A DNA stretch of 64,000 nt from Alphaproteobacteria bacterium (GCA_965205265.1 CBDBGH010000003.1:1152001-1216000), one strand, 5' to 3'. Numbered from the stretch's first letter, positions 1-64,000 are shown. Notes: generated by a model from the letters alone, not told the origin. Program-made: numbers and translations.

Positions 1-405
1 CCGGGCATGAAGGCGCGCGGGTGGGGCCGGATCGTCAATGTGCTGAATGTGGGCGCGAAGGCGCCGCAGGCCGGCGGCGCGCCGACGGCCGTCTCGCGCG
101 CGGCCGGCATGGCGCTCACCAAGGTGCTGGCGGGCGAGGGCGCGCCCCACGGCGTGCTCGTGAATGCGCTGCTCACAGGCTATATCCGCTCCGGCCAGTG
201 GGTCCGCCGGCATGAGGCCACGGCGCCGGACGCCGACTTCGATGGCTGGCTCGCGGAGATGGCCGGCAAGCTCGGCGTGCCGCTCGGGCGTTTCGGCGAG
301 GCCGAGGAGTTCGCCAATATCGCCTGTTTCCTCGCTTCCGACGCCGGATCCTACATCACGGGCACGGCGATCAATGTGGACGGGAACCGCAGCCCGGTCG
401 TGTAA
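1..405 (+). CDS. SDR family oxidoreductase, 5' truncated by window edge
   Basis: C-terminal SDR motifs GRIVNV, VLVNALLTG, GRFGEAEEFA, SYITGTAINVDG. Confidence 0.85.
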   Translation, partial: PGMKARGWGRIVNVLNVGAKAPQAGGAPTAVSRAAGMALTKVLAGEGAPHGVLVNALLTGYIRSGQWVRRHEATAPDADFDGWLAEMAGKLGVPLGRFGEAEEFANIACFLASDAGSYITGTAINVDGNRSPVV

Positions 406-437
406 CCGAACGGCGCATCGCCCGTCCCGGGGGCAGC

Positions 438-466
438 TTGCATTCCGGGGCGGGCGCGCGTAAACA
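438..466 (+). promoter_or_regulatory. putative sigma70 promoter of the rpsB operon
   Basis: TTGCAT-17 nt-TAAACA upstream of the rpsB leader. Confidence 0.5.
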
Positions 467-480
467 GCGCGCGATTTCGC

Positions 481-563
481 ACGCGGGCCGCGGCCGACAA
501 GGCCGGTCCGGTTCCTTCCCGAGGGAAGGCGACGGCCCGCGTCAGGACAAACCGGAACAAGGA
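481..563 (+). promoter_or_regulatory. structured rpsB 5' leader (S2 autoregulation-like)
   Basis: Stem ACGCGGGCCG (481-490)/CGGCCCGCGT (533-542) encloses two hairpins; TCCGGTT (507-513) is complementary to AACCGGA (550-556) just before the SD. Confidence 0.6.
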
Positions 564-573
564 AGGCGAGCCG

Positions 574-1689
574 ATGGCCGTGCCGACATTCACCATGCGC
601 CAGCTTCTGGAAGCGGGCGTCCATTTCGGACATCACACCCGGCGCTGGAACCCCAGGATGGCGCCGTACATCTTCGGGATCCGCAACGGCATCCACATCA
701 TGGACCTCCAGCAGACGGTCCCGATGCTCTACCGGGCGCTGGAGGCGGTTTCCAATGTCGTGGGCGAGGGCGGGCGCGTCCTGTTCGTCGGCACCAAGCG
801 CCAGGCGCAGGAAACGGTGGCCGAGGCGGCGCGGCAATGCGGGCAGTATTTCGTCAACCACCGCTGGCTCGGCGGCATGCTGACGAACTGGAAGACGATC
901 TCCAACTCCATCAACCGGCTGCGCGACCTCGAGGAACAGCTGGCGCAGGACAATATCGGCCTGACCAAGAAGGAGTTCCTGCAGCTCCAGCGCGAGCGCG
1001 ACAAGCTGGAGCAGACGCTGGGCGGCATCAAGGAGATGGCGGGCCTGCCCGACATCCTCTTCGTCATCGACACCAACAAGGAACACATCGCCGTCGCCGA
1101 GGCCCGCAAGCTGAATATTCCCGTCGTCGCCGTGCTGGACAGCAATTCCGACCCCGAGGGCGTGGAATTCCCGGTGCCCGGCAACGATGACGCAATCCGG
1201 GCGATCTCGCTCTATTGCGAACTGGTCACGAGCGCGGTGCTCGACGGCATCGAGCGGGAAATGACGGCATCCGGCCAGGATATCGGCGAGCTGGAGGCGG
1301 CGCCCCAGGAGCAGGTCGCCGGTCCGGAGGACGAATCCGAAGCGGCGTCTGCCGATACCGCCGGGACGCCCGAAGCCGTCATGGCCGCCGAAGCGCCCGA
1401 ACCTGCGGAGGTCCCGGAAGCCGCCCCGGCCGCGGAGAGCCCCGAGGCGGCGGAAGCTCCGGAAGCTCCCGAGGCCGCAGAGGCGCCCGAGGCTGCGGAG
1501 GCTCCGGAAGCCCCGGAGTCCGCAGAGGCGCCCGAGGCTGCTGAAGCGCCGGAGGCAGCCGAACCTGCGGATGCCCCCGAAGCCGCAGAGGCTTCGGAGG
1601 CCCCGGAAGCTTCCGAGGCAGCAGAGGCCGGGGCAGCGGACGAGACTGCCGAAAGCGCCGGCGAGGCTGGCGAAGAAAAGACGAACTGA
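574..1689 (+). CDS. rpsB: 30S ribosomal protein S2 with long acidic C-terminal tail
   Basis: [30 protein letters not shown] motifs; upstream of tsf. Confidence 0.98.
1423..1626 (+). repeat. in-frame degenerate 9-nt tandem repeat encoding (EAP/EAA)n
   Basis: [17 protein letters not shown] periodicity in the S2 tail. Confidence 0.85.
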
Positions 1690-1710
1690 CCGCAAGAGAG
1701 GCGAACACCG

Positions 1711-2631
1711 ATGGCTCAGGTGACGGCGGCGCTGGTCAAGGATCTGCGCGAGCGGACCGGCGCCGGCATGATGGACTGCAAGAAGGCGCTGACGGAAAAC
1801 GGCGCCGACATCGAGGCGGCCCTGGACTGGCTGCGCAAGAAGGGGCTGGCTGCAGCGCAGAAAAAGGCCGGCCGGACAGCGGCCGAGGGGCTGGTCGGCA
1901 TGGCGCTGGAGGACGGGCGCGGCGCGCTGGTCGAGCTCAACTCCGAAACCGACTTTGTCGCGCGCAATGAAGGCTTCCAGGCGGCGGTCGCGAGGCTGGC
2001 CGCGCTCGGGCTGACCGTCGAGGGCGGTCTGGATGCCCTCAAGGGAAGCGAGATCGACGGGCAGACCGCCGAGGACTATGTCACCGGCCTGATCGCCACC
2101 ATCGGCGAGAACATGAACCTCCGCCGCTACGCCACCGTCAAGGTCGGGGAAGGCGTCGTGGCCGGCTACATGCACAGCGCGGCGGCTCCGGGCCTCGGCA
2201 AGATCGGCGTCCTGGTCGGGCTGGAATCGTCCGGCGACAAGGAAAAGCTGGCGGCGCTCGGCAAGCAGATCGCCATGCATGTGACCTCCGCAAATCCCCG
2301 CTGGGTCTCGCGCGGCGATGTCGATGAGTTGGCGGTGGAGCGCGAGCGCGCCATCCTCGTGGACCAGGCGAAGGCGTCGGGCCGGCCCGACCATGTGATC
2401 GAGAAGATGGTCGAAGGGCGGATGCGCAAATATTACGAGGAGGTCGTGCTCGCCGAGCAGGCCTTCATCATGGACACCGACAAATCTGTGGCCAGGGTGC
2501 TGGAGGAAGCCGCGGGCGATATCGGCGCGCCGGTATCCTGCACCGGCTTCGTGCGCTTCGCTCTGGGTGAGGGCGTGGAACGCGAAGAGAAGGACTTCGC
2601 CGCAGAGGTGGCCCAGACGCTAGGGGACTGA
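1711..2631 (+). CDS. tsf: elongation factor Ts
   Basis: LRERTGAGMMDCKKAL, NSETDFVA motifs. Confidence 0.98.
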   Translation: MAQVTAALVKDLRERTGAGMMDCKKALTENGADIEAALDWLRKKGLAAAQKKAGRTAAEGLVGMALEDGRGALVELNSETDFVARNEGFQAAVARLAALGLTVEGGLDALKGSEIDGQTAEDYVTGLIATIGENMNLRRYATVKVGEGVVAGYMHSAAAPGLGKIGVLVGLESSGDKEKLAALGKQIAMHVTSANPRWVSRGDVDELAVERERAILVDQAKASGRPDHVIEKMVEGRMRKYYEEVVLAEQAFIMDTDKSVARVLEEAAGDIGAPVSCTGFVRFALGEGVEREEKDFAAEVAQTLGD

Positions 2632-2656
2632 CGCGCGGGCCCCGACGGGAGAGTTC

Positions 2657-3373
2657 ATGGCGCAGCAAACCCGTTTCCGCCGCGTTCTGCTCAAGGTCTC
2701 CGGCGAGGCCCTGATGGGCGGTGAGGAATTCGGCATCGCGCCTTCCACAATGCGGCGCATCGCGGGCGACATTGCCGAGGTCAGGGCGCTCGAGGTCCAG
2801 GTGGCGGTCGTCGTCGGAGGGGGCAATATCTTCCGGGGGGTGAACTCCGCGAAGATCGGCGTCGGGCGCGTTGCGGGCGACAACATGGGAATGCTCGCCA
2901 CGGTCATCAACGCGCTCGCGCTCCGCAGCGCGCTGGAGGACGCCGGCGTCGAGGCGCGCGTGCAGAGCGCGATACCCATGCACACCGTCTGCGAACAGTT
3001 CATTCGCGAACGCGCCGACCGCCATCTTCGCCGCGGCCGGGTCCTGGTCCTGGCAGGCGGCACGGGCAACCCGTTTTTCACCACCGATTCCGCCGCGATA
3101 TTGCGGGCGAGCGAACTCGGTTGCGATGCGGTGCTCAAGGCGACCAAGGTGGACGGCGTCTATTCCGCGGACCCTGAACAGGAGCCCGATGCCGAGCGCT
3201 ATGACGCGCTGACTTACAACGAAGTTCTTGAGCGCGACCTAAAGGTCATGGACGCCTCCGCCGTTGCGCTGGCGCGGGACAACCGCATTCCGATTCTCGT
3301 CTTTTCGCTGCATAATGCGGGTTCGTTCGCCCGCGCACTGACGGGCCGCGAGGCATCGACGGTGATCCGGTAG
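2657..3373 (+). CDS. pyrH: UMP kinase
   Basis: LLKVSGEAL, GGGNIFRG, GNPFFTTD motifs; synteny. Confidence 0.97.
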   Translation: MAQQTRFRRVLLKVSGEALMGGEEFGIAPSTMRRIAGDIAEVRALEVQVAVVVGGGNIFRGVNSAKIGVGRVAGDNMGMLATVINALALRSALEDAGVEARVQSAIPMHTVCEQFIRERADRHLRRGRVLVLAGGTGNPFFTTDSAAILRASELGCDAVLKATKVDGVYSADPEQEPDAERYDALTYNEVLERDLKVMDASAVALARDNRIPILVFSLHNAGSFARALTGREASTVIR

Positions 3374-3388
3374 GAAAGCGAGGCTCTC

Positions 3389-3949
3389 GTGTCCGAAGAC
3401 CCCGATATCGACGATCTGGAGCGGCGCATGAACGGCGCCATCGAGGCGCTGAAACGCGAATTCGCAGGGCTGAGAACCGGCCGGGCAAGCACCTCCCTTC
3501 TCGAGCCGCTGACTGTGGAGGCCTACGGCTCGGAAATGCCCATCAACCAGGTGGCGACGCTCGGCGCGCCGGAACCGCGCATGCTGACGGTGCAGGTCTG
3601 GGACAGGAGCAATGTGAAGGCCGTCGAGCGGGCCATTCGCGAGTCGGCTCTGGGACTCAATCCCGCTGCGGACGGCCAATTGATCCGGGTGCCGATCCCC
3701 GAGTTGAGCGAAGAGCGCCGGACGGAGCTCGCGAGGGTCGCTCACCGCTATGCGGAGCAGGCGCGGGTCGCGGTGCGCAATGTGCGCCGCGACGGCATGG
3801 ACAAGCTCAAGCGCATGGAGCGGGCGGGAGACCTTTCCCAGGACGAACAGCATCTATGGTCCGAAGAAGTGCAGGAGCTGACGGACCGCTTCGTCAAGGA
3901 AATCGACAGCGCCGTGGACGCCAAAGAATCCGAAATCATGCAGGTGTGA
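3389..3949 (+). CDS. frr: ribosome recycling factor
   Basis: [26 protein letters not shown] motifs; GTG start. Confidence 0.97.
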
Positions 3950-3954
3950 CCGCC

Positions 3955-4692
3955 ATGGCGGTCGAAACACGGGCGTTTCCCGCGGCGCTGGCGCTGCCTC
4001 GCCATGTCGCGATCATCATGGATGGCAACGGGCGCTGGGCTTCGGCGCGGGGCCTGCCGCGCGCGGCCGGCCACAGGCGCGGTGCGGAGGCGGCGCGCGC
4101 CGCGGTGCGGACTGCGGCCGAACTCGGCATCGAGATTCTGACGCTCTACACGTTTTCCTCCGAGAACTGGAGCCGGTCGGCGCAGGAGGTGGACGACCTG
4201 CTCGGCCTGCTGCGTTACTATCTCGGCAGGGAACTCGAGGATATGCACCGCAACGGCGTGCGGCTGCGAATGATCGGGGAACGGGACCGCTTGCCGGCGG
4301 ACCTCCGCGAACGGATCGCCCATGCCGAGGCCGTGACTGCCGGCAACGACGCCATTCTGGTGCAGGTCGCGGTCAGCTATGGCGGCCGTGACGAGATCGT
4401 GCGCGCTGCCCGGCGCCTTGTCGAGGCGGGAGCGGCAGGCGGGCTCCGGCCCGGCGACATCGACGAAGCCGCCTTCGCAGACAGGCTGGACACGGCCGGC
4501 ATACCCGATCCCGACTTGCTGGTCCGCACCGGCGGCGAAATGCGAATCAGCAATTTCCTTCTCTGGCAGGCGGCTTACGCAGAGCTCTTCTTTACCGAGC
4601 GGCTATGGCCGGAGTTCGCCAAAGCCGATCTGGAAGCGGCTCTGGTCGCATTCAGCCGGCGCGAGCGGCGTTATGGCGTCCGCGCTGCCTGA
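3955..4692 (+). CDS. uppS: undecaprenyl diphosphate synthase
   Basis: HVAIIMDGNGRWA, FSSENWSR, RTGGEMRISNFLLWQ motifs. Confidence 0.96.
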   Translation: MAVETRAFPAALALPRHVAIIMDGNGRWASARGLPRAAGHRRGAEAARAAVRTAAELGIEILTLYTFSSENWSRSAQEVDDLLGLLRYYLGRELEDMHRNGVRLRMIGERDRLPADLRERIAHAEAVTAGNDAILVQVAVSYGGRDEIVRAARRLVEAGAAGGLRPGDIDEAAFADRLDTAGIPDPDLLVRTGGEMRISNFLLWQAAYAELFFTERLWPEFAKADLEAALVAFSRRERRYGVRAA

Positions 4693-5455
4693 CGAAACCT
4701 TCCGGCGCCTGGTTGCGGCCGCGGTCCTGATGCCGGCTGCGATTCTGGCGGTGTGGGCCGGGACGCCGTTTTGGGAAGCCCTGTTGTTCGCCGGCGCGCT
4801 GCTCGCCGGGCGCGAATGGGCTGCGATGGCCGAGCCGGAGGCGGTGAGGGCGTTTACGGCAATACCCGCGGCCGCCACGGCTCCGGCCCTGTTTTCGGCG
4901 CCGGCGGTCCTGCAGGGGGCGGTTGCGCTCGGGGCGGCCCTTGCGACCGGTTTGCTGTTCGGGCGCAGGGCGCTGGGGGCGGGGGTTCTCTATATCGCGC
5001 TTCCGGTCATGTGCCTCATCGCCCTCAGGCGCCCCGATTTCGGCGGCCTGGAACTCATCGTCTGGCTGTTCGCCGTTATCTGGGCAGGGGACATCGCGGC
5101 CTGGTGGACAGGGCGCAGACTCGGAGGCCCGAAGCTGGCGCCGTCCTGGAGCCCCGGCAAGACCTGGAGCGGCCTTGCCGGGGGGCTTGCCGCCGCCGGC
5201 GCCGCCGGGGCTGCCGCGAGCGCTGCCTTCGATGCGCCCGGAGGTGCCGGCGGCGGCTTCGCAGCCGGCGTGCTGGTCGGAGGAGCGGGAGCGGCCGGCG
5301 ACCTGTTCGAAAGCGCCTGCAAGCGCCGCTTCGGCGTCAAGGACAGCGGCCGCCTGATTCCCGGGCATGGCGGGGTGCTGGACCGTGTGGACGCTCTCCT
5401 TGCGGGGGCCGCCGCCGTTATGCTGCTGACGGTTTGCGGGTGGCGCTGGACATGA
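4673..5455 (+). CDS. cdsA: phosphatidate cytidylyltransferase
   Basis: SPGKTWSG and KDSGRLIPGHGGVLDRVD motifs; hydrophobic. Confidence 0.95.
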   Translation: MASALPDETFRRLVAAAVLMPAAILAVWAGTPFWEALLFAGALLAGREWAAMAEPEAVRAFTAIPAAATAPALFSAPAVLQGAVALGAALATGLLFGRRALGAGVLYIALPVMCLIALRRPDFGGLELIVWLFAVIWAGDIAAWWTGRRLGGPKLAPSWSPGKTWSGLAGGLAAAGAAGAAASAAFDAPGGAGGGFAAGVLVGGAGAAGDLFESACKRRFGVKDSGRLIPGHGGVLDRVDALLAGAAAVMLLTVCGWRWT

Positions 5456-6627
5456 CGGCGAAGCGGGTGTCCATACTGGGTGCGACCGGTTCGGTAGGCG
5501 CGAATACGCTTTCCGTCATCGGCGAACATCGGGAGCGCTTTCGGGTCGTTGCCCTGGCGGCAGGAAGCAACGCCGGCCTTCTTGCGCAACAGGCCCGCGC
5601 ATTCCGGCCCGAGTTCGCCGCGGTTGCGGAGCTCGGCAGCTATGCGGCGTTGAAGGAAGGACTGGCCGGAACCGGCATCGAGACGGCGGCCGGCCCGGAA
5701 GCGGTAGTGGAAGCCGCCAGACGCGATGCCGAATGGGTGATGGCGGCGATTTCCGGCGCCGCAGGTCTGGAATCGACGCTCGCAGCGGTCGAGCGCGGCG
5801 CCGTTGTCGCTCTGGCCAACAAGGAAAGCCTGGTGTGTGCGGGCGAGCTGATGATGGCTGCGGCGCGCGCCTCCGGAAGCACGATCCTGCCGGTCGATTC
5901 CGAGCACAATGCGATCTTCCAGGTTTTCGATGCGCAGTGCCGGGACGCGGTCCGGCGCCTGATTCTGACGGCTTCCGGCGGGCCTTTCCGGTCCGCCAGC
6001 CGGGAAGAAATGGCCATCGTGCGTCCAGCCGAAGCCCTCAAACACCCGAATTGGGACATGGGCGCCAAGATAACCATCGATTCGGCGACCATGATGAACA
6101 AGGGCCTGGAGCTCATTGAGGCGCGCCACCTGTTCGCGATGTCCGGCGACGCCATAGACATTCTCGTCCATCCGCAATCCATCGTGCATTCCATGGTGGA
6201 ATATGCCGACGGGTCGGTGCTGGCGCAGCTGGGCACGCCCGACATGCGCACGCCGATAGCCGTTGCGCTCGCCTGGCCCGAGCGGCTGTCGGTGGCGGGC
6301 GAGCGCCTCGACCTTGCGGCGATAGGCCGTCTCGACTTCGAGCCGCCCGACCCCGAGCGGTTTCCGGCCCTTGCGCTTGCCCGGCAGGCGCTGGAAAGCG
6401 GCGGCACGGAACCGGCGGCGCTCAGCGCGGCGAACGAAGTGGCGGTTGCGGCGTTCCTGTCGGAGCGGATCGGCTTCCTGCAAATCGCCGAGATTGCGGG
6501 CGACACCGTCGCGGCAATGGGGTCCGGCCGGCTTGCCGGCCTGGACGATGTGCGGTCCGCCGACCGGGAGGCGCGGGAAGTGGCGGAGCGGCTGGTCGAC
6601 CGGGCCGCAGACAGGAGTTCGCGCTAG
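5452..6627 (+). CDS. dxr: 1-deoxy-D-xylulose 5-phosphate reductoisomerase
   Basis: ILGATGSVG, LANKESLV, PVDSEHNA, TASGGPFR, HPNWDMG motifs. Confidence 0.97.
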   Translation: MTAKRVSILGATGSVGANTLSVIGEHRERFRVVALAAGSNAGLLAQQARAFRPEFAAVAELGSYAALKEGLAGTGIETAAGPEAVVEAARRDAEWVMAAISGAAGLESTLAAVERGAVVALANKESLVCAGELMMAAARASGSTILPVDSEHNAIFQVFDAQCRDAVRRLILTASGGPFRSASREEMAIVRPAEALKHPNWDMGAKITIDSATMMNKGLELIEARHLFAMSGDAIDILVHPQSIVHSMVEYADGSVLAQLGTPDMRTPIAVALAWPERLSVAGERLDLAAIGRLDFEPPDPERFPALALARQALESGGTEPAALSAANEVAVAAFLSERIGFLQIAEIAGDTVAAMGSGRLAGLDDVRSADREAREVAERLVDRAADRSSR

Positions 6628-6736
6628 TGTCCCGGTTTCGAAGTCCGTATGACCTGGATCGGGGTACGAGGCCTCTTCGGTTCGACGATTCCTTCGTCAT
6701 GCCCGCCCCCCATATCGTCATGCACGGACTTGTTCC

Positions 6737-7076
6737 ATTGCTGTCCGGTTTAGGATTTGCGGGCAGGGCGCATGGCGTGGATTCAACCGGGTTTCGAGGA
6801 GATCGGCGGGATTGGGACTCGGATCGATGCCTGACGTCCCAACCCTCACATCGTCATACCCGGACTTGTTCCGGGTATCCATACGGCCGTCCGACGGAAG
6901 CTGTGGCGGGAGATACCCGGAACAAGTCCGGGTATGACGAAAGAACCTGTCTTGAGCCTGTCGAAGGGGGGCGTCCGGGCTTCACGGGCAAGGGGCGGAT
7001 CACGGACGCCGCGCGCTCCCGAAACCCCCGGCGGACTCCCGTTCAGCCTCGCCCAATGGCTGAACCGGACAGCAAT
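6737..7076. mobile_element. 340-bp non-autonomous element (MITE) with 17-bp terminal inverted repeats and target-site duplication
   Basis: ATTGCTGTCCGGTTTAG ... CTGAACCGGACAGCAAT (16/17 match); GGACTTGTTCC duplicated at 6726-6736 and 7077-7087. Confidence 0.85.
6852..6939. repeat. REPIN doublet nested inside the MITE
   Basis: CGTCATACCCGGACTTGTTCCGGGTATCC ... GATACCCGGAACAAGTCCGGGTATGACG. Confidence 0.9.
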
Positions 7077-7183
7077 GGACTTGTTCCGGGCATCCACTTC
7101 CGCCGCCGCAATGGCCCCGAGGGAGATGCCCGGAACAAGTCCGGGCATGACCGGAAAAGACAGGACACCAGGGAGGCGTCCGG

Positions 7184-8287
7184 TTGAGCTTCATTTGGGA
7201 ATATCTGGTCCCGTTCCTGGTCCTGCTGAGCGTGCTCGTGTTCGTGCACGAGTTCGGCCATTACTGGGCGGCGCGGCGGTGCGGCATCAGGGTGGAGGTC
7301 TTTTCCGTCGGGTTCGGCCGCGAGCTCTGGGGCCGGACCGACCGGGCCGGAACGCGCTGGAAGTTCGCTCTCATTCCGCTTGGCGGCTATGTGCGCATGT
7401 TCGGTGAGGCGGACGGCGCGCGCGCGCTGACGCCGGAGGAACACGCCGTCGCGTTCGGCAGCAAATCGCTCGGGCAGCGGGCGTTCGTTGTGGCGGCGGG
7501 TCCGGCGGCGAACTTCCTCTTTGCGATCCTCCTTGCCGCCGTCATGTTCATGACTTACGGCCAGCGGCATACCAGCCCCGTCGTCACCGAAGTGGTGCAG
7601 GGCGGCGCCGCCGCGTCGGCCGGCATCCGCGCGGGCGACCGCTTCGTGGAGCTCGACGGCGAGACGATTGCGCGGTTCGAGGACCTGCAGCGGATCGTGC
7701 GGCTCAGTCCCGGCCGGCCGCTGGAAGCCGTCGTGGTCCGCGGCGGCGCGGAAACGGCGTTCACCGTCACGCCTGCGGTGGAACGCCAGACCGACAGCCT
7801 CGGCAATGTGCATGAGTTCGGCCTGCTCGGCGTGCGCGGCAGAGCGACGGAGACCGTGCGCCTCGGACCCGGGGAGGCGCTGGGCGCCGCGGTCGATTAC
7901 ACCTGGACCATGACGGTGACCATCCTCGCCTTCGTCGGCGAGATGATCGAGGGCCGCCGCTCCACCGACGAGCTCGGCGGGGTGCTTCGCATCGGGCATC
8001 TGGCAGGCGAGGTCGCGAAGATCGACTTCTCGGCCTACCTGCATTTCATGGTGCTGTTGTCGATCAATCTCGGCCTCATCAACCTGTTCCCGATTCCGCT
8101 TCTGGACGGCGGGCATCTTGTCTTCTATGCAATTGAAGCGATTCGGGGCCGTCCGCTCGGGCAGAAGGCCCAGGAAATCGGGTTCAGGATCGGCCTGGGC
8201 CTGGTGGTGGCGTTGATGCTGTTCGTAACCTGGAACGACTTGGTGTACTTTCAGGTTGTCGCATTCTTGGAACGCGTCGTCGGATGA
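7184..8287 (+). CDS. rseP: RIP metalloprotease RseP
   Basis: HEFGH, FSVGFG, PLGGYV, PDZ domain, NLFPIPLLDGGH; TTG start after GGAGG. Confidence 0.96.
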   Translation: MSFIWEYLVPFLVLLSVLVFVHEFGHYWAARRCGIRVEVFSVGFGRELWGRTDRAGTRWKFALIPLGGYVRMFGEADGARALTPEEHAVAFGSKSLGQRAFVVAAGPAANFLFAILLAAVMFMTYGQRHTSPVVTEVVQGGAAASAGIRAGDRFVELDGETIARFEDLQRIVRLSPGRPLEAVVVRGGAETAFTVTPAVERQTDSLGNVHEFGLLGVRGRATETVRLGPGEALGAAVDYTWTMTVTILAFVGEMIEGRRSTDELGGVLRIGHLAGEVAKIDFSAYLHFMVLLSINLGLINLFPIPLLDGGHLVFYAIEAIRGRPLGQKAQEIGFRIGLGLVVALMLFVTWNDLVYFQVVAFLERVVG

Positions 8288-8307
8288 CGCCGTCGATAGG
8301 GGATTCC

Positions 8308-10596
8308 ATGAGCAGATGGCGAGTCGTGCTTGCCGCATGGGTGCTGGCCGCCGCTATGGCGCTGCCGCCGGCGGTTGCCGACGCCCAGACGGGCGGCGCC
8401 GTCCGCGACATCGAGGTTGTCGGCGCGCAGCGCGTGGACGCCGAAACCGTCCGTTCCTATATGCGCGTGCAGCCGGGCGATCCCCTGGGACCGAGAACCA
8501 TCAGCGACGCCCTGAAGAGCCTGTTCGAAACCGGCTATTTCGCCGATGTCAGCATCGACATGCGCGGCGATGTCATGGTGGTGACGGTCGCGGAGAACCC
8601 GGTCGTCAACCGTATTGCGTTCGAGGGAAACAGGCGGATCGACGATGAGACGCTCGGGCCCGAAGTACAGCTGAAACCGCGCCAGATCTTCACCCGTTCG
8701 GCGGCGGAACGGGATGTCAAACGCATTCTCGAAATTTACCGGCGGTCGGGCCGCTTTGCGGCAAGCGTCGAGGCGAAAATTATCGAACTTCCGCAGAACC
8801 GCGTGGATGTCGCCTTCGAGATCGACGAAGGAGAACAGACCCTTATCGAGAAGATCGTGTTCATCGGCAACGAGCAATTCAGCGACAGCGAGCTGATAGG
8901 CGAGATCAGCAGCAAGGAAGCAGCCTGGTACCGCTTTCTCTCGAATGACGATGTTTACGATCCGGATCGCGTGGCGTTCGACCGCGAACAGCTTCGCGCC
9001 TTCTATCTCTCCAACGGTTACGTCGATTTCCGGGTGGCTTCGGCAGTCGCCGAGCTGACGCCGGACCGGGACGGCTTTATCCTGACTTTCACCGTGGAAG
9101 AAGGTCCGCAATACACCTTTGGCGCCATCTCGCTCGAAAACCGGTTGGTGGACATTCCGGACTTCCGCCTGTCATCCTTCCTCCAGCCTCGTACGGGTGA
9201 AATCTACGACAGGGGAAAGGTCCGTGAAACGGTGGACGGTCTGGTCGAAGCGGTGGGCGCTTCGGGATTTGCGTTTGTGGATGTCCAGCCGCGCTCGACG
9301 ATCCGCAGGGAAGAACGGGAAGTCGATCTCGTGTTCCTCGTCGATGAAGGACCGAGGATTTATGTCGAACGTATCGACATCGAAGGAAACCTGCGCACGC
9401 TTGACCGCGTAATCCGGCGCGAATTCGGAATTGTGGAGGGAGATGCATACAGCCCCTCCAAAGTCGCCAGGGCAACCCGGCAGGTGCGCAATCTGGGTTA
9501 TTTCAGGAAGGTCGATGTTTCGAATGAGCGGGGAAGCCGGCCGGACCGGACTCGCGTTACGGTCGAGGTGGAAGAGACGGCCACGGGCGAGTTCTCGATA
9601 GGCGCCGGCTATTCCAGCGAGAGCGGCGGGCTGCTTTCGCTGAGACTAGCCGAACGCAACCTGCTCGGGAAAGGACAGACTCTGGCTCTTTCTACGACGC
9701 TTGCCGAAGAGCAGAACCAGATCGAATTGTCCTTCACCGAACCGTATTTCCAGGACCAGCCTCTCTCGGTAGGCGGCGATATCTTCCGGGTCGTGACTGA
9801 AAACGACGACCTGGGATCTTACGATCTGGAAAGAACCGGCAGCCGCCTTCGGATCGGTTACAAACTTTCCCAGAACTGGTATCAGCGCTGGCGCTATTCC
9901 GTGACCCGCCGGTTGCAGAAGCCTCACCCCGGCAATAATATTTTACGGAGGGACTCCACTATCTCTTCGGTTGTCGGGCATGAAGTCGCGTACGATACGC
10001 GGGACAATCGGTTCAACCCGACTTCGGGAAATATCCTGAGCATCAGCAATGACCTGGCGGGCCTCGGAGGGCAGGCCCGCTATCTCCGCACGGATGTCAG
10101 GGGGACGCATTATCTGCCCATGTCGAGGAAGCCGCCGGTGACCCTGGCGCTGTCCGCACGGGCCGGCGCGATCTACGGGCTCGGCAAGGATGTCGGACTT
10201 GTGGACCGTTATTTCCTCGGCGGCAGGACCTTGCGGGGCTTCGAGTTCGGCGGAGTCGGTCCGCGGCTCAACTCAAGAAGCATGAGTCCCGGCATTGCAA
10301 TCGGCGGCAACTACCTTGCGACCACCTCCGCAGAAGCGATCTTTCCGGTCAGCCTGTCGGCGGAAGATCTCGGCCTCCAGGCGAGGCTGTTCGCCGAGTT
10401 CGGCACGCTTACCGGAGTCGACGACATCAATAGCCAGAATTACGACGACGACGCCTCGATACGCGGCTCGATCGGCTTCGGCATATCCTGGACCACGCCG
10501 CTCGGGCCGCTTCGCCTCGATTTCGCCTGGCCGGTCGTGAAGGAAGACTTCGACAAGGACGAAACGATCCTGTTCAGCATCGGGCAACAGTTCTGA
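8308..10596 (+). CDS. bamA: outer membrane protein assembly factor BamA
   Basis: Signal peptide, POTRA repeats, LRGF loop motif, WTTPLGPLRLD, C-terminal Phe; alternative start 8284. Confidence 0.95.
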   Translation: MSRWRVVLAAWVLAAAMALPPAVADAQTGGAVRDIEVVGAQRVDAETVRSYMRVQPGDPLGPRTISDALKSLFETGYFADVSIDMRGDVMVVTVAENPVVNRIAFEGNRRIDDETLGPEVQLKPRQIFTRSAAERDVKRILEIYRRSGRFAASVEAKIIELPQNRVDVAFEIDEGEQTLIEKIVFIGNEQFSDSELIGEISSKEAAWYRFLSNDDVYDPDRVAFDREQLRAFYLSNGYVDFRVASAVAELTPDRDGFILTFTVEEGPQYTFGAISLENRLVDIPDFRLSSFLQPRTGEIYDRGKVRETVDGLVEAVGASGFAFVDVQPRSTIRREEREVDLVFLVDEGPRIYVERIDIEGNLRTLDRVIRREFGIVEGDAYSPSKVARATRQVRNLGYFRKVDVSNERGSRPDRTRVTVEVEETATGEFSIGAGYSSESGGLLSLRLAERNLLGKGQTLALSTTLAEEQNQIELSFTEPYFQDQPLSVGGDIFRVVTENDDLGSYDLERTGSRLRIGYKLSQNWYQRWRYSVTRRLQKPHPGNNILRRDSTISSVVGHEVAYDTRDNRFNPTSGNILSISNDLAGLGGQARYLRTDVRGTHYLPMSRKPPVTLALSARAGAIYGLGKDVGLVDRYFLGGRTLRGFEFGGVGPRLNSRSMSPGIAIGGNYLATTSAEAIFPVSLSAEDLGLQARLFAEFGTLTGVDDINSQNYDDDASIRGSIGFGISWTTPLGPLRLDFAWPVVKEDFDKDETILFSIGQQF

Positions 10597-11132
10597 TGCG
10601 CAGGCTCATAGCGGTATGGCTGCTGTGCCTCTGCACGGCGCCGGCTCTGGCCGAGGTGCCGCAATCGGTCGTCATCGTCGTCGATACCAACAGGATCATG
10701 CGCGAGGCGCAGGCGGCGGTCGGGATCGCCCGGCAGGTGGAAGAGCTGGGAGCGCGTTACGGAAACGACTTCAATGCCGCCGAGGCGCGCCTGCGGCAGG
10801 AAGACCAGTCGCTGAAGGACCAGCGCGGCCTGCTCTCCAAGGAAGCCTACAAGGCCAGGGTGAAGGAGTTGCGCGAGCAGCTCGTGAAACTTCGCAGCAG
10901 CGCCCAGCGCCAACGGACCCTGCTGGACCGCGCGCGCGCCGAAGCGCTGCGCAAGGTCCAGCTGCAGCTGCAGATCGTGGCGCGCGAACTGGCTGCGAAG
11001 CTCGGCGCGAATATTGTCGTGCAGAAGGCCGCCCTGGTATGGGCGGACGAGAACGCCCTGGAGTTCACCGAGGACGTTCTGAACCGCTTGAACGAGGTCC
11101 TGCCGGGTGTAACAATTGAAGTTTCGGAGTAA
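10596..11132 (+). CDS. skp: OmpH/Skp periplasmic chaperone
   Basis: Signal peptide, IVVDTNRIM, coiled coil, FTEDVLNRLN; position after bamA. Confidence 0.85.
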   Translation: MRRLIAVWLLCLCTAPALAEVPQSVVIVVDTNRIMREAQAAVGIARQVEELGARYGNDFNAAEARLRQEDQSLKDQRGLLSKEAYKARVKELREQLVKLRSSAQRQRTLLDRARAEALRKVQLQLQIVARELAAKLGANIVVQKAALVWADENALEFTEDVLNRLNEVLPGVTIEVSE

Positions 11133-11167
11133 GCGGCGAAAGTCCCGGCGGAGGGCGGCGAGGGCAT

Positions 11168-11623
11168 ATGACTACTGACGACGCCGATATCGCAGAGATC
11201 GGCGAGGTGATGGCGACGATTCCTCATCGCTATCCCTTCCTCATGATCGATCGCGTAACCGAGATCCGGCTGGGCGAAAGCGCAGTCGGTATCAAGAATG
11301 TTTCTATCAACGAGATGCATTTCCAGGGGCATTTCCCGTCCAAGCCCGTCATGCCGGGCGTCCTGCTGGTCGAGGCGATGGCGCAGACGGCGGCCGTGCT
11401 CGTCGTGAAGACGATGGGCGATCATGTGCGGGGCAAGCTGGTCTATTTCATGACCATCGACAATGCGCGCTTCCGCCGGCCGGTCGTGCCGGGCGACCAG
11501 GTGCGCGTGGAAGTCGCGGTTCGCCGCCACCGGGGCGCGGTGTGGCGGTTCCGGGGCGAAGCCAGGGTGGACGGGGTCCTCGCGGCGGAGGCCGAATACA
11601 GCGCAATGATCCAGGGGTTGTGA
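11168..11623 (+). CDS. fabZ: 3-hydroxyacyl-ACP dehydratase
   Basis: IPHRYPFLMIDRV, FQGHFP, PGVLLVEAMAQ motifs. Confidence 0.97.
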   Translation: MTTDDADIAEIGEVMATIPHRYPFLMIDRVTEIRLGESAVGIKNVSINEMHFQGHFPSKPVMPGVLLVEAMAQTAAVLVVKTMGDHVRGKLVYFMTIDNARFRRPVVPGDQVRVEVAVRRHRGAVWRFRGEARVDGVLAAEAEYSAMIQGL

Positions 11624-12429
11624 TGGCGCGCTCGATACACCCGAGCGCCGTCGTCGAGGACGGAGCGACGCTCGGCGAAGGCGTGCAGGTCGGGCCTTTC
11701 TGCCATGTGGGCGCAGAGGTCGAGCTGGCCGAAGGCTGCGTCCTCCACTCCCATGTGGCGGTGGCGGGGCGCACGGCGGTCGGTCCGCGCACCAGGATCT
11801 TTCCTTTCGCCTCGGTCGGGCACCCGCCGCAGGACCTGAAATATGCGGGCGAGCCCTCGACGCTGGAAATCGGGGCGGACAACATCATCCGCGAACACGT
11901 CACGCTGAATCCGGGCACGAAAGGCGGCGGCATGCGCACCGTCGTTGGAGACCGGAACCTGTTCATGATGGGCGCGCATGTGGCGCACGATTGCCGGGTG
12001 GGCAACGGATGCGTGCTGGCGAACAACGCCACGCTCGGCGGGCATGTCGTCCTTGAGGACGGGGCCATCGTCGGCGGCCTTGCGGCCGTTCACCAGTTCG
12101 TCCGTGTCGGCGCCCATGCGATGATCGGCGGCCTGTCCGCCGTCGTGCAGGACGTCATTCCCTACGGCATGGTATTCGGCGACCGCGCGACGCTGCGGGG
12201 CCTCAACTGGATCGGCATGAAGCGCGCGGGAACCGACCGCAAGACCCTGGCGCGGCTGCGAAAGGCGTTCCGGCAACTGTTCGACGGCGAAGGCCCGATG
12301 GGCGAACGGCTCGACGCCGTTTCGGCGGAGCACGGAGCCGATCCCATGGTGCGCCGCATCGTCGAGTTCATGGCCGCCGAATCGGACCGCGGCCTCTGCC
12401 TGCCGGAAAGCTCCGGGGATGCAGCCTAA
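11623..12429 (+). CDS. lpxA: UDP-N-acetylglucosamine acyltransferase
   Basis: Hexapeptide repeats, PQDLKY, HVAHDC, VHQFVRVG motifs. Confidence 0.97.
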   Translation: MARSIHPSAVVEDGATLGEGVQVGPFCHVGAEVELAEGCVLHSHVAVAGRTAVGPRTRIFPFASVGHPPQDLKYAGEPSTLEIGADNIIREHVTLNPGTKGGGMRTVVGDRNLFMMGAHVAHDCRVGNGCVLANNATLGGHVVLEDGAIVGGLAAVHQFVRVGAHAMIGGLSAVVQDVIPYGMVFGDRATLRGLNWIGMKRAGTDRKTLARLRKAFRQLFDGEGPMGERLDAVSAEHGADPMVRRIVEFMAAESDRGLCLPESSGDAA

Positions 12430-13264
12430 GCTGGCGATCGTCGCCGGCGGCGGATCGCTGCCGCTTGCACTGGCCGAAGCCTGCCGCACGAGCGAACGGC
12501 CCTATTTCCTTCTCGGCCTGGAGGGATTTGCGGAGCCGGACCGGCTTGCGGGGCATCCGCACCGCTGGGGCCGGATCGGCGCGGTCGGCCGGGTCATCGA
12601 GACGGTTCTCGAAGAAGGGGCGGGCGAGGTGGCGTTCGCCGGCCATGTCCGCCGCCCGTCGCTGGCGGCGCTCAGGCCGGACCTGTTCACGGTTCGCCTG
12701 CTTGCCCGGACCGGCAGGAAGGCGCTGGGCGACGACGGGCTGATGCGGCTCGTGACGGAGGCGTTCGAAGGCAAGGGCCTGCGGGTGGTCGAGGTGTCGT
12801 CCATCCTGGCCGACACATTGGCCCCGCCGGGTCCGCTCGGCGCGCTGGAGCCGGACGAGACCGCGCGGGAAGACATCCGCCGCGGCCTGGAAGTGGCCGA
12901 GGCGCTCGGACGCGCCGATGCGGGCCAGGCGGTGGTCGTGCAGCAGGGAATCGTGCTGGCGATAGAAGCGGCGGAAGGCACCGACCGGATGATCGCCCGG
13001 GCCTCCCGCCTCAGGCGGGAAGGGCCGGGCGGCGTGCTGGTCAAGATGGCGAAACCCCAGCAGGACCGGCGCATGGACCTGCCGGTGATCGGCCCGGATA
13101 CGGTCGAAGCCGCGGCCGCTGCCGGGCTGCGGGGGATTGCGGTCGAGGCCGGCGGTGTGCTGGTCCTGGACCGGGAAGCGGCGGTCCGCAGCGCCGATGA
13201 AAAGGGGCTGTTCATCGCCGGCGCGGAGCCCGGCGCCGCCGAAGCCCCGCGCCGGAACGGGTAG
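12419..13264 (+). CDS. lpxI: UDP-2,3-diacylglucosamine pyrophosphatase LpxI
   Basis: AIVAGGGSLP, GDDGLM, IEAAEGTDRMI, KPQQDRRMDLPVIG motifs. Confidence 0.92.
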   Translation: MQPKLAIVAGGGSLPLALAEACRTSERPYFLLGLEGFAEPDRLAGHPHRWGRIGAVGRVIETVLEEGAGEVAFAGHVRRPSLAALRPDLFTVRLLARTGRKALGDDGLMRLVTEAFEGKGLRVVEVSSILADTLAPPGPLGALEPDETAREDIRRGLEVAEALGRADAGQAVVVQQGIVLAIEAAEGTDRMIARASRLRREGPGGVLVKMAKPQQDRRMDLPVIGPDTVEAAAAAGLRGIAVEAGGVLVLDREAAVRSADEKGLFIAGAEPGAAEAPRRNG

Positions 13265-13300
13265 GGCGCCGAACCCGTTCAGGCCAGCACGGAAGTCGGG

Positions 13301-13482
13301 CCGTCCTTCGATACGCGCCGGCCTTCGCGGGGCGAAGGCCGGCGCTACTCAGGATGAGGGGGAGATGAGGCCGGTCGCTCGTGCGCGCCCCTCCCCTCAT
13401 CCTGAGCAGCGACCACGCCAGCAGATGCCTCCCCAACCCTTATCCTGAGTAGCCGACCGGAGGGAGGCGTATCGAAGGATGG
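13301..13482. repeat. REP/RIME-like palindromic element, second family (CCTTCGATACG/CTCAGGATGAG)
   Basis: CCGTCCTTCGATACGC ... GCGTATCGAAGGATGG outer inverted repeat; CTACTCAGGATGAGG pairs with two downstream TCCTGAG copies; lies between convergent genes. Confidence 0.8.
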
Positions 13483-13537
13483 ACCCCCGGATGGAAGCGC
13501 TGCCCGTTTCAAACCGGTCGGATATGGCGCCAACGCC

Positions 13538-13924
13538 TCAGGCGGGCGTGAAGCAGGGTACCTTCTGGCCGCCTTCGGCTTCGACGAAGACCAGCCTGAC
13601 CTTCATGCCGACGGCCAGGCTGTCGAAGTCGCAATCGACGAAGTTCGTCATCACGGTGACGCCTTCGTCCAGCCGCACATAGCCGATGGCGTATTGGGGG
13701 TCGGCCCGGCGCATGATCGAGTAGGTGTAGATCTCGCCGGTCCCCGCCGCTTCGACCGTCTCGACATTCCCGGAGAGCGTGAAGGGGCTGATCTTGCGGG
13801 GATACCAGAAGAATTTCCCGGTATCGCCGCAGCGGGGCAGCATCAGCCTGCCCTCGTTGCAGGCCTCCCAGAATTCCCGGTGTTCGACATTGGCCGGCGG
13901 CGCCGGAATCTTGCGGGCGCTCAT
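13538..13924 (-). CDS. DUF35 Zn-ribbon/OB-fold protein, thiolase partner
   Basis: FWEACNEGRL, WYPR, GEIYTYS, VRLDEG motifs; ATGA overlap with thiolase. Confidence 0.9.
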   Translation of the reverse strand: MSARKIPAPPANVEHREFWEACNEGRLMLPRCGDTGKFFWYPRKISPFTLSGNVETVEAAGTGEIYTYSIMRRADPQYAIGYVRLDEGVTVMTNFVDCDFDSLAVGMKVRLVFVEAEGGQKVPCFTPA

Positions 13925-15111
13925 GCGTCGGCCCTCCCGAGAATCGTGGTTGAACTGCCCATGCGGGTGCCGAGCGAGCCCCCGGTGCCGTGGGCGAGCG
14001 CGAGCCGGCAGTCCTTCACCTGCACGGCCGGATGGGCCTCGCCGCGCAGCTGGCGCACGGCCTCGAGCACCTTGGTGAGCCCGCCGCGGTTCATCGGGTG
14101 GTTGTTGCAGAGGCCGCCGCCATCGGTGTTGAAGGGCAGCTTGCCGGTGCCCGCGATCAGGTTGCCGTCCGAGACGAAGGCGCCGCCCTTGCCCTTCTCG
14201 CAGAAGCCCAGGTCCTCGATGGTTTCCAGCACGGTGATGGTGAAGCTGTCATAGATGGACGCATAGTCGATGTCGCCCGGGGCGACGCCGGCTTCCTCGA
14301 ACGCCTGCGGGCCGGACCAGCGCGCGCCGGTATAGGTCAGGTCCACCTGGCCGGACATCAGGTTCTTCGGCGCTTCGCCGCAGCCGAGCACCTTGACGCA
14401 ATCGCGCTTGAGCGAGGCCGCGACCTCGGGCGCCACCACGACGAACGCGCCGCCGCCGTCGGAGATCACGCAGCAGTCGAGCCGGTGCAGCGGGTCCGAG
14501 ATCATCGGCGAGTCCACCACCTCGTCCACCGTCACGACCTTGCGCAGCATGGCGTGTTCGTTGTGCTGGGCGTGGTGCGAGGCGGCGACCTTGATCCAGG
14601 CGAGCTGTTCGCTGGTGGTGCCGAATTCGTGCATGTGCCGGCGCGCGGCCATGCCGTACATGTTCACCACGGTCGGCCCGTAGATGAACTCGAAGGGCAC
14701 ATCGGGCGAAGCGTCGCCGTAATTACGGGGCGCGGTGCCGGTCGCCATGCCCTCCGAGCGCGGCCGCCCGGCGAGCGTGATGAGCGCCACCTTGCACTTG
14801 CCCGCCGCAATCGCCTGGGCGGCATGGCCGACATGGAGGACGTAGGAGGAGCCGCCGACATCGGTGGCGTCCATGTGCCGGACGTTCCTCAAGCCCATAT
14901 ATTCGATCATCGATAGCGGGCCGAGGCCCGGCGCGTCGCCTGCGCAGTAATACGCATCGACATCGTCGATGGACAGGCCGGCATCGTCGAGCGCGCCCCT
15001 GGCGCTCTCGGCGTGGAGTTGGGCGACCGACGTGTCGGTCGCCTTGCGGGTCGGGTGTTCGAAGATACCCGCAATGAAGGCTTTGCCCCTTGTGTGCATG
15101 CGTCGTTCCAT
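13921..15111 (-). CDS. SCP2-type thiolase family protein
   Basis: LDCCVISDGGGA, IYDSFTITVL, NTDGGGL, AHGTGG motifs; start may be 15099. Confidence 0.9.
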   Translation of the reverse strand: MERRMHTRGKAFIAGIFEHPTRKATDTSVAQLHAESARGALDDAGLSIDDVDAYYCAGDAPGLGPLSMIEYMGLRNVRHMDATDVGGSSYVLHVGHAAQAIAAGKCKVALITLAGRPRSEGMATGTAPRNYGDASPDVPFEFIYGPTVVNMYGMAARRHMHEFGTTSEQLAWIKVAASHHAQHNEHAMLRKVVTVDEVVDSPMISDPLHRLDCCVISDGGGAFVVVAPEVAASLKRDCVKVLGCGEAPKNLMSGQVDLTYTGARWSGPQAFEEAGVAPGDIDYASIYDSFTITVLETIEDLGFCEKGKGGAFVSDGNLIAGTGKLPFNTDGGGLCNNHPMNRGGLTKVLEAVRQLRGEAHPAVQVKDCRLALAHGTGGSLGTRMGSSTTILGRADA

Positions 15112-15168
15112 TGTTGGCGGAGCGGAATCGGGTGACGGGCCTCAGCCTATGCTGCCGGACGCCAGCCC

Positions 15169-16263
15169 TCAAGGCACGATGCGCTCGCGGCGAAACTGCC
15201 GCAGCAGCTCGACCAGCATGTCCTCCGTGTCCATGCAGTCCTGGAAGCCGAATTGCCGCGCCTTGATCGTGCTGACGACAGCCGGGTTCGGGCGCTGGCC
15301 GTAGCCGAAGATGAAGTCCGCGAACTGCCAGGACGGGACGATTTCCTCCAGCCGGTGCGGGCGCAACCCGTGGCGCGCGACCATGGCGTCCCAGACGGGC
15401 CCCTTGTCCGCCATCACCCGCCGGAGCGAGCAGGGGAAGGGCTGGCCTAGCTCCATGTCGAAGACCTCGGCGACGCGCGGCCAGAGATTGTGCCAGACAT
15501 AGCAGTCGCCATTCGCGATATTGAAAGCCTCGCCGCCGGCCGCCGGCGTCTCCCCGGCCCAGGCGGCGGCGCGGGCCAGCAGCCGGGCGTCGGTCGCCTC
15601 CTGGATGCGTGGCTCGCCGCCCGGGAAGCGGAGCGGCATGCCGAGTTCCTTCGAGAGCGCCGCATAGGCCGCCACGCAGGCAAGCGCGTTCATGTTCGAG
15701 CCGACGGCGAAGCCGAAGACGACCTGCGGGCGCAGGACCGTCCAGGTCCAGCCGGCGCGGGCGGCCCTGTCCCTCAGCCAGTCCTCCTGGTCATGGTAGA
15801 AGTTCGGCCCCCAATAACGCGGCTCGCGTTCTTTCGCGGGCGTCTTGAACGGGCCGTGATGGGCGCCGTAGGCCTTTGTGCCCTGCAGCAGGGTGACATG
15901 CCGCAGGCCGGGCGAAGACGCTTCCACGGCCTCGACCGCATTGCGCAGCATGGCGAGATTGGTTTCGGCATGGTCGGGGTCGCGCCAGCCGCTCGCCACG
16001 TCGGCCTTCTCATGGACCGCCGCATAGACGACGCGGGCAATGTCGTGCAGGTCCGAAAGGCCGGCTTCGCAGGCCGCCCGGTCCCGCAGATCGACGCTCC
16101 GGAATTCGGCTCCGGTCGGGAAGTCGGGCGCCCGCCGCGACAGGCCGACGACCCGCCAGCCCGGCAGCGCGTCGAAATGCTCGACCATGGCCCGGCCGAC
16201 GGTGCCGAGCGCGCCGCAGACGAGCACGGTCCCCACGGCGGCGTCCCCGGCTCCGCTAGCCAT
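15169..16263 (-). CDS. SDR, progesterone 5-beta-reductase (PRISE)-like
   Basis: GALGTVG, GLSRR, LQGTKAYG, NFYHDQED motifs. Confidence 0.85.
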   Translation of the reverse strand: MASGAGDAAVGTVLVCGALGTVGRAMVEHFDALPGWRVVGLSRRAPDFPTGAEFRSVDLRDRAACEAGLSDLHDIARVVYAAVHEKADVASGWRDPDHAETNLAMLRNAVEAVEASSPGLRHVTLLQGTKAYGAHHGPFKTPAKEREPRYWGPNFYHDQEDWLRDRAARAGWTWTVLRPQVVFGFAVGSNMNALACVAAYAALSKELGMPLRFPGGEPRIQEATDARLLARAAAWAGETPAAGGEAFNIANGDCYVWHNLWPRVAEVFDMELGQPFPCSLRRVMADKGPVWDAMVARHGLRPHRLEEIVPSWQFADFIFGYGQRPNPAVVSTIKARQFGFQDCMDTEDMLVELLRQFRRERIVP

Positions 16264-16304
16264 GCCCGAACGCCCCCAATATCGTCATGGTCGAACGCCC
16301 TCTC

Positions 16305-16391
16305 CGTCATGCCCGGACTTGTTCCGGGCATCTCCCTCGGGGGCCATCGCGGTGGCTGAAGTGGATGCCCGGAACAAGTCCGGGCATGACG
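16305..16391. repeat. REPIN doublet
   Basis: CGTCATGCCCGGACTTGTTCCGGGCATC ... GATGCCCGGAACAAGTCCGGGCATGACG. Confidence 0.92.
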
Positions 16392-16484
16392 ATATGAGGG
16401 GTGGGCATGACGATATGAGGGGTGGGCATGATGATATGAGGGGTGGGCATGATGATATGAGGGGTGGGCATGACGATATGAGGG
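16382..16484. repeat. tandem repeat, five copies of a 21-bp unit GGGCATGAYGATATGAGGGGT (last copy partial)
   Basis: Units start at 16382, 16403, 16424, 16445, 16466; no spacers. Confidence 0.95.
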
Positions 16485-16533
16485 TCGGGACGCCGGTTCC
16501 GCTAGCCATGCGCCGGCGCCTCGCCGGAAGCGG

Positions 16534-16956
16534 CTATGCGATGATGTCCGACGCGTATTCCTCGGCCGCCTGTCGCGTCACCTCGATGAACTTCTTGGTC
16601 CCGAGCACGATGGCCTTCCTCGACACGCCGCCGTTCAGGAAGATGTAATAGTCGCAGAGGAGAAGGCTGGCGTCCTTGGTGACCGCGGCGCGGGTGATGA
16701 TGTAGCGGTCGTTTATCCGGTTGACGCATTCCAGCTTTTTCTTGAGCGACACGTCGTCCTTCAGCGGAAACAGGATTGCGAGATGAATGGCGTCCTGATG
16801 GCTCGGCAATGTCGCGATGCATTTCAGTCCGCTCTCGGTAATGACGGAATCGCCGTCGCCGTCCTGCTCGCAGTCCATATAGGCCGCATCGTATAGGGTG
16901 TGCAGGAAGTCGCGATTCAGGATCTGGGGCGTCACAAGGTCGTCGTACATCGCCAT
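16534..16956 (-). CDS. YbjN domain-like protein
   Basis: 140 aa; DGDGDSVI, VNRINDRYIITRA, DYYIFLNGGVS pattern. Confidence 0.65.
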   Translation of the reverse strand: MAMYDDLVTPQILNRDFLHTLYDAAYMDCEQDGDGDSVITESGLKCIATLPSHQDAIHLAILFPLKDDVSLKKKLECVNRINDRYIITRAAVTKDASLLLCDYYIFLNGGVSRKAIVLGTKKFIEVTRQAAEEYASDIIA

Positions 16957-17097
16957 CGTCCGGCGCCTCGCCCGATTCCGCGCTCCACGAATACCCGGAC
17001 CATATGCGCGCGGTCCCGCCTGCGCAAGATGGAAGGCTGTTGCGGAAACCGGCGCAAGCGGGCAAGGTAAGGCAAGGAACGAAAGGGAGGGACCCCG

Positions 17098-18264
17098 ATG
17101 TACCTGCGCACACTCGCTGCAGCGGCTTTGGCGGCCGGGCTGGCGGCTCCGGCCTTCGCGGCCGACCTGCCGAAGACCGTGACGCTCACGGCCTACGGCA
17201 CCACTTCGTCAGGCTATGCCCAGTCCATCGCCATCGGCGCCATGCTCAAGCAGAAGCACGATGTCGAACTGCGCGTGATCCCGGGCAAGAACGACGTCTC
17301 GCGCATGATTCCGGTCGCGAAGAAGCGCGCGCATCTCTGCGCCTGCGGCATCGCCGCCGCCTTCACGCAGGAAGGCGTGTTCATGTTCGGCTCCAAGGCC
17401 TGGGGGCCGATGGCGATCCGCAACCTCTACAACAACGCCAAGGGGCCTCACGGGCTGATGCCGGTGGTCGCGGGCGATGCGGGCATCAAGACCGCCGCCG
17501 ACCTCAAGGGCAAGAATATGGCGTGGATCAAGGGCGCCCCGGCGCTCAACGTCAACCTCACGGCGTTGATGGCCTTCGGCGGCGTCACCTGGGACGATGT
17601 GACCAGGGTCGAGTTCCCCGGCTGGAAGCAGGCCGTGGACGGCGTGATCGGCGGCCAGGCCGACGCGGTCATGGTCTCCACCATGTCGCCGCATGTGAAC
17701 CGGCTGATGGCGTCGCCGCGTGGCAATTGGTGGATCTCGCTGCCCCATGACGACAAGGAAGGCTGGGCCCGGGCCAAGAGTGTGGCGCCGTTCTGGAACC
17801 CGAACAGGGTCACGCTCGGCATCGGCCTCGAGAACAATGAGAGCGGCCAGCCCGAATTCGACGGCCAGATGTATCCCTATCCGATCATCATCGGCCTCGC
17901 CGGCGACATAGACGACGACTTCACCTACGCCATGACCAAGGCGGTGATGGAAGGCTATGAAGGCGAGGGCGGCTACGGGACGCTGAAGGGCACGGCGGGC
18001 TACCAGATCGAAGCCCAGAACCTCCAGTGGATATTCCCCTATGCGGGCGGCTCGGTCCGTTACTACAAGGAAGCGGGTGCCTGGGGCGCAGAGGAAGAAG
18101 CGCACAACAACGCGCTGCTGAAGCGCCAGGACGTGCTGATCGGCGCGTGGAAGACCTACTACGCGGCCAACAAGGACATGGACGACGACGCCTTCGAGGC
18201 AGGCTGGGCCGAGGCCCGCAAGGAAGCGTTGGCGGCGGCCGGTCTGGACGCGCCGTTCTCGTGA
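17098..18264 (+). CDS. TAXI family TRAP transporter solute-binding protein
   Basis: Signal peptide, GTTSSGY, IKTAADLKGK; upstream of a fused TRAP permease. Confidence 0.88.
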   Translation: MYLRTLAAAALAAGLAAPAFAADLPKTVTLTAYGTTSSGYAQSIAIGAMLKQKHDVELRVIPGKNDVSRMIPVAKKRAHLCACGIAAAFTQEGVFMFGSKAWGPMAIRNLYNNAKGPHGLMPVVAGDAGIKTAADLKGKNMAWIKGAPALNVNLTALMAFGGVTWDDVTRVEFPGWKQAVDGVIGGQADAVMVSTMSPHVNRLMASPRGNWWISLPHDDKEGWARAKSVAPFWNPNRVTLGIGLENNESGQPEFDGQMYPYPIIIGLAGDIDDDFTYAMTKAVMEGYEGEGGYGTLKGTAGYQIEAQNLQWIFPYAGGSVRYYKEAGAWGAEEEAHNNALLKRQDVLIGAWKTYYAANKDMDDDAFEAGWAEARKEALAAAGLDAPFS

Positions 18265-18402
18265 CCGTCAAAGGCAGGAAACTGCCGAACTGAACCGGAA
18301 ATGGACCCGCCATGCGCCGCGTGTGGCGGGTCCTTCCTTGCCCCGAACCTGGCCTACGAATCGGCCGGAGCGCGTTGCATTGCAAGTTGGTTAGCGCCCA
18401 CA

Positions 18403-18492
18403 CCGTCATGCCCGGACTTGTTCCGGGCATCTCCCTCCACCGTCTCCGGCGGACGGCCGCATGGATACCCGGAACAAGTCCGGGTATGACGG
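18403..18492. repeat. REPIN doublet
   Basis: Same palindromic arms as the other copies; spacer is the reverse complement type of 53749. Confidence 0.92.
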
Positions 18493-18576
18493 AGAGAGTC
18501 GGGGGCATGACGGGTGAGTAGCCGGATGCTCCGGGTCGAACCGATGCAAACTTCGGAAACAGGACATTAACGCGCC

Positions 18577-20607
18577 ATGACACAGACCGAGCGGGAGACG
18601 GCGCTCAGCCGTCAGGCGGAAGAAGCGGTGGAGCACGCCGAGGCGTCGGTCAGCCGCCATCGGGACCTCGGGCCGGTCTGGATGACGATCGTGGTCGCCG
18701 CCTCCACCCTGTCGGTGCTGGCCTCGATCTATTTCATCTTCAACGTTCATTTGATGATCGACGTGAAGATTTTCGGCGAGGAGACCGAATACTACTATTT
18801 CATGCTCGCCATGCTGTTGCCGCTGGTGTTCCTGCTCTACCCGCCCTGGCGCAATGTCGGCCCGATGGACCGGGTTCCCTGGTACGACATCCTGCTTTCG
18901 CTTGTCGTTTTCGCCGTTTCGATCACCTTTGCGGCGCATGGCGAGGAAAACCTGCTGGAAGGCTGGGAATACGCCGCGCCGGAATGGGCGGTCTACGCCT
19001 CCTATTTCATGTGGCTGATGGTGCTGGAGGCGACCCGCAGGGCGGGCGGCATGCCGATCTTCGTCATCTGCTTCATCGTCTCGCTCTACCCGGCGCTCGC
19101 CGAGCATGCGCCCGGTTTCCTCGAGGGCCAGTCCGAGACGCTGGAAGTTACCGCGAGCTTCCACATGTTCGGCACGGAGAGCGTCATGGGCATCCCCATG
19201 CGCGCCTTCGCCTCCCTTGTGGTGGGCTTCCTCATCTTCGGCGTGGCGCTGCAATTCACCGGCGGCGGCGCCTTTTTCCTCAACCTCGCCTTCGCCCTGC
19301 TCGGGCGCTTCCGCGGCGGGCCGGCCAAGGTGGCGATCTTCTCGTCCGGCCTGATGGGCTCGATGAGCGGCTCGGTCATCACCAATGTGCTGACCACGGG
19401 CGCGCTTTCCATTCCGGCGATGAAGCGGGTCGGTTTCCGCCCGGCCTATGCGGGCGGCGTCGAGGCCTGCGCCTCGACGGGCGGCGTGCTGATGCCGCCC
19501 GTGATGGGCGCCACCGCCTTCATCATGGCGACCTTCCTGGAAATCTCATACGCCGTGATCCTGGTGGCGGCGATCATCCCCTCGCTGCTCTACTATTTCA
19601 GCCTGTTCATGCAGATCGACGCCTATTCCGCGCGCTTCGGCCTCGAAGGGCTGCCCAAGGCCGAAATGCCGAAGGCGCGGGAGGTGATGCGCGACGGCTG
19701 GCATTTCATCTTCGTGCTGGCGCTGCTGATCGTGATGCTGCTGGTGATGCAGCAGGAGGCGCAGGCGCCTTACTACGCCGCCGCCCTGCTGATCGTCATC
19801 AACCAGGTGCGCGCCCACGACCGATGGAACCTGGAGCGGTGCAAGCAGTTCCTCATCGGCATCGCCAAGCTGTTCACGGAGCTCGCCGGCATCCTGGCGG
19901 GCGTCGGCCTCATCATCGGCGCGCTGATGCTGACCGGGAAGGTCGGCAACCTGTCGTTGGAGCTCGTCACCCTCGCCGGCGATTCGATCTTCGTGCTGCT
20001 CGTCATGGGGGCCATCACCAGCTTCATCCTCGGCATGGGCATGACGGTGACGGCGGCCTATCTCTTCCTGGCCATCGCGCTCGCGCCGGCGCTCACCGCC
20101 AGCGGGCGGCTCGACCTGCTCGCCGTGCATCTCTACATGATGTATTGGGGCATGATCTCCTTCATCACGCCGCCGGTGGCCCTCGGCGCCTTCGCCGCCG
20201 CCACGGTGGCCCGCGCCAACCCCATCACCACCGGCTTCGAAGCGATGCGGCTCGGCGCGATCATCTATTTCGTGCCGTTCTTCTTCGTGCTGAACCCGGC
20301 GCTGATCGGCCATGGCACGACCGTCGAGGTCATCACGGTCTGCGGGCTGGCCTTCGCGGGCGTCATCCTGATTTCGGGCGCGCTGCAAGGCTATCTGATC
20401 GGCATCGGCTCGCTCACCGGCAACCCGCTTGCCGCATGGCCGATACGCCTGGCGCTGTTCTTCTCCGGCCTGTTGCTGGCTTTGCCCGGCGGCGAACTCA
20501 CCGGCTATTCGCACGCGCAATTGCTGATCGCGGCGGTTGTGCTGGGGGCTCCCGCGGCAGCGGCCGGCTGGTTCATGAACCGGCGGGGGACGGCACGGAC
20601 GGCCTGA
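18577..20607 (+). CDS. TRAP transporter 4TM/12TM fused permease
   Basis: GGPAKVAI, EACASTGGVLMPPVMGA, ITPPVAL motifs. Confidence 0.93.
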   Translation: MTQTERETALSRQAEEAVEHAEASVSRHRDLGPVWMTIVVAASTLSVLASIYFIFNVHLMIDVKIFGEETEYYYFMLAMLLPLVFLLYPPWRNVGPMDRVPWYDILLSLVVFAVSITFAAHGEENLLEGWEYAAPEWAVYASYFMWLMVLEATRRAGGMPIFVICFIVSLYPALAEHAPGFLEGQSETLEVTASFHMFGTESVMGIPMRAFASLVVGFLIFGVALQFTGGGAFFLNLAFALLGRFRGGPAKVAIFSSGLMGSMSGSVITNVLTTGALSIPAMKRVGFRPAYAGGVEACASTGGVLMPPVMGATAFIMATFLEISYAVILVAAIIPSLLYYFSLFMQIDAYSARFGLEGLPKAEMPKAREVMRDGWHFIFVLALLIVMLLVMQQEAQAPYYAAALLIVINQVRAHDRWNLERCKQFLIGIAKLFTELAGILAGVGLIIGALMLTGKVGNLSLELVTLAGDSIFVLLVMGAITSFILGMGMTVTAAYLFLAIALAPALTASGRLDLLAVHLYMMYWGMISFITPPVALGAFAAATVARANPITTGFEAMRLGAIIYFVPFFFVLNPALIGHGTTVEVITVCGLAFAGVILISGALQGYLIGIGSLTGNPLAAWPIRLALFFSGLLLALPGGELTGYSHAQLLIAAVVLGAPAAAAGWFMNRRGTARTA

Positions 20608-20631
20608 GAGCGGCGGGAGCCGCGGCCGTCC

Positions 20632-20805
20632 TTATCCGAAGGCCGCCACGAGGCCGACGATGAACCCGATCACGCCGATCACGGTGATGACGGCTCCGCC
20701 GACCCTGGCCTGCAGGCCGTCATCCGCCCCGAACCCGATCCGCATGGCGACGATGCCCAGTATCGCAACCAGGGCGGACATGACCAGACCGAGCGCAGTG
20801 CCCAT
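20632..20805 (-). CDS. small membrane protein (57 aa, two predicted helices)
   Basis: AAAGGAA SD 6 nt before ATG; two hydrophobic segments; fills the intergenic gap. Confidence 0.6.
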   Translation of the reverse strand: MGTALGLVMSALVAILGIVAMRIGFGADDGLQARVGGAVITVIGVIGFIVGLVAAFG

Positions 20806-20885
20806 CGCGTGTTCCTTTGCCTTGCGCTGCCGCAAGTTTCGATGCCTTGGGCGGCGCAATCGGGGCGCGGCGCCCGGTTTGCGTT

Positions 20886-21740
20886 CTATTGCGGCGACAT
20901 GCCCCTGAGCCGCTCGGAGCGGCGCCGCAGCAGTTCGACGGTGGTCAGCAGGCAGATCGAGATGACCACCAGGATGGTCGCGACGGCGAGGATCGTCGGG
21001 CTGATCTGTTCGCGGAGCCCGGTGAACATCTGCCAGGGCAGCGTCTTCTGGCCGGCCGAGCCGACGAACAGCACCACGACCACCTCGTCGAAGGAGGTGA
21101 TGAAGGCGAACAGCCCGCCCGAGATCACGCCGGGCAGGATCAGCGGCGCCTGCACCTTGAAGAAGGTCCGCACCGGATTGGCGCCGAGATTGGCGGCGGC
21201 GCGCGTCAGGCTCCTGTCGAAGCCGACCAGCGTCGCGGTCACGGTAATGATGACGAAGGGGATGCCGAGCGCGGCATGGGCCAGCACGACCCCGAGATAG
21301 GTGCCCTGGAGGCCGATGCGCGAATAGAAGAAATACATGCCGGCCGCGGAGATGATGAGCGGCACGATCATCGGGGAGATCAGCACCGCCATGATCGCGC
21401 CCCGGAACGGCACATGGCTCTGCGACAGGCCGATGGCGGCGAGCGTGCCGAGGCTCACCGACAGCAGGGTTGCCACAGGCGCGATGCGTACGGAGTTGTA
21501 GAGCGCATTCTGCCAGTCGATATTGGTGAAGAAATCGTTGTAGTTCACCATGCTGTAGGCGTCGGCCTCCAGCGCCAGCATGCCCGGCGTGAAGGTGAAA
21601 TAGGGCAGCGGGTTGAAGCTGAGGGGGACGATGACCAGCAGCGGGAAGATGAGGAAGAAGAAAATCAGCACGCAGATGAGCCGGAAGCCCCAGTACCAGA
21701 GCTTCTGGCCGGTCGATGCATATGGCGGCAGTGCGGCCAT
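20886..21740 (-). CDS. polyamine-type ABC permease (PotC-like)
   Basis: RAAANLGA loop, FITSFDEVVV, TLPWQMF motifs. Confidence 0.9.
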   Translation of the reverse strand: MAALPPYASTGQKLWYWGFRLICVLIFFFLIFPLLVIVPLSFNPLPYFTFTPGMLALEADAYSMVNYNDFFTNIDWQNALYNSVRIAPVATLLSVSLGTLAAIGLSQSHVPFRGAIMAVLISPMIVPLIISAAGMYFFYSRIGLQGTYLGVVLAHAALGIPFVIITVTATLVGFDRSLTRAAANLGANPVRTFFKVQAPLILPGVISGGLFAFITSFDEVVVVLFVGSAGQKTLPWQMFTGLREQISPTILAVATILVVISICLLTTVELLRRRSERLRGMSPQ

Positions 21741-21745
21741 GCGCG

Positions 21746-23014
21746 CTATCCCAGCTTCACATTGTCGATGCCGACGATCCTGTCGTAGAGCCAGTAGAGG
21801 ACCAGCACGACCGCCAGCAGGATGACGCCCAGCGCCGCCGCAAGCCCCCAATTGAGGCTCGAGGAGATGTGGTAGGCGATCCGGTTGGAAATGAAGGTGC
21901 CCGAGGTGCCGCCGACCAGTTCGGGCGTGATGTAGTAGCCGATGGAGAGGATGAAGACGAGGATGCAGCCCGCCCCGATGCCGGGCACGCTCTGCGGGAA
22001 ATAGACCCGCCAGAAGGCGGTCCAGTCCGTTGCGCCCAGGGATTTCGCGGCGCGCATGTAGCTCGGCGGGATCGTGCGCATCACCGAATAGAGCGGCAGG
22101 ATCATGAACGGCAGCAGGATGTGCGTCATGGCGATGATCGTGCCGGTCTGGTTGTTTATCATTGCAAGGCGCCCGTCATCGGCGACGAGGCCTATGAAGA
22201 CCAGCGTGTCGTTGATGACGCCCTGTTGCTGAAGCAATACCTTCCAGGCGGAGGTGCGGACCAGCAGCGAGGTCCAGAACGGCAGCAGAACGAGGATCAT
22301 CAGCATGTTCGACGTGCGCATCGGCAGCGTGGCCAGCAGGAAGGCCACCGGATAGCCGATCAGGAGGCAGGCAACCGTGATGACGACGCTCAGCAGCAAG
22401 GTGCGCTCGAACAGGAAGATGTAGATTCGTTCGTTCTCGGGCCTTGCCTCAATGCCGGTTGCGCCGAGCCTCGCATCGACGGCGTTGAGGAAATAACCCG
22501 ACGTGTAGGCGCTCGAAAACCGCTTGATCGTGGCCCAGGTCTCAGGATCGGCCCAGCTCTTGTGGATCTTGGCGAACTGCGCGGCGAGATCGCCGTCCTC
22601 GTCCATCCTCTTGACCCGCCGCCCCGTCTTGCGCAGCAGGCTGGCGACTCCCGTCTGCTCGTAGTTGAGCCGGGAGCCGAGCTTGGTATGCGCCTTGGCG
22701 GCGACCGCAGCGAGCAGGTCCCGGTGAAGCGCGGCGAAGACCTTTTCGCCCGGCGGTTGGCCGGAGGCGTCGTCCCAGTCTTCCAGCGCCGCAACGGTAA
22801 GCGGCAGCGTATCCGGCACGATCGCGTTCTCGACCGAACGGAACAGCATGTCCGCGATCGGCGCCGCGAACGTGACAAGAATGAAGATCAGCAGCGGCGC
22901 GATCAGCATGAGCGCGCGAAGCTTTTGCAGGCGGAGCGCGCGGGCCAGCGACTGCCTCAGCGGCCGGCCGTCTGCCGCAAGGATCGGCCCGGAGGCGTTT
23001 TCGCCGTTCGCCAT
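21746..23014 (-). CDS. polyamine-type ABC permease (PotB-like)
   Basis: LLPFWTSLLVR, LPFMILPLY, RAAKSLGA motifs. Confidence 0.9.
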   Translation of the reverse strand: MANGENASGPILAADGRPLRQSLARALRLQKLRALMLIAPLLIFILVTFAAPIADMLFRSVENAIVPDTLPLTVAALEDWDDASGQPPGEKVFAALHRDLLAAVAAKAHTKLGSRLNYEQTGVASLLRKTGRRVKRMDEDGDLAAQFAKIHKSWADPETWATIKRFSSAYTSGYFLNAVDARLGATGIEARPENERIYIFLFERTLLLSVVITVACLLIGYPVAFLLATLPMRTSNMLMILVLLPFWTSLLVRTSAWKVLLQQQGVINDTLVFIGLVADDGRLAMINNQTGTIIAMTHILLPFMILPLYSVMRTIPPSYMRAAKSLGATDWTAFWRVYFPQSVPGIGAGCILVFILSIGYYITPELVGGTSGTFISNRIAYHISSSLNWGLAAALGVILLAVVLVLYWLYDRIVGIDNVKLG

Positions 23015-23052
23015 GAAGCCCCGCGCGCCTTCTTCCGAAGGCCGAAAAGGGT

Positions 23053-23074
23053 GGAGGGGCCCGCGGGCCCCTCC
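23053..23074 (-). terminator. intergenic hairpin after the binding-protein gene (attenuator or mRNA stabiliser)
   Basis: GGAGGGGCCC-GC-GGGCCCCTCC, followed by ACCCTTTT on the minus strand. Confidence 0.55.
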
Positions 23075-23086
23075 GTCAGGACGCCT

Positions 23087-24184
23087 CTACTTGGCGAGCC
23101 AGGTCTGGAACTTCGCGTCGATATCGTCGCGATAGTCCGCCCAGAACTCGTAGTTGTAGAGCAGCGTGTTGCTCATGTTTTTCGGCTCGTTCGGCATGTG
23201 CGGGGCCATGTCGATGCCCAGTGTTGCATGCTTGCCGACCAGCGGCGCCGAAGATGCGCGCGCCGGACCGTAGGAGATGTATTTCGCCTGGTCCGCAAGG
23301 CGCTGGGTGTCGGTGGCGAAATTGAGGTAGTGCAGCGCGCGCTTCTTGCGCTCGTCGCTCAGGTTCGCCGGGACGATCCAGCCGTCGAGGTCGAACACCT
23401 GGCCGTCCCACAGCATGGCGACCGGCTGCTTGTCCTCCTCGATGAGCTTGAACAGGCGCCCGTTATAGGTGGAACCGATCACGACTTCGCCGTCGGCCAG
23501 AAGCTGCGGCGTATCCGCGCCGGCGGACCACCACACGACATGCTCCTTGATCGTGTCGAGCTTGGCGAACGCCTGCGCCTGGCCTTCCTCGGTCGCCAGC
23601 ACGTCGTAAATGTCCTCCATGGCGACGCCGTCGCACATCAGCGCCCATTCCATGTTGTTGATCGGGCGCTTTTCGAGGCTGCGCTTGCCCGGATAATTCT
23701 CCAGGTCGAACACGGCGCAGACGTCCTTGGGCGGCGTGTCGCCCACCATGTCGGTGCGGTAGCCGAAGGTCGTCGAATAGACGATCTGCGGGATGAAGCA
23801 GGGCGTCACGAGGAAGTCGCCGAAGTCCTCGGACGCGGGCGTGCCGTCGGGCGCCGCCGCGAGCATCGAGTCCACATCGACCTCCATGGCGAGGCCTTCG
23901 TCGCAAAGCCGGATGGCGTCCGAAGCGACCACATCGACCACGTCCCAGGTCGTGTTGCCGGCTTCCGCCATGGCGCGAAGCTTGGCGACCGCTTCCGCCG
24001 CGCTCTCATCGTTGATGATGTTCACGCCCGGATTCATTTTCATATAGGGTTTGTGGTAGGCGTTCATCTGGGATGCCGAATAGGCACCGCCCCAGGACAC
24101 GATGGTCATGTCCTCCGCCTGCGCCGCGCCGGCCAGCGCCACGGAGGCAACCGCGCCGGCTGCAAGGAATGTTCTGAGTCTCAT
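23087..24184 (-). CDS. polyamine-type ABC substrate-binding protein (PotD-like)
   Basis: Signal peptide, SWGGAY, WDVVDV, YNGR motifs; AAGGGAG SD. Confidence 0.9.
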   Translation of the reverse strand: MRLRTFLAAGAVASVALAGAAQAEDMTIVSWGGAYSASQMNAYHKPYMKMNPGVNIINDESAAEAVAKLRAMAEAGNTTWDVVDVVASDAIRLCDEGLAMEVDVDSMLAAAPDGTPASEDFGDFLVTPCFIPQIVYSTTFGYRTDMVGDTPPKDVCAVFDLENYPGKRSLEKRPINNMEWALMCDGVAMEDIYDVLATEEGQAQAFAKLDTIKEHVVWWSAGADTPQLLADGEVVIGSTYNGRLFKLIEEDKQPVAMLWDGQVFDLDGWIVPANLSDERKKRALHYLNFATDTQRLADQAKYISYGPARASSAPLVGKHATLGIDMAPHMPNEPKNMSNTLLYNYEFWADYRDDIDAKFQTWLAK

Positions 24185-24267
24185 GTGGCGTTCTCCCTTG
24201 TTTACCACTCTTTCCGTCCAAGCGTGGCGTAGCGGGGAGGCAACGACGCGCGCTCCCCGGTTACGGT

Positions 24268-25362
<1,095 letters not shown>

Positions 25363-25524
25363 GATGTCCCCGATTGCCGGCAAATACCGCCCGGACGCTA
25401 ACACAAACGGAGCGGCAATCGAATAGGGGGCTTGAGATTTTCAACTGCCCGGCAGGGTTTCGCCCTCTTGCGCTTGCTGCTATTCGCCTCGGGTCCGCAA
25501 CCCTCAAGCGAAGGAGTTCCCGGA

Positions 25525-25764
25525 ATGGCCCAGCAACTCCTCCACCTCGTTTTCGGCGGGCGCCTTGTGCATCCCGACGGAACGGAATTCGCAGACCTCA
25601 AGGCCCTGGATATCGTCGGCATCTACCCCAACTACGCCGAGGCCGCCAAGGCGTGGCGCGGCAAGGCGCAGGGCACGGTGGACGATGCGCATATGCGCTA
25701 CTACGTCGTGCATCTGCATCGCCTGCTGGACCCCGACAACCACCAGCAGGCGGAAGGACATTAG
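25525..25764 (+). CDS. DUF4170 family protein
   Basis: QLLHLVFGG, DIVGIYPNY, TVDDAHMRY motifs; AAGGAG SD. Confidence 0.85.
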   Translation: MAQQLLHLVFGGRLVHPDGTEFADLKALDIVGIYPNYAEAAKAWRGKAQGTVDDAHMRYYVVHLHRLLDPDNHQQAEGH

Positions 25765-25767
25765 CCG

Positions 25768-27414
25768 ATGGACGGCGGCGAGGCCCTGGCGGAAACACTT
25801 GCGGCATGGAGCGTCGATACAGCCTTCGCCGTTCCGGGCGAAAGCTATCTTCCGGTGCTTGCCGCCCTGCAACGCCGGGCCAACGCCATCCGCCTCGTCA
25901 CGCCCCGGCATGAGTCCGGCGTAACCTTCGCCTGCGCCGCCTATGGCAGGATTGCCGGCAAGCCGGCGGTCGGCCTGGTCAGCCGCGGTCCCGGCTCGAC
26001 CAATGCCTCCATCGGGCTGCATGTCGCGCGGCAGGACTCGGTGCCGATGCTTCTGGTCATCGGCGATGTTCCGACGGCCTCGAAAGGCCGCGAAGCCTTC
26101 CAGGAAATCGACTACCGCAGGATGTTCTCCGGCATTGCCAAAGCAGTGCTTGAACCCGGCGCGGCGGCGGATGTGCCGGCGGAGGCGGCCCGTGCGCTCG
26201 AACTCGCCATGGCGGGGCGGCCCGGACCGGTCGTGCTCGTGATGCCGAAGGACATTTCCGATGGTGACGCCGGCTCGCCGGCAATTCCGGGGCCGGTGCG
26301 CCGCGCGCCGCTGCTCCCCGACCCCGAAGCCATTGCCGAGGCCGTGCGCCGGATCGATGCCGCCGAAAGACCTGTCGTCGTCGCAGGCGAATTGATTGCG
26401 TTCGACGGCGCGGAGGAGCCGCTTGCGCGATTCGCGGACGCGAGCGGCGCGGCCGTCACGACCGCCTATCGGTGTCAGGACGCGATATCCAACGACCACC
26501 CGGCCTATATCGGGCATCTGGAGATCAACAGGGACGACTTCCAGGAACGGGCCTGGGAAGAGGCCGACCTCGTGATCGCCGCCGGAGCGCGGCTGGACGG
26601 CATCACGACCCGCGACTTTTCCCTGATCCGGGACGACCAGGCCCTGATTCACATTTACCCCGACGCCGAAGTGCTGGAGCGCTGGCCTTCGGGGCTGGCG
26701 GTCAGGGCGGATGCGGGGCCGGCGCTTGAGGCGCTCGCCGCCGCGGTCTCGAACGGCAGCGCGGTCCGCAACGACTGGCGCGGGGGGTTGAACGCGGCGT
26801 ATCGGCGCTTCTCCGACCCGGGCGGCGTTCCCGTCAACGGGCTCCTGGACCTTGCGGAGGTAACGGCGGAGGCGCGCCGGCAATTGCCGCCCGATGCGGT
26901 TGTCATCACCGACAGCGGCACCTTTGCGCGCTGGGTGCACCGCTATTTCCGGTTCGGCGGCCGGCGCACCCAGGCAGGGCCGATGGCAGGCGCGATGGGC
27001 TACGGTGTCCCGGGCGGCATCGGCGCGGCGCTTGCGCGGCCCCGGTCGCCGGTCGTGGTCTTTGTCGGCGACGGCGGGTTCCTGATGACGGGACAGGAAG
27101 CCGTGACCCTGGTGCAGGAGCGCCTGCCGGTGAAGATCGTCGTCTGCGACAACAATGCCTGGGGCTCGATCCTCACGTCGCAGCAGGCGCGCTACGGCGA
27201 GGACGGCATTTTCGGCACAAGGCTGGAAAGCCCGGATTTCGAGGCCGTCGGCCGCGCCTACGGCCTCCATGTGAGCCGCGTGCGGGAGACCGGAGAGTTC
27301 GCCGGCGCCCTTGCCGCCGCGCTTGCGCATCCGGGGCCGGCTTTGATCCACCTGGAGCTCGATGAGCGCGACATTTCCCCCTTCACCGGCCAGTCGCAGT
27401 CCTACCGGGTCTGA
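25768..27414 (+). CDS. thiamine diphosphate-dependent enzyme, acetolactate synthase-like
   Basis: VPGESY, RHE, SRGPG, GDGGFLM...DNN motifs. Confidence 0.92.
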   Translation: MDGGEALAETLAAWSVDTAFAVPGESYLPVLAALQRRANAIRLVTPRHESGVTFACAAYGRIAGKPAVGLVSRGPGSTNASIGLHVARQDSVPMLLVIGDVPTASKGREAFQEIDYRRMFSGIAKAVLEPGAAADVPAEAARALELAMAGRPGPVVLVMPKDISDGDAGSPAIPGPVRRAPLLPDPEAIAEAVRRIDAAERPVVVAGELIAFDGAEEPLARFADASGAAVTTAYRCQDAISNDHPAYIGHLEINRDDFQERAWEEADLVIAAGARLDGITTRDFSLIRDDQALIHIYPDAEVLERWPSGLAVRADAGPALEALAAAVSNGSAVRNDWRGGLNAAYRRFSDPGGVPVNGLLDLAEVTAEARRQLPPDAVVITDSGTFARWVHRYFRFGGRRTQAGPMAGAMGYGVPGGIGAALARPRSPVVVFVGDGGFLMTGQEAVTLVQERLPVKIVVCDNNAWGSILTSQQARYGEDGIFGTRLESPDFEAVGRAYGLHVSRVRETGEFAGALAAALAHPGPALIHLELDERDISPFTGQSQSYRV

Positions 27415-27449
27415 GAGACCGTTTGAGAATAGCGGCTGCGCCTCTGTTA

Positions 27450-27549
27450 CGTCGCCCCGGCCCCCGAGCCGGGGTCTCCGGAAGCGTAGGCAAAGCCTTC
27501 GACATCCCACCAGGCGACACGAGGCCCCGGCTCGGGGGCCGGGGCGACG
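27450..27549. repeat. REPIN-like doublet, third family (GTCGCCCCGGCCCCCGAGCCGGGG)
   Basis: CGTCGCCCCGGCCCCCGAGCCGGGG ... CCCCGGCTCGGGGGCCGGGGCGACG perfect inverted arms. Confidence 0.85.
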
Positions 27550-27700
27550 ATGTTTTTGCGCCTTCGGCTCGGTCGCCGCTCGCCCGAATAACGCGAGGCG
27601 CCCAACCGCATGCCTTCGCGAAAGCGGGGGGCGCCCCCGGCCCTCTTTCCGTCATGCCCGGTCGGGGCGATGTCCGCGTCCGGCAGGGGCATGGGCGTCT

Positions 27701-28123
27701 CTACCGTCCGGTTCGTTGCTTGCGGCGGCGGTAGCGCTCCAGACGGTGGCGCTTTAGGAAGCGCTGCACCGCGGTCGCGCCGAAGGACAGCCCCTCGGCG
27801 GCGAGCGCGGCGCGCAGCCCCCGGACGGACAGCCCCGGCTGCGCCTCAAGCATGCGGAAAATCCGCTCGCGCTCCGGCTCGATCCGCGAGGGCGTGGCGC
27901 CGCCCTGCCTGTCGGGCCGCACATGGCCGCGCTGGCGAAAGCGCTGCAACCAGCGGCGGACCGTGCGCTCCCCCAGCCCGAAATGCCGGGCTGCGGCGGC
28001 GGCGCTCATGCCGCCCTCCAGCACGGCCGCCACCGCCCGGCCCCGCAGGTCCTCGCTGACGGGGCGGCCGCGCCTTTGCCGTCCCAGCGCGCCCGCCTGC
28101 CCGTTCGCCGTTTCCGCCGTCAT
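27701..28123 (-). CDS. IS630-family transposase N-terminal HTH protein, no DDE domain
   Basis: RPVSEDLRGRAVAAVLEGGMSAAAAARHFGLGERTVRRW, GGATPSRI, PGLSVRGL; GGAGGAG SD; 140 aa. Confidence 0.75.
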   Translation of the reverse strand: MTAETANGQAGALGRQRRGRPVSEDLRGRAVAAVLEGGMSAAAAARHFGLGERTVRRWLQRFRQRGHVRPDRQGGATPSRIEPERERIFRMLEAQPGLSVRGLRAALAAEGLSFGATAVQRFLKRHRLERYRRRKQRTGR

Positions 28124-28644
28124 CGCGTCTCCTCCCGCCGCGCCGACGCGGCTCTCGCAAAACCGCCGCGCCGCCGCAGCTCGAAAAACCGGCCAACCTC
28201 CGCGGAACGATCCGAACCGCCCTGCCGGCAACCTGCCGGCGCCCGCCGCAAAACCTAAATGCCGCGATATGCCGCGGGCGCGCGCTTACAGGCTGGCGCT
28301 CCCGGCAACGGGCGCGCCATTCCAGCTCCGGGTCGAGTGCGGAAACAGGGCGCTCAGACGGCCCATCCGCCGGACGGTCAGGTCATGGCCTCGCTCGTTT
28401 CCTCAAGGATTCGGAACTTATATAGGATATATAGCAGAAAAAACAAGAACAAAATGACCATATTCTGTCGATTGCGGCTGCGTCCGCAGAGGCGGAGGCC
28501 TGCAACGCCCGGCCGGGGCCGGCGGATGCGCGAATCCGGCGGGCCGGAGGGATGCGGAGCCATGCAGCAACGCGGCTTGAAGCCGGACTCCTGCTATCCT
28601 AGCGTCCTGCGGCGCAGGTCCGAGGCCCGAGGGGGGAAGCCGGC

Positions 28645-30765
28645 ATGAGCATCCGCATCGACACGCTCGACGCGTTCTTCAATCCGAAGTCGGTGGCCAT
28701 CGTCGGCGCCTCGTCGAACTTCGCCAAGATCGGCGGCCGGCCCGTCCACAACATGAAAATCTCCGGTTATGGCGGCAGGGTCTATCCGGTCAATCCGGGC
28801 GCTTCCGAGATCCAGGGCCTGCCGGCTTTCCCCGCTGTCGGCGACATTCCGGGGCCGGTGGACATGGCGGTGATCGTCGTGCCGATGTCCTTCGTGGAAC
28901 CGGCGGTGACGGCCTGCATCGACAAGGGCGTGAAGGCCGCTATCGTCCTGTCTTCCGGTTTCGCCGAGATTTCGGAGGAGGGCGCAAAGGCGCAGCGCCG
29001 CCTGGCCGATCTCGGCGCCGAGGGCGGGCTGCGCATCATGGGGCCCAATTGCATGGGCGTGATGAATACCGGCACCGGCATGATCGCCACATTCATCTCG
29101 GCCATCGGCGATACGGGGCCGGAGAGGGGCACGATTTCCGTCGCGGCGCAATCGGGCGCCTTCGGCGGCCATTGCTTCACGCTCGCCCGCGAACGGGGCC
29201 TCGGCCTCAACCTCTGGGCCACGATGGGCAACCAGTGCGATGTCGAGTTCTCGGACTGCCTGGCCTACATGGCGCAGGACCCCGGCACCAGCGTCGTACT
29301 CGGCTACATGGAAGGCGTGCAGGACGCGGACAAGCTGGTCGAGGCGCTCGAAATCGCCCGCGCCGCCGAAAAACCGGTGGTGCTGATGAAGGTCGGGCGC
29401 TCCGAGGTCGGCACTGCCGCCGCGGCTTCCCACACGGCATCGCTCACGGGTTCCGACGCCGTTTTCGATGCGCTTCTGCGCCAGTACAACGTCTTTCGAC
29501 CCCACAGCATCGACGAGATGTTCGATGTCGGCTACGCCTTCGCCGGCGGCCAGCTGCCGAAGAGCGCCAGGACGGGCATCATCACGGTTTCCGGCGGGGT
29601 CGGCGTCATCATGGCGGATGCGGCGGAGGACGCCGGCCTCGAGTTGCCGCCGCTGCCGGAGGCGACCCAGGAGCGGATGAAGGCGCTCGTGCCCTTTGCC
29701 GGCACCCGCAACCCGCTGGATGTGACCGCGCAGTTCATCAACGATGCAACGCTGATGGAGACCATGTACGGCGCCCTGCTGGAAGAGGGCGGTTATGCAA
29801 GCGCGGTCTGCTTTCTGGCGGGCGTCGGCCTGAATCCGCTGATGATGAAGGATCTGGAGCCGAGCCTGGAGGCGGTGCGGCAGCGTTTTCCTGACCAGTT
29901 GCACATGCTCGCCATCCTGACCACGCCCGAGCGCCGCGCGCGGATCCAGGCGATGGGCTATCTCTGCTACGAGGACCCGAGCCGGGCGATCCACGCGCTC
30001 GGGGTTCTGGCGCGGTATTCCGCGGCGTTGAAGCGGGGGCCGTCCGCGCCGCCTCCCGACCTGCCGTCCGGTGCGCCGAAGCTCACGGCCGGCACGGCCG
30101 TCAACGAGGTGGAAGGCAAGCGCATTCTGGCGGCTGCCGGCGTGCCGGCTGTCCCGGAACGGCTTGCAGCGTCTGCCGGCGACGCGGCCGAGGCGGCGGA
30201 GGCAGCCGGGTTCCCGGTCGTCATGAAGATCGTCTCGCCGGACATTCTCCACAAGTCCGAGATCGGCGGCGTCATTCTCAATGTCGCGACGCGGGAAGCC
30301 GCCGAAACGGCTTACCGCGACCTGCTTGCGCGGGCCGAAGCGCATGCGCCGGATGCGCGGATCGACGGCGTGCTGGTCGCGCCCATGGTGTCCGGCGGCG
30401 TCGAGACCATTCTGGGCGTTGTCCGCGATCCGGTATTCGGCCCCGTGGTCATGTTCGGGCTCGGCGGCGTTTTCGTGGAGGTGCTGAAGGACGTGACCTT
30501 CCGCATCGCGCCGTTCGGCGTCGACGAGGCGCGCCGGATGATCCGCGAGGTGCGCGGTTATCCGATGCTGGAGGGCGTTCGCGGCGCGCCGCCGGCGGAC
30601 GAGGAAGCGCTGGCCGACGCGCTGGCCAGGCTTTCGGCGTTTGCGGCCGCCAATGCCGATGTGCTGGAAACGATCGACGTCAATCCGTTCATCGTGCTGC
30701 CGAAAGGGGAGGGCGCGGTCGCCGTGGACGCGCTGATCGCCGTGCGGGAGAGCGCCGACGCATGA
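28645..30765 (+). CDS. acetate--CoA ligase (ADP-forming) family protein
   Basis: PKSVAIVGAS, GPNCMG, SHTASL, HKSEIGGV, DPVFGP motifs. Confidence 0.93.
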   Translation: MSIRIDTLDAFFNPKSVAIVGASSNFAKIGGRPVHNMKISGYGGRVYPVNPGASEIQGLPAFPAVGDIPGPVDMAVIVVPMSFVEPAVTACIDKGVKAAIVLSSGFAEISEEGAKAQRRLADLGAEGGLRIMGPNCMGVMNTGTGMIATFISAIGDTGPERGTISVAAQSGAFGGHCFTLARERGLGLNLWATMGNQCDVEFSDCLAYMAQDPGTSVVLGYMEGVQDADKLVEALEIARAAEKPVVLMKVGRSEVGTAAAASHTASLTGSDAVFDALLRQYNVFRPHSIDEMFDVGYAFAGGQLPKSARTGIITVSGGVGVIMADAAEDAGLELPPLPEATQERMKALVPFAGTRNPLDVTAQFINDATLMETMYGALLEEGGYASAVCFLAGVGLNPLMMKDLEPSLEAVRQRFPDQLHMLAILTTPERRARIQAMGYLCYEDPSRAIHALGVLARYSAALKRGPSAPPPDLPSGAPKLTAGTAVNEVEGKRILAAAGVPAVPERLAASAGDAAEAAEAAGFPVVMKIVSPDILHKSEIGGVILNVATREAAETAYRDLLARAEAHAPDARIDGVLVAPMVSGGVETILGVVRDPVFGPVVMFGLGGVFVEVLKDVTFRIAPFGVDEARRMIREVRGYPMLEGVRGAPPADEEALADALARLSAFAAANADVLETIDVNPFIVLPKGEGAVAVDALIAVRESADA

Positions 30766-31940
30766 GCCGCAGCCCGGTCATCGTCGGCGTGGCCGACGCG
30801 CCGACCCACGAGCGCGGCCGCGCGCTGCCGGGCTCGACCGTGCTCTCCATACAGCGCGATGCGGCGGGTGAGGCGCTTGCCCAGGCGGGGCTGACCATGA
30901 GCGATGTCGATGGCCTCGCGGTCGCCGGCATGTGGGGCATGCCGGGGCCGGGCGCCATGCAGCCCGTGCTGCTGACGGAGTATCTCGGCCTCGAATGGCC
31001 GTGCTATCTCGACGGCACCAATGTCGGCGGCGCGGCCTTCGTGCTGCATGCAGGCCGGGCGGCCGAGGCAATCCGTTCGGGGCAGGCGGACGTGGTCCTG
31101 ATCGTCTATGGCTCGCTCCAGAAGAGCCAGGCGGCGCGGGCGCTGGGCGGGCGCCCGGCGATGTTCTCCAACCAGTGGGACATTCCGGCCGGTCTGCCCC
31201 TTCCGGTCGGCGCCTATGCAATGGCGGCGCAGCGCCATGCCCATGTCTACGGATCGACCCGCGAGACGCTTGCTGAAATCGCTGTGGCGACCCGCGCCTG
31301 GGCCGCGCTCAATCCCGCGGCTGCGTTCCGCGAGCCGATGACGGTGGACGACGTGCTGGGCGCGCGGACGATCGCCTCGCCGCTCGGGCGCTACGACTGC
31401 TGCCTCGTCACCGACGGCGGCGGCGCGGTGGTGATGACCACGGAGGAGCGCGCGCGCGACCTGCGCACGCCGCCGGTCCATGTGCTGGGGCACGGCGCCT
31501 CCGCCTCGCATGCGAGCATCGCGCATATGCCGGACATGGCGAAGCTCGAAGTGGCCGAGCGGTCTTCGCGCGCGGCTTATGCCATGGCGGGGCGCGGCCC
31601 TGCCGAAATCGACCTCGCCATGCTGTATGACAGCTTCACCATCACGGTGCTGATGACGCTGGAGGCGCTCGGGCTCTGCGGCTACGGCGAGGGAAAGGAG
31701 TTCGTCAGGGGCGGGCGGACCGGTCCCGGCGGCGCCTTTCCGGTCAACACCAATGGCGGCGGGCTCTCCTATTGCCATCCGGGCATGTACGGGCTGTTCA
31801 CCATCATCGAGGCATGCCGCCAGCTCTGGGGCATTGCCGGCGAGAGGCAGGCGGAGGGCGTGCGCACGGCGGTATGCCACGGCACGGGCGGCGTGCTCTC
31901 CTCCGGCGCGACGCTCATCCTCTCGACGGAAAACGGCTAA
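30762..31940 (+). CDS. SCP2-type thiolase family protein
   Basis: DCCLVTDGGGA, LYDSFTITV, NTNGGGLSYCHPGM motifs. Confidence 0.9.
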   Translation: MSRSPVIVGVADAPTHERGRALPGSTVLSIQRDAAGEALAQAGLTMSDVDGLAVAGMWGMPGPGAMQPVLLTEYLGLEWPCYLDGTNVGGAAFVLHAGRAAEAIRSGQADVVLIVYGSLQKSQAARALGGRPAMFSNQWDIPAGLPLPVGAYAMAAQRHAHVYGSTRETLAEIAVATRAWAALNPAAAFREPMTVDDVLGARTIASPLGRYDCCLVTDGGGAVVMTTEERARDLRTPPVHVLGHGASASHASIAHMPDMAKLEVAERSSRAAYAMAGRGPAEIDLAMLYDSFTITVLMTLEALGLCGYGEGKEFVRGGRTGPGGAFPVNTNGGGLSYCHPGMYGLFTIIEACRQLWGIAGERQAEGVRTAVCHGTGGVLSSGATLILSTENG

Positions 31941-31950
31941 AATCGGCGCC

Positions 31951-32358
31951 ATGACCTACGACAAGCCGGTGCCCGCCATCGACGCCGAATCGGAGCCCTA
32001 CTGGACCGGCGCGCGGGAAGGCCGCCTGATGATCCAGCGCTGCGGCAGGACCGGGCGCTGCTTCCTCTATTCCCGCCGCCTTGCGCCGGGCGCCAGCGAT
32101 GACGATATCCGGTGGATCGAGGCGAAGGGAACCGGGACGGTCTATTCCTTCACCGTCTGCCATGCGCCGGCCGGGCCGGCCTTCCGGGACGAGACGCCCT
32201 ATGTCGTCGCCTGCGTCGAGCTCGACGAAGGGGCGCGCATCGTGAGCAATCTCGCAACCGGGGACATCGACGCGGTCCGTATCGGCCAGAGGGTCGAGGT
32301 GTTCTTCGACAGGGTCTCCGAAGACCTGACGGTCCCGAAGTTCCGCCCGGCGGGCTGA
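31951..32358 (+). CDS. DUF35 OB-fold protein
   Basis: YWTGAREGRLMIQRC, GTVYSFT, VELDEG motifs. Confidence 0.9.
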   Translation: MTYDKPVPAIDAESEPYWTGAREGRLMIQRCGRTGRCFLYSRRLAPGASDDDIRWIEAKGTGTVYSFTVCHAPAGPAFRDETPYVVACVELDEGARIVSNLATGDIDAVRIGQRVEVFFDRVSEDLTVPKFRPAG

Positions 32359-32365
32359 GGCGCCC

Positions 32366-33307
32366 GTGCAGAAGCGCTTCTGGCATTATGTAGGGGTTGT
32401 TGCCGCGATTGCCGTGTTCGCCGCCGCCGTCTGGGCGCTGACCTGGCAATTGCGCGACCTTCGCTGGGACGACCTCTTCCGTCAGCTCGAAGCGATTCCG
32501 CTCCACCGCATCCTGGCCGCGGTGGCCGCGACCTTCGCGGCCTATCTGGTGCTGGCGGCCTACGACCACACCGCCTTTCGCTATATCGGCCGGCGCATGG
32601 CGTTCGGCCGGGTCGCGTTCGTCTCCTCCATTTCCTATGCGTTCAGCCACAATCTGGGCTTCGGGGCGCTGACCGGCGGTGCCGTCCGGTTCCGGTTCTA
32701 CACGGACTGGGGCGTTCCGCCCGGCGACATCGCCCGCGTCGTCCTCTATGCCGGCATCGTCTATTACCTCTGTGCGCTCTCCGTGGGCGGGCTGCTGACA
32801 TTCCCCAATGCGGCCGCGCTCGCGGACGTGCTGGAGCTGGAGCCGGCCCTGGTTCGCACGATCGCGGCCGTGTGGGTGCTGTGCGGCGCGCTCTATGTCG
32901 TGTGGTGCCTTTGCGGCAGGCCGGTCGTGCGCGTCGGCGAGCGCGAGGTGACGCCGCCGAAGATCCGCCATGGCCTCATCCAGTTCTGCGTCGGCATCCT
33001 CGAATGGGTGTTCACCAGCGCCGTGCTCTACCTGGTGCTGCCGCCGGATTTCGGCATGCCCTACTGGCATTTCGTCGCCGTCTATGTGCTGGCTTACATG
33101 GCCGGCTATATCAGCCATGTGCCGGGCGGCCTCGGCGTGTTCGAGACCGTGCTGCTGGTGCTGATGCCGGAGACCGTGCCGACCCATGTCGTGGCCGCGG
33201 GCATCATCACCTACCGCGTCATCTACTTCCTCATGCCGCTCGCGCTGGCGCTGGCCCTCTTCGGCGCCTACGAAGCCGCCAAAGGCCGCTTCTCGCGCGG
33301 GGGGTAG
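32366..33307 (+). CDS. lysylphosphatidylglycerol synthase TM-domain (YbhN-like) protein
   Basis: GGAVRFRFY, SHVPGGLGVFE, YRVIYFLMP motifs. Confidence 0.88.
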   Translation: MQKRFWHYVGVVAAIAVFAAAVWALTWQLRDLRWDDLFRQLEAIPLHRILAAVAATFAAYLVLAAYDHTAFRYIGRRMAFGRVAFVSSISYAFSHNLGFGALTGGAVRFRFYTDWGVPPGDIARVVLYAGIVYYLCALSVGGLLTFPNAAALADVLELEPALVRTIAAVWVLCGALYVVWCLCGRPVVRVGEREVTPPKIRHGLIQFCVGILEWVFTSAVLYLVLPPDFGMPYWHFVAVYVLAYMAGYISHVPGGLGVFETVLLVLMPETVPTHVVAAGIITYRVIYFLMPLALALALFGAYEAAKGRFSRGG

Positions 33308-33324
33308 GGGGCGTGCCCGCCGCC

Positions 33325-33353
33325 TTGCAATCCGGGGCGGGGGGCCATAGCGT
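33325..33353 (+). promoter_or_regulatory. putative sigma70 promoter
   Basis: TTGCAA-17 nt-TAGCGT upstream of the acyl-CoA dehydrogenase. Confidence 0.45.
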
Positions 33354-33388
33354 TCGGAGGAGTTTGACGCGACCCGGGACGCTGCCTC

Positions 33389-34570
33389 ATGGACCTCAAT
33401 TTCGCCCCTGAAGACGAAGCCTTTCGCGACGAGTGCCGTTCCTTCCTGGCGGAGAAGCTGCCGGGCGACGTGGCGCGCAAGGTCGGGCTCGGCATCCAGC
33501 CGACGCTCGACGAGGTGATGGCCTGGCACCGGGAGCTCCACGACAAGGGCTGGATCGCGCCCAACTGGCCGGTCGAATGGGGCGGCCCCGGCTGGACGGT
33601 GACGCAGAAATACATCTGGGACGAGGAGCAGGCGCTCGCCAATGCGCCGCGCCCGATCCCGTTCGGCCTGTCCATGTGCGGGCCGGTGCTGATGGCCTTC
33701 GGCACCGAGGCGCAGAAGCGGGACAACCTGCCGCGCATCCTCTCCGGCGAACGCATCTACTGCCAGGGCTATTCCGAGCCTGGCGCCGGCTCCGACCTCG
33801 CCTCGCTCAAGACGCGCTGCGAGGTGCATGACGACCGGTTCGTCATCAACGGCCAGAAGATCTGGACGACCGCCGCCCACTGGGCGAACTGGATCTTCTG
33901 CCTCGTGCGCACCTCGACGGAAGGCAAGCGGCAGGAGGGCATCTCCTTCGTCCTGATCGACATGGACACGCCCGGCATCGAGGTGAAACCGCTCATCACC
34001 CTCGAGGGCCTGCACGAGGTCAACGAAGTGTTCTTCACCGATGTCGTCGTGCCGCGCGAGAATCTGGTGGGCGAGGTGAACCAGGGCTGGACGATCGCCA
34101 AATACCTGCTGGGCCACGAGCGCATGGGCGGCGGCGCGCTCGGCAGCCAGAAGAACGGCCTGCGCTCGCTCAAGGAGATCGCGGCGGACCGGGGGCTGGA
34201 GGAAGACGCGACCTTCATGCGCAAGGTGGCGGAGGTCGAGATCGAGCTCCAGACGCTTGAGATGCAGATGCTCCGCATGCTCGCCGCCGTCTCGGCGGAC
34301 AAGGAGATCGGCGCGGAAGCCTCGATGATCAAGATCCGCCGGACGGAAATCCAGCAACGCCTCTCCGAGCTCAGGATGGAAGCGGCGGCCTACGACGCCA
34401 ATCCCTACCAGATCGAGGCGATGGAGCACGGCTGGAACGAGGAGCCGGTCGGGCCGGATTACGCCAACGCGCTCGCCGCGAAATATTTCAACGACCGCAA
34501 GCACACGATCTTCGCCGGCTCCAACGAGATCCAGCGCAACATCATCGCGAAGCGGATGCTGGAGCTTTGA
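33389..34570 (+). CDS. acyl-CoA dehydrogenase
   Basis: CQGYSEPGAGSDLA, NGQKIWTT, IFAGSNEIQRNII motifs. Confidence 0.95.
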   Translation: MDLNFAPEDEAFRDECRSFLAEKLPGDVARKVGLGIQPTLDEVMAWHRELHDKGWIAPNWPVEWGGPGWTVTQKYIWDEEQALANAPRPIPFGLSMCGPVLMAFGTEAQKRDNLPRILSGERIYCQGYSEPGAGSDLASLKTRCEVHDDRFVINGQKIWTTAAHWANWIFCLVRTSTEGKRQEGISFVLIDMDTPGIEVKPLITLEGLHEVNEVFFTDVVVPRENLVGEVNQGWTIAKYLLGHERMGGGALGSQKNGLRSLKEIAADRGLEEDATFMRKVAEVEIELQTLEMQMLRMLAAVSADKEIGAEASMIKIRRTEIQQRLSELRMEAAAYDANPYQIEAMEHGWNEEPVGPDYANALAAKYFNDRKHTIFAGSNEIQRNIIAKRMLEL

Positions 34571-34589
34571 GCCGGCCCCCGGCCCCTCA

Positions 34590-34677
34590 CGTCATGCCCG
34601 GACTTGTTCCGGGCATCCATACGGCCGCCCGGCGGAAGCGGCGGCGGGAGATACCCGGAACAAGTCCGGGTATGACG
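34590..34677. repeat. REPIN doublet with degenerate tail units extending to about 34738
   Basis: Standard arms; GGGYATGAC-like motif recurs near 34689, 34707, 34729. Confidence 0.9.
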
Positions 34678-34754
34678 CAGGGGGCATCCGGGTATGACGG
34701 GGAGAAGGGCATGACGGAGGTGGCGTTCGGGCATGGCGCCCGAGGCGATCGGCC

Positions 34755-35759
34755 ATGAGCGGCTTGCGGCCCAATCTCGACCTTGAGCGGCTTGCGGACC
34801 GGCATCGGCGGATGCACCGCATCCGCGCTTTCGAGGAGCAGGCCGTCGCCGCGCTGGAGGAAGGGCTGGTGCTGGGCGCCATCCACCCCTCCATCGGGCA
34901 GGAAGCCTGCGCGGTGGGCGCGGTCGGCAGCCTTGCGCGCGAGGACCTGCTGCTGTCCACCCATCGCGGCCACGGCCACACGCTGGAAAAGGGCGCCTCG
35001 GCCGCCGCCATGATGCGCGAGCTGTTCGGGCGCGAAGGCGGCAATTGCGGTGGCAAGGGCGGCTCCATGCACATCGCCGACTTCTCTGTCGGCATGCTGG
35101 GAGCGAACGGCGTCGTCGGCGCCAACATCAACATCGCCGCCGGTGCGGCCCATGCGGTGCGGCTCAAGGGCGAACGGCGGATCGTGTGTTGCATTTTCGG
35201 CGACGGTGCGGTCAATCGCGGGCCGTTCCTGGAGGGGCTGAACTGGGCGCGCGTCTTCGACCTACCGGTGCTGTTCGTCTGCGAGGACAACGCCTTCGCC
35301 GCCACGACGCGGACCGAGGCGATGACCGGCGGCCCCGGCCCGGCGGCGCGCGCCGAGGCGCTCGGCATTCCCTCCCACGCCGCGGACGGCAACGATGTGG
35401 ACCGGATGGCGGAGGTGACGACGGAACTGCGCGAGCGCATCCTCGCGGGCGGCGGGCCGCAATTCCTGTGGGCGAAGACCTGGCGGCTGACGGGCCACAC
35501 GGCCGTGGACAAGGCGGCCTACCGCGATGCCGGGGAAGTGGCGGAGCGCTGGAAGGACGACCCCGTTGCCCGCGCAGCGGAGACCCTGCGCGCGCATGGC
35601 GCCCCGGAGGAAACGCTGTCGGGCCATCGTGAAGCGGCGGTTGCTGAAATGCGGGCGGCGTATGAGGAGGCGAAGGCCGCGCCCTGGCCGGGGACGGCGT
35701 CCCTCTACGCGGACGTGCAGGATGTCGGCGATCCCCGCGAAGCGGCGTTCCGATGGTGA
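34755..35759 (+). CDS. ThDP-dependent dehydrogenase E1 alpha subunit
   Basis: GQEA, HRGHGH, GKGGSMH, FGDGA...EDN motifs. Confidence 0.93.
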   Translation: MSGLRPNLDLERLADRHRRMHRIRAFEEQAVAALEEGLVLGAIHPSIGQEACAVGAVGSLAREDLLLSTHRGHGHTLEKGASAAAMMRELFGREGGNCGGKGGSMHIADFSVGMLGANGVVGANINIAAGAAHAVRLKGERRIVCCIFGDGAVNRGPFLEGLNWARVFDLPVLFVCEDNAFAATTRTEAMTGGPGPAARAEALGIPSHAADGNDVDRMAEVTTELRERILAGGGPQFLWAKTWRLTGHTAVDKAAYRDAGEVAERWKDDPVARAAETLRAHGAPEETLSGHREAAVAEMRAAYEEAKAAPWPGTASLYADVQDVGDPREAAFRW

Positions 35760-36721
35760 CGACCACCTATATGGAGGCCGGACGGCGGGCGCTGGCCGAG
35801 GAGATGCGCCGCGACCCGACCGTGTGGGCGCTCGGCGAGGACCTCGGGCGCGGCGGCGTCTTCGGCCAGTATGCCGGCATGGCGGAGGAGTTCGGGCCGC
35901 TCAGGATTTCGGACGCACCGATCTCCGAAGCGGCGATCCTGGGCTCCGCCGTCGGCGCGGCGCTGGCGGGCACGCGCCCGGTTGTCGAGATGCGCTTCGC
36001 CGATTTCGCCCTCTGCGCCGTGGACGAACTGGTGAACCAGGCCGCCAAGGCGCGCTACATGTTCGGCGGGCAGGGCGGCGTGCCGCTGGTCGTGCGCGAG
36101 CCGATGGGCATGTGGCGGTCGTCCGCCGCGCAGCACTCGCAGTCGCTGGAAGCGTGGTATGTGCATATTCCCGGCCTGACGGTCGTTGCGCCTTCGACGC
36201 CCCGGGACAATTTGCGGCTGCTGAAGGCGGCGATCCGCAGCGACGACCCGGTCGTCTACTTGGAGCACAAGGACCTCTGGGGCCTTGAGGAAGAACTCGG
36301 CGAGGACGAACCGCCGGGCAAGCTCGGCAGCGCGCGGGTCGTGCGCGAGGGCAGCGACGCAACCGTGGTCTCCTGGTCCGCCATGGTCCACAACGTCTGT
36401 GAGGCGGCGGGGGTGCTGGCGGAAGAGGGCGTGTCCGTGGAGGCGATCGACCTGCGCACGCTCTGGCCGTGGGATCGCGAAGCGGTGCTGGCCTCGGTGC
36501 GCAAGACCGGGCGGCTGGTCGTGGCGCATGAGGCGGTCTCGGTCGGCGGCTTCGGGGCCGAGGTTGCGGCGACCGTCTCGGAGGCGCTGTTCGGCAGCCT
36601 GAAGGCGCCGGTGAAGCGCCTCGGCGCGCCGCGCGTCCCGATCCCCTACGCCAAACCGCTCGAAGACATGCTGCGCGTGGGGCCGGACGCGATTGCGGCG
36701 GCGGTCCGCGCGCAGCTGTGA
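35753..36721 (+). CDS. ThDP-dependent dehydrogenase E1 beta subunit
   Basis: GED, DAPISE, AAQHSQ, IDLRTL motifs. Confidence 0.93.
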   Translation: MVTTTYMEAGRRALAEEMRRDPTVWALGEDLGRGGVFGQYAGMAEEFGPLRISDAPISEAAILGSAVGAALAGTRPVVEMRFADFALCAVDELVNQAAKARYMFGGQGGVPLVVREPMGMWRSSAAQHSQSLEAWYVHIPGLTVVAPSTPRDNLRLLKAAIRSDDPVVYLEHKDLWGLEEELGEDEPPGKLGSARVVREGSDATVVSWSAMVHNVCEAAGVLAEEGVSVEAIDLRTLWPWDREAVLASVRKTGRLVVAHEAVSVGGFGAEVAATVSEALFGSLKAPVKRLGAPRVPIPYAKPLEDMLRVGPDAIAAAVRAQL

Positions 36722-36790
36722 GAGACCGTTTGAAAGTTGGCGTCCGGGCGTTTCGGGACAGAGCCGAAGGCGTTGCCCAGACCCCCTTCC

Positions 36791-36877
36791 CGTCATGCCC
36801 GGACTTGTTCCGGGCATCCATACGGCCGCCTGACGGAAGCCGTGGAGAGGGATGCCCGGAACAAGTCCGGGCATGAC
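36791..36877. repeat. REPIN doublet
   Basis: Standard arms and the common spacer type. Confidence 0.92.
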
Positions 36878-36974
36878 CGAGGGGGTATTCGGACTTGACG
36901 GAACCGCGCCGAGCCTTGCCCCGATGCTATTGTCGAGCTGTTCCTGAGCCTTTCTTCCAAGAGGATTTGAAGCG

Positions 36975-37481
36975 ATGACGGATTGGCAGGAGGACCTTTA
37001 CCGGGTCCTGAAGGAGTTCGAGGTCAGCCAGGTGAGCTATGTGCCGGACGCCGGCCACCGGGTGCTGATCGACAGGTCGCTCGCGGACCCGGAGATGCAT
37101 TCCGTGCCGCTCACCACGGAGGAGGAAGGCATCGCCATGCTTGCCGGTGCGCATCTCGGCGGCGCGCGCGGCGTCGCGGCCATGCAGTCCTCCGGCATCG
37201 GCAATTGCGTCAACATGTTCTCGCTGGTGAAGAACGGCCTCTTCCCGATGCTGGTGCTTGTGTCGATGCGCGGCGATTTCGGCGAGGGCAATCCCTGGCA
37301 GATGCCGATGGGGCAGGCGGTCGAGCCGGTGATGGAGGCGATGGGCTTCGTCACCATGCGGATCGACCGGCCCGAGGATGTGGAGGGCGCCATGCGGGCG
37401 GCCTGCACCATGGTGTTCAAGTCGGGGCAGGCGGTGGGCGTTTTGCTCACGCAGAAATTGATTGGCGCCAAAGCGTTTTAG
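36975..37481 (+). CDS. sulfopyruvate/phosphonopyruvate decarboxylase alpha-like subunit
   Basis: YVPD, TTEEEGI, MQSSGIGNCVN, SMRG motifs. Confidence 0.85.
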   Translation: MTDWQEDLYRVLKEFEVSQVSYVPDAGHRVLIDRSLADPEMHSVPLTTEEEGIAMLAGAHLGGARGVAAMQSSGIGNCVNMFSLVKNGLFPMLVLVSMRGDFGEGNPWQMPMGQAVEPVMEAMGFVTMRIDRPEDVEGAMRAACTMVFKSGQAVGVLLTQKLIGAKAF

Positions 37482-37497
37482 GTGGGGAGCGGAAGCG

Positions 37498-38124
37498 ATG
37501 AATGAAGCATTCCGGGCCGGGACCGCGGCCGATATGAGCCCCGTCGGCACGCTCGACAGGCGCGAGGCCGTGCCGGCGCTGGTGGGCAATCCGCAGGACT
37601 GGCTGATCGTCGCCGGCCTCGCCGGCACGGCGAAGGACACCGCCGCCATGTGCGAGCCGGAGGCCAACTATTTCGCCTGCGCCGGCGTCATGGGCGGCGC
37701 CGTCGCCATGGGCCTCGGGCTCGCGCTCGCAAGGCCGGACCGCCGCGTTCTGGTGCTGACGGGCGATGGCGAGCTGCTGATGAATGTGGGCTCGCTCGCC
37801 ACCGTCGCGATCCTGAACCCGCCCAACCTCTCCATCGTCTGCGTCGATAACGGCCATTACGGCGAGACCGGCTACCAGAAAAGCCACACCTCGCTCGGCG
37901 TGGACCTTGCCGCCATGGCTTCCGGGGCGGGCATCCCGGCGGTCCGCTCGGTATCCGAAGCAGGCGAGATCGAAGAGGCGGGCCGGCTGCTCCGCGAAGC
38001 CAACGGCGCCTCGTTCGTGCTGCTCAGGATTACCCCGGATGCGCCGCCGCCGGTCATCAGGCGCTCGCTGGACGCGGCGCTTGCGAAGGACCGTTTCCGC
38101 GCGGCGACTCTCCCGGCGGGATGA
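37498..38124 (+). CDS. sulfopyruvate/phosphonopyruvate decarboxylase beta-like subunit
   Basis: GVMG, GDGELLMN...DNGHYGETG ThDP-binding motif. Confidence 0.85.
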   Translation: MNEAFRAGTAADMSPVGTLDRREAVPALVGNPQDWLIVAGLAGTAKDTAAMCEPEANYFACAGVMGGAVAMGLGLALARPDRRVLVLTGDGELLMNVGSLATVAILNPPNLSIVCVDNGHYGETGYQKSHTSLGVDLAAMASGAGIPAVRSVSEAGEIEEAGRLLREANGASFVLLRITPDAPPPVIRRSLDAALAKDRFRAATLPAG

Positions 38125-39068
38125 ACATACTTGTCGTCGGAGGATCGGGGTTCGTCGGCCATGCTATCGTGCGGGCGCTGCTTGCCGAAGGGCGCAGTCT
38201 GTCCCTGCTGAACCGCGGCTCGCGTCCGATCGCGGGCACGGTCCAGCTGACGGCCGACCGGAATGACCCGTCGGCATTGGCGTCCGCCCTCGGGGATCGG
38301 CGCTTCGACGCGGTCGTGGACACGAATTGCTACACCCCGCAGCAGGCCGGGATGCTGGTGGAGGCGCTGGGCGGTCGCGTGGCGACCGCAGCGGTGATAT
38401 CGAGCGTTGCGGTCTATGCCGACAATGTCCGTCAGCCCCCGACCGAAACCGAACCCACCGGCGGCGCGGCTGCATGGGCGGGTTACGGGCGCGACAAGAC
38501 CGAGGTCGAGCATGTCTATGCCGCTGCCGGCTTTGCGGCCGCCACGGCGTTGCGTCCGCCCTATATCTGCGGACCGAACAACAATCTCGACCGGGAAACG
38601 TGGTTCTTCCGCCGGATACTCGCCGGCCGGCCCGTGCTCGTGCCGGGATCCGGGAGCGCCTGGTGCCAGTTCGTGCATGAGGACGACCTAGGCGCGGCCG
38701 TATGCGCATGGCTGCGTCGCGCCGCCGAAGGCTTTCGCGCCTTCAATGTCGCCGACCCCGAGATGATCGCCTCGGCGGAGCTGGTGCGCAGGCTCGCCAG
38801 GGCAGCGGGCCGCGAGGCCGATGTCCGATGCGTCGGGACCGCCAGCGGCGGTGCGCAGGCGAGGGACTGGTTCCCGTTCCATAATGTGCATTGCACGGGC
38901 GACCCGACCGCATTTTCCGAAGCGTTCTCATGGGCGCCGGCGGCCGACCTCGACACGAGGTTTGCCGAGATTTTCAGGCAGTTGTCGGAGACGGGCCGGA
39001 TACCCGCCGACGACTGGACGCCGCTTGAAGAGCGCATTCTGGCCGGTCTGGACGAGAATGCGGGATAG
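38121..39068 (+). CDS. NAD-dependent epimerase/dehydratase family protein
   Basis: GGSGFVG, NRG, ISSVAVY, YGRDK, RPPYICG motifs. Confidence 0.9.
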   Translation: MNILVVGGSGFVGHAIVRALLAEGRSLSLLNRGSRPIAGTVQLTADRNDPSALASALGDRRFDAVVDTNCYTPQQAGMLVEALGGRVATAAVISSVAVYADNVRQPPTETEPTGGAAAWAGYGRDKTEVEHVYAAAGFAAATALRPPYICGPNNNLDRETWFFRRILAGRPVLVPGSGSAWCQFVHEDDLGAAVCAWLRRAAEGFRAFNVADPEMIASAELVRRLARAAGREADVRCVGTASGGAQARDWFPFHNVHCTGDPTAFSEAFSWAPAADLDTRFAEIFRQLSETGRIPADDWTPLEERILAGLDENAG

Positions 39069-39112
39069 CGGCATGGTGCCGCGCAGACCGTGAATTGTGC
39101 CGGGAATCCGGG

Positions 39113-41200
39113 TCAGGGGTCGTTGGACAGATCAGGCGGCGCTGCGCGCGGCGGTGCGGGTACGGAAACGCGCCCGGTGACTTTCGGGCGAAAGGCGGGA
39201 GAGGTCCTGCCGGAGGAGAAGCCGGGGATGGGCCGCACGGGCGCGCCTTCATGCGCCGCCGCCATGAAATCGCGCCAGATGCGCGCCGGCAGGCCGCCGC
39301 CGGTCACCTCGTCCATCGGCGCGCCGTCGTCATTGCCGACCCACACGCCGGCGACCAGGTTGCCGGTGAAGCCGATGAAGAAGGCGTCGCGGAAGGACTG
39401 GCTGGTGCCCGTCTTGCCGGCGGCCGGCCGGCCGGCGAGCCGGGCGGCCCTGCCGGTGCCCTCGTTCACCGCGGCGGACAGCAGGTCGTTCATGGACGCC
39501 ACCACGCCGGGCGCCACGGCCTCGCCCGCGCCGGTGCCGGCCCGCTCGAACACGCCCTCGATCTCCCGAACGCCGTAGGGGATCACGCCTGCGCCGCCAT
39601 TGGCGAAGGTGGCGTAGGCGCCGGTCAGCTCGATCAGCCGCACCGCGCTCGAGCCGAGCGCAATGGTGAGATCGGGCGCGAGGTCCGATGTAATGCCGAG
39701 GCGTCGCGCCGCTTCGGCGACGCGGGCGCGTCCGGCGCGGTCCGCGAGGCGGACGGCGGCGGCATTCAGCGATTGCGCGAAGGCCTCCCGCATGGCGATC
39801 GAGCCCCGGAACCGCCCGTCGAAGTTCCGGGGGGCCCATCCACCCACATTCACGCGGGCGTCGGTCACGGTGCTGTCCGGACTCAGGCCCCGCTCCAGCG
39901 CCGCCATATAGACGAACAGCTTGAAAGCCGAGCCCGGCTGGCGGAGCGCCTGCGTCGCGCGGTTGAACTGGCTGGCGCCGTAGTCCCTGCCGCCGACCAT
40001 GGCCCGCACCGCGCCATCCGGCGACATGGCGACAAGGGCGGCCTGGGACGGGTTCGTCCTGCCCGCCAGCGCTGCGGCGACCGTTTCCGCCGCGAGGCGT
40101 TGCAGGCCGGGATCGAAGGTCGTGGCGATACGGAGGTCCCGGTCCACCAGCCCCAGGCGCCGGTTCACCTGCGCCAGCACCCAGTCGGCGAAATAGCCCC
40201 GCCCGTCCGGTTCCGTTGCGGTCCGCAATGTCGAGGCGGCCGTCCGCGCGGCTTGCTCGGGCGAAATGAAGCCGACGCTTGCCATCGCCTTCAGCACAAG
40301 GCGCCCCCGCTCCGCCGCGCCGCCCGGATTGGCGGCAGGCGACAAGCGGCTCGGCGCTTTCAGCAGGCCGGCAAGCACGGCGGCCTCCCAGAGATCGACT
40401 TCGGCCGCCGGCTTGGAGAAGAAGCGCCGTGCGGCGGCGTCGATGCCGTAGGCTCCGGAACCGAAATACACCCGGTTCAGATACAGCGAGATTATGTGGT
40501 CCTTGTCGTAGCGCCACTCCAGCCAGAAGGCGAGCAGGGCCTCGCGGATTTTCCGCTCGATAGACCGCTCGGGCGTCAGGAAGATGTTTTTGGCAAGCTG
40601 CTGAGTGATCGTGCTGCCGCCCTGGCGCACTCTTCCCTCGACGATGTTGACCCAGAGAGCCCGGACAAGGCCGATCAGATCGATACCGCTATGGTCGTAA
40701 AAGCGCCGGTCCTCGATTGCGATAACCGCGCGCGGCACGTAGTCGGGCAGTTCGGCCGCATTTACCGGGTCGCCGTAAAGATCGCCCTTGGCGAGGAGGG
40801 GATTACCGGCCGCATCGTTGAGAAAAATACCGGGGCGCCGACCGCTTTCCGCGGCCTGTTCGACATCGGGCAGGGTGTAGGAAAAGTAGGCGAGCGCCGC
40901 GATCAGCGCGACCAGGCCCCAGACAAAGGCGACCGCCGTCCCGGAGACGAGGCGCCGCAGAAGGGACCGGCGCGCGCCGCCCGTCTTTCTTGTCCGGCGT
41001 CCGGTCCGGCTCGACGATTTCCGTTTGGGCGCCACATTCCCGGGCCGTTTGTTCCCGAGCGTTCTAGCCGGCGAATGTGGCGATTCCGGGGCCGGCCCGG
41101 ATTTGCCGCCCGACCCTTTGCGCAGGCTCGGACCGCCCCGGCGCCGCTGCCCCGTTCCTTTCCTGCCCGTCCTGTCGCCCTGGCGCGCCATGGGCGTCAT
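39113..41200 (-). CDS. class A penicillin-binding protein (PBP1A family)
   Basis: EDRRFYDH, GGSTITQQ, RKIRE, SAFK, SLN, KTG motifs. Confidence 0.95.
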   Translation of the reverse strand: MTPMARQGDRTGRKGTGQRRRGGPSLRKGSGGKSGPAPESPHSPARTLGNKRPGNVAPKRKSSSRTGRRTRKTGGARRSLLRRLVSGTAVAFVWGLVALIAALAYFSYTLPDVEQAAESGRRPGIFLNDAAGNPLLAKGDLYGDPVNAAELPDYVPRAVIAIEDRRFYDHSGIDLIGLVRALWVNIVEGRVRQGGSTITQQLAKNIFLTPERSIERKIREALLAFWLEWRYDKDHIISLYLNRVYFGSGAYGIDAAARRFFSKPAAEVDLWEAAVLAGLLKAPSRLSPAANPGGAAERGRLVLKAMASVGFISPEQAARTAASTLRTATEPDGRGYFADWVLAQVNRRLGLVDRDLRIATTFDPGLQRLAAETVAAALAGRTNPSQAALVAMSPDGAVRAMVGGRDYGASQFNRATQALRQPGSAFKLFVYMAALERGLSPDSTVTDARVNVGGWAPRNFDGRFRGSIAMREAFAQSLNAAAVRLADRAGRARVAEAARRLGITSDLAPDLTIALGSSAVRLIELTGAYATFANGGAGVIPYGVREIEGVFERAGTGAGEAVAPGVVASMNDLLSAAVNEGTGRAARLAGRPAAGKTGTSQSFRDAFFIGFTGNLVAGVWVGNDDGAPMDEVTGGGLPARIWRDFMAAAHEGAPVRPIPGFSSGRTSPAFRPKVTGRVSVPAPPRAAPPDLSNDP

Positions 41201-41224
41201 ATAGGCCCAAGGTCCGGGCTATTT

Positions 41225-42436
41225 CTAGGCCACGGCGCGGTGGGCCTGGCTTCGCGGCAGGATGAGCAGGCTGCCGAGAAGCTGCATGCCCTTGTCGTCG
41301 TCTCCGGCCGCCCGCTCGCGCAGCGCGAGCAGCGCCCTGCCGCCGGCCGTCTCGCCCCAGAACCAGTCCGAGAGGTCCCGCGAGGCTGCCGCTCCGGGCT
41401 GCGCCGTGGCCGCCTCGGTGTAGAAGGCCATCAGGTCGTCGCAGGCGAGCTTCAGCGCGCGGGAGAGCTTGCGTTCCGGTCCCGGATCGTCCGGCTCCCC
41501 GCCATCGGCGTACCGGCAGATCATCCGGACCGCTTCCTCGATTTCGTAGCCGCTGGCGCCGACCGTGGTCCGCCCGCGCCGTTCCTTCGCAAGATCCCAC
41601 CACGGCCGAAGGCGGGCTATTTCATCCGCGACGAGCCGCTCGCGGTTGCCGTCCGGGGCGGTCTCGGGCCGGGGAAGGGACACGGGACAGGCCCAGCCCT
41701 CGTAATCCGCAGGCTCCGGCGCGGAATCGGGAAATTCCTCCAGCACCGGGCCGGCGGGCCGGTCCAGCAGCGCAAGGGCGGCGCGCAGCACCCGGAGCTG
41801 GAAATCCGGGTTGTCCGGCGCGCCCAGCGGCCGGCCGAGCTCGAAGGGCACGGACAGCGTGCGGGGATTGGCGATGGCCTCGGCATGTTCGTGAACCAGG
41901 GCGATGGCCACCGTGGCGATACCCTCGCGCTCAAGATAGTGGGCGAGCGCGCACACGGCGCGCGTGCAGTTCGGTCAGACGGGCACCAGCAGCGCCGTAT
42001 CCACGCCTTCGGCCCGCATGGCGGCCGCGACATCCTCCGCGAAGGGCTGCATCGGCGCGGGGTCGCTCGCGCCCATGAAGGAATAGTGGTGGTCCGCGAC
42101 GCCGCCGATTTCGCCCGCGGCCGCCATCTCCTTGAGGCGGTCGAGCGGGTAAACGATGTTGAGGTCCTGCTGGAAGCCGGTGCGGTCGTAGTTGACCGAG
42201 ATATGGCTCATCACGATGTCGCCCGCGCCCGCATCGGCCGGCAGCACCCGGTAATCGACGGCCCCGGGGCCGAACGGGCGGTCTCCGCGCCTGCCGAGGC
42301 CGGCGGAGGAAACCACGGCGATCCGGCGTTCGGAAAGGGGGGGCCCGGAGACGAAGGAGCCGCCCTCCATTTCGGGCAGCGGCAGGCGGGCGAGATGCCG
42401 GGCAACGCCCTCCGGCATGTCGGCGTAGCGGGTCAT
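41225..42436 (-). CDS. PrdB/GrdB-like selenoprotein, 403 aa, Sec154 (UGA at 41975-41977)
   Basis: Two in-frame ORFs separated by one TGA read VPV-U-PNC-TRAV; DLNIVYPLDRLKEM, HYSFMG, VPFELGRPLG motifs; AAGGAG SD before ATG 42436. Confidence 0.85.
41944..41974 (-). promoter_or_regulatory. putative bacterial SECIS hairpin
   Basis: UGA, 11 nt, then GCGCGC-CGUGU-GCGCGC; G followed by U at the start of the loop. Confidence 0.65.
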
Positions 42437-42504
42437 GGATGCTCCTTGCGGAATCGGCGACGATGCGCGAAACAACGGGACGACGCTACATAGAGTGAGG
42501 CAAG

Positions 42505-43485
42505 ATGCAGGTCAAAGCCATCCGGATCGACAGGCCGGGACCGCCGTCGGCGATGGAATTGCGCACGGTGACGGTCGGCGAGCCGGGCCCCGGCGAAGCG
42601 CTGATCCGCCATACCGCTGTCGGGTTGAACTATATCGACACCTACCACCGCTCGGGGCTCTACGAACTGCCGCTGCCGAGCGGGATCGGCAGCGAGGGGG
42701 CGGGCGTCGTCGAGGCGGTCGGCGAAGGCGTCGGGCATATAGCGCCGGGCGACAGGGTGGCCTATTCGGGCGGCGCGCCCGGTTCCTATTCGGAAGCGCG
42801 CGTGATGCCCGCCGACCGGCTGGTGAAGCTGCCGGACGACATCGACGACAGGCAGGCCGCAGCCATGATGCTCAAGGGCATGACCGTCGAATATCTGCTG
42901 AACCGCACCTTCAAGGTGTCGCCGGGCCAGACCATCCTGTTCCACGCGGCGGCCGGCGGCGTCGGGCTGATCGCCGGCCAGTGGGCCAAGGCGCTCGGCG
43001 CAACCGTCATCGGCACGGCCGGCGGCCCCGAGAAATGCGAACTGGCCAAGGGTTACGGCTACGACCACATGATCGACTACAAGCAGGGCGGCATCGCCCG
43101 GCAGGTGCGCGAGCTTACGGGCGGGGCCGGCGTTCCGGTGGTCTATGACAGCGTCGGCAAGGCGACCTGGGACGAATCGCTGGACTGCCTCGCGCCGCGC
43201 GGGGTGATGGTGTCTTTCGGCAATGCCTCCGGTCCGGCCGCGCCGTTTGCGCCCGGCATTCTCGCGGCCAAGGGCTCGCTCTACCTGACCCGGCCGTCCC
43301 TGGTGCACTACACGTTGACGCAGCAGGACGTGCAGGCATCGGCCGATGCGCTGTTCGCCATGGTGAGTTCGGGCAAGGTCAGGATCGAGGTGAACCAGAC
43401 CTATGCGCTGGCCGATGCCGCGAAGGCGCATGAGGATCTTGAGGGACGCCGGACCACCGGTTCGACCGTCCTGCTGGTGGAGTAG
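42505..43485 (+). CDS. qor: NADPH:quinone oxidoreductase (zeta-crystallin family)
   Basis: GLNYIDTYHRSGLY, HAAAGGVG, SFGNASG, RRTTGS motifs. Confidence 0.92.
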   Translation: MQVKAIRIDRPGPPSAMELRTVTVGEPGPGEALIRHTAVGLNYIDTYHRSGLYELPLPSGIGSEGAGVVEAVGEGVGHIAPGDRVAYSGGAPGSYSEARVMPADRLVKLPDDIDDRQAAAMMLKGMTVEYLLNRTFKVSPGQTILFHAAAGGVGLIAGQWAKALGATVIGTAGGPEKCELAKGYGYDHMIDYKQGGIARQVRELTGGAGVPVVYDSVGKATWDESLDCLAPRGVMVSFGNASGPAAPFAPGILAAKGSLYLTRPSLVHYTLTQQDVQASADALFAMVSSGKVRIEVNQTYALADAAKAHEDLEGRRTTGSTVLLVE

Positions 43486-43492
43486 CCGCGCG

Positions 43493-44281
43493 ATGTCCGC
43501 AGACACGGTCCTCTACGAGGTGCGCGACGGCCTTGCGCACGTAACGCTCAACCGTCCCGACGCCGCCAACGCCTTCGACCTCGATTTCGTCCGGGCGTTC
43601 CACCGCGTCATGATCGACTGCGACAAGAACAGGGCCGTGCGGGCGGTGCTGCTGACGGGCGCCGGCAAGATGTTCAGCGCCGGCGGCGACCTCAAATTCT
43701 TCCTGCAGGCCGGCGACAGGGTGGCCTCCGTGCTGGCGGAGATGACGACCAGCCTCCATACCGCGATTGCGGTGATGAACCGGATGGACGCTCCGGTCGT
43801 CATCGCGGTCAATGGCATGGCTGCCGGGGGCGGCATGTCGCTTGCGTTGACGGGCGATGTCGTCTTTGCGGGCGAAAGCGCGCGGTTCACCATGGCCTAT
43901 ACCGCCGGCGGCCTCTCGCCGGACGGCAGTTCGACCTGGTTCCTGCCCCGGCTGGTCGGGTTTCGCCGCGCCAAGGAACTGGCGCTGACGAACAGGATGC
44001 TGAGCGCCGCCGAAGCGATGGAGGCCGGCATCGTCGATCGCGTGGTTCCGGACAGCAAGCTGATGGCGGAAGCGGAAAAGCAGGCGCGCCTCTTCGCGGA
44101 CGGCCCGACCGGAGCCTATGGCGCGGTCAAGCGGCTGATGATCGAGAGCTTCCAGAACGGGCTCGAAACGCAGATGGAGCTCGAGTCCCGCGCCATCGCC
44201 GCCCGTGCCGCCAGCGCCGACGGGCGCGAGGGCGTGGGCGCTTTCGCCGAGAAGCGCAAACCGACCTTTACCGGGGAATAA
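43493..44281 (+). CDS. enoyl-CoA hydratase/isomerase family protein
   Basis: LNRPDAANA, FSAGGDL, AAGGG, GLSPDG motifs. Confidence 0.93.
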   Translation: MSADTVLYEVRDGLAHVTLNRPDAANAFDLDFVRAFHRVMIDCDKNRAVRAVLLTGAGKMFSAGGDLKFFLQAGDRVASVLAEMTTSLHTAIAVMNRMDAPVVIAVNGMAAGGGMSLALTGDVVFAGESARFTMAYTAGGLSPDGSSTWFLPRLVGFRRAKELALTNRMLSAAEAMEAGIVDRVVPDSKLMAEAEKQARLFADGPTGAYGAVKRLMIESFQNGLETQMELESRAIAARAASADGREGVGAFAEKRKPTFTGE

Positions 44282-44287
44282 CCGCCG

Positions 44288-45166
44288 ATGAATGCCGCCG
44301 AACTGCCGAAGTCCTTCGTTGAGGTGAAGGGCAGGCGCATGGCCTATACGGAGATGGGCGAGGGCGACCCCGTCGTCTTCCTTCACGGCAACCCGACATC
44401 CTCCTATCTCTGGCGCAACATCATGCCGCATGTGGCAGGGCAGGCCCGCTGCCTGGCGCCCGACCTCATCGGCATGGGCGACAGCGACAAGCTCGACGAC
44501 CCGGGCCCCGGCAGCTACCGCTTCGTCGAGCACCGGGACTATCTGGACGGTTTCCTCGACGCCGTCGGCCTCGGCGGCAATGCCGTGTTCGTCGTCCATG
44601 ACTGGGGCTCGGCGCTCGGCTTCGACTGGGGCAACCGACACCGGGACCGCATGCGGGGCTTCTGCTACATGGAGGCGCTCGTCAGGCCCGTTACTTGGGA
44701 AGAGTGGCCGGAAGCGGCGAAGGCCGTATTTCAGGGTTTCCGCTCGCCGGCGGGCGAAGGGATGGTGCTGGAAAAGAACGTGTTCGTGGAGCGCGTGCTC
44801 CCCGGCTCGATCCTGCGCAAGATGTCCGAAGAGGAAATGGCGGTTTACCGCCGGCCCTTCGCGGCTCCGGGAGAGGACCGCCGCCCGACCCTCACATGGC
44901 CGCGCGAGATCCCGATCTCCGGCGAGCCGGCGGATGTCGTCGGGATCGTGCGCGCCTATTCCGAGTGGCTGGCCGCCTCGGATGTCGCCAAGCTGTTCAT
45001 CGACGCCGAGCCGGGCGCCATCCTGACCGGCCCGCAACGGGAGTTCTGCCTGGGCTGGCCCAACCAGACCGTGGCGAAGGTCAAGGGCAGCCACTTCATC
45101 CAGGAAGACTCCCCCGACGAGATCGGCAAGGCCCTCTCCGACTGGCTGCGCAGCCTGCCGCGGTAG
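44288..45166 (+). CDS. haloalkane dehalogenase (LinB-like)
   Basis: [42 protein letters not shown] motifs. Confidence 0.93.
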
Positions 45167-45176
45167 TTCGCCGCCT

Positions 45177-46739
45177 TCAAGCGGGCCGGCCCGATGACGG
45201 CTGCCGGGCCAGCCGCTCGGCGAGCTCCAGCTTGCGGACCTTGCCGGTGGCTGTGACCGGCAGGGCGGCGCGCTCGACGATCTCGATGCGCTGCGGCGTC
45301 TTGTAGGCGGCGAGCTCCGCCCGGCAGGCGCGTTTCAGCGTGTCGGGATCGGGAGACGCGCCGGGTTCTGCGACCACGACCGCCGCGGGCACCTCGCCCT
45401 TCACCGCATCCGGCAGGCCGACGACATAGGCTTCCGCAACGCCGGGCCGGTCCTGCAGGAATGTCTCGATTTCGCGCGGCGCGATATTGATGCCGCCCGA
45501 TTTCAGCATCTCCTTCAGGCGCCCCTGGAACAGCAGCCGGCCGCCATCGTCCCAGGCCGCAAGGTCCCCGGTCTTCATCCAGCCGTCCGCGGTGAAGATT
45601 TCGGAATCGCGCTCCGCATCGTTGTAGTAGCCCGGCATGTTCCGCCCGCGCAGCCAGATTTCGCCCTGCGCGCCGTCGCGGCCGGTTTCGGGATCGACGA
45701 GACGGATGTCCTGCCCGGGCAATGGCCGCCCGCATGTGATGTGCCGTATGTGCAGGGGATCGTCATAATCGCAAACCGCCGAATTCCCATAGGCTTCCGT
45801 CAGGCCGTAAACCTGAAGGATTCGTCCGACCCCGAGCCGTTCGATCAGCGCCATGTCGCCGGGCGTGCCGATGGAGAGGCCGGTCCGCAGCGACGAAAGG
45901 TCCCGCCCCGGCCGGTCCGGATGCTCCCACATCGCATGGGCCATGTTGGGCATGCCGTAGAAGACGGAGCAGCGCTCCCGCTCGATGAGCGCCATCGCCT
46001 CGCCCGGCTCGAAAGCGTGCTGGAGGACGATTGCCGCCCCGTGGGTCAACGCAGCCCCGAGGGCGTTGGCGGCGGCGAAGCTCCAGAAGAGATTGATGGC
46101 GAGCCAGACCCGGTCCTCCGGCCCGAGGCGCATCCGCTCGCCGATGGCGCGCATGTTCTCGATAATGCCGCGATGGGTGAGCTGCGCGCCCTTCGGCATG
46201 GCGGTGGTGCCGGAGGTGAAGAGGATTTGCGCCACATCGTCCGGTTCCGGGCCGGGAAAGGCGCCGGGCTCGCGGCACAGCGCGGACCAGGGCAGGGCGC
46301 CCGGCGGCGTGTCGCCCAGGATGACAACGGTGCCGACATTGTCGAACGCGCCGGCCTCGCGGAGCAGGGCGGGATAGTCCTGCCGGAGATAGCGGTCGGC
46401 GGCGACCAGAAGCCCGATGTCCGACTTGGCGAAGACATGGCGAAGCTCATGGGTGCGGAACCAGGTGTTGATCGCGACAACGCGCGCGCCGAGCGACAGC
46501 GCCGCGAACATGACCGCAAGCCACTCCGGGCAATTGCCCATCAGCAGGCCGACATTGTCGCCCCGCCGGATGCCGTGCGCATGGAGCCCGGCGGCAAGCC
46601 GCGCGGCCTCATCGCGGAAAGCGCCATAGGTCCAGCGTTCGCCGCGATAGACCAGGAATTCGCGGTCGGGCGCGCTATCGGCGAGGGCGTCCAGCAGGCC
46701 GGGCAGCGTGCGAGCGGTCCGGACCGCTTCGGACATCAT
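45177..46739 (-). CDS. AMP-binding acyl-CoA synthetase
   Basis: FTSGTTAMPKG, YGLTE, GWMKTGD, GRLKEM, GKVRK motifs. Confidence 0.93.
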   Translation of the reverse strand: MMSEAVRTARTLPGLLDALADSAPDREFLVYRGERWTYGAFRDEAARLAAGLHAHGIRRGDNVGLLMGNCPEWLAVMFAALSLGARVVAINTWFRTHELRHVFAKSDIGLLVAADRYLRQDYPALLREAGAFDNVGTVVILGDTPPGALPWSALCREPGAFPGPEPDDVAQILFTSGTTAMPKGAQLTHRGIIENMRAIGERMRLGPEDRVWLAINLFWSFAAANALGAALTHGAAIVLQHAFEPGEAMALIERERCSVFYGMPNMAHAMWEHPDRPGRDLSSLRTGLSIGTPGDMALIERLGVGRILQVYGLTEAYGNSAVCDYDDPLHIRHITCGRPLPGQDIRLVDPETGRDGAQGEIWLRGRNMPGYYNDAERDSEIFTADGWMKTGDLAAWDDGGRLLFQGRLKEMLKSGGINIAPREIETFLQDRPGVAEAYVVGLPDAVKGEVPAAVVVAEPGASPDPDTLKRACRAELAAYKTPQRIEIVERAALPVTATGKVRKLELAERLARQPSSGRPA

Positions 46740-47101
46740 CGTTCGCGCGCGGCCTCGACAAGCGGCACGGCGCGCCCGTTATAGACGTCCGGCTTGCGCA
46801 CGCGGACGCGGCACCAGGCGACTTTCGGGTCCTGCAGGCAAAGCTCCAGAAGCTCGTCCACCAGCGTTTCCAGCAGGTCGGTATGCGGACGGTCGGGCCA
46901 CTCGGAGGTCACATGGCGATAGACGCGGTCGTAGTCGATGCAGTCGTCGATGCTCCGCGCCGTCTCCCATTCGGGGCGGGTCATTTCGACATCGACGAGC
47001 AGGCGCTGGCGCCTGCCGGGATGGCGTTCCCAGTCCGCGATGCCCACCCTGGCCTCGACGGCAATGCCTTCGAGGGCCACACGCTGCCAGGTCCGCGTCA
47101 T
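46736..47101 (-). CDS. folB: dihydroneopterin aldolase family protein
   Basis: VGIADWE, QRLLVDV, IDY, LLETL, VRKP motifs. Confidence 0.85.
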   Translation of the reverse strand: MTRTWQRVALEGIAVEARVGIADWERHPGRRQRLLVDVEMTRPEWETARSIDDCIDYDRVYRHVTSEWPDRPHTDLLETLVDELLELCLQDPKVAWCRVRVRKPDVYNGRAVPLVEAARER

Positions 47102-47832
47102 TCCTCGATCATCGCCGTCTCGACGTCCTCATAGTCCTGAAAGCGGAATCCGGCGTCAACATAGAGCGTTTCCCCGGTCACGCTTTTCGTCTCGACCAGG
47201 TAGCGCACCGCCCGAAACAGGTCGTCCAGCGCGATTTCGCGCTCGAGCAGGGTGGAGCGGACGACGGCCCGGTATTCGTCGGCGCTCTGACCGCCGCTCG
47301 GCAGCACCACGCCCGGCGCGACGGCGTTCACGCGCACGGTCGGCGCCAGCGCCTGCGCCAGCATCGTGGTGGCGTTCTGGAGCGCGGTCTTGGCGAGCGT
47401 GTAGGACAGGAAGGACGCGCTCGGCCGCCAGATCTTGAAATCGAGGAAATTGACGGCCACGGCCGGTCGGCCGCGGGCGGCGACGGCCCGGATGAGATTG
47501 ACCGGGGCCGCCAGATTGACCGCGATATTGCGCGCCCAGGTTCCGGCCTCCAGCGTCTCCATGTCGTCATACTCGAAGGTGGACGCGCAGTTGATGAGCA
47601 CATCCACCGGCCCCAGCGCGGCCTCGCAACCGGCGATCAGGGACTCTGCGGCATTCCACTCGGAAAGGTCGGCCGGAAGCAGGGCGGCTTGCCCGATCCG
47701 CGCCGCAAGCGTCTCCGCTTCCGGCCGCGAGCCGTTGTAGTGGATGCCGACGGAGCAGCCCGCCCGCCCGAAGCCGAGCGCCAGATGGCGACCGATTCGC
47801 CGCGCCGCGCCCGTCACCAGCACCACCGTCAT
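47098..47832 (-). CDS. SDR, pteridine reductase (FolM/PTR1-like)
   Basis: TGAARRIG, IHYNGS, NFLD, YTLAK motifs; adjacent to folB. Confidence 0.8.
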   Translation of the reverse strand: MTVVLVTGAARRIGRHLALGFGRAGCSVGIHYNGSRPEAETLAARIGQAALLPADLSEWNAAESLIAGCEAALGPVDVLINCASTFEYDDMETLEAGTWARNIAVNLAAPVNLIRAVAARGRPAVAVNFLDFKIWRPSASFLSYTLAKTALQNATTMLAQALAPTVRVNAVAPGVVLPSGGQSADEYRAVVRSTLLEREIALDDLFRAVRYLVETKSVTGETLYVDAGFRFQDYEDVETAMIEE

Positions 47833-48680
47833 GACGCCAGCCAGGCTTCCAGGTTCTCGACTTCGCCGGCGTCCCGGGCCGCCCGGAAGGCCTCGTTGGC
47901 GCTGGCGTTGGCGGTGAATTCCGCACGGGCGGCCGCGGCGATTTCGGGCGTGAGGTCGAGGCCGCCCGCATCGATGGCGGCGACGATTGCGGCATAGCCG
48001 CGCGCCGCCCGGTCGGCCGTGTCGGGCGACTGGGTGATCGAGCCGTCGCGCTTGACATAGTCGTAGCCGGTTCGCGCGAGGCCGCGGAATTCCGGGCAGC
48101 GGCTCAGCACTTCGAGGTTGAATACGACATCGCTGCAGAAGTCGAAGGCGCGCCAGCCCCCGCCCGCGAGCTCGCGGCGGAGGAGCGCGTTCATCGGCAG
48201 GCGGGGGGCGAGGATCGCCTCGGCCGTCAGCCGGAAGTCCGCCGGAGTTGCCGGGAACGCCGTCTTCGTCAGGCAACCTCCGATCCAGAGCGCCGTATTG
48301 TCCACCGCCGCGCCGTAGCGCTCCGCATAGGGCAGCATGAAGGCGAGCCGCTCCGGGCGCATGGCGTCGTCGGCATCGAGATTGGCGACGAAACGCCCCC
48401 GCGCCGCGGCCAGCGCGGCATTGCGGGCGGGCCCGTCGCCGCTGCCCGTTCGTCCCGTGGAAACCTGCCGGAGGCGCGGGTCGGCGCAGCCCAGCATGGC
48501 CGCGTAGTCCTCGCCGTCGTCGGAAGCGAGCACCACCTCGATATCGTCGAACGTCTGGGCGAGCGCGCTTCGGACCGCCTTGCCGATCGTCCCGGCGGCC
48601 TCGAAACACGGGACCAGAATGCTGACGGTCGGTGCTAGACTGTGCGCCAGGGAGCCGTCCTCCGTCGGGGCGCGGCACAT
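47829..48680 (-). CDS. glycosyltransferase family 2
   Basis: VSILVPCF, SALAQT, ARNAAL, LDADD motifs; start uncertain (ATG 48680 or CTG 48653). Confidence 0.85.
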   Translation of the reverse strand: MCRAPTEDGSLAHSLAPTVSILVPCFEAAGTIGKAVRSALAQTFDDIEVVLASDDGEDYAAMLGCADPRLRQVSTGRTGSGDGPARNAALAAARGRFVANLDADDAMRPERLAFMLPYAERYGAAVDNTALWIGGCLTKTAFPATPADFRLTAEAILAPRLPMNALLRRELAGGGWRAFDFCSDVVFNLEVLSRCPEFRGLARTGYDYVKRDGSITQSPDTADRAARGYAAIVAAIDAGGLDLTPEIAAAARAEFTANASANEAFRAARDAGEVENLEAWLAS

Positions 48681-48703
48681 TAGCAGTATCGGAGAAAGCC
48701 CGC

Positions 48704-49510
48704 ATGAACGGCCTGCCGTCCTACGATGTCTTCGCAATCCGCTACGGCGAGCAGAAGGAGCGCCCGGAGGGCTCGACCTTCATGGGCGGCGACCCGGCGA
48801 AGACGATCCCCGGCCTCGACTTCTTCACCTATGTTATCGCCGGGGCAGGAAGGACCTGGATCGTCGATACCGGCTTCAAGGCCGACATTTCCGGCGAGGG
48901 CGGGCGCATGTTCCTGCACGACCCGGCGGCCGTGCTGGGCCGGCTCGGCGTCGATGCGAAGACGGCGCCCGACGTCCTGCTGACCCACGCGCATTTCGAC
49001 CATGTCGGCAATCTCGCCGACTATCCTGCGGCGTCTTTCCGCATGCACGCCGAGGAAATGGCGTCGATCACCGGCCCTGACATGACGCATCCGGCCTTCC
49101 GCCACGCCTACCATCTGCGCGACACCCAGGCGCTGGTGCAGCTCGTCTATGAAGACCGGCTGCGTTTCGACACCGACCCGGTCGTCGAAATCGCCCCCGG
49201 CCTCGAATCGCACCTGATCGGCGGCCATGCGCGCGGCCAGACGGTGCTGCGCGTCCACAGCAGGCGGGGCTGGATCCTGCTCGCCTCCGATGCCGTCCAC
49301 CTGTTCGAGGAAGTGACGGACGAGCGTCCGTTCGCCATCTTCTACGACCTCGCGAAGATGGTGGAAGGGTATCGGCGCTGCCTGGCGCTTGCGGGCTCGC
49401 TCGACCGGCTGGTTCCCGGCCACGACCAGCTGGTGACGGCGCGTTATCCGGCCCCGAGCGCCGGGCTCGAAGGCATCGTATTCGACCTTGGCGCCGAGCC
49501 CTCGGCCTGA
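48704..49510 (+). CDS. metallo-beta-lactamase fold hydrolase, AHL-lactonase family
   Basis: VDTG, THAHFDHVG, GGH, SDA, PGHD motifs. Confidence 0.88.
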   Translation: MNGLPSYDVFAIRYGEQKERPEGSTFMGGDPAKTIPGLDFFTYVIAGAGRTWIVDTGFKADISGEGGRMFLHDPAAVLGRLGVDAKTAPDVLLTHAHFDHVGNLADYPAASFRMHAEEMASITGPDMTHPAFRHAYHLRDTQALVQLVYEDRLRFDTDPVVEIAPGLESHLIGGHARGQTVLRVHSRRGWILLASDAVHLFEEVTDERPFAIFYDLAKMVEGYRRCLALAGSLDRLVPGHDQLVTARYPAPSAGLEGIVFDLGAEPSA

Positions 49511-49577
49511 TTCGGGCCAACCCTTGCGCAGGCGGCATCTCTGGCTATAGTCGCGCGTCCTTTCGGAGGGACCTTCC

Positions 49578-49967
49578 ATGCTGATCTCACCGGCCTACGC
49601 GCAGAGTGCGGGTGGCGGCGGCGACATGCTGACCGGCCTGTTGCCGATCATCCTCATCTTCGTCGTGTTCTACTTCCTGCTGATCCGCCCGCAGCAGAAG
49701 AAGGCCAAGGCGCATCGCGAACTCGTGGCCGCGCTCCGGCGCGGCGACAGGGTTGTGACCGCCGGCGGCATTATGGGCGTCGTCGCCCGCGTCAGCAACG
49801 AGCATGAAGTGCTGGTGGAGATCGCGGAGGGCGTGCGGGTGCGCATGGTCCGCTCGCAGATCACCGATGTGCTGAGCAAGCCCGGCCAGGCCCAGGCCGC
49901 CGCGCCGGCCGCTCAGGCAGGGGGCGGCAGCCTCCTCGGCGGACTGTTCGGCCGCAGGGGCAACTAG
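49578..49967 (+). CDS. yajC: preprotein translocase subunit YajC
   Basis: FYFLLIRPQQK, RGDRVVTAGGI motifs. Confidence 0.96.
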   Translation: MLISPAYAQSAGGGGDMLTGLLPIILIFVVFYFLLIRPQQKKAKAHRELVAALRRGDRVVTAGGIMGVVARVSNEHEVLVEIAEGVRVRMVRSQITDVLSKPGQAQAAAPAAQAGGGSLLGGLFGRRGN

Positions 49968-49973
49968 CCTGCA

Positions 49974-51536
49974 ATGCTCTACTTCGCCAGGTGGAAGATC
50001 GTCGTCATCCTGGCGATTTGCGCGCTCGGGCTCGTCTATGCATCGCCGAATTTCTGGCGCTCGGACAATCTCGGCACGGACCTGCCGAGCTGGATTCCGC
50101 ACAAGACCGTCAATCTCGGCCTCGACCTCCAGGGCGGCGCGCACCTGCTGATCGAGGTGCAGACGAGCGCCGTGCTGAAGGAACGCCTGGAAGCGGTGGA
50201 GGACAATGTGCGCCGCAGCCTGCGCGATGCGCGCATCGGCTATCGCGGACTCGGCGTGCGCGACCGGGCCGTGGTGTTCACGCTCCGCGACGCCGGCGAT
50301 GTCGGACGCGCCCGGCAGCTCGTGGCCGAACGCGACGCTCTCGTGACCGTCGAGATCGACGAGTCCGGGGCCGCCCGGCTGGAATATCCCACGGAAGTGG
50401 TCGTCGATGTCGAGAGCGCGGCGGTCGAACAGACGCTCGAAATCCTGCGCATCCGGCTGAACGAGCTCGGCCTTCGCGAGCCGACGATCCAGCGCCACGG
50501 CCTGGACCGCATCATCGTGCAGCTTCCGGGTGTGGACGATCCGGACACGATCAAGGACCTGCTTACCCAGACGGCGAAGCTCACCTTCCATCTTCTCGAC
50601 CAGCGCAATGCGGACCCGACTGCGGCCGCCCCGCCCGGCGCGCGCTGGCACAAGGGCACGGACCCGCTCGGGCAGGTCACCGATTATCTCGTCGAAAAGC
50701 GGGTGCGGGTTTCCGGCGAGCGCCTTGTCGATGCCCAGCAGACCTTCCAGGACGGGCAGCCCGTGGTGAGCTTCCGCTTCGATTCGGTGGGCGCACGCCA
50801 GTTCGGCCGCACCACGGGCGAGCATGTCGGGCGGCCGCTGGCCATCGTGCTCGACAACGAGGTCATCAGCGCGCCCAGGATCAACGAGCCTATCCTGGGC
50901 GGCTCCGGCATCATTTCGGGATCGTTTTCGCTGACGGAAGCGCAGAACCTGGCGCTGCTGCTCCGCGCCGGCGCCTTGCCGGCGCCGCTGGTCTATCTGG
51001 AGGAGCGCACGGTCGGGCCCGGCCTCGGGCAGGACTCCATCGACGCCGGCAAGGCGGCGAGCATCATCGGCATGGTCGCCGTGCTGGTGTTCATGGTGGT
51101 GGTCTATGGCCTCTTCGGCCTCATGGCGAATGTCGCGCTGGTGTTCAACATGGCGCTCATTTTCGGCGCGCTGTCGCTGCTGCAGGCGACGCTCACCCTT
51201 CCCGGCATTGCCGGCATCGTGCTGACCATCGGCATGGCGGTGGACGCCAATGTGCTGATCTTCGAGCGTATCCGCGAGGAGGCGCGGGTCGGGCGCGGCG
51301 TGATCGGGGCCATCGACGCGGGCTACGACAGGGCGCTCAAGACGATCATCGACGCGAACCTGACCACCCTGATCGCCGCGGCGCTGCTCTTCTGGTTCGG
51401 CTCCGGGCCGGTCAAGGGGTTCGCGGTCACACTCGCCATCGGCATCATGACCTCCATGTTCACCGCCATCTGGGTCACGCGGCTGATGGTCGTCCTTTGG
51501 GTCCGCCGCCGGCGCCCGCAAATGTTGCCGATCTGA
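49974..51536 (+). CDS. secD: protein translocase subunit SecD
   Basis: LGLDLQGG, LRAGALP, GMAVDANVLIFERIREE motifs. Confidence 0.97.
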   Translation: MLYFARWKIVVILAICALGLVYASPNFWRSDNLGTDLPSWIPHKTVNLGLDLQGGAHLLIEVQTSAVLKERLEAVEDNVRRSLRDARIGYRGLGVRDRAVVFTLRDAGDVGRARQLVAERDALVTVEIDESGAARLEYPTEVVVDVESAAVEQTLEILRIRLNELGLREPTIQRHGLDRIIVQLPGVDDPDTIKDLLTQTAKLTFHLLDQRNADPTAAAPPGARWHKGTDPLGQVTDYLVEKRVRVSGERLVDAQQTFQDGQPVVSFRFDSVGARQFGRTTGEHVGRPLAIVLDNEVISAPRINEPILGGSGIISGSFSLTEAQNLALLLRAGALPAPLVYLEERTVGPGLGQDSIDAGKAASIIGMVAVLVFMVVVYGLFGLMANVALVFNMALIFGALSLLQATLTLPGIAGIVLTIGMAVDANVLIFERIREEARVGRGVIGAIDAGYDRALKTIIDANLTTLIAAALLFWFGSGPVKGFAVTLAIGIMTSMFTAIWVTRLMVVLWVRRRRPQMLPI

Positions 51537-51552
51537 GGGGCGAAGGGGCACG

Positions 51553-52503
51553 ATGCGACCGCTGCGGCTCATTCCACCCGACACCAATTTCCGCTTCATC
51601 GCGCTCAGAAAGCGCGCCTATGTCGTCTCGATCCTGTTGATCCTGGCCTCCGTGGCGTCGCTCGCGGTGCAGAGCCTGAATTTCGGCATCGACTTCGTCG
51701 GCGGCACGCTGATCGAGGTGCGCACGAAGGGCCCGGCCGATATTTCGGCAATGCGCCAGACGCTCTCCGCGCTCGACCGGGGCGAGGTCGGCCTGCAGGA
51801 GTTCGGCCAGCCGACCGACGTGTTGATCCGCATCCAGCAGCAGCCGGGCGGGGATGCCGCCCAGCAGGCCACGGTGGCCGCGGTGAAGGAGGCGCTCGGC
51901 GACAGTGTTGAGGAATACCGGCGGGTCGAGGTCGTCGGTCCCAAGGTCGGCGGCGAGCTGATCGAGGCGGGCGCGATCTCCGTTGCGCTCGCCCTGCTTG
52001 CGATCATGGCCTACATCTGGTTCCGCTTCGAATGGCAGTTCGGCGTGGGCGCGGTGCTGGCGCTCGCCCATGACGTCGTCACGACCGTGGGTGTCTTCTC
52101 CCTCCTGCAGCTGGAATTCAACCTCTCCACCGTGGCTGCGGTGCTGACCATTGCCGGCTATTCGATCAACGACACGGTGGTCGTCTTCGACCGGGTGCGC
52201 GAGAACCTGCGCCGCTACAAGACCCTGCCGATGACCGACCTGCTGAACAAGTCGGTCAACGAAACCCTGTCGCGCACGGTCATGACCTCCGCGACCACAC
52301 TGCTGGCGCTGTTTTCCCTCTTTTTCCTCGGCGGCGAGGTCATTCGCGATTTCGCCTTCGCGATGATCTGGGGCGTCATCATCGGCACCTATTCCTCGGT
52401 CTGGATTGCGTCGGCCACGCTGCTGTGGATGGGGGTGCGCCCGAGCGCGACGGACGACCTGCCCGACGACGCCGAAGTCGCCCGCACGCTCGGCGACCGA
52501 TGA
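51553..52503 (+). CDS. secF: protein translocase subunit SecF
   Basis: GIDFVGG, GYSINDTVVVFDRVRE motifs. Confidence 0.97.
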   Translation: MRPLRLIPPDTNFRFIALRKRAYVVSILLILASVASLAVQSLNFGIDFVGGTLIEVRTKGPADISAMRQTLSALDRGEVGLQEFGQPTDVLIRIQQQPGGDAAQQATVAAVKEALGDSVEEYRRVEVVGPKVGGELIEAGAISVALALLAIMAYIWFRFEWQFGVGAVLALAHDVVTTVGVFSLLQLEFNLSTVAAVLTIAGYSINDTVVVFDRVRENLRRYKTLPMTDLLNKSVNETLSRTVMTSATTLLALFSLFFLGGEVIRDFAFAMIWGVIIGTYSSVWIASATLLWMGVRPSATDDLPDDAEVARTLGDR

Positions 52504-52880
52504 CCGACATCAGCCCTGTCGTCCCGCAAGGCCGGCAGGTCGTCGAAAGCTACGGGAGCGGGCGCTTCCGCATTTCCGGCGCCGTGTGGACGGGGTCGGT
52601 GCTGCTCCGCCCCGACGCGGCCCTGTCCTGGTCCGTGGCCGACTTCCGGGACCTCACGCTGGAGAGCCTCATGCCGCTGACGGAGGGGGAGGACATCCCG
52701 GAAATTCTGCTGATCGGCTGCGGCAACCGGGCGGAGTTCCTGCCCCGTGCGCTGCGCGAGGCGATCCGGGCCGAGGGCATGGTCGCCGACGCCATGGATA
52801 CCGGCGCGGCCTGCCGCACCTACAATGTGCTGATGGCGGAAGACCGCCGCGTCGCCGCCGCGCTCATCGCCGTCGAATAG
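52500..52880 (+). CDS. Mth938/DUF498 family protein
   Basis: ILLIGCG, MDTGAACRTYNVLMAEDRRVAAAL motifs; usual secF neighbour. Confidence 0.92.
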   Translation: MTDISPVVPQGRQVVESYGSGRFRISGAVWTGSVLLRPDAALSWSVADFRDLTLESLMPLTEGEDIPEILLIGCGNRAEFLPRALREAIRAEGMVADAMDTGAACRTYNVLMAEDRRVAAALIAVE

Positions 52881-53748
52881 CCCCGCCTTCCTCGCAAGCG
52901 GGAAGAGTATCGGGTGGGCAGTCCCGATATTGGTTGTTTGTTCATTTATTTTTGAAATAATTCATTTGAAGAGGACTGCTCTCGGAAAATCTGTGTTATT
53001 ATGTGTGCAGGAGGAAGGAGGCGGCATTCGCGAGGCCGCTTCGTTTCGCCTTTCGCGCTGGCGCGAAAAGCCCCCGATTCGGCCAACAGGCGAAGTGCGC
53101 CCCGCGTCCGGCTCGCGCGCGCGGGCGCATCCGGGCAATCAGGCGCGCAAACCGCGCCGGCGCGAAACGCCCGCCCACGGGCGCGGGCGCCCGCGCAGGA
53201 TACGCGCGAATCAGGGTCCGCCGCTTCGGGGAACCGGGCGATGGAGGGAGTGGAACGAGGTGGAACAAAACGAGGTGAAGGAACGACATGCAGGATTGCG
53301 AAAACAGGGTTTCGGCGGAGCGGGCCTTTGCCCCCCTTTCGTCGTCCCCGCGAAGGCGGGGACCCGGCCTTGGCTCCCGATGCCGCCGCGGCCGATGGAG
53401 AGGAGACCGGGCTGCCGGGGCTGCCGCAAGAACCGGGGCTGGGTTCGGGGCCGGGGCGTCCCCCGCTTTCGCGAGGGCAGGCGGTTGGGGGCATGCAAGG
53501 CAACGCCACCGCACGGAGATGTTCGAATCCAGTAGCCCGCAGGCGGGGGAGGGAGGCAAGCTGCGGCTTCATGCCTGAACCGGCTACAGGATATGAACTC
53601 TCGGCATGCAAAACATGACATCGCATGACACACCGCAGGGGAGTCCGCCGGGCGCGCATGACGAAACATGAGGGGCTTATATGGATAGGTTGACAACAGG
53701 TTTGGGAGGCTTCGCACCTTCTCTCCGGCGTCCAACCCGCCCCCATAT

Positions 53749-53836
53749 CGTCATACCCGGACTTGTTCCGGGTATCCATGCGGCCGTCCGGCGGCAGCGG
53801 TGGAGAGAGATACCCGGAACAAGTCCGGGTATGACG
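53749..53836. repeat. REPIN doublet with tail units
   Basis: CGTCATACCCGGACTTGTTCCGGGTATCC ... GATACCCGGAACAAGTCCGGGTATGACG. Confidence 0.92.
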
Positions 53837-53933
53837 GAGGGGACGTGACGGAGGGGGCGTTGAGGTATGACGGAAGAAATGTCGTCGGTCTCCCCCGTCA
53901 ACCTATCTTTGTAATCTCCAAACATGACATTTC

Positions 53934-54043
53934 GAGCGCCAGGCTAACTGGTGTGGGGGTAGCGGGTGAAAGTCCTGCGGAACGAAGGAGTAGCCGACCG
54001 CGTTCCTCCGCGAGCCGTGCATTGTCGGTCGTGAGGCCGGGCG
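53934..54043 (+). mobile_element. 5' fragment (domain I) of a group II intron
   Basis: GAGCG (variant of GUGCG), then GGTGAAAGTCC, GAAGGAGTAGC, CGAGCCGTGC, GTCGTGAGGC in the order recalled for bacterial class E-like introns; no RT ORF or domain V. Confidence 0.6.
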
Positions 54044-54140
54044 GCTGTCGGCGCGCAACACCGTCGGCGCGCGGCAAGTGGGCATGCGGGGCCGTCCGGG
54101 GTAAAGTCGGCCGGTGCGGCACGGATGCGGGGGGTCCTGC

Positions 54141-55367
54141 GTGACGGAACGACTGCCTTTCGAGGGCCTCAGGGTCATCGACTTCACGCATGTCATCGCG
54201 GGGCCGCTGGCGACCTTCCAGCTTGCGATGCTGGGCGCGGATGTCGTGAAGATCGAGCCGCCGGGGCGCGGCGACCAGTTGCGGCGCATGGGCGGCGAGC
54301 CGGACCGCGCGGAGGACGGGCTGGGCACCGCCTTCCTGGCCATCAACGCCGGCAAGCGCTCGCTGGCGCTGGACCTGAAGCGGCCGGAGGGGCGCGATGC
54401 GGCGTTGCGCCTGGTCGCCGGAGCCGATGTGGTGGCGGAGAACTTCCGTCCCGGCGTGATGGAACGGCTCGGCCTCGGGGCGGACGCGGTGCGGGAGACC
54501 AACCCGCGAGCGGTCTATTGCTCGCTCTCGGGCTATGGGCGCCACCCCGACTGGGCCTGGCGGCCGGCCTACGACCATATCGTGCAGGGCGTGGCGGGCG
54601 CGATGTGGACCCAGGGCGGCGAGGGCGACCCGCCGATCAAGATCGGCTTCCCGATGGCCGACACGGCGGCGGGCTACGCCGCCTTTACGGCGATCTGCGT
54701 GGCGCTGATCGAGCGGAATGCGACGGGCCGGGGCCGGCATGTCGATGTGTCGATGACCGCGGCGACGCTCGCCATGATGGCGACGCCCGTCCACAGCTTC
54801 CTCGGGACGGGGGCTCTGCCGGCGCGGATCGGCAACACGGCTTTCTCCGGCTCGCCGGCCTCGGGCACCTACGAGACGGCCGATGCGGCGGTTGTGCTGA
54901 CCGCGAATACCGGGGCGCAATTCCGGGGCCTCTGCGGGGCGCTTGGGCTGGAGGGGCTCGAGGCGGCGTCGGACCCGATCGCCTGGCGCGACCCGGCGGT
55001 GGACCTCTCCCATGTGCGGAGCGCCATCGCGGCCTGCCTGAAGCGGAAGGACGCCGCGCATTGGGAGCGGGTGCTGAACGAGGCGGGCGTGCCGACCGGC
55101 AAGGTGCGCACCGTGCCGGAGGCGCTGGCGGAGGCTTGCATTGCCGAACGCGGCTTCGTTTCGGCCATCCCGGACCCGGGGCGGCCGGGCGAGGACTTCA
55201 AGCTCCACGGCACGCCTTATGCCTTCGACGGCGAGACGCCGGCGCCTTCGGGCCCCGCACCGCATCTGGGCGAGCACTCGCGCGCCCTGCTCGCGGAGGC
55301 GGGACTCGGCGCAGAGGAGATCGACACGCTGTTCGCGGCGGGGATTGTGGAGGAGAGACGGGCATGA
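54141..55367 (+). CDS. CaiB/BaiF family CoA-transferase
   Basis: VIDFTHVIAGP, GADVVKIE, ENFRPG, YD motifs. Confidence 0.93.
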   Translation: MTERLPFEGLRVIDFTHVIAGPLATFQLAMLGADVVKIEPPGRGDQLRRMGGEPDRAEDGLGTAFLAINAGKRSLALDLKRPEGRDAALRLVAGADVVAENFRPGVMERLGLGADAVRETNPRAVYCSLSGYGRHPDWAWRPAYDHIVQGVAGAMWTQGGEGDPPIKIGFPMADTAAGYAAFTAICVALIERNATGRGRHVDVSMTAATLAMMATPVHSFLGTGALPARIGNTAFSGSPASGTYETADAAVVLTANTGAQFRGLCGALGLEGLEAASDPIAWRDPAVDLSHVRSAIAACLKRKDAAHWERVLNEAGVPTGKVRTVPEALAEACIAERGFVSAIPDPGRPGEDFKLHGTPYAFDGETPAPSGPAPHLGEHSRALLAEAGLGAEEIDTLFAAGIVEERRA

Positions 55368-56374
55368 CGCTCAGAAAGCCGCTCGACCATCCCAGCGTCT
55401 GGCGGCGCGGGGACATGGAGGGGCGCGACGACTGGATCAGGACCTTCTCCGACGCCGAGTTGGAGGAGATACGCGCCGCGCTGCCGCGCCGCTTCGGCGC
55501 GCCCGGTTTCGGCAGGGCGGACTTTCCCTTGCCGATGCTCGGCCCGCGCCTGAAGGACATGGTGGACGAGCTGGAGAACGGGCGCGGCTTTGTGATGATG
55601 CGCGGCCTCGACCGGCTGGAGCTCGACCCTGCGGGGTTGCGGGACGTCTATTGGGGCCTCGCCCAGCATATGGGGCGGACGATCTCCCAGAACTCAGCCG
55701 GAGCGCTCATCGGCGAGGTGTTCGACCGGGGTCTCGACTACGCCGACAACAATGTGCGCGGCCACACGACCAATGCCGAGATCGGCCCGCATTGCGACAC
55801 GGCCGATGTGGTGGGCCTGCTCTGCGTGCATCCGGCGGAGCAGGGCGGCGAAAGCCTGATCGCGTCCTCGGGCGCGATCTACAACGAAATCCTCGCGACC
55901 GCGCCGCATCTGGTCGATGCGCTGGCGGCGGGCTTCCGCATCGACCTCGCGGGCAAGGGGCCGACGGGCGCGGCCGATGAGGTGACGCGATCCCGCATCC
56001 CGGTGTTCTCCTGGTACGAGGGGCGGCTCTCCTGCCGGTTCAACCGCAAGCAGATCGAGGACGGGCAGCGCAAGCTCGGGCGGAGCCTGACGGACGAGGA
56101 GCGGGAGGCGGTGGAGACGGTGGAGCGCCTGGCGCTCGACCCGCGCTTCCGCCTCGACATGGACTTCCGGCCCGGCGACATCCAGTGGCTCAACAACCAC
56201 ACCATCCTGCACGGCCGGGCCGGATACCGGGACAGCGGCGACCCGGAGCGCCGCCGCCTGCTGCTCCGGCTCTGGATGAACATTCCGAACGGGCGGCCGC
56301 TGGCGCCCGCCTTCGCCGACCGTCTGAACACCGGACCGCGCGGCGGCGTCTATGCAAGGGAAGCGAGGGCGTAA
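55364..56374 (+). CDS. TauD/TfdA family Fe(II)/2-oxoglutarate dioxygenase
   Basis: HCD facial triad, NNHTILHGR, RLLLRLW motifs. Confidence 0.9.
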   Translation: MTLRKPLDHPSVWRRGDMEGRDDWIRTFSDAELEEIRAALPRRFGAPGFGRADFPLPMLGPRLKDMVDELENGRGFVMMRGLDRLELDPAGLRDVYWGLAQHMGRTISQNSAGALIGEVFDRGLDYADNNVRGHTTNAEIGPHCDTADVVGLLCVHPAEQGGESLIASSGAIYNEILATAPHLVDALAAGFRIDLAGKGPTGAADEVTRSRIPVFSWYEGRLSCRFNRKQIEDGQRKLGRSLTDEEREAVETVERLALDPRFRLDMDFRPGDIQWLNNHTILHGRAGYRDSGDPERRRLLLRLWMNIPNGRPLAPAFADRLNTGPRGGVYAREARA

Positions 56375-56378
56375 GGCG

Positions 56379-57371
56379 GTGGCGCGCATCAGGACCCCGA
56401 TCTGCGAGCGGCTCGGGATCGAGCATCCGGTGTTCCAGGCAGGCATGGGCTGGGTCGCGCGCGCGGACCTCGCGGCGGCCGTTTCGGAGGCGGGCGGGCT
56501 CGGCGTCGTGGGCGCGGGCTCGACCATGGACGGCGAGCAGCTGCGCGCCGAGATCCGCCGGGTGCGGGAGCTGACCGACAAGCCCTTCGGTGTCGATATC
56601 CTGTTCGCGACCGTGCGCGCGGAGGGCGAGCAGGTCGCTCGTTACACCGACACGGTGCAGGGCATGGTCGAGGCCGTGCTGGAGGAGCGGGCGCCGGTGC
56701 TGGTCTCCGGCCTCGGCAGCCCGGCGGCGGTCGTGCCGGCGGCGCATGAGCGCGGCATTTACGTCATGTCGGTGGTGGGCGCGGTCCGCCATGCCAGGAA
56801 GGCGGTCGCGGACGGCGTGGACGCGGTGGTCGCGTCGGGCATGGACGGCGGCGGCCATGTCGGGCGCATCGGCACGGCGGCGCTCGTGCCGGCCGTGGTG
56901 GACGCGGTGGACGTGCCGGTGCTCGCCGGCGGCGGGCTTGCGGACGGGCGCGGCCTCGCGGCGGCGCTCGCCTTCGGCGCCCAGGGCGTTTGGATGGGCA
57001 CCCGATTCATCGCGACGGCCGAGAGCCGCAGCCATGACAACTACAAGCGCCGGATCGCGGAGACCGACGTGGCCGGAACAGTCGTGACGCGCGCCCATAG
57101 CGGCAAGCCCTGCCGGCTGATCGGCAACGGCTTCACCCGGAGCTGGGCCGGGCGCGAGGCGGAGATCAAGCCCTTCCCGCTCCAGGCGATGGAGGTCGGG
57201 CATCCGGCGTCCGAGCGCGGGCGGATCGAGGGCGACGTGGAGGCGGGCGTGCTGCCCGCCGGGCAGAGCTGCGGCATGATCGGCGATGTCATGCCTGCGG
57301 GCGAAGTGGTGAGGCGGGTCGTCGAGGAAGCGGCGCTCGCCATGGAGAGGATGCGGTCTTTCGGAGGGTGA
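56379..57371 (+). CDS. nitronate monooxygenase/FabK-like FMN oxidoreductase
   Basis: PVFQAGM, GGGH, AGGGLADGRG, MGTRF motifs. Confidence 0.9.
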   Translation: MARIRTPICERLGIEHPVFQAGMGWVARADLAAAVSEAGGLGVVGAGSTMDGEQLRAEIRRVRELTDKPFGVDILFATVRAEGEQVARYTDTVQGMVEAVLEERAPVLVSGLGSPAAVVPAAHERGIYVMSVVGAVRHARKAVADGVDAVVASGMDGGGHVGRIGTAALVPAVVDAVDVPVLAGGGLADGRGLAAALAFGAQGVWMGTRFIATAESRSHDNYKRRIAETDVAGTVVTRAHSGKPCRLIGNGFTRSWAGREAEIKPFPLQAMEVGHPASERGRIEGDVEAGVLPAGQSCGMIGDVMPAGEVVRRVVEEAALAMERMRSFGG

Positions 57372-58159
57372 ACGAGACCATGCGAATGAAGGACAAATGC
57401 GGGATCGTGACGGCGGCCGGCTCCGGCATGGGGCGCGCCGGAGCGATCCGGTTTGCGCAGGAGGGCGCGGCCGTTGCGGTCGTGGATATCGACGCGGAGG
57501 CCGTCGCGGCGGCGGTCGGCGAGATCGAGGCGGCGGGCGGCCGCGCGGTCGGGATTCCGGCGGATCTCACCCAGGATGAGGACAGCCGGCGGATCGTGCG
57601 CGAGGCGGCGAACGCGCTCGGCGGCATCGACTTCGTCTGGAACCATGTCGGCCATCCCGGCCCGGCCTCGGTCGAAGGCATCGAGATGGAGGACTTCGAC
57701 ACGGCCGTCACGCTCAACATGCGCACCGTGCTCGTCACCACCGACGCGGCGATCCCGGAAATCCGGGCGCGGGGCGGCGGCGCGCTGCTCTACACCGCTT
57801 CGACCTCCGGCCTGCAGGGCTCGCAGTTCAGCCCGGTCTATTCGGCGGTGAAGCATGGCGTGGTCGGCTTTGTGAAGGCGCTCGGCAAGCGGCTCGCGAA
57901 GGAGAACATCCGCGTGAACGCCATCTGCCCCGGCCCCATCGACACGCCGATGCTGCGCGTCTTCGTGGCGCGGCCCGACCAGCAATCGACCCACGGCCTC
58001 GACAAGGAGCAGTTGATTGCGCGCCATGGCGGCGCGCTGCCGATGGGGCGGCCGGGCCGGCCGGAGGAGATCGCCAATGCGGCGCTCTTCCTCTTGTCCG
58101 ACGAAGCCTCCTTCATCACGGCAACCACGCTGGCGGTGGACGGCGGCTCGACCGCGTGA
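57368..58159 (+). CDS. SDR family oxidoreductase
   Basis: TAAGSGMG, YSAVK, VNAICPG motifs; start could be 57380 or 57386. Confidence 0.92.
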   Translation: MNETMRMKDKCGIVTAAGSGMGRAGAIRFAQEGAAVAVVDIDAEAVAAAVGEIEAAGGRAVGIPADLTQDEDSRRIVREAANALGGIDFVWNHVGHPGPASVEGIEMEDFDTAVTLNMRTVLVTTDAAIPEIRARGGGALLYTASTSGLQGSQFSPVYSAVKHGVVGFVKALGKRLAKENIRVNAICPGPIDTPMLRVFVARPDQQSTHGLDKEQLIARHGGALPMGRPGRPEEIANAALFLLSDEASFITATTLAVDGGSTA

Positions 58160-58216
58160 CGGTCTTCGGTCAATCGGAGCCCGGCCTCGCTTCGAGCGGT
58201 TGCCGGGAACGAAGTG

Positions 58217-58254
58217 TTGCGTTCAAAAATGCGCGCACTTATATTTTGCGAACG
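58217..58254 (+). promoter_or_regulatory. hicAB sigma70 promoter with overlapping imperfect inverted repeat (candidate operator)
   Basis: TTGCGT-17 nt-TATATT; CGTTCAAAAAT ... ATTTTGCGAACG. Confidence 0.65.
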
Positions 58255-58289
58255 TCGGCTCCGGTTTCCACAAGGAGGCGGCAGACCTC

Positions 58290-58502
58290 ATGAACGGCCG
58301 GCAGTTCATTGCGAGGGCGCGCAAATGGGCAAGGAACCGGGGACTGGAAGTCCGCTTCGTCGCGTCGCACGGACCCGGTTCGCACGGAACGCTCTATATC
58401 GGAGAGCACAAGACGACCGTAAAGGACCGGAAGAAAGACATTGGCAAAGGATTGCTCGCCAAGATGCTCGCCGACTTGGGAATCGACAAGGAACATTTCT
58501 AG
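58290..58502 (+). CDS. hicA: HicA family toxin (70 aa)
   Basis: GSH motif, basic, DIGKGLLAKMLADLGI; AAGGAGG SD. Confidence 0.9.
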   Translation: MNGRQFIARARKWARNRGLEVRFVASHGPGSHGTLYIGEHKTTVKDRKKDIGKGLLAKMLADLGIDKEHF

Positions 58503-58537
58503 AGGCGGGATGCGTTCCAGCCCGGAGGACCGAGCCC

Positions 58538-58975
58538 ATGCCCGAAACCTATAACTATCCCGCCAGTATCGAAATCGATGAAGATGGCCGCTATGTCGCC
58601 AGTTTTCCCGATTTCGGCTGGGGCGCGACGGATGGCGCTACCCTGGAGGAAGCGTGGGCCGAAGCAGGAGATTTGCTGCGCGAACTGATGGCGGCTACGA
58701 TGCGGGAAAGCGAAGATTTGCCTAGACCGTCGCGCGCCAAAAGGGGACAACAAGTGATCGCCCCGCCGGTGCCGATTGCCCTCAAGGCGGCGCTTTACGA
58801 AGCGTTTCGCAAGTCCAACATGTCGCAACGCCGCCTTGCGCGCGAGCTCGATATTGCCGAAAGCGAGGTGCGCCGCATGCTGAATCCGGACCACGCCACC
58901 AAGGCGGCAACGATAGACCGTGCCTTGCTCCAACTGGGCAAGCGCGTGACCGTGATCGTCGGCGAAGCAGCCTGA
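58538..58975 (+). CDS. hicB: HicB family antitoxin with C-terminal HTH
   Basis: YVASFPDF, TDGATLEEA, SQRRLARELDI motifs; GGAGG SD. Confidence 0.9.
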   Translation: MPETYNYPASIEIDEDGRYVASFPDFGWGATDGATLEEAWAEAGDLLRELMAATMRESEDLPRPSRAKRGQQVIAPPVPIALKAALYEAFRKSNMSQRRLARELDIAESEVRRMLNPDHATKAATIDRALLQLGKRVTVIVGEAA

Positions 58976-58986
58976 TCTGAGCAGGA

Positions 58987-60156
58987 GTGTCCCGACCTCC
59001 CCAGGGTGCGGCCCGGGCGGCGCCGGTTGGCCATCCGGCGGCGCTGGCGCTTGCCGGCTGCCTGGCGCTGGCGGTCGCCATCGGGGTCGGGCGCTTCGTC
59101 TATACGCCGATCCTGCCTTACATGACGGCGGGGCTCGGGCTTGGAAAATCAGAGGCCGGGCTGATCGCTTCGGCCAATTTCCTGGGCTACCTGCTGGGGG
59201 CGCTGGCGGCGGCGTGGCGGCCGGTGCCCGGCGATGCCCGCCTCTGGCTCTTGGGCGCGCTCGTGGCGAGCGCCGCGACGACCGGCGCCATGGGGCTGAC
59301 GGAAGACCTGGGCGCGTTCCTCGCACTCCGCTTCGCGAACGGCGCGCTTGCGGCGCTGGTGATGGTGCTCGCCTCTTCGCTGACGATGGACCGGCTGGCG
59401 GCTGCCGGCCGCGCGGTCTGGGCGGCGGGTATCTATGCGGGCGTCGGGGTCGGCATCGCGCTCTCGTCGCTGGCGGTGCCGGCCGCAGCCCTGGGCGCCG
59501 GCGATTCGCAGGGCCCTTGGCTCGTCTGCGGCGCGCTCGCACTGGCGCTCGCGATCCCGGTCCTGCTTCTGCTGCCGGGCCGGCGGGAGCCGGTGTCTGC
59601 AAGGACGACTGCCGAGGCCGGCGGGAGCGAAGAAGGTTTCGCCCGGTTCGCCATTGCCTATGGCCTGTTCGGCTTCGGCTATGTCATCACGGCCACCTTC
59701 ATTTCCGACATGGTGCGCGCGGACCCGGCCCTGCAGCCGGCGGAAAACATCGTCTGGCTTTGCGTCGGGCTGGCGGCGGCGCCGTCGGTCGCGTTTTGGG
59801 GCTGGGCCGGGCAGCGCTGGAGCAATGAACGGGCCTTTGCATCGGCCTGTCTCGTCGAGGCATTCGCCGTGCTGCTGAGCGTGCTGGGCGGCGGTGTATG
59901 GCCCGTGCTGCTGGCGGCGGCCCTGCTGGGCGGCACCTTCATGGGGCTGACGGCGCTCGGCCTCGTCAATGCGCGGCGGCTCTCCATCGGCGACCCGCGC
60001 CGCAACCTCGCGCTGATAACGGCCGCCTTCGGCCTCGGCCAGATGATCGGCCCCGCGCTCGCGGGCCTGCTGCACGAGGGGACGGACAGCTACCTCGTCC
60101 CGTCGCTGCTCGCCGCAACCGCTCTCGCCGCGGCTGCGGCGCTTGCCGCGCGGTAA
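58987..60156 (+). CDS. YbfB/YjiJ family MFS transporter
   Basis: GVGRFVYTPILPYM, ASANFLGYLLGA, GFGYVITATF motifs. Confidence 0.9.
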   Translation: MSRPPQGAARAAPVGHPAALALAGCLALAVAIGVGRFVYTPILPYMTAGLGLGKSEAGLIASANFLGYLLGALAAAWRPVPGDARLWLLGALVASAATTGAMGLTEDLGAFLALRFANGALAALVMVLASSLTMDRLAAAGRAVWAAGIYAGVGVGIALSSLAVPAAALGAGDSQGPWLVCGALALALAIPVLLLLPGRREPVSARTTAEAGGSEEGFARFAIAYGLFGFGYVITATFISDMVRADPALQPAENIVWLCVGLAAAPSVAFWGWAGQRWSNERAFASACLVEAFAVLLSVLGGGVWPVLLAAALLGGTFMGLTALGLVNARRLSIGDPRRNLALITAAFGLGQMIGPALAGLLHEGTDSYLVPSLLAATALAAAAALAAR

Positions 60157-60166
60157 AGGCCGGATG

Positions 60167-60919
60167 TCAGGTGAGATAGTTGCCGCCGTTTATGTGGACG
60201 GTCTGCCCGGTGATGCGGCGCGCGGCGGCCGACGCGAGGAAGACCGCGAGATGAGCGACGTCCTCCGGCAGGGTCAGCCCCTTCAGCGGAATGAGGTCGG
60301 CCGCTTCGGCGATCTCGTCCTCGGTCATGCCGTAGCGCGGCTGCGCGGTGTCTGCGAGGCCCGGCGCGATGGCGTTGACGCGGATGCCGTGCGGCGCAAG
60401 TTCGAGCGCGGTCGCGCGCGTCAGGCCGACGAGCCCGGCTTTCGAGGCGACGTAATGCGCTCCGCGCGGCGAAGATCGGAAGGCCGCGCCGGAGGCCAGA
60501 TTGACGATGGCGCCCTCGCGGCCGGCGTTCGCCATGCGCCGCGCCGCCGCCGAGGAACAGAGGAACGGCCCCTTGAGGTTCACCGAAAGCACCCCGTCCC
60601 AGTCGGCTTCCGTCATGTCGAGAAAGGCGGTGCGCGGGAAGACCGCGGCATTGTTCACGAGAATATCGACGCCGCCGAACTCGTCGGCGGCGGCCATCAG
60701 GCGTTCGGCCCCCGCAGGCTGCGAGATGTTGGCCTGCGCGGCCACCGCGCCCACTCCCGCAGCCCGGGCGGCCGCGACGATGGCGGCAGCAGCCTCTTCG
60801 TCATCCAGATAGTTCACGACGACGGACGCGCCCGCTTCGGCCGCCGCCCGCGCAATGGCGGCCCCGATGCCCTGCTGCGCGCCTGTGACTACGGCAACCC
60901 TGCCTGCAAGAACGGTCAT
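60167..60919 (-). CDS. SDR family oxidoreductase
   Basis: TGAQQGIG, NNA, YVASK motifs. Confidence 0.92.
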   Translation of the reverse strand: MTVLAGRVAVVTGAQQGIGAAIARAAAEAGASVVVNYLDDEEAAAAIVAAARAAGVGAVAAQANISQPAGAERLMAAADEFGGVDILVNNAAVFPRTAFLDMTEADWDGVLSVNLKGPFLCSSAAARRMANAGREGAIVNLASGAAFRSSPRGAHYVASKAGLVGLTRATALELAPHGIRVNAIAPGLADTAQPRYGMTEDEIAEAADLIPLKGLTLPEDVAHLAVFLASAAARRITGQTVHINGGNYLT

Positions 60920-61053
60920 CGGTCCTTCTCTCTTGAGCCGCTTCGTCCAGAGAGTCACAAATCCCGGCAATGCACAACCGCATTACCGGCTTCAGCTCTC
61001 CGACGGGATCGGCGAGGCCGCGCGGTCCGGCGGTCAAACGGGAGGTCCGCACG

Positions 61054-61914
61054 ATGAAAGTAACGGTGGCAGCGGTCCAGATGTCCTGTTCGGACCGGGT
61101 GGACGAGAATATCGAGAAGGCGGACGGCCTCGTGCGCCAGGCTGCGGCGGCGGGGGCGAATATCGTGCTGCTGCAGGAGATGTTCTCGACCAGGTTCTTC
61201 GGCATGCTGGACTGGGACCCGGACTATTTCTCTCTGGCCTCCACGGCCGGGGAGAGCGTTTCCGTCCGCCACATGTCCCGGCTTGCGGCAGAGCTCGGGG
61301 TCGTCCTTCCGGTCAGCTTTTTCGAGCGCGCCAACCAGTCCTATTTCAACAGTGTGACGGTGATCGATTCGACCGGGGAGCGGCTCGGGCTCTACCGCAA
61401 GTCCCACATGCCGCTCGGCCCGCCCCGGTGCTTCGAGAAATATTTCACCACGCCCGGCAACACCGGGTTCCAGGCATGGGACACCGGGTTCGGCAGGATC
61501 GGGGTCGGGATCTGCTGGGACCAGTGGTTTCCGGAGTCCGCCAGATGCATGGCGCTGAAGGGCGCGGAGCTGCTGTTCTATCCAACGGCGATCGGGACCG
61601 GATGCCACGACCACTGGCAGGTCGTCATGCAGGGCCATGCGGGCGCGAACATGGTCCCGCTGGTGGTGTCGAACCGGGTCGGGCCGGAAAGCGGGCCGTT
61701 CGGCACCACGGACTTCTGGGGCGGCTCCTTCATCGCCGACGAGAAGGGCGCGATCGCCGCGAAGGCGAGCGCCGATCGGGACGAGTTCATCGCCGCGACC
61801 TTCGATCTCGCCGAAATCCGGCAGCAACGGGCCGATTGGGGCCTGTTCCGGGACCGGCGCCCGGACCTGTACCGGACCCTGCTGACAATGGACGGAAGCA
61901 CAAGCGGCGTATGA
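61054..61914 (+). CDS. N-carbamoylputrescine amidase-like carbon-nitrogen hydrolase
   Basis: LLQE, YRKSH, GICWDQWFPE, YPTAIG motifs. Confidence 0.88.
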   Translation: MKVTVAAVQMSCSDRVDENIEKADGLVRQAAAAGANIVLLQEMFSTRFFGMLDWDPDYFSLASTAGESVSVRHMSRLAAELGVVLPVSFFERANQSYFNSVTVIDSTGERLGLYRKSHMPLGPPRCFEKYFTTPGNTGFQAWDTGFGRIGVGICWDQWFPESARCMALKGAELLFYPTAIGTGCHDHWQVVMQGHAGANMVPLVVSNRVGPESGPFGTTDFWGGSFIADEKGAIAAKASADRDEFIAATFDLAEIRQQRADWGLFRDRRPDLYRTLLTMDGSTSGV

Positions 61915-61940
61915 GGGCTGCCTGAGCGGGGATGAGGTCT

Positions 61941-62759
61941 TTAGCGCGACTTCTCCCAGACCACCGGCCAGAGGTCGCTGTCCAGCGGGCCGCCCGGCGG
62001 GATGTCGGGGTCCCTCAGCATGGGCTGGATTCCCGGCCGGGGGTAATAGACGACGTCGCCCCCCGCCCAGCGGGTTATGTAGGCGCGCCGCCGCCTGTTC
62101 GCGGTCGCGTTGCCGGGCGCGCCATGCACCGTCAGCCCGTGATGCACCGTGCAGTCCCCCGGCTCCAGTTCGGGCTGCACGAATTCCAGATCGCTGCGCA
62201 TCCCGTCGATATCGGGGACCGGCGGCAGGTCCTCCTTGTAGCGGCCCTCGCCGAGGAAGGCTTCGGCCTTGTAGCGCATGCCCCATCTGTGGGAGCCCCT
62301 GACATACTCGACGGCGCCGGACGCCGCATCCACGGGGTCGAGCGCCAGCCAGAGCGTGCAGACCTGGTCGCCGTCGATGGGCCAGTAGGGCAGGTCGTGA
62401 TGCCAGCGGGTCCGCTCCCGCGTTCCCGGCTCCTTGATGAGGAACTGGTCGAACACGATGTTGACCTTGTCGGCACCCATCAGGCGGGCGGCGATCCGGG
62501 CCGCCGGCGATTGGAAGACAATGTCCCTGAACTCGCCATGGCGGGGCCACAGGAACGTGTTGTTGAAGAAACGGCCCGGGTCGCCCTCCTTCGCCAGCTC
62601 CTGCTTCATTTCGCCCGGCGTGCTCATGTCGATTTCGGCAAGCGCGCGCACATGCTCGACCCACTCCATGTCGAACAGGCCCTTGAGCAGAACGACCCCG
62701 TCTTCCCGGAAGGTGCGGATTTCCTCGTCGGTGATTTCGCGCAGGGGTTCCCGGTTCAT
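61941..62759 (-). CDS. phytanoyl-CoA dioxygenase family protein
   Basis: WHHD, WLALD, GSHRW, VHGA, RRA motifs. Confidence 0.9.
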   Translation of the reverse strand: MNREPLREITDEEIRTFREDGVVLLKGLFDMEWVEHVRALAEIDMSTPGEMKQELAKEGDPGRFFNNTFLWPRHGEFRDIVFQSPAARIAARLMGADKVNIVFDQFLIKEPGTRERTRWHHDLPYWPIDGDQVCTLWLALDPVDAASGAVEYVRGSHRWGMRYKAEAFLGEGRYKEDLPPVPDIDGMRSDLEFVQPELEPGDCTVHHGLTVHGAPGNATANRRRRAYITRWAGGDVVYYPRPGIQPMLRDPDIPPGGPLDSDLWPVVWEKSR

Positions 62760-62801
62760 CTCGATGCCCTCCTTCAGACAAGGGGCCCAAGCCGATACCC
62801 G

Positions 62802-63896
62802 TCAGTTATAGCCCGTCTCCTCCAGATCGAGCAGCGGATAGCCGCTGAAGACCGAGGGCTGGGAGGTCAGCCCGGCGCGGGTGACGAATTCCGGGCCGAG
62901 GTCCTGCCAGCCCGTGCAGCCCATGAGGCCGAGCGCGGTCACCACCTCGTCCTCCAGCAGCTCCAGCATGGTGACGACGCCCGCTTCGCCGTTTGCGGCC
63001 AGAGCGACCGCCGACAGCCGGCCGATGCCGACCGCGCTTGCGCCGAGCGCCAGCGCCTTCACGACATCGGTGCCCCGCAGGATACCGCCGTCCACCCAGA
63101 CCTCGGCCCTGCCGTCCACTGCGGCGACCGCTTCCGGCAATATGTCGAGCGCCCCCCGCCCGGCGTCGAGCTGGCGCCCGCCGTGATTGGAGACATAGAC
63201 GACATCGACGCCGTGCTCGACACAGAGCGCCGCGTCCTCGCCCGCGCCGATGCCCTTGATGACGAGCGGGATGTCGTGGCGGTCCTTGAAACGCTTGACA
63301 TTGTCCCAGTCGAAGGCGCCCTGGAACTCCATATTGCGGTTGTCGATGCGCCAGGGCTTGACGAAGCGCTTGGCGATGTCGCGCTCGCGCCGGCTGTAAT
63401 GGGCGGTATCGACGGTGATGCAGAAGGCGGTGTAGCCGGCGGCGATGGCGCGCCGGGCAATGCCGTCCACCCAGTCGTCATCGCCCCGCACATAGAGCTG
63501 GAAGACCTTGGGGTTGGGCGCGGCGGCGGCCGTCTCTTCGAGGCCCGGCTCGGAGACGGAGCTCTGGATGTTCATAGTGCCGAAGGCGTGGGCCGCCCGC
63601 GAGGCCGCCGCGCCGCCGTCGGGGTCGAAGCTCTGGAGCGAGCCGATGGGCGCCAGCAGCACCGGCAGGCGCAGCTCCTGGCCCAGCACGTCTTTGCGCG
63701 CCGAAACGCGGGAGACATTGCGGAGCACGCGATGCTTCAGGGCCAGACGGTCGAGCGCCGCGCGATTGCGCCTGAGCGTCGCCTCGCTTTCGCTGCCGCC
63801 TGCCAGATAATCCCAGTAGTTCCGGTTCAGATTGTTGTGCGCACGGTGGACGATCTCGTGGAGGCAGAGGAACTCGCCCTCGGTCTGGCTAACCAT
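62802..63896 (-). CDS. FMN-dependent alpha-hydroxy acid oxidase
   Basis: FQLY, TVD, SNHGGRQLD, DGGILRGTDVVKALALGA motifs. Confidence 0.93.
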   Translation of the reverse strand: MVSQTEGEFLCLHEIVHRAHNNLNRNYWDYLAGGSESEATLRRNRAALDRLALKHRVLRNVSRVSARKDVLGQELRLPVLLAPIGSLQSFDPDGGAAASRAAHAFGTMNIQSSVSEPGLEETAAAAPNPKVFQLYVRGDDDWVDGIARRAIAAGYTAFCITVDTAHYSRRERDIAKRFVKPWRIDNRNMEFQGAFDWDNVKRFKDRHDIPLVIKGIGAGEDAALCVEHGVDVVYVSNHGGRQLDAGRGALDILPEAVAAVDGRAEVWVDGGILRGTDVVKALALGASAVGIGRLSAVALAANGEAGVVTMLELLEDEVVTALGLMGCTGWQDLGPEFVTRAGLTSQPSVFSGYPLLDLEETGYN

Positions 63897-64000
63897 GAAT
63901 CCTGTTCTCGAAAAGGGGCAGGGCGAGCATCCACCATTCGCCTTCGCGGTCAAGGCGAGGCGGCGGGTCCTGGGGGCGGCTGTTTGCCTTGCGCCGGCTC

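Follow-up and report, generated by a model that had tools for sequence, protein, structure and literature searches.

The closest described relatives of the gene analysed here are the selenocysteine-containing subunits of two clostridial reductase systems. PrdB of Clostridium sticklandii and Clostridioides difficile shares with the predicted protein an alpha/beta domain in which selenocysteine (Sec) occupies the corresponding place in a U-x-x-C motif (U151 of the C. difficile protein according to PMC11229817, U154 of the present sequence). The SECIS element of PrdB lies directly past the UGA codon, as does its candidate counterpart here. GrdB, GrdF and GrdH (PF07355, TIGR01917) belong to the same superfamily and have UxxC with Sec as well; the protein in question matches the GRDB family above the gathering score.

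For 20 years PrdB-type selenoproteins have been recognised as some of the most abundant selenoproteins in the surface ocean. In the Sargasso Sea data, 'Proline reductase PrdB' was listed by Zhang, Fomenko and Gladyshev in 2005 (PMC1088965) as a UxxC family with 42 Sec genes. In the GOS data, Zhang and Gladyshev in 2008 (PMC2398784) reported 235 Sec and 110 Cys homologues of PrdB, assigned to pfam07355 and ranking with the most abundant families; searched for as a term, PrdA is not mentioned in the paper. The PrdB of these marine surveys is probably the same broad group as the protein described below, the Cys forms of ~415 aa included. Where reviews of 2016, 2022 and 2026 (including PMC13188914) treat the family, they describe it only via the clostridial proline reductase. 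In the open-access full-text literature no paper on orphan proteobacterial PrdB-like members was found.

The reading frame and its recoded product

The window is a stretch of 64,000 nucleotides from an Alphaproteobacteria bacterium (GCA_965205265.1, CBDBGH010000003.1:1152001-1216000), and all positions are counted from its first letter unless another contig is named. On the minus strand, translation table 11 yields two ORFs in the same frame, 41975..42475 (TTG start, 166 aa) and 41225..41956 (GTG start, 243 aa). The codons around the TGA that separates them are GTG CCC GTC TGA CCG AAC TGC ACG CGC GCC GTG TGC GCG CTC, translated as V P V * P N C T R A V C A L. The initial annotation had reported two ORFs of one frame split by a TGA, and its coordinates and codons proved exact. 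When TGA is translated as U, a protein of 403 aa is obtained with U154 and C157 in the motif U-P-N-C, that is, with the UxxC arrangement of PrdB; this reproduces the Sec154/Cys157 product proposed there. The GTG that opens the second ORF encodes Val161, within the loop of the hairpin described below. Direct reading finds no purine-rich Shine-Dalgarno sequence ahead of it, again as initially described. As to the initial description of the downstream ORF as a continuation of the same fold, the PrdB-model homology and the orthologue alignments both run across the UGA. The features of the locus are collected in Table 1.

Table 1. Features of the putative selenoprotein locus and its neighbours, in window coordinates
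Feature	Position	Strand	Remarks and basis
Putative selenoprotein CDS, 403 aa	41225..42436	minus	ATG 42436; stop TAG 41227-41225; end-to-end orthologue alignment
Shine-Dalgarno AAGGAG	42442..42447	minus	5 nt upstream of ATG; direct sequence reading
UGA codon 154, predicted to be read as Sec	41975..41977	minus	TGA/Cys comparison of homologues
Cys157 codon, putative resolving cysteine of UxxC	41966..41968	minus	Invariant in A1 (13 sequences) and A2 (44 sequences)
Predicted SECIS-type hairpin, 6-bp stem GCGCGC/GCGCGC, loop CGUGU	41947..41963	minus	11 nt past UGA; comparative evidence
PrdB/GrdB-like alpha/beta domain, residues 33-224	41765..42340	minus	TIGR04483 alignment; carries UxxC
Predicted C-terminal all-helical domain, residues 243-403	41228..41710	minus	Conserved motifs; AF2 model
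Divergent Zn-ADH-type oxidoreductase	42505-43485	plus	Neighbour of the selenoprotein gene
Class-A PBP	39113-41200	minus	Just downstream of the selenoprotein gene

The TGA site is spanned with 0 differences by contigs from two studies; one, X3, extends over the whole stretch and is possibly the source of the window itself, and the other, X5, spans 41552-42528. Among the RNA runs X17 and X18, the sole contig across the UGA is one of X17, a metatranscriptome library (41106-42014); with 61 differences it represents a ~93%-alike relative, and it may derive from DNA. Three of the four RNA runs contained no more than 9% of the sampled words, and X17 contained 21%.

The UGA codon, the hairpin and the Sec machinery

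The gene family was searched for in 60 related genomes together with the window's own, and a match was found in 42 of these 61. All 36 genomes of the same family gave a match, and each best match had exactly one TGA, at identities from 93% to ~52%; in end-to-end alignments the identity of the orthologues ranges from 93% down to 42%. Codon 154 is TGA in all 30 family orthologues extracted, within the context P-V/I-U-P-x-C-T-R, a count which, like the other conservation counts given here, overstates independence because many of the genomes are closely related (a single genus supplies 17 of the first 30). A class-wide survey was made on 301 genomes sampled evenly from the class, with E <= 1e-50 as the threshold for a full-length orthologue. 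It yielded an orthologue in 23 genomes, and the 25 matches comprise 21 with TGA and 4 without a stop. The TGA position is TGC (Cys) in L052, L072, L073 and L074. The TGA is kept in 49 of the 49 TGA-form orthologue sequences extracted (42 of them distinct, from many genera), and the Sec column is Cys in all 12 aligned database homologues. Both halves of the protein are conserved in the alignment of the query with these 12 homologues (A1, 13 sequences) and in a larger one of 44 sequences (A2), the C-terminal half with C250, RRGRTT at 286-291 and P347. At the UGA column, which the initial annotation had proposed to compare among homologues, TGA or Cys is found and nothing else. In these alignments the column carries the classical signature of a Sec/Cys pair.

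A bacterial SECIS element is a stem-loop that lies a short distance past the UGA and has a G near the beginning of its apical loop. At this locus a spacer of 11 nt is followed by a 6-bp stem with the loop CGUGN. The stem strands GCGCGC (41963-41958) and GCGCGC (41952-41947) enclose the loop CGUGU (41957-41953), which is exactly the perfect hairpin, 11 nt past the UGA, that had been described from the sequence at the outset. Its stability is unexceptional for a GC-rich sequence (z = 0.49; 131 of 200 shuffles fold equally well), and its significance comes from comparative evidence and not from energy. In the codon alignment of 30 orthologues there are 183 conserved degenerate columns, whose codon entropy averages 1.07 bits. 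Only seven of the 183 are codon-invariant, among them TGA, R159 CGC, A160 GCC, V161 GTG and A163 GCG; the last four codons form the hairpin core. When six-column windows are ranked from the lowest entropy, the best four of 178 all fall on codons 156-165.

Pair counts were made on the distinct TGA-form sequences. All 42 keep the three apical pairs. For pair 16-30 the counts are 38 C-G and 2 U-A (L064 and L065, via two non-synonymous substitutions), and for the basal pair 33 G-C, 1 A-U and 1 U-A. Cells in which both sides have changed number 4, against 0.3 in shuffles, a value reached by 0 of 500 shuffles; with these four cells the apparent covariation within orthologues is thin. Being a GC repeat, the stem also pairs when slid by 2, in 73% and 69% of cells. 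In the four Cys forms the hairpin core is missing, TRA[T/A] replaces TRAV, and the 45 nt past the codon have folding energies of -5.9 to -10.6 kcal/mol versus -8.2 to -25.9 kcal/mol in the Sec forms.

Two paralogues in the same genome, scoring 89.1 and 96.2 bits against TIGR04483 PrdB, have the same layout of UGA, 11 nt, 6-bp stem and loop CGUGA, with stems (CCAGAC/GUCUGG and UCAGAC/GUCUGA) that differ entirely from that of the target. A scan of the 5.7-Mb genome for this hairpin geometry gave 33 matches; five are in open frames, and three of the five are the three putative selenoprotein genes. An Rfam scan of 41700-42200 at E <= 10 returned no SECIS family, with only chance matches to mir-3188 and v-snoRNA-1. 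The comparative evidence strongly suggests that the hairpin is under RNA-level selection and behaves as a SECIS. The initial description of it as SECIS-like gains support from the synonymous-site invariance, the pair counts, the loss in Cys forms, the paralogues and the genome scan. The window's genome is predicted to encode three PrdB/GrdB-like selenoproteins, the target included.

The genes of the Sec pathway, named in the initial annotation as a point to check, are all present in the genome with scores above curated cut-offs. The adjoining selA (531.5 bits) and selB (435.2 bits) lie at C3:1327757-1330950, ~133 kb from the gene; selD scores 277.1 bits, and the tRNA-Sec (selC) scores 72.6 bits with the anticodon UCA according to ARAGORN. 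TGA ends 2,924 of the 4,647 open frames of at least 400 codons and is the commonest ordinary stop; it also ends the neighbouring PBP gene. Since TGA is thus a normal stop, there is no genome-wide reassignment.

In the class sample selA was found in 39 of the 301 genomes. It is present in 17 of the 19 genomes with the TGA form of the gene versus 0 of the 4 with the Cys form; the two TGA-form genomes without a selA match are 69% (G297) and 92% (G135) complete. The distance between selA and the gene is <=10 kb on the same contig in 8 of the 17 TGA-form genomes with selA. According to Pfam scans of flanking ORFs, a selA/selB/selD-type gene is directly adjacent at 6 of 21 Sec-form loci (7 of 22 with L064 counted), and at the Cys-form loci such a gene is adjacent in 0 of 4.

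Apart from the Sec genes, no partner conserved across families was seen at the flanking loci examined. Of 53 loci, 23 retain the Zn-ADH neighbour, all of them in two genera; the PBP neighbour is retained in 16 of the 53 and is confined to a single genus. At the Cys-form loci a TauD-family dioxygenase follows the gene in three of four cases and a GST precedes it in two of four. Genes of acyl-CoA metabolism are found near the gene in the window (ECH, AMP-binding, SDR) and at L046, L049 and L060 (acyl-CoA dehydrogenases, AMP-binding). As a functional clue this theme was rejected, being too common in such genomes.

Family membership and predicted structure

Translated with TGA as U, the protein matches Pfam PF07355 GRDB with 30.9 bits versus a gathering cut-off of 22, residues 81-151 being aligned to profile positions 274-345; this is the search that the initial annotation had suggested, and it came out above the cut-off. 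The genome-wide search gave an agreeing score of 32.4 bits. The best NCBIfam match is TIGR04483 PrdB, which aligns residues 33-224 across codon 154 to profile positions 26-218 of 238; its score of 99.3 bits misses the equivalog cut-off of 300 bits. The broader TIGR01918 (glycine/betaine/sarcosine/D-proline family reductase selenoprotein B) is missed with 48.4 versus 65.45 bits, and the GrdB equivalog TIGR01917 with 40.3 versus 602.2 bits; the full-length ~430-aa GrdB architecture is likewise absent. The NCBIfam cut-offs of GrdF and GrdH are missed as well, the scores for GrdB, GrdF and GrdH being 40-60 bits versus cut-offs of 602-800. In the 98.98%-complete genome neither PF09338 (the PrdA/GrdE pyruvoyl subunit) nor PF04723 (GrdA) had a match, in searches run without a positive control genome, and the neighbourhoods examined held no prd/grd genes, PrdA included. 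The name 'PrdB/GrdB-like' given initially therefore stands at the level of the superfamily; below that level it does not, as the protein falls short of the PrdB, GrdB and TIGR01918 cut-offs and neither PrdA/GrdE nor GrdA turned up as a partner. By these profile comparisons the protein would be neither a true PrdB nor a true GrdB.

The closest public entries are 243-aa 'hypothetical protein' fragments with 67-91% identity at 60% coverage. Full-length public homologues (405-427 aa, 40-47% identity) are Cys forms, and at JGI and NCBI they are named 'glycine/sarcosine/betaine reductase selenoprotein B family protein' or 'D-proline reductase PrdB'. Judged from the names of the nearest public matches, the hosts are probably aerobic Alphaproteobacteria. 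The selenoprotein was initially called hidden. This is true of the annotation, in which the closest entries are the 243-aa hypothetical proteins, and it is not true of the literature, in which PrdB-type UxxC selenoproteins have been listed since 2005. Because the wider family is already known as one of selenoproteins, the gene is to be regarded as a new, mis-annotated member. With such truncated entries a whole predicted selenoprotein clade, three members per genome in the present case, is invisible to standard pipelines, and the selenoproteome sizes of such bacteria are consequently underestimated.

The AlphaFold2 model of the whole protein, built on the 44-sequence alignment, has a pLDDT of 88.4 and a pTM of 0.89. 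It consists of an alpha/beta domain (~32-240) and an all-helical domain (~265-403). The strand 147-151 leads into the helix 155-170, and therefore Sec154 is predicted to cap the N-terminus of this helix, with the UxxC site at its N-cap. The N-terminus of a helix is the usual setting of redox CxxC motifs. No relative was found when solved structures were searched by sequence with the protein and with the profile of A2; the sole match was 3ds8_A at E = 0.33. Foldseek gave no match to the whole model at E <= 0.001, and VIA returned generic Rossmann, periplasmic-binding and SDR folds only, all on residues 32-240 with Z <= 8.4. The best of these matches to the alpha/beta domain (Z 8.4, rmsd 3.4 over 138 residues) is within the noise range stated for the tool.

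The C-terminal domain harbors a nearly invariant Cys250 (in CPV) and the RRGRTT motif (286-291). Folded alone, it is predicted with a pLDDT of 88.2 and a pTM of 0.87. It has no Pfam or NCBIfam match; the best VIA hit has Z 4.7, with 0 of 48,161 chains at Z >= 5, and the best Foldseek hit has E = 2. In the ESM Atlas, the C-terminal part of a natural Cys-form homologue matched only unnamed clusters with scores <0.9. No known fold was recognised for the modelled helical domain of ~160 aa, and a new fold is not claimed.

Proposed function and comparison with known systems

If the UGA terminated translation, the locus would consist of two genes, or of one gene interrupted by a nonsense mutation or a sequencing error, and the hairpin would be a coincidental GC-rich sequence. 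Gene callers do split the locus in this way, public entries are fragments of 243 aa, and the hairpin energy is unremarkable. Such a reading is nevertheless highly improbable in view of the TGA found in all 49 TGA-form sequences of many genera, between flanks that are both conserved as protein down to 42% identity, and of the Cys that takes its place in the remaining homologues. Moreover, no Shine-Dalgarno sequence precedes the second ORF, whose GTG encodes a Val inside the longer frame; contigs of two studies agree exactly over the stretch, and the TGA form tracks selA (17/19 vs 0/4). Conservation of both halves would be expected equally from read-through that bypasses the Sec pathway, either by near-cognate insertion of Trp or Cys or by general reassignment of the stop. 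This explanation can hardly be reconciled with TGA as the commonest ordinary stop of a genome that has a complete Sec pathway, nor with the alternative residue in homologues, which is always Cys, and the conserved hairpin, which has a SECIS-like position and a G-containing loop and is gone in Cys forms.

A different question is whether the protein might be the true B subunit of a D-proline or glycine/sarcosine/betaine reductase, the pyruvoyl subunit and the usual partners being encoded elsewhere. PrdB is indeed the top NCBIfam match, the UxxC lies at the same place, Pfam GRDB is matched, and the Cys-form homologues carry PrdB or selenoprotein B names at JGI and NCBI. The distance of the scores from the PrdB, GrdB and broad subfamily cut-offs speaks against it, and so do the additional 160-aa domain, absent from PrdB, the lack of PF09338 and PF04723 matches in the nearly complete genome (searched with no positive control genome) and that of prd/grd genes in the neighbourhoods examined. 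It is very unlikely that the protein is such a subunit.

The gene is thus very probably a genuine selenoprotein gene. The initial view of one selenoprotein which gene callers split finds support in the homology across the UGA, the TGA/Cys column, the Sec genes and the hairpin. We propose that the ribosome reads UGA154 as Sec because the hairpin 11 nt downstream (6-bp GC stem, loop C-G-U-G-N) recruits SelB with Sec-tRNA(Sec). The product would be a single cytoplasmic protein of 403 residues in which a PrdB/GrdB-type alpha/beta domain is joined to a helical domain specific to the family, and Sec154 and Cys157 would form a U-x-x-C redox pair at the N-terminus of a helix. By analogy with the chemistry of PrdB and GrdB, as outlined in PMC11229817 and the review PMC13188914, the selenolate may attack an electrophilic centre in its substrate, either a small molecule or a protein. 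Cys157 would then resolve the adduct to a Se-S bond (selenenyl-sulfide), which an external reductant, either a cellular thiol or an NAD(P)H-linked system, would re-reduce.

This enzyme would work without a pyruvoyl subunit (PrdA/GrdE) and without GrdA. As neither PrdA/GrdE nor GrdA was found, it is proposed to be an orphan reductase-B-like enzyme and not a proline or glycine reductase; our best guess, by analogy, is a stand-alone Sec/Cys reductase. The lack of a pyruvoyl partner among the matches also suggests a role of the C-terminal domain, with its Cys250 and RRGRTT, in substrate binding or electron transfer, although such participation is speculation. A wider hypothesis, tentative and on balance rather unlikely, is that the ~400-aa proteins make up a class of Sec-dependent reductases that is self-sufficient and independent of a pyruvoyl subunit, the helical domain binding the substrate in place of PrdA/GrdE, and that together with the shorter paralogues they are the main reason why many aerobic Alphaproteobacteria keep and co-inherit selA/selB/selD. 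They would then be 'anchor selenoproteins', a role assigned in Proteobacteria to formate dehydrogenase.

The putative family-specific SECIS (11-nt spacer, 6-bp stem, CGUGN loop) may be used to find further members. Taken together, the observations, including the TauD/GST context of the Cys forms, make the function of orphan PrdB-like proteins experimentally approachable.

Compared with PrdB, the target lacks the context of PrdA, PrdH and PrdC, and no PF09338 match was found in its genome. It has 403 aa versus ~240 aa because of the extra helical domain, and it comes from probably aerobic Alphaproteobacteria, whereas PrdB belongs to Stickland fermenters. In contrast to GrdB, it matches only the last ~70 of the 347 Pfam positions (274-345), and the N-terminal ~270 residues of GrdB are missing; no GrdA was found in its genome. 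The 'PrdB' family of the marine surveys, abundant in oxic surface-ocean communities, is described there as UxxC selenoproteins of pfam07355, which the target as predicted here would be as well. What the present analysis adds to that family is the absence of detectable PrdA/GrdA partners, the conserved extra domain, and the co-occurrence and frequent linkage with selA/B/D. For this family the surveys, in the parts that list it, give counts only, whereas the target contributes domain architecture, paralogy, the shape of the candidate SECIS and the linkage to selA/B/D.

Paralogous selenoprotein genes and the segment around the UGA

The genome to which the window belongs (G000) carries two further GRDB/PrdB-like selenoprotein genes on the same contig (see Table). 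In both of them the TGA is found in the context N/V-U-P-V-C-H-Q-T-V and is followed by a SECIS hairpin with the same geometry as in the target gene (11-nt spacer and 6-bp stem), the paralogue loop being CGUGA. The TIGR04483 scores of the two products, 89 and 96 bits, lie below the cut-off of 300. Nearly every related genome in the list from the search of this genome and its relatives also has similar paralogues, again with one TGA apiece.

Several short contigs, in the metagenome run X5 and at corresponding loose ends of the metatranscriptome-library run X17, match the window only over ~32–36 nt spanning the UGA and the hairpin (window 41946-41983) and then diverge. Matches limited to such a length fit the reading of this segment as the most conserved DNA shared across relatives and paralogues. 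In the orthologue at locus L064 (G069:C4:226389-227573) the match span contains one TAG besides the TGA, and the hairpin shows a compensatory U-A pair plus a G.G mismatch.

Genes around the target and its orthologues

Antisense to the genes for both the PBP and the selenoprotein runs an open frame of 1132 aa (window 39095-42493, +), most probably a shadow ORF of the sort that high-GC DNA commonly yields. Lipid/acyl-CoA-type genes lie in a row beside the target locus (window 43403-48705). A gene of the TauD/TfdA-family dioxygenase lies downstream of the Cys-form gene (TGC in place of the TGA) on the same strand in loci L052, L073 and L074, with a GST gene upstream in the latter two, and a flavin-monooxygenase-like gene is present instead in the fourth Cys-form locus, L072. 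A GST/glutaredoxin-like neighbour is present in the Sec-form locus L068 and a glutaredoxin-DinB_2 ORF in L075.

Table. Coordinates of neighbouring, paralogous, selD and molybdopterin oxidoreductase genes
Feature	Coordinates	Strand	Remark
Enoyl-CoA hydratase	window 43403-44281	+	
Alpha/beta hydrolase	window 44288-45166	+	
AMP-binding ligase	window 45177-46739	-	
SDR domain	window 47098-48705	-	in 535-aa ORF
GRDB/PrdB-like selenoprotein gene, 310 aa	G000:C3:4133624-4134553 = L053:2625-3554	+	single in-frame TGA; outside window
GRDB/PrdB-like selenoprotein gene, 294 aa	G000:C3:4420887-4421768 = L054:2888-3769	-	single in-frame TGA; outside window
selD match	G000:C3:4511043-4511930		within 754-aa open frame
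SelD	L064:3400-4185	-	apparent N-terminal extension
SelD	L039:2-1411	+	apparent N-terminal extension
SelD	L068:2-1456	+	apparent N-terminal extension
Molybdopterin oxidoreductase match (PF00384, 216.7 bits)	G000:C3:2681754-2683925	+	one in-frame TGA; within 1255-aa open frame

SelD and a possible further selenoprotein gene

The molybdopterin oxidoreductase match may represent the alpha subunit of a Sec-containing formate dehydrogenase. A long N-terminal extension appears to be fused to SelD in the lineage of G000, L064, L039 and L068. Since Pfam places Pyr_redox_2 and then AIRS in one reading frame of the L064 selD, the SelD of this lineage is suggested to be a pyridine-nucleotide-disulfide-oxidoreductase-SelD fusion.
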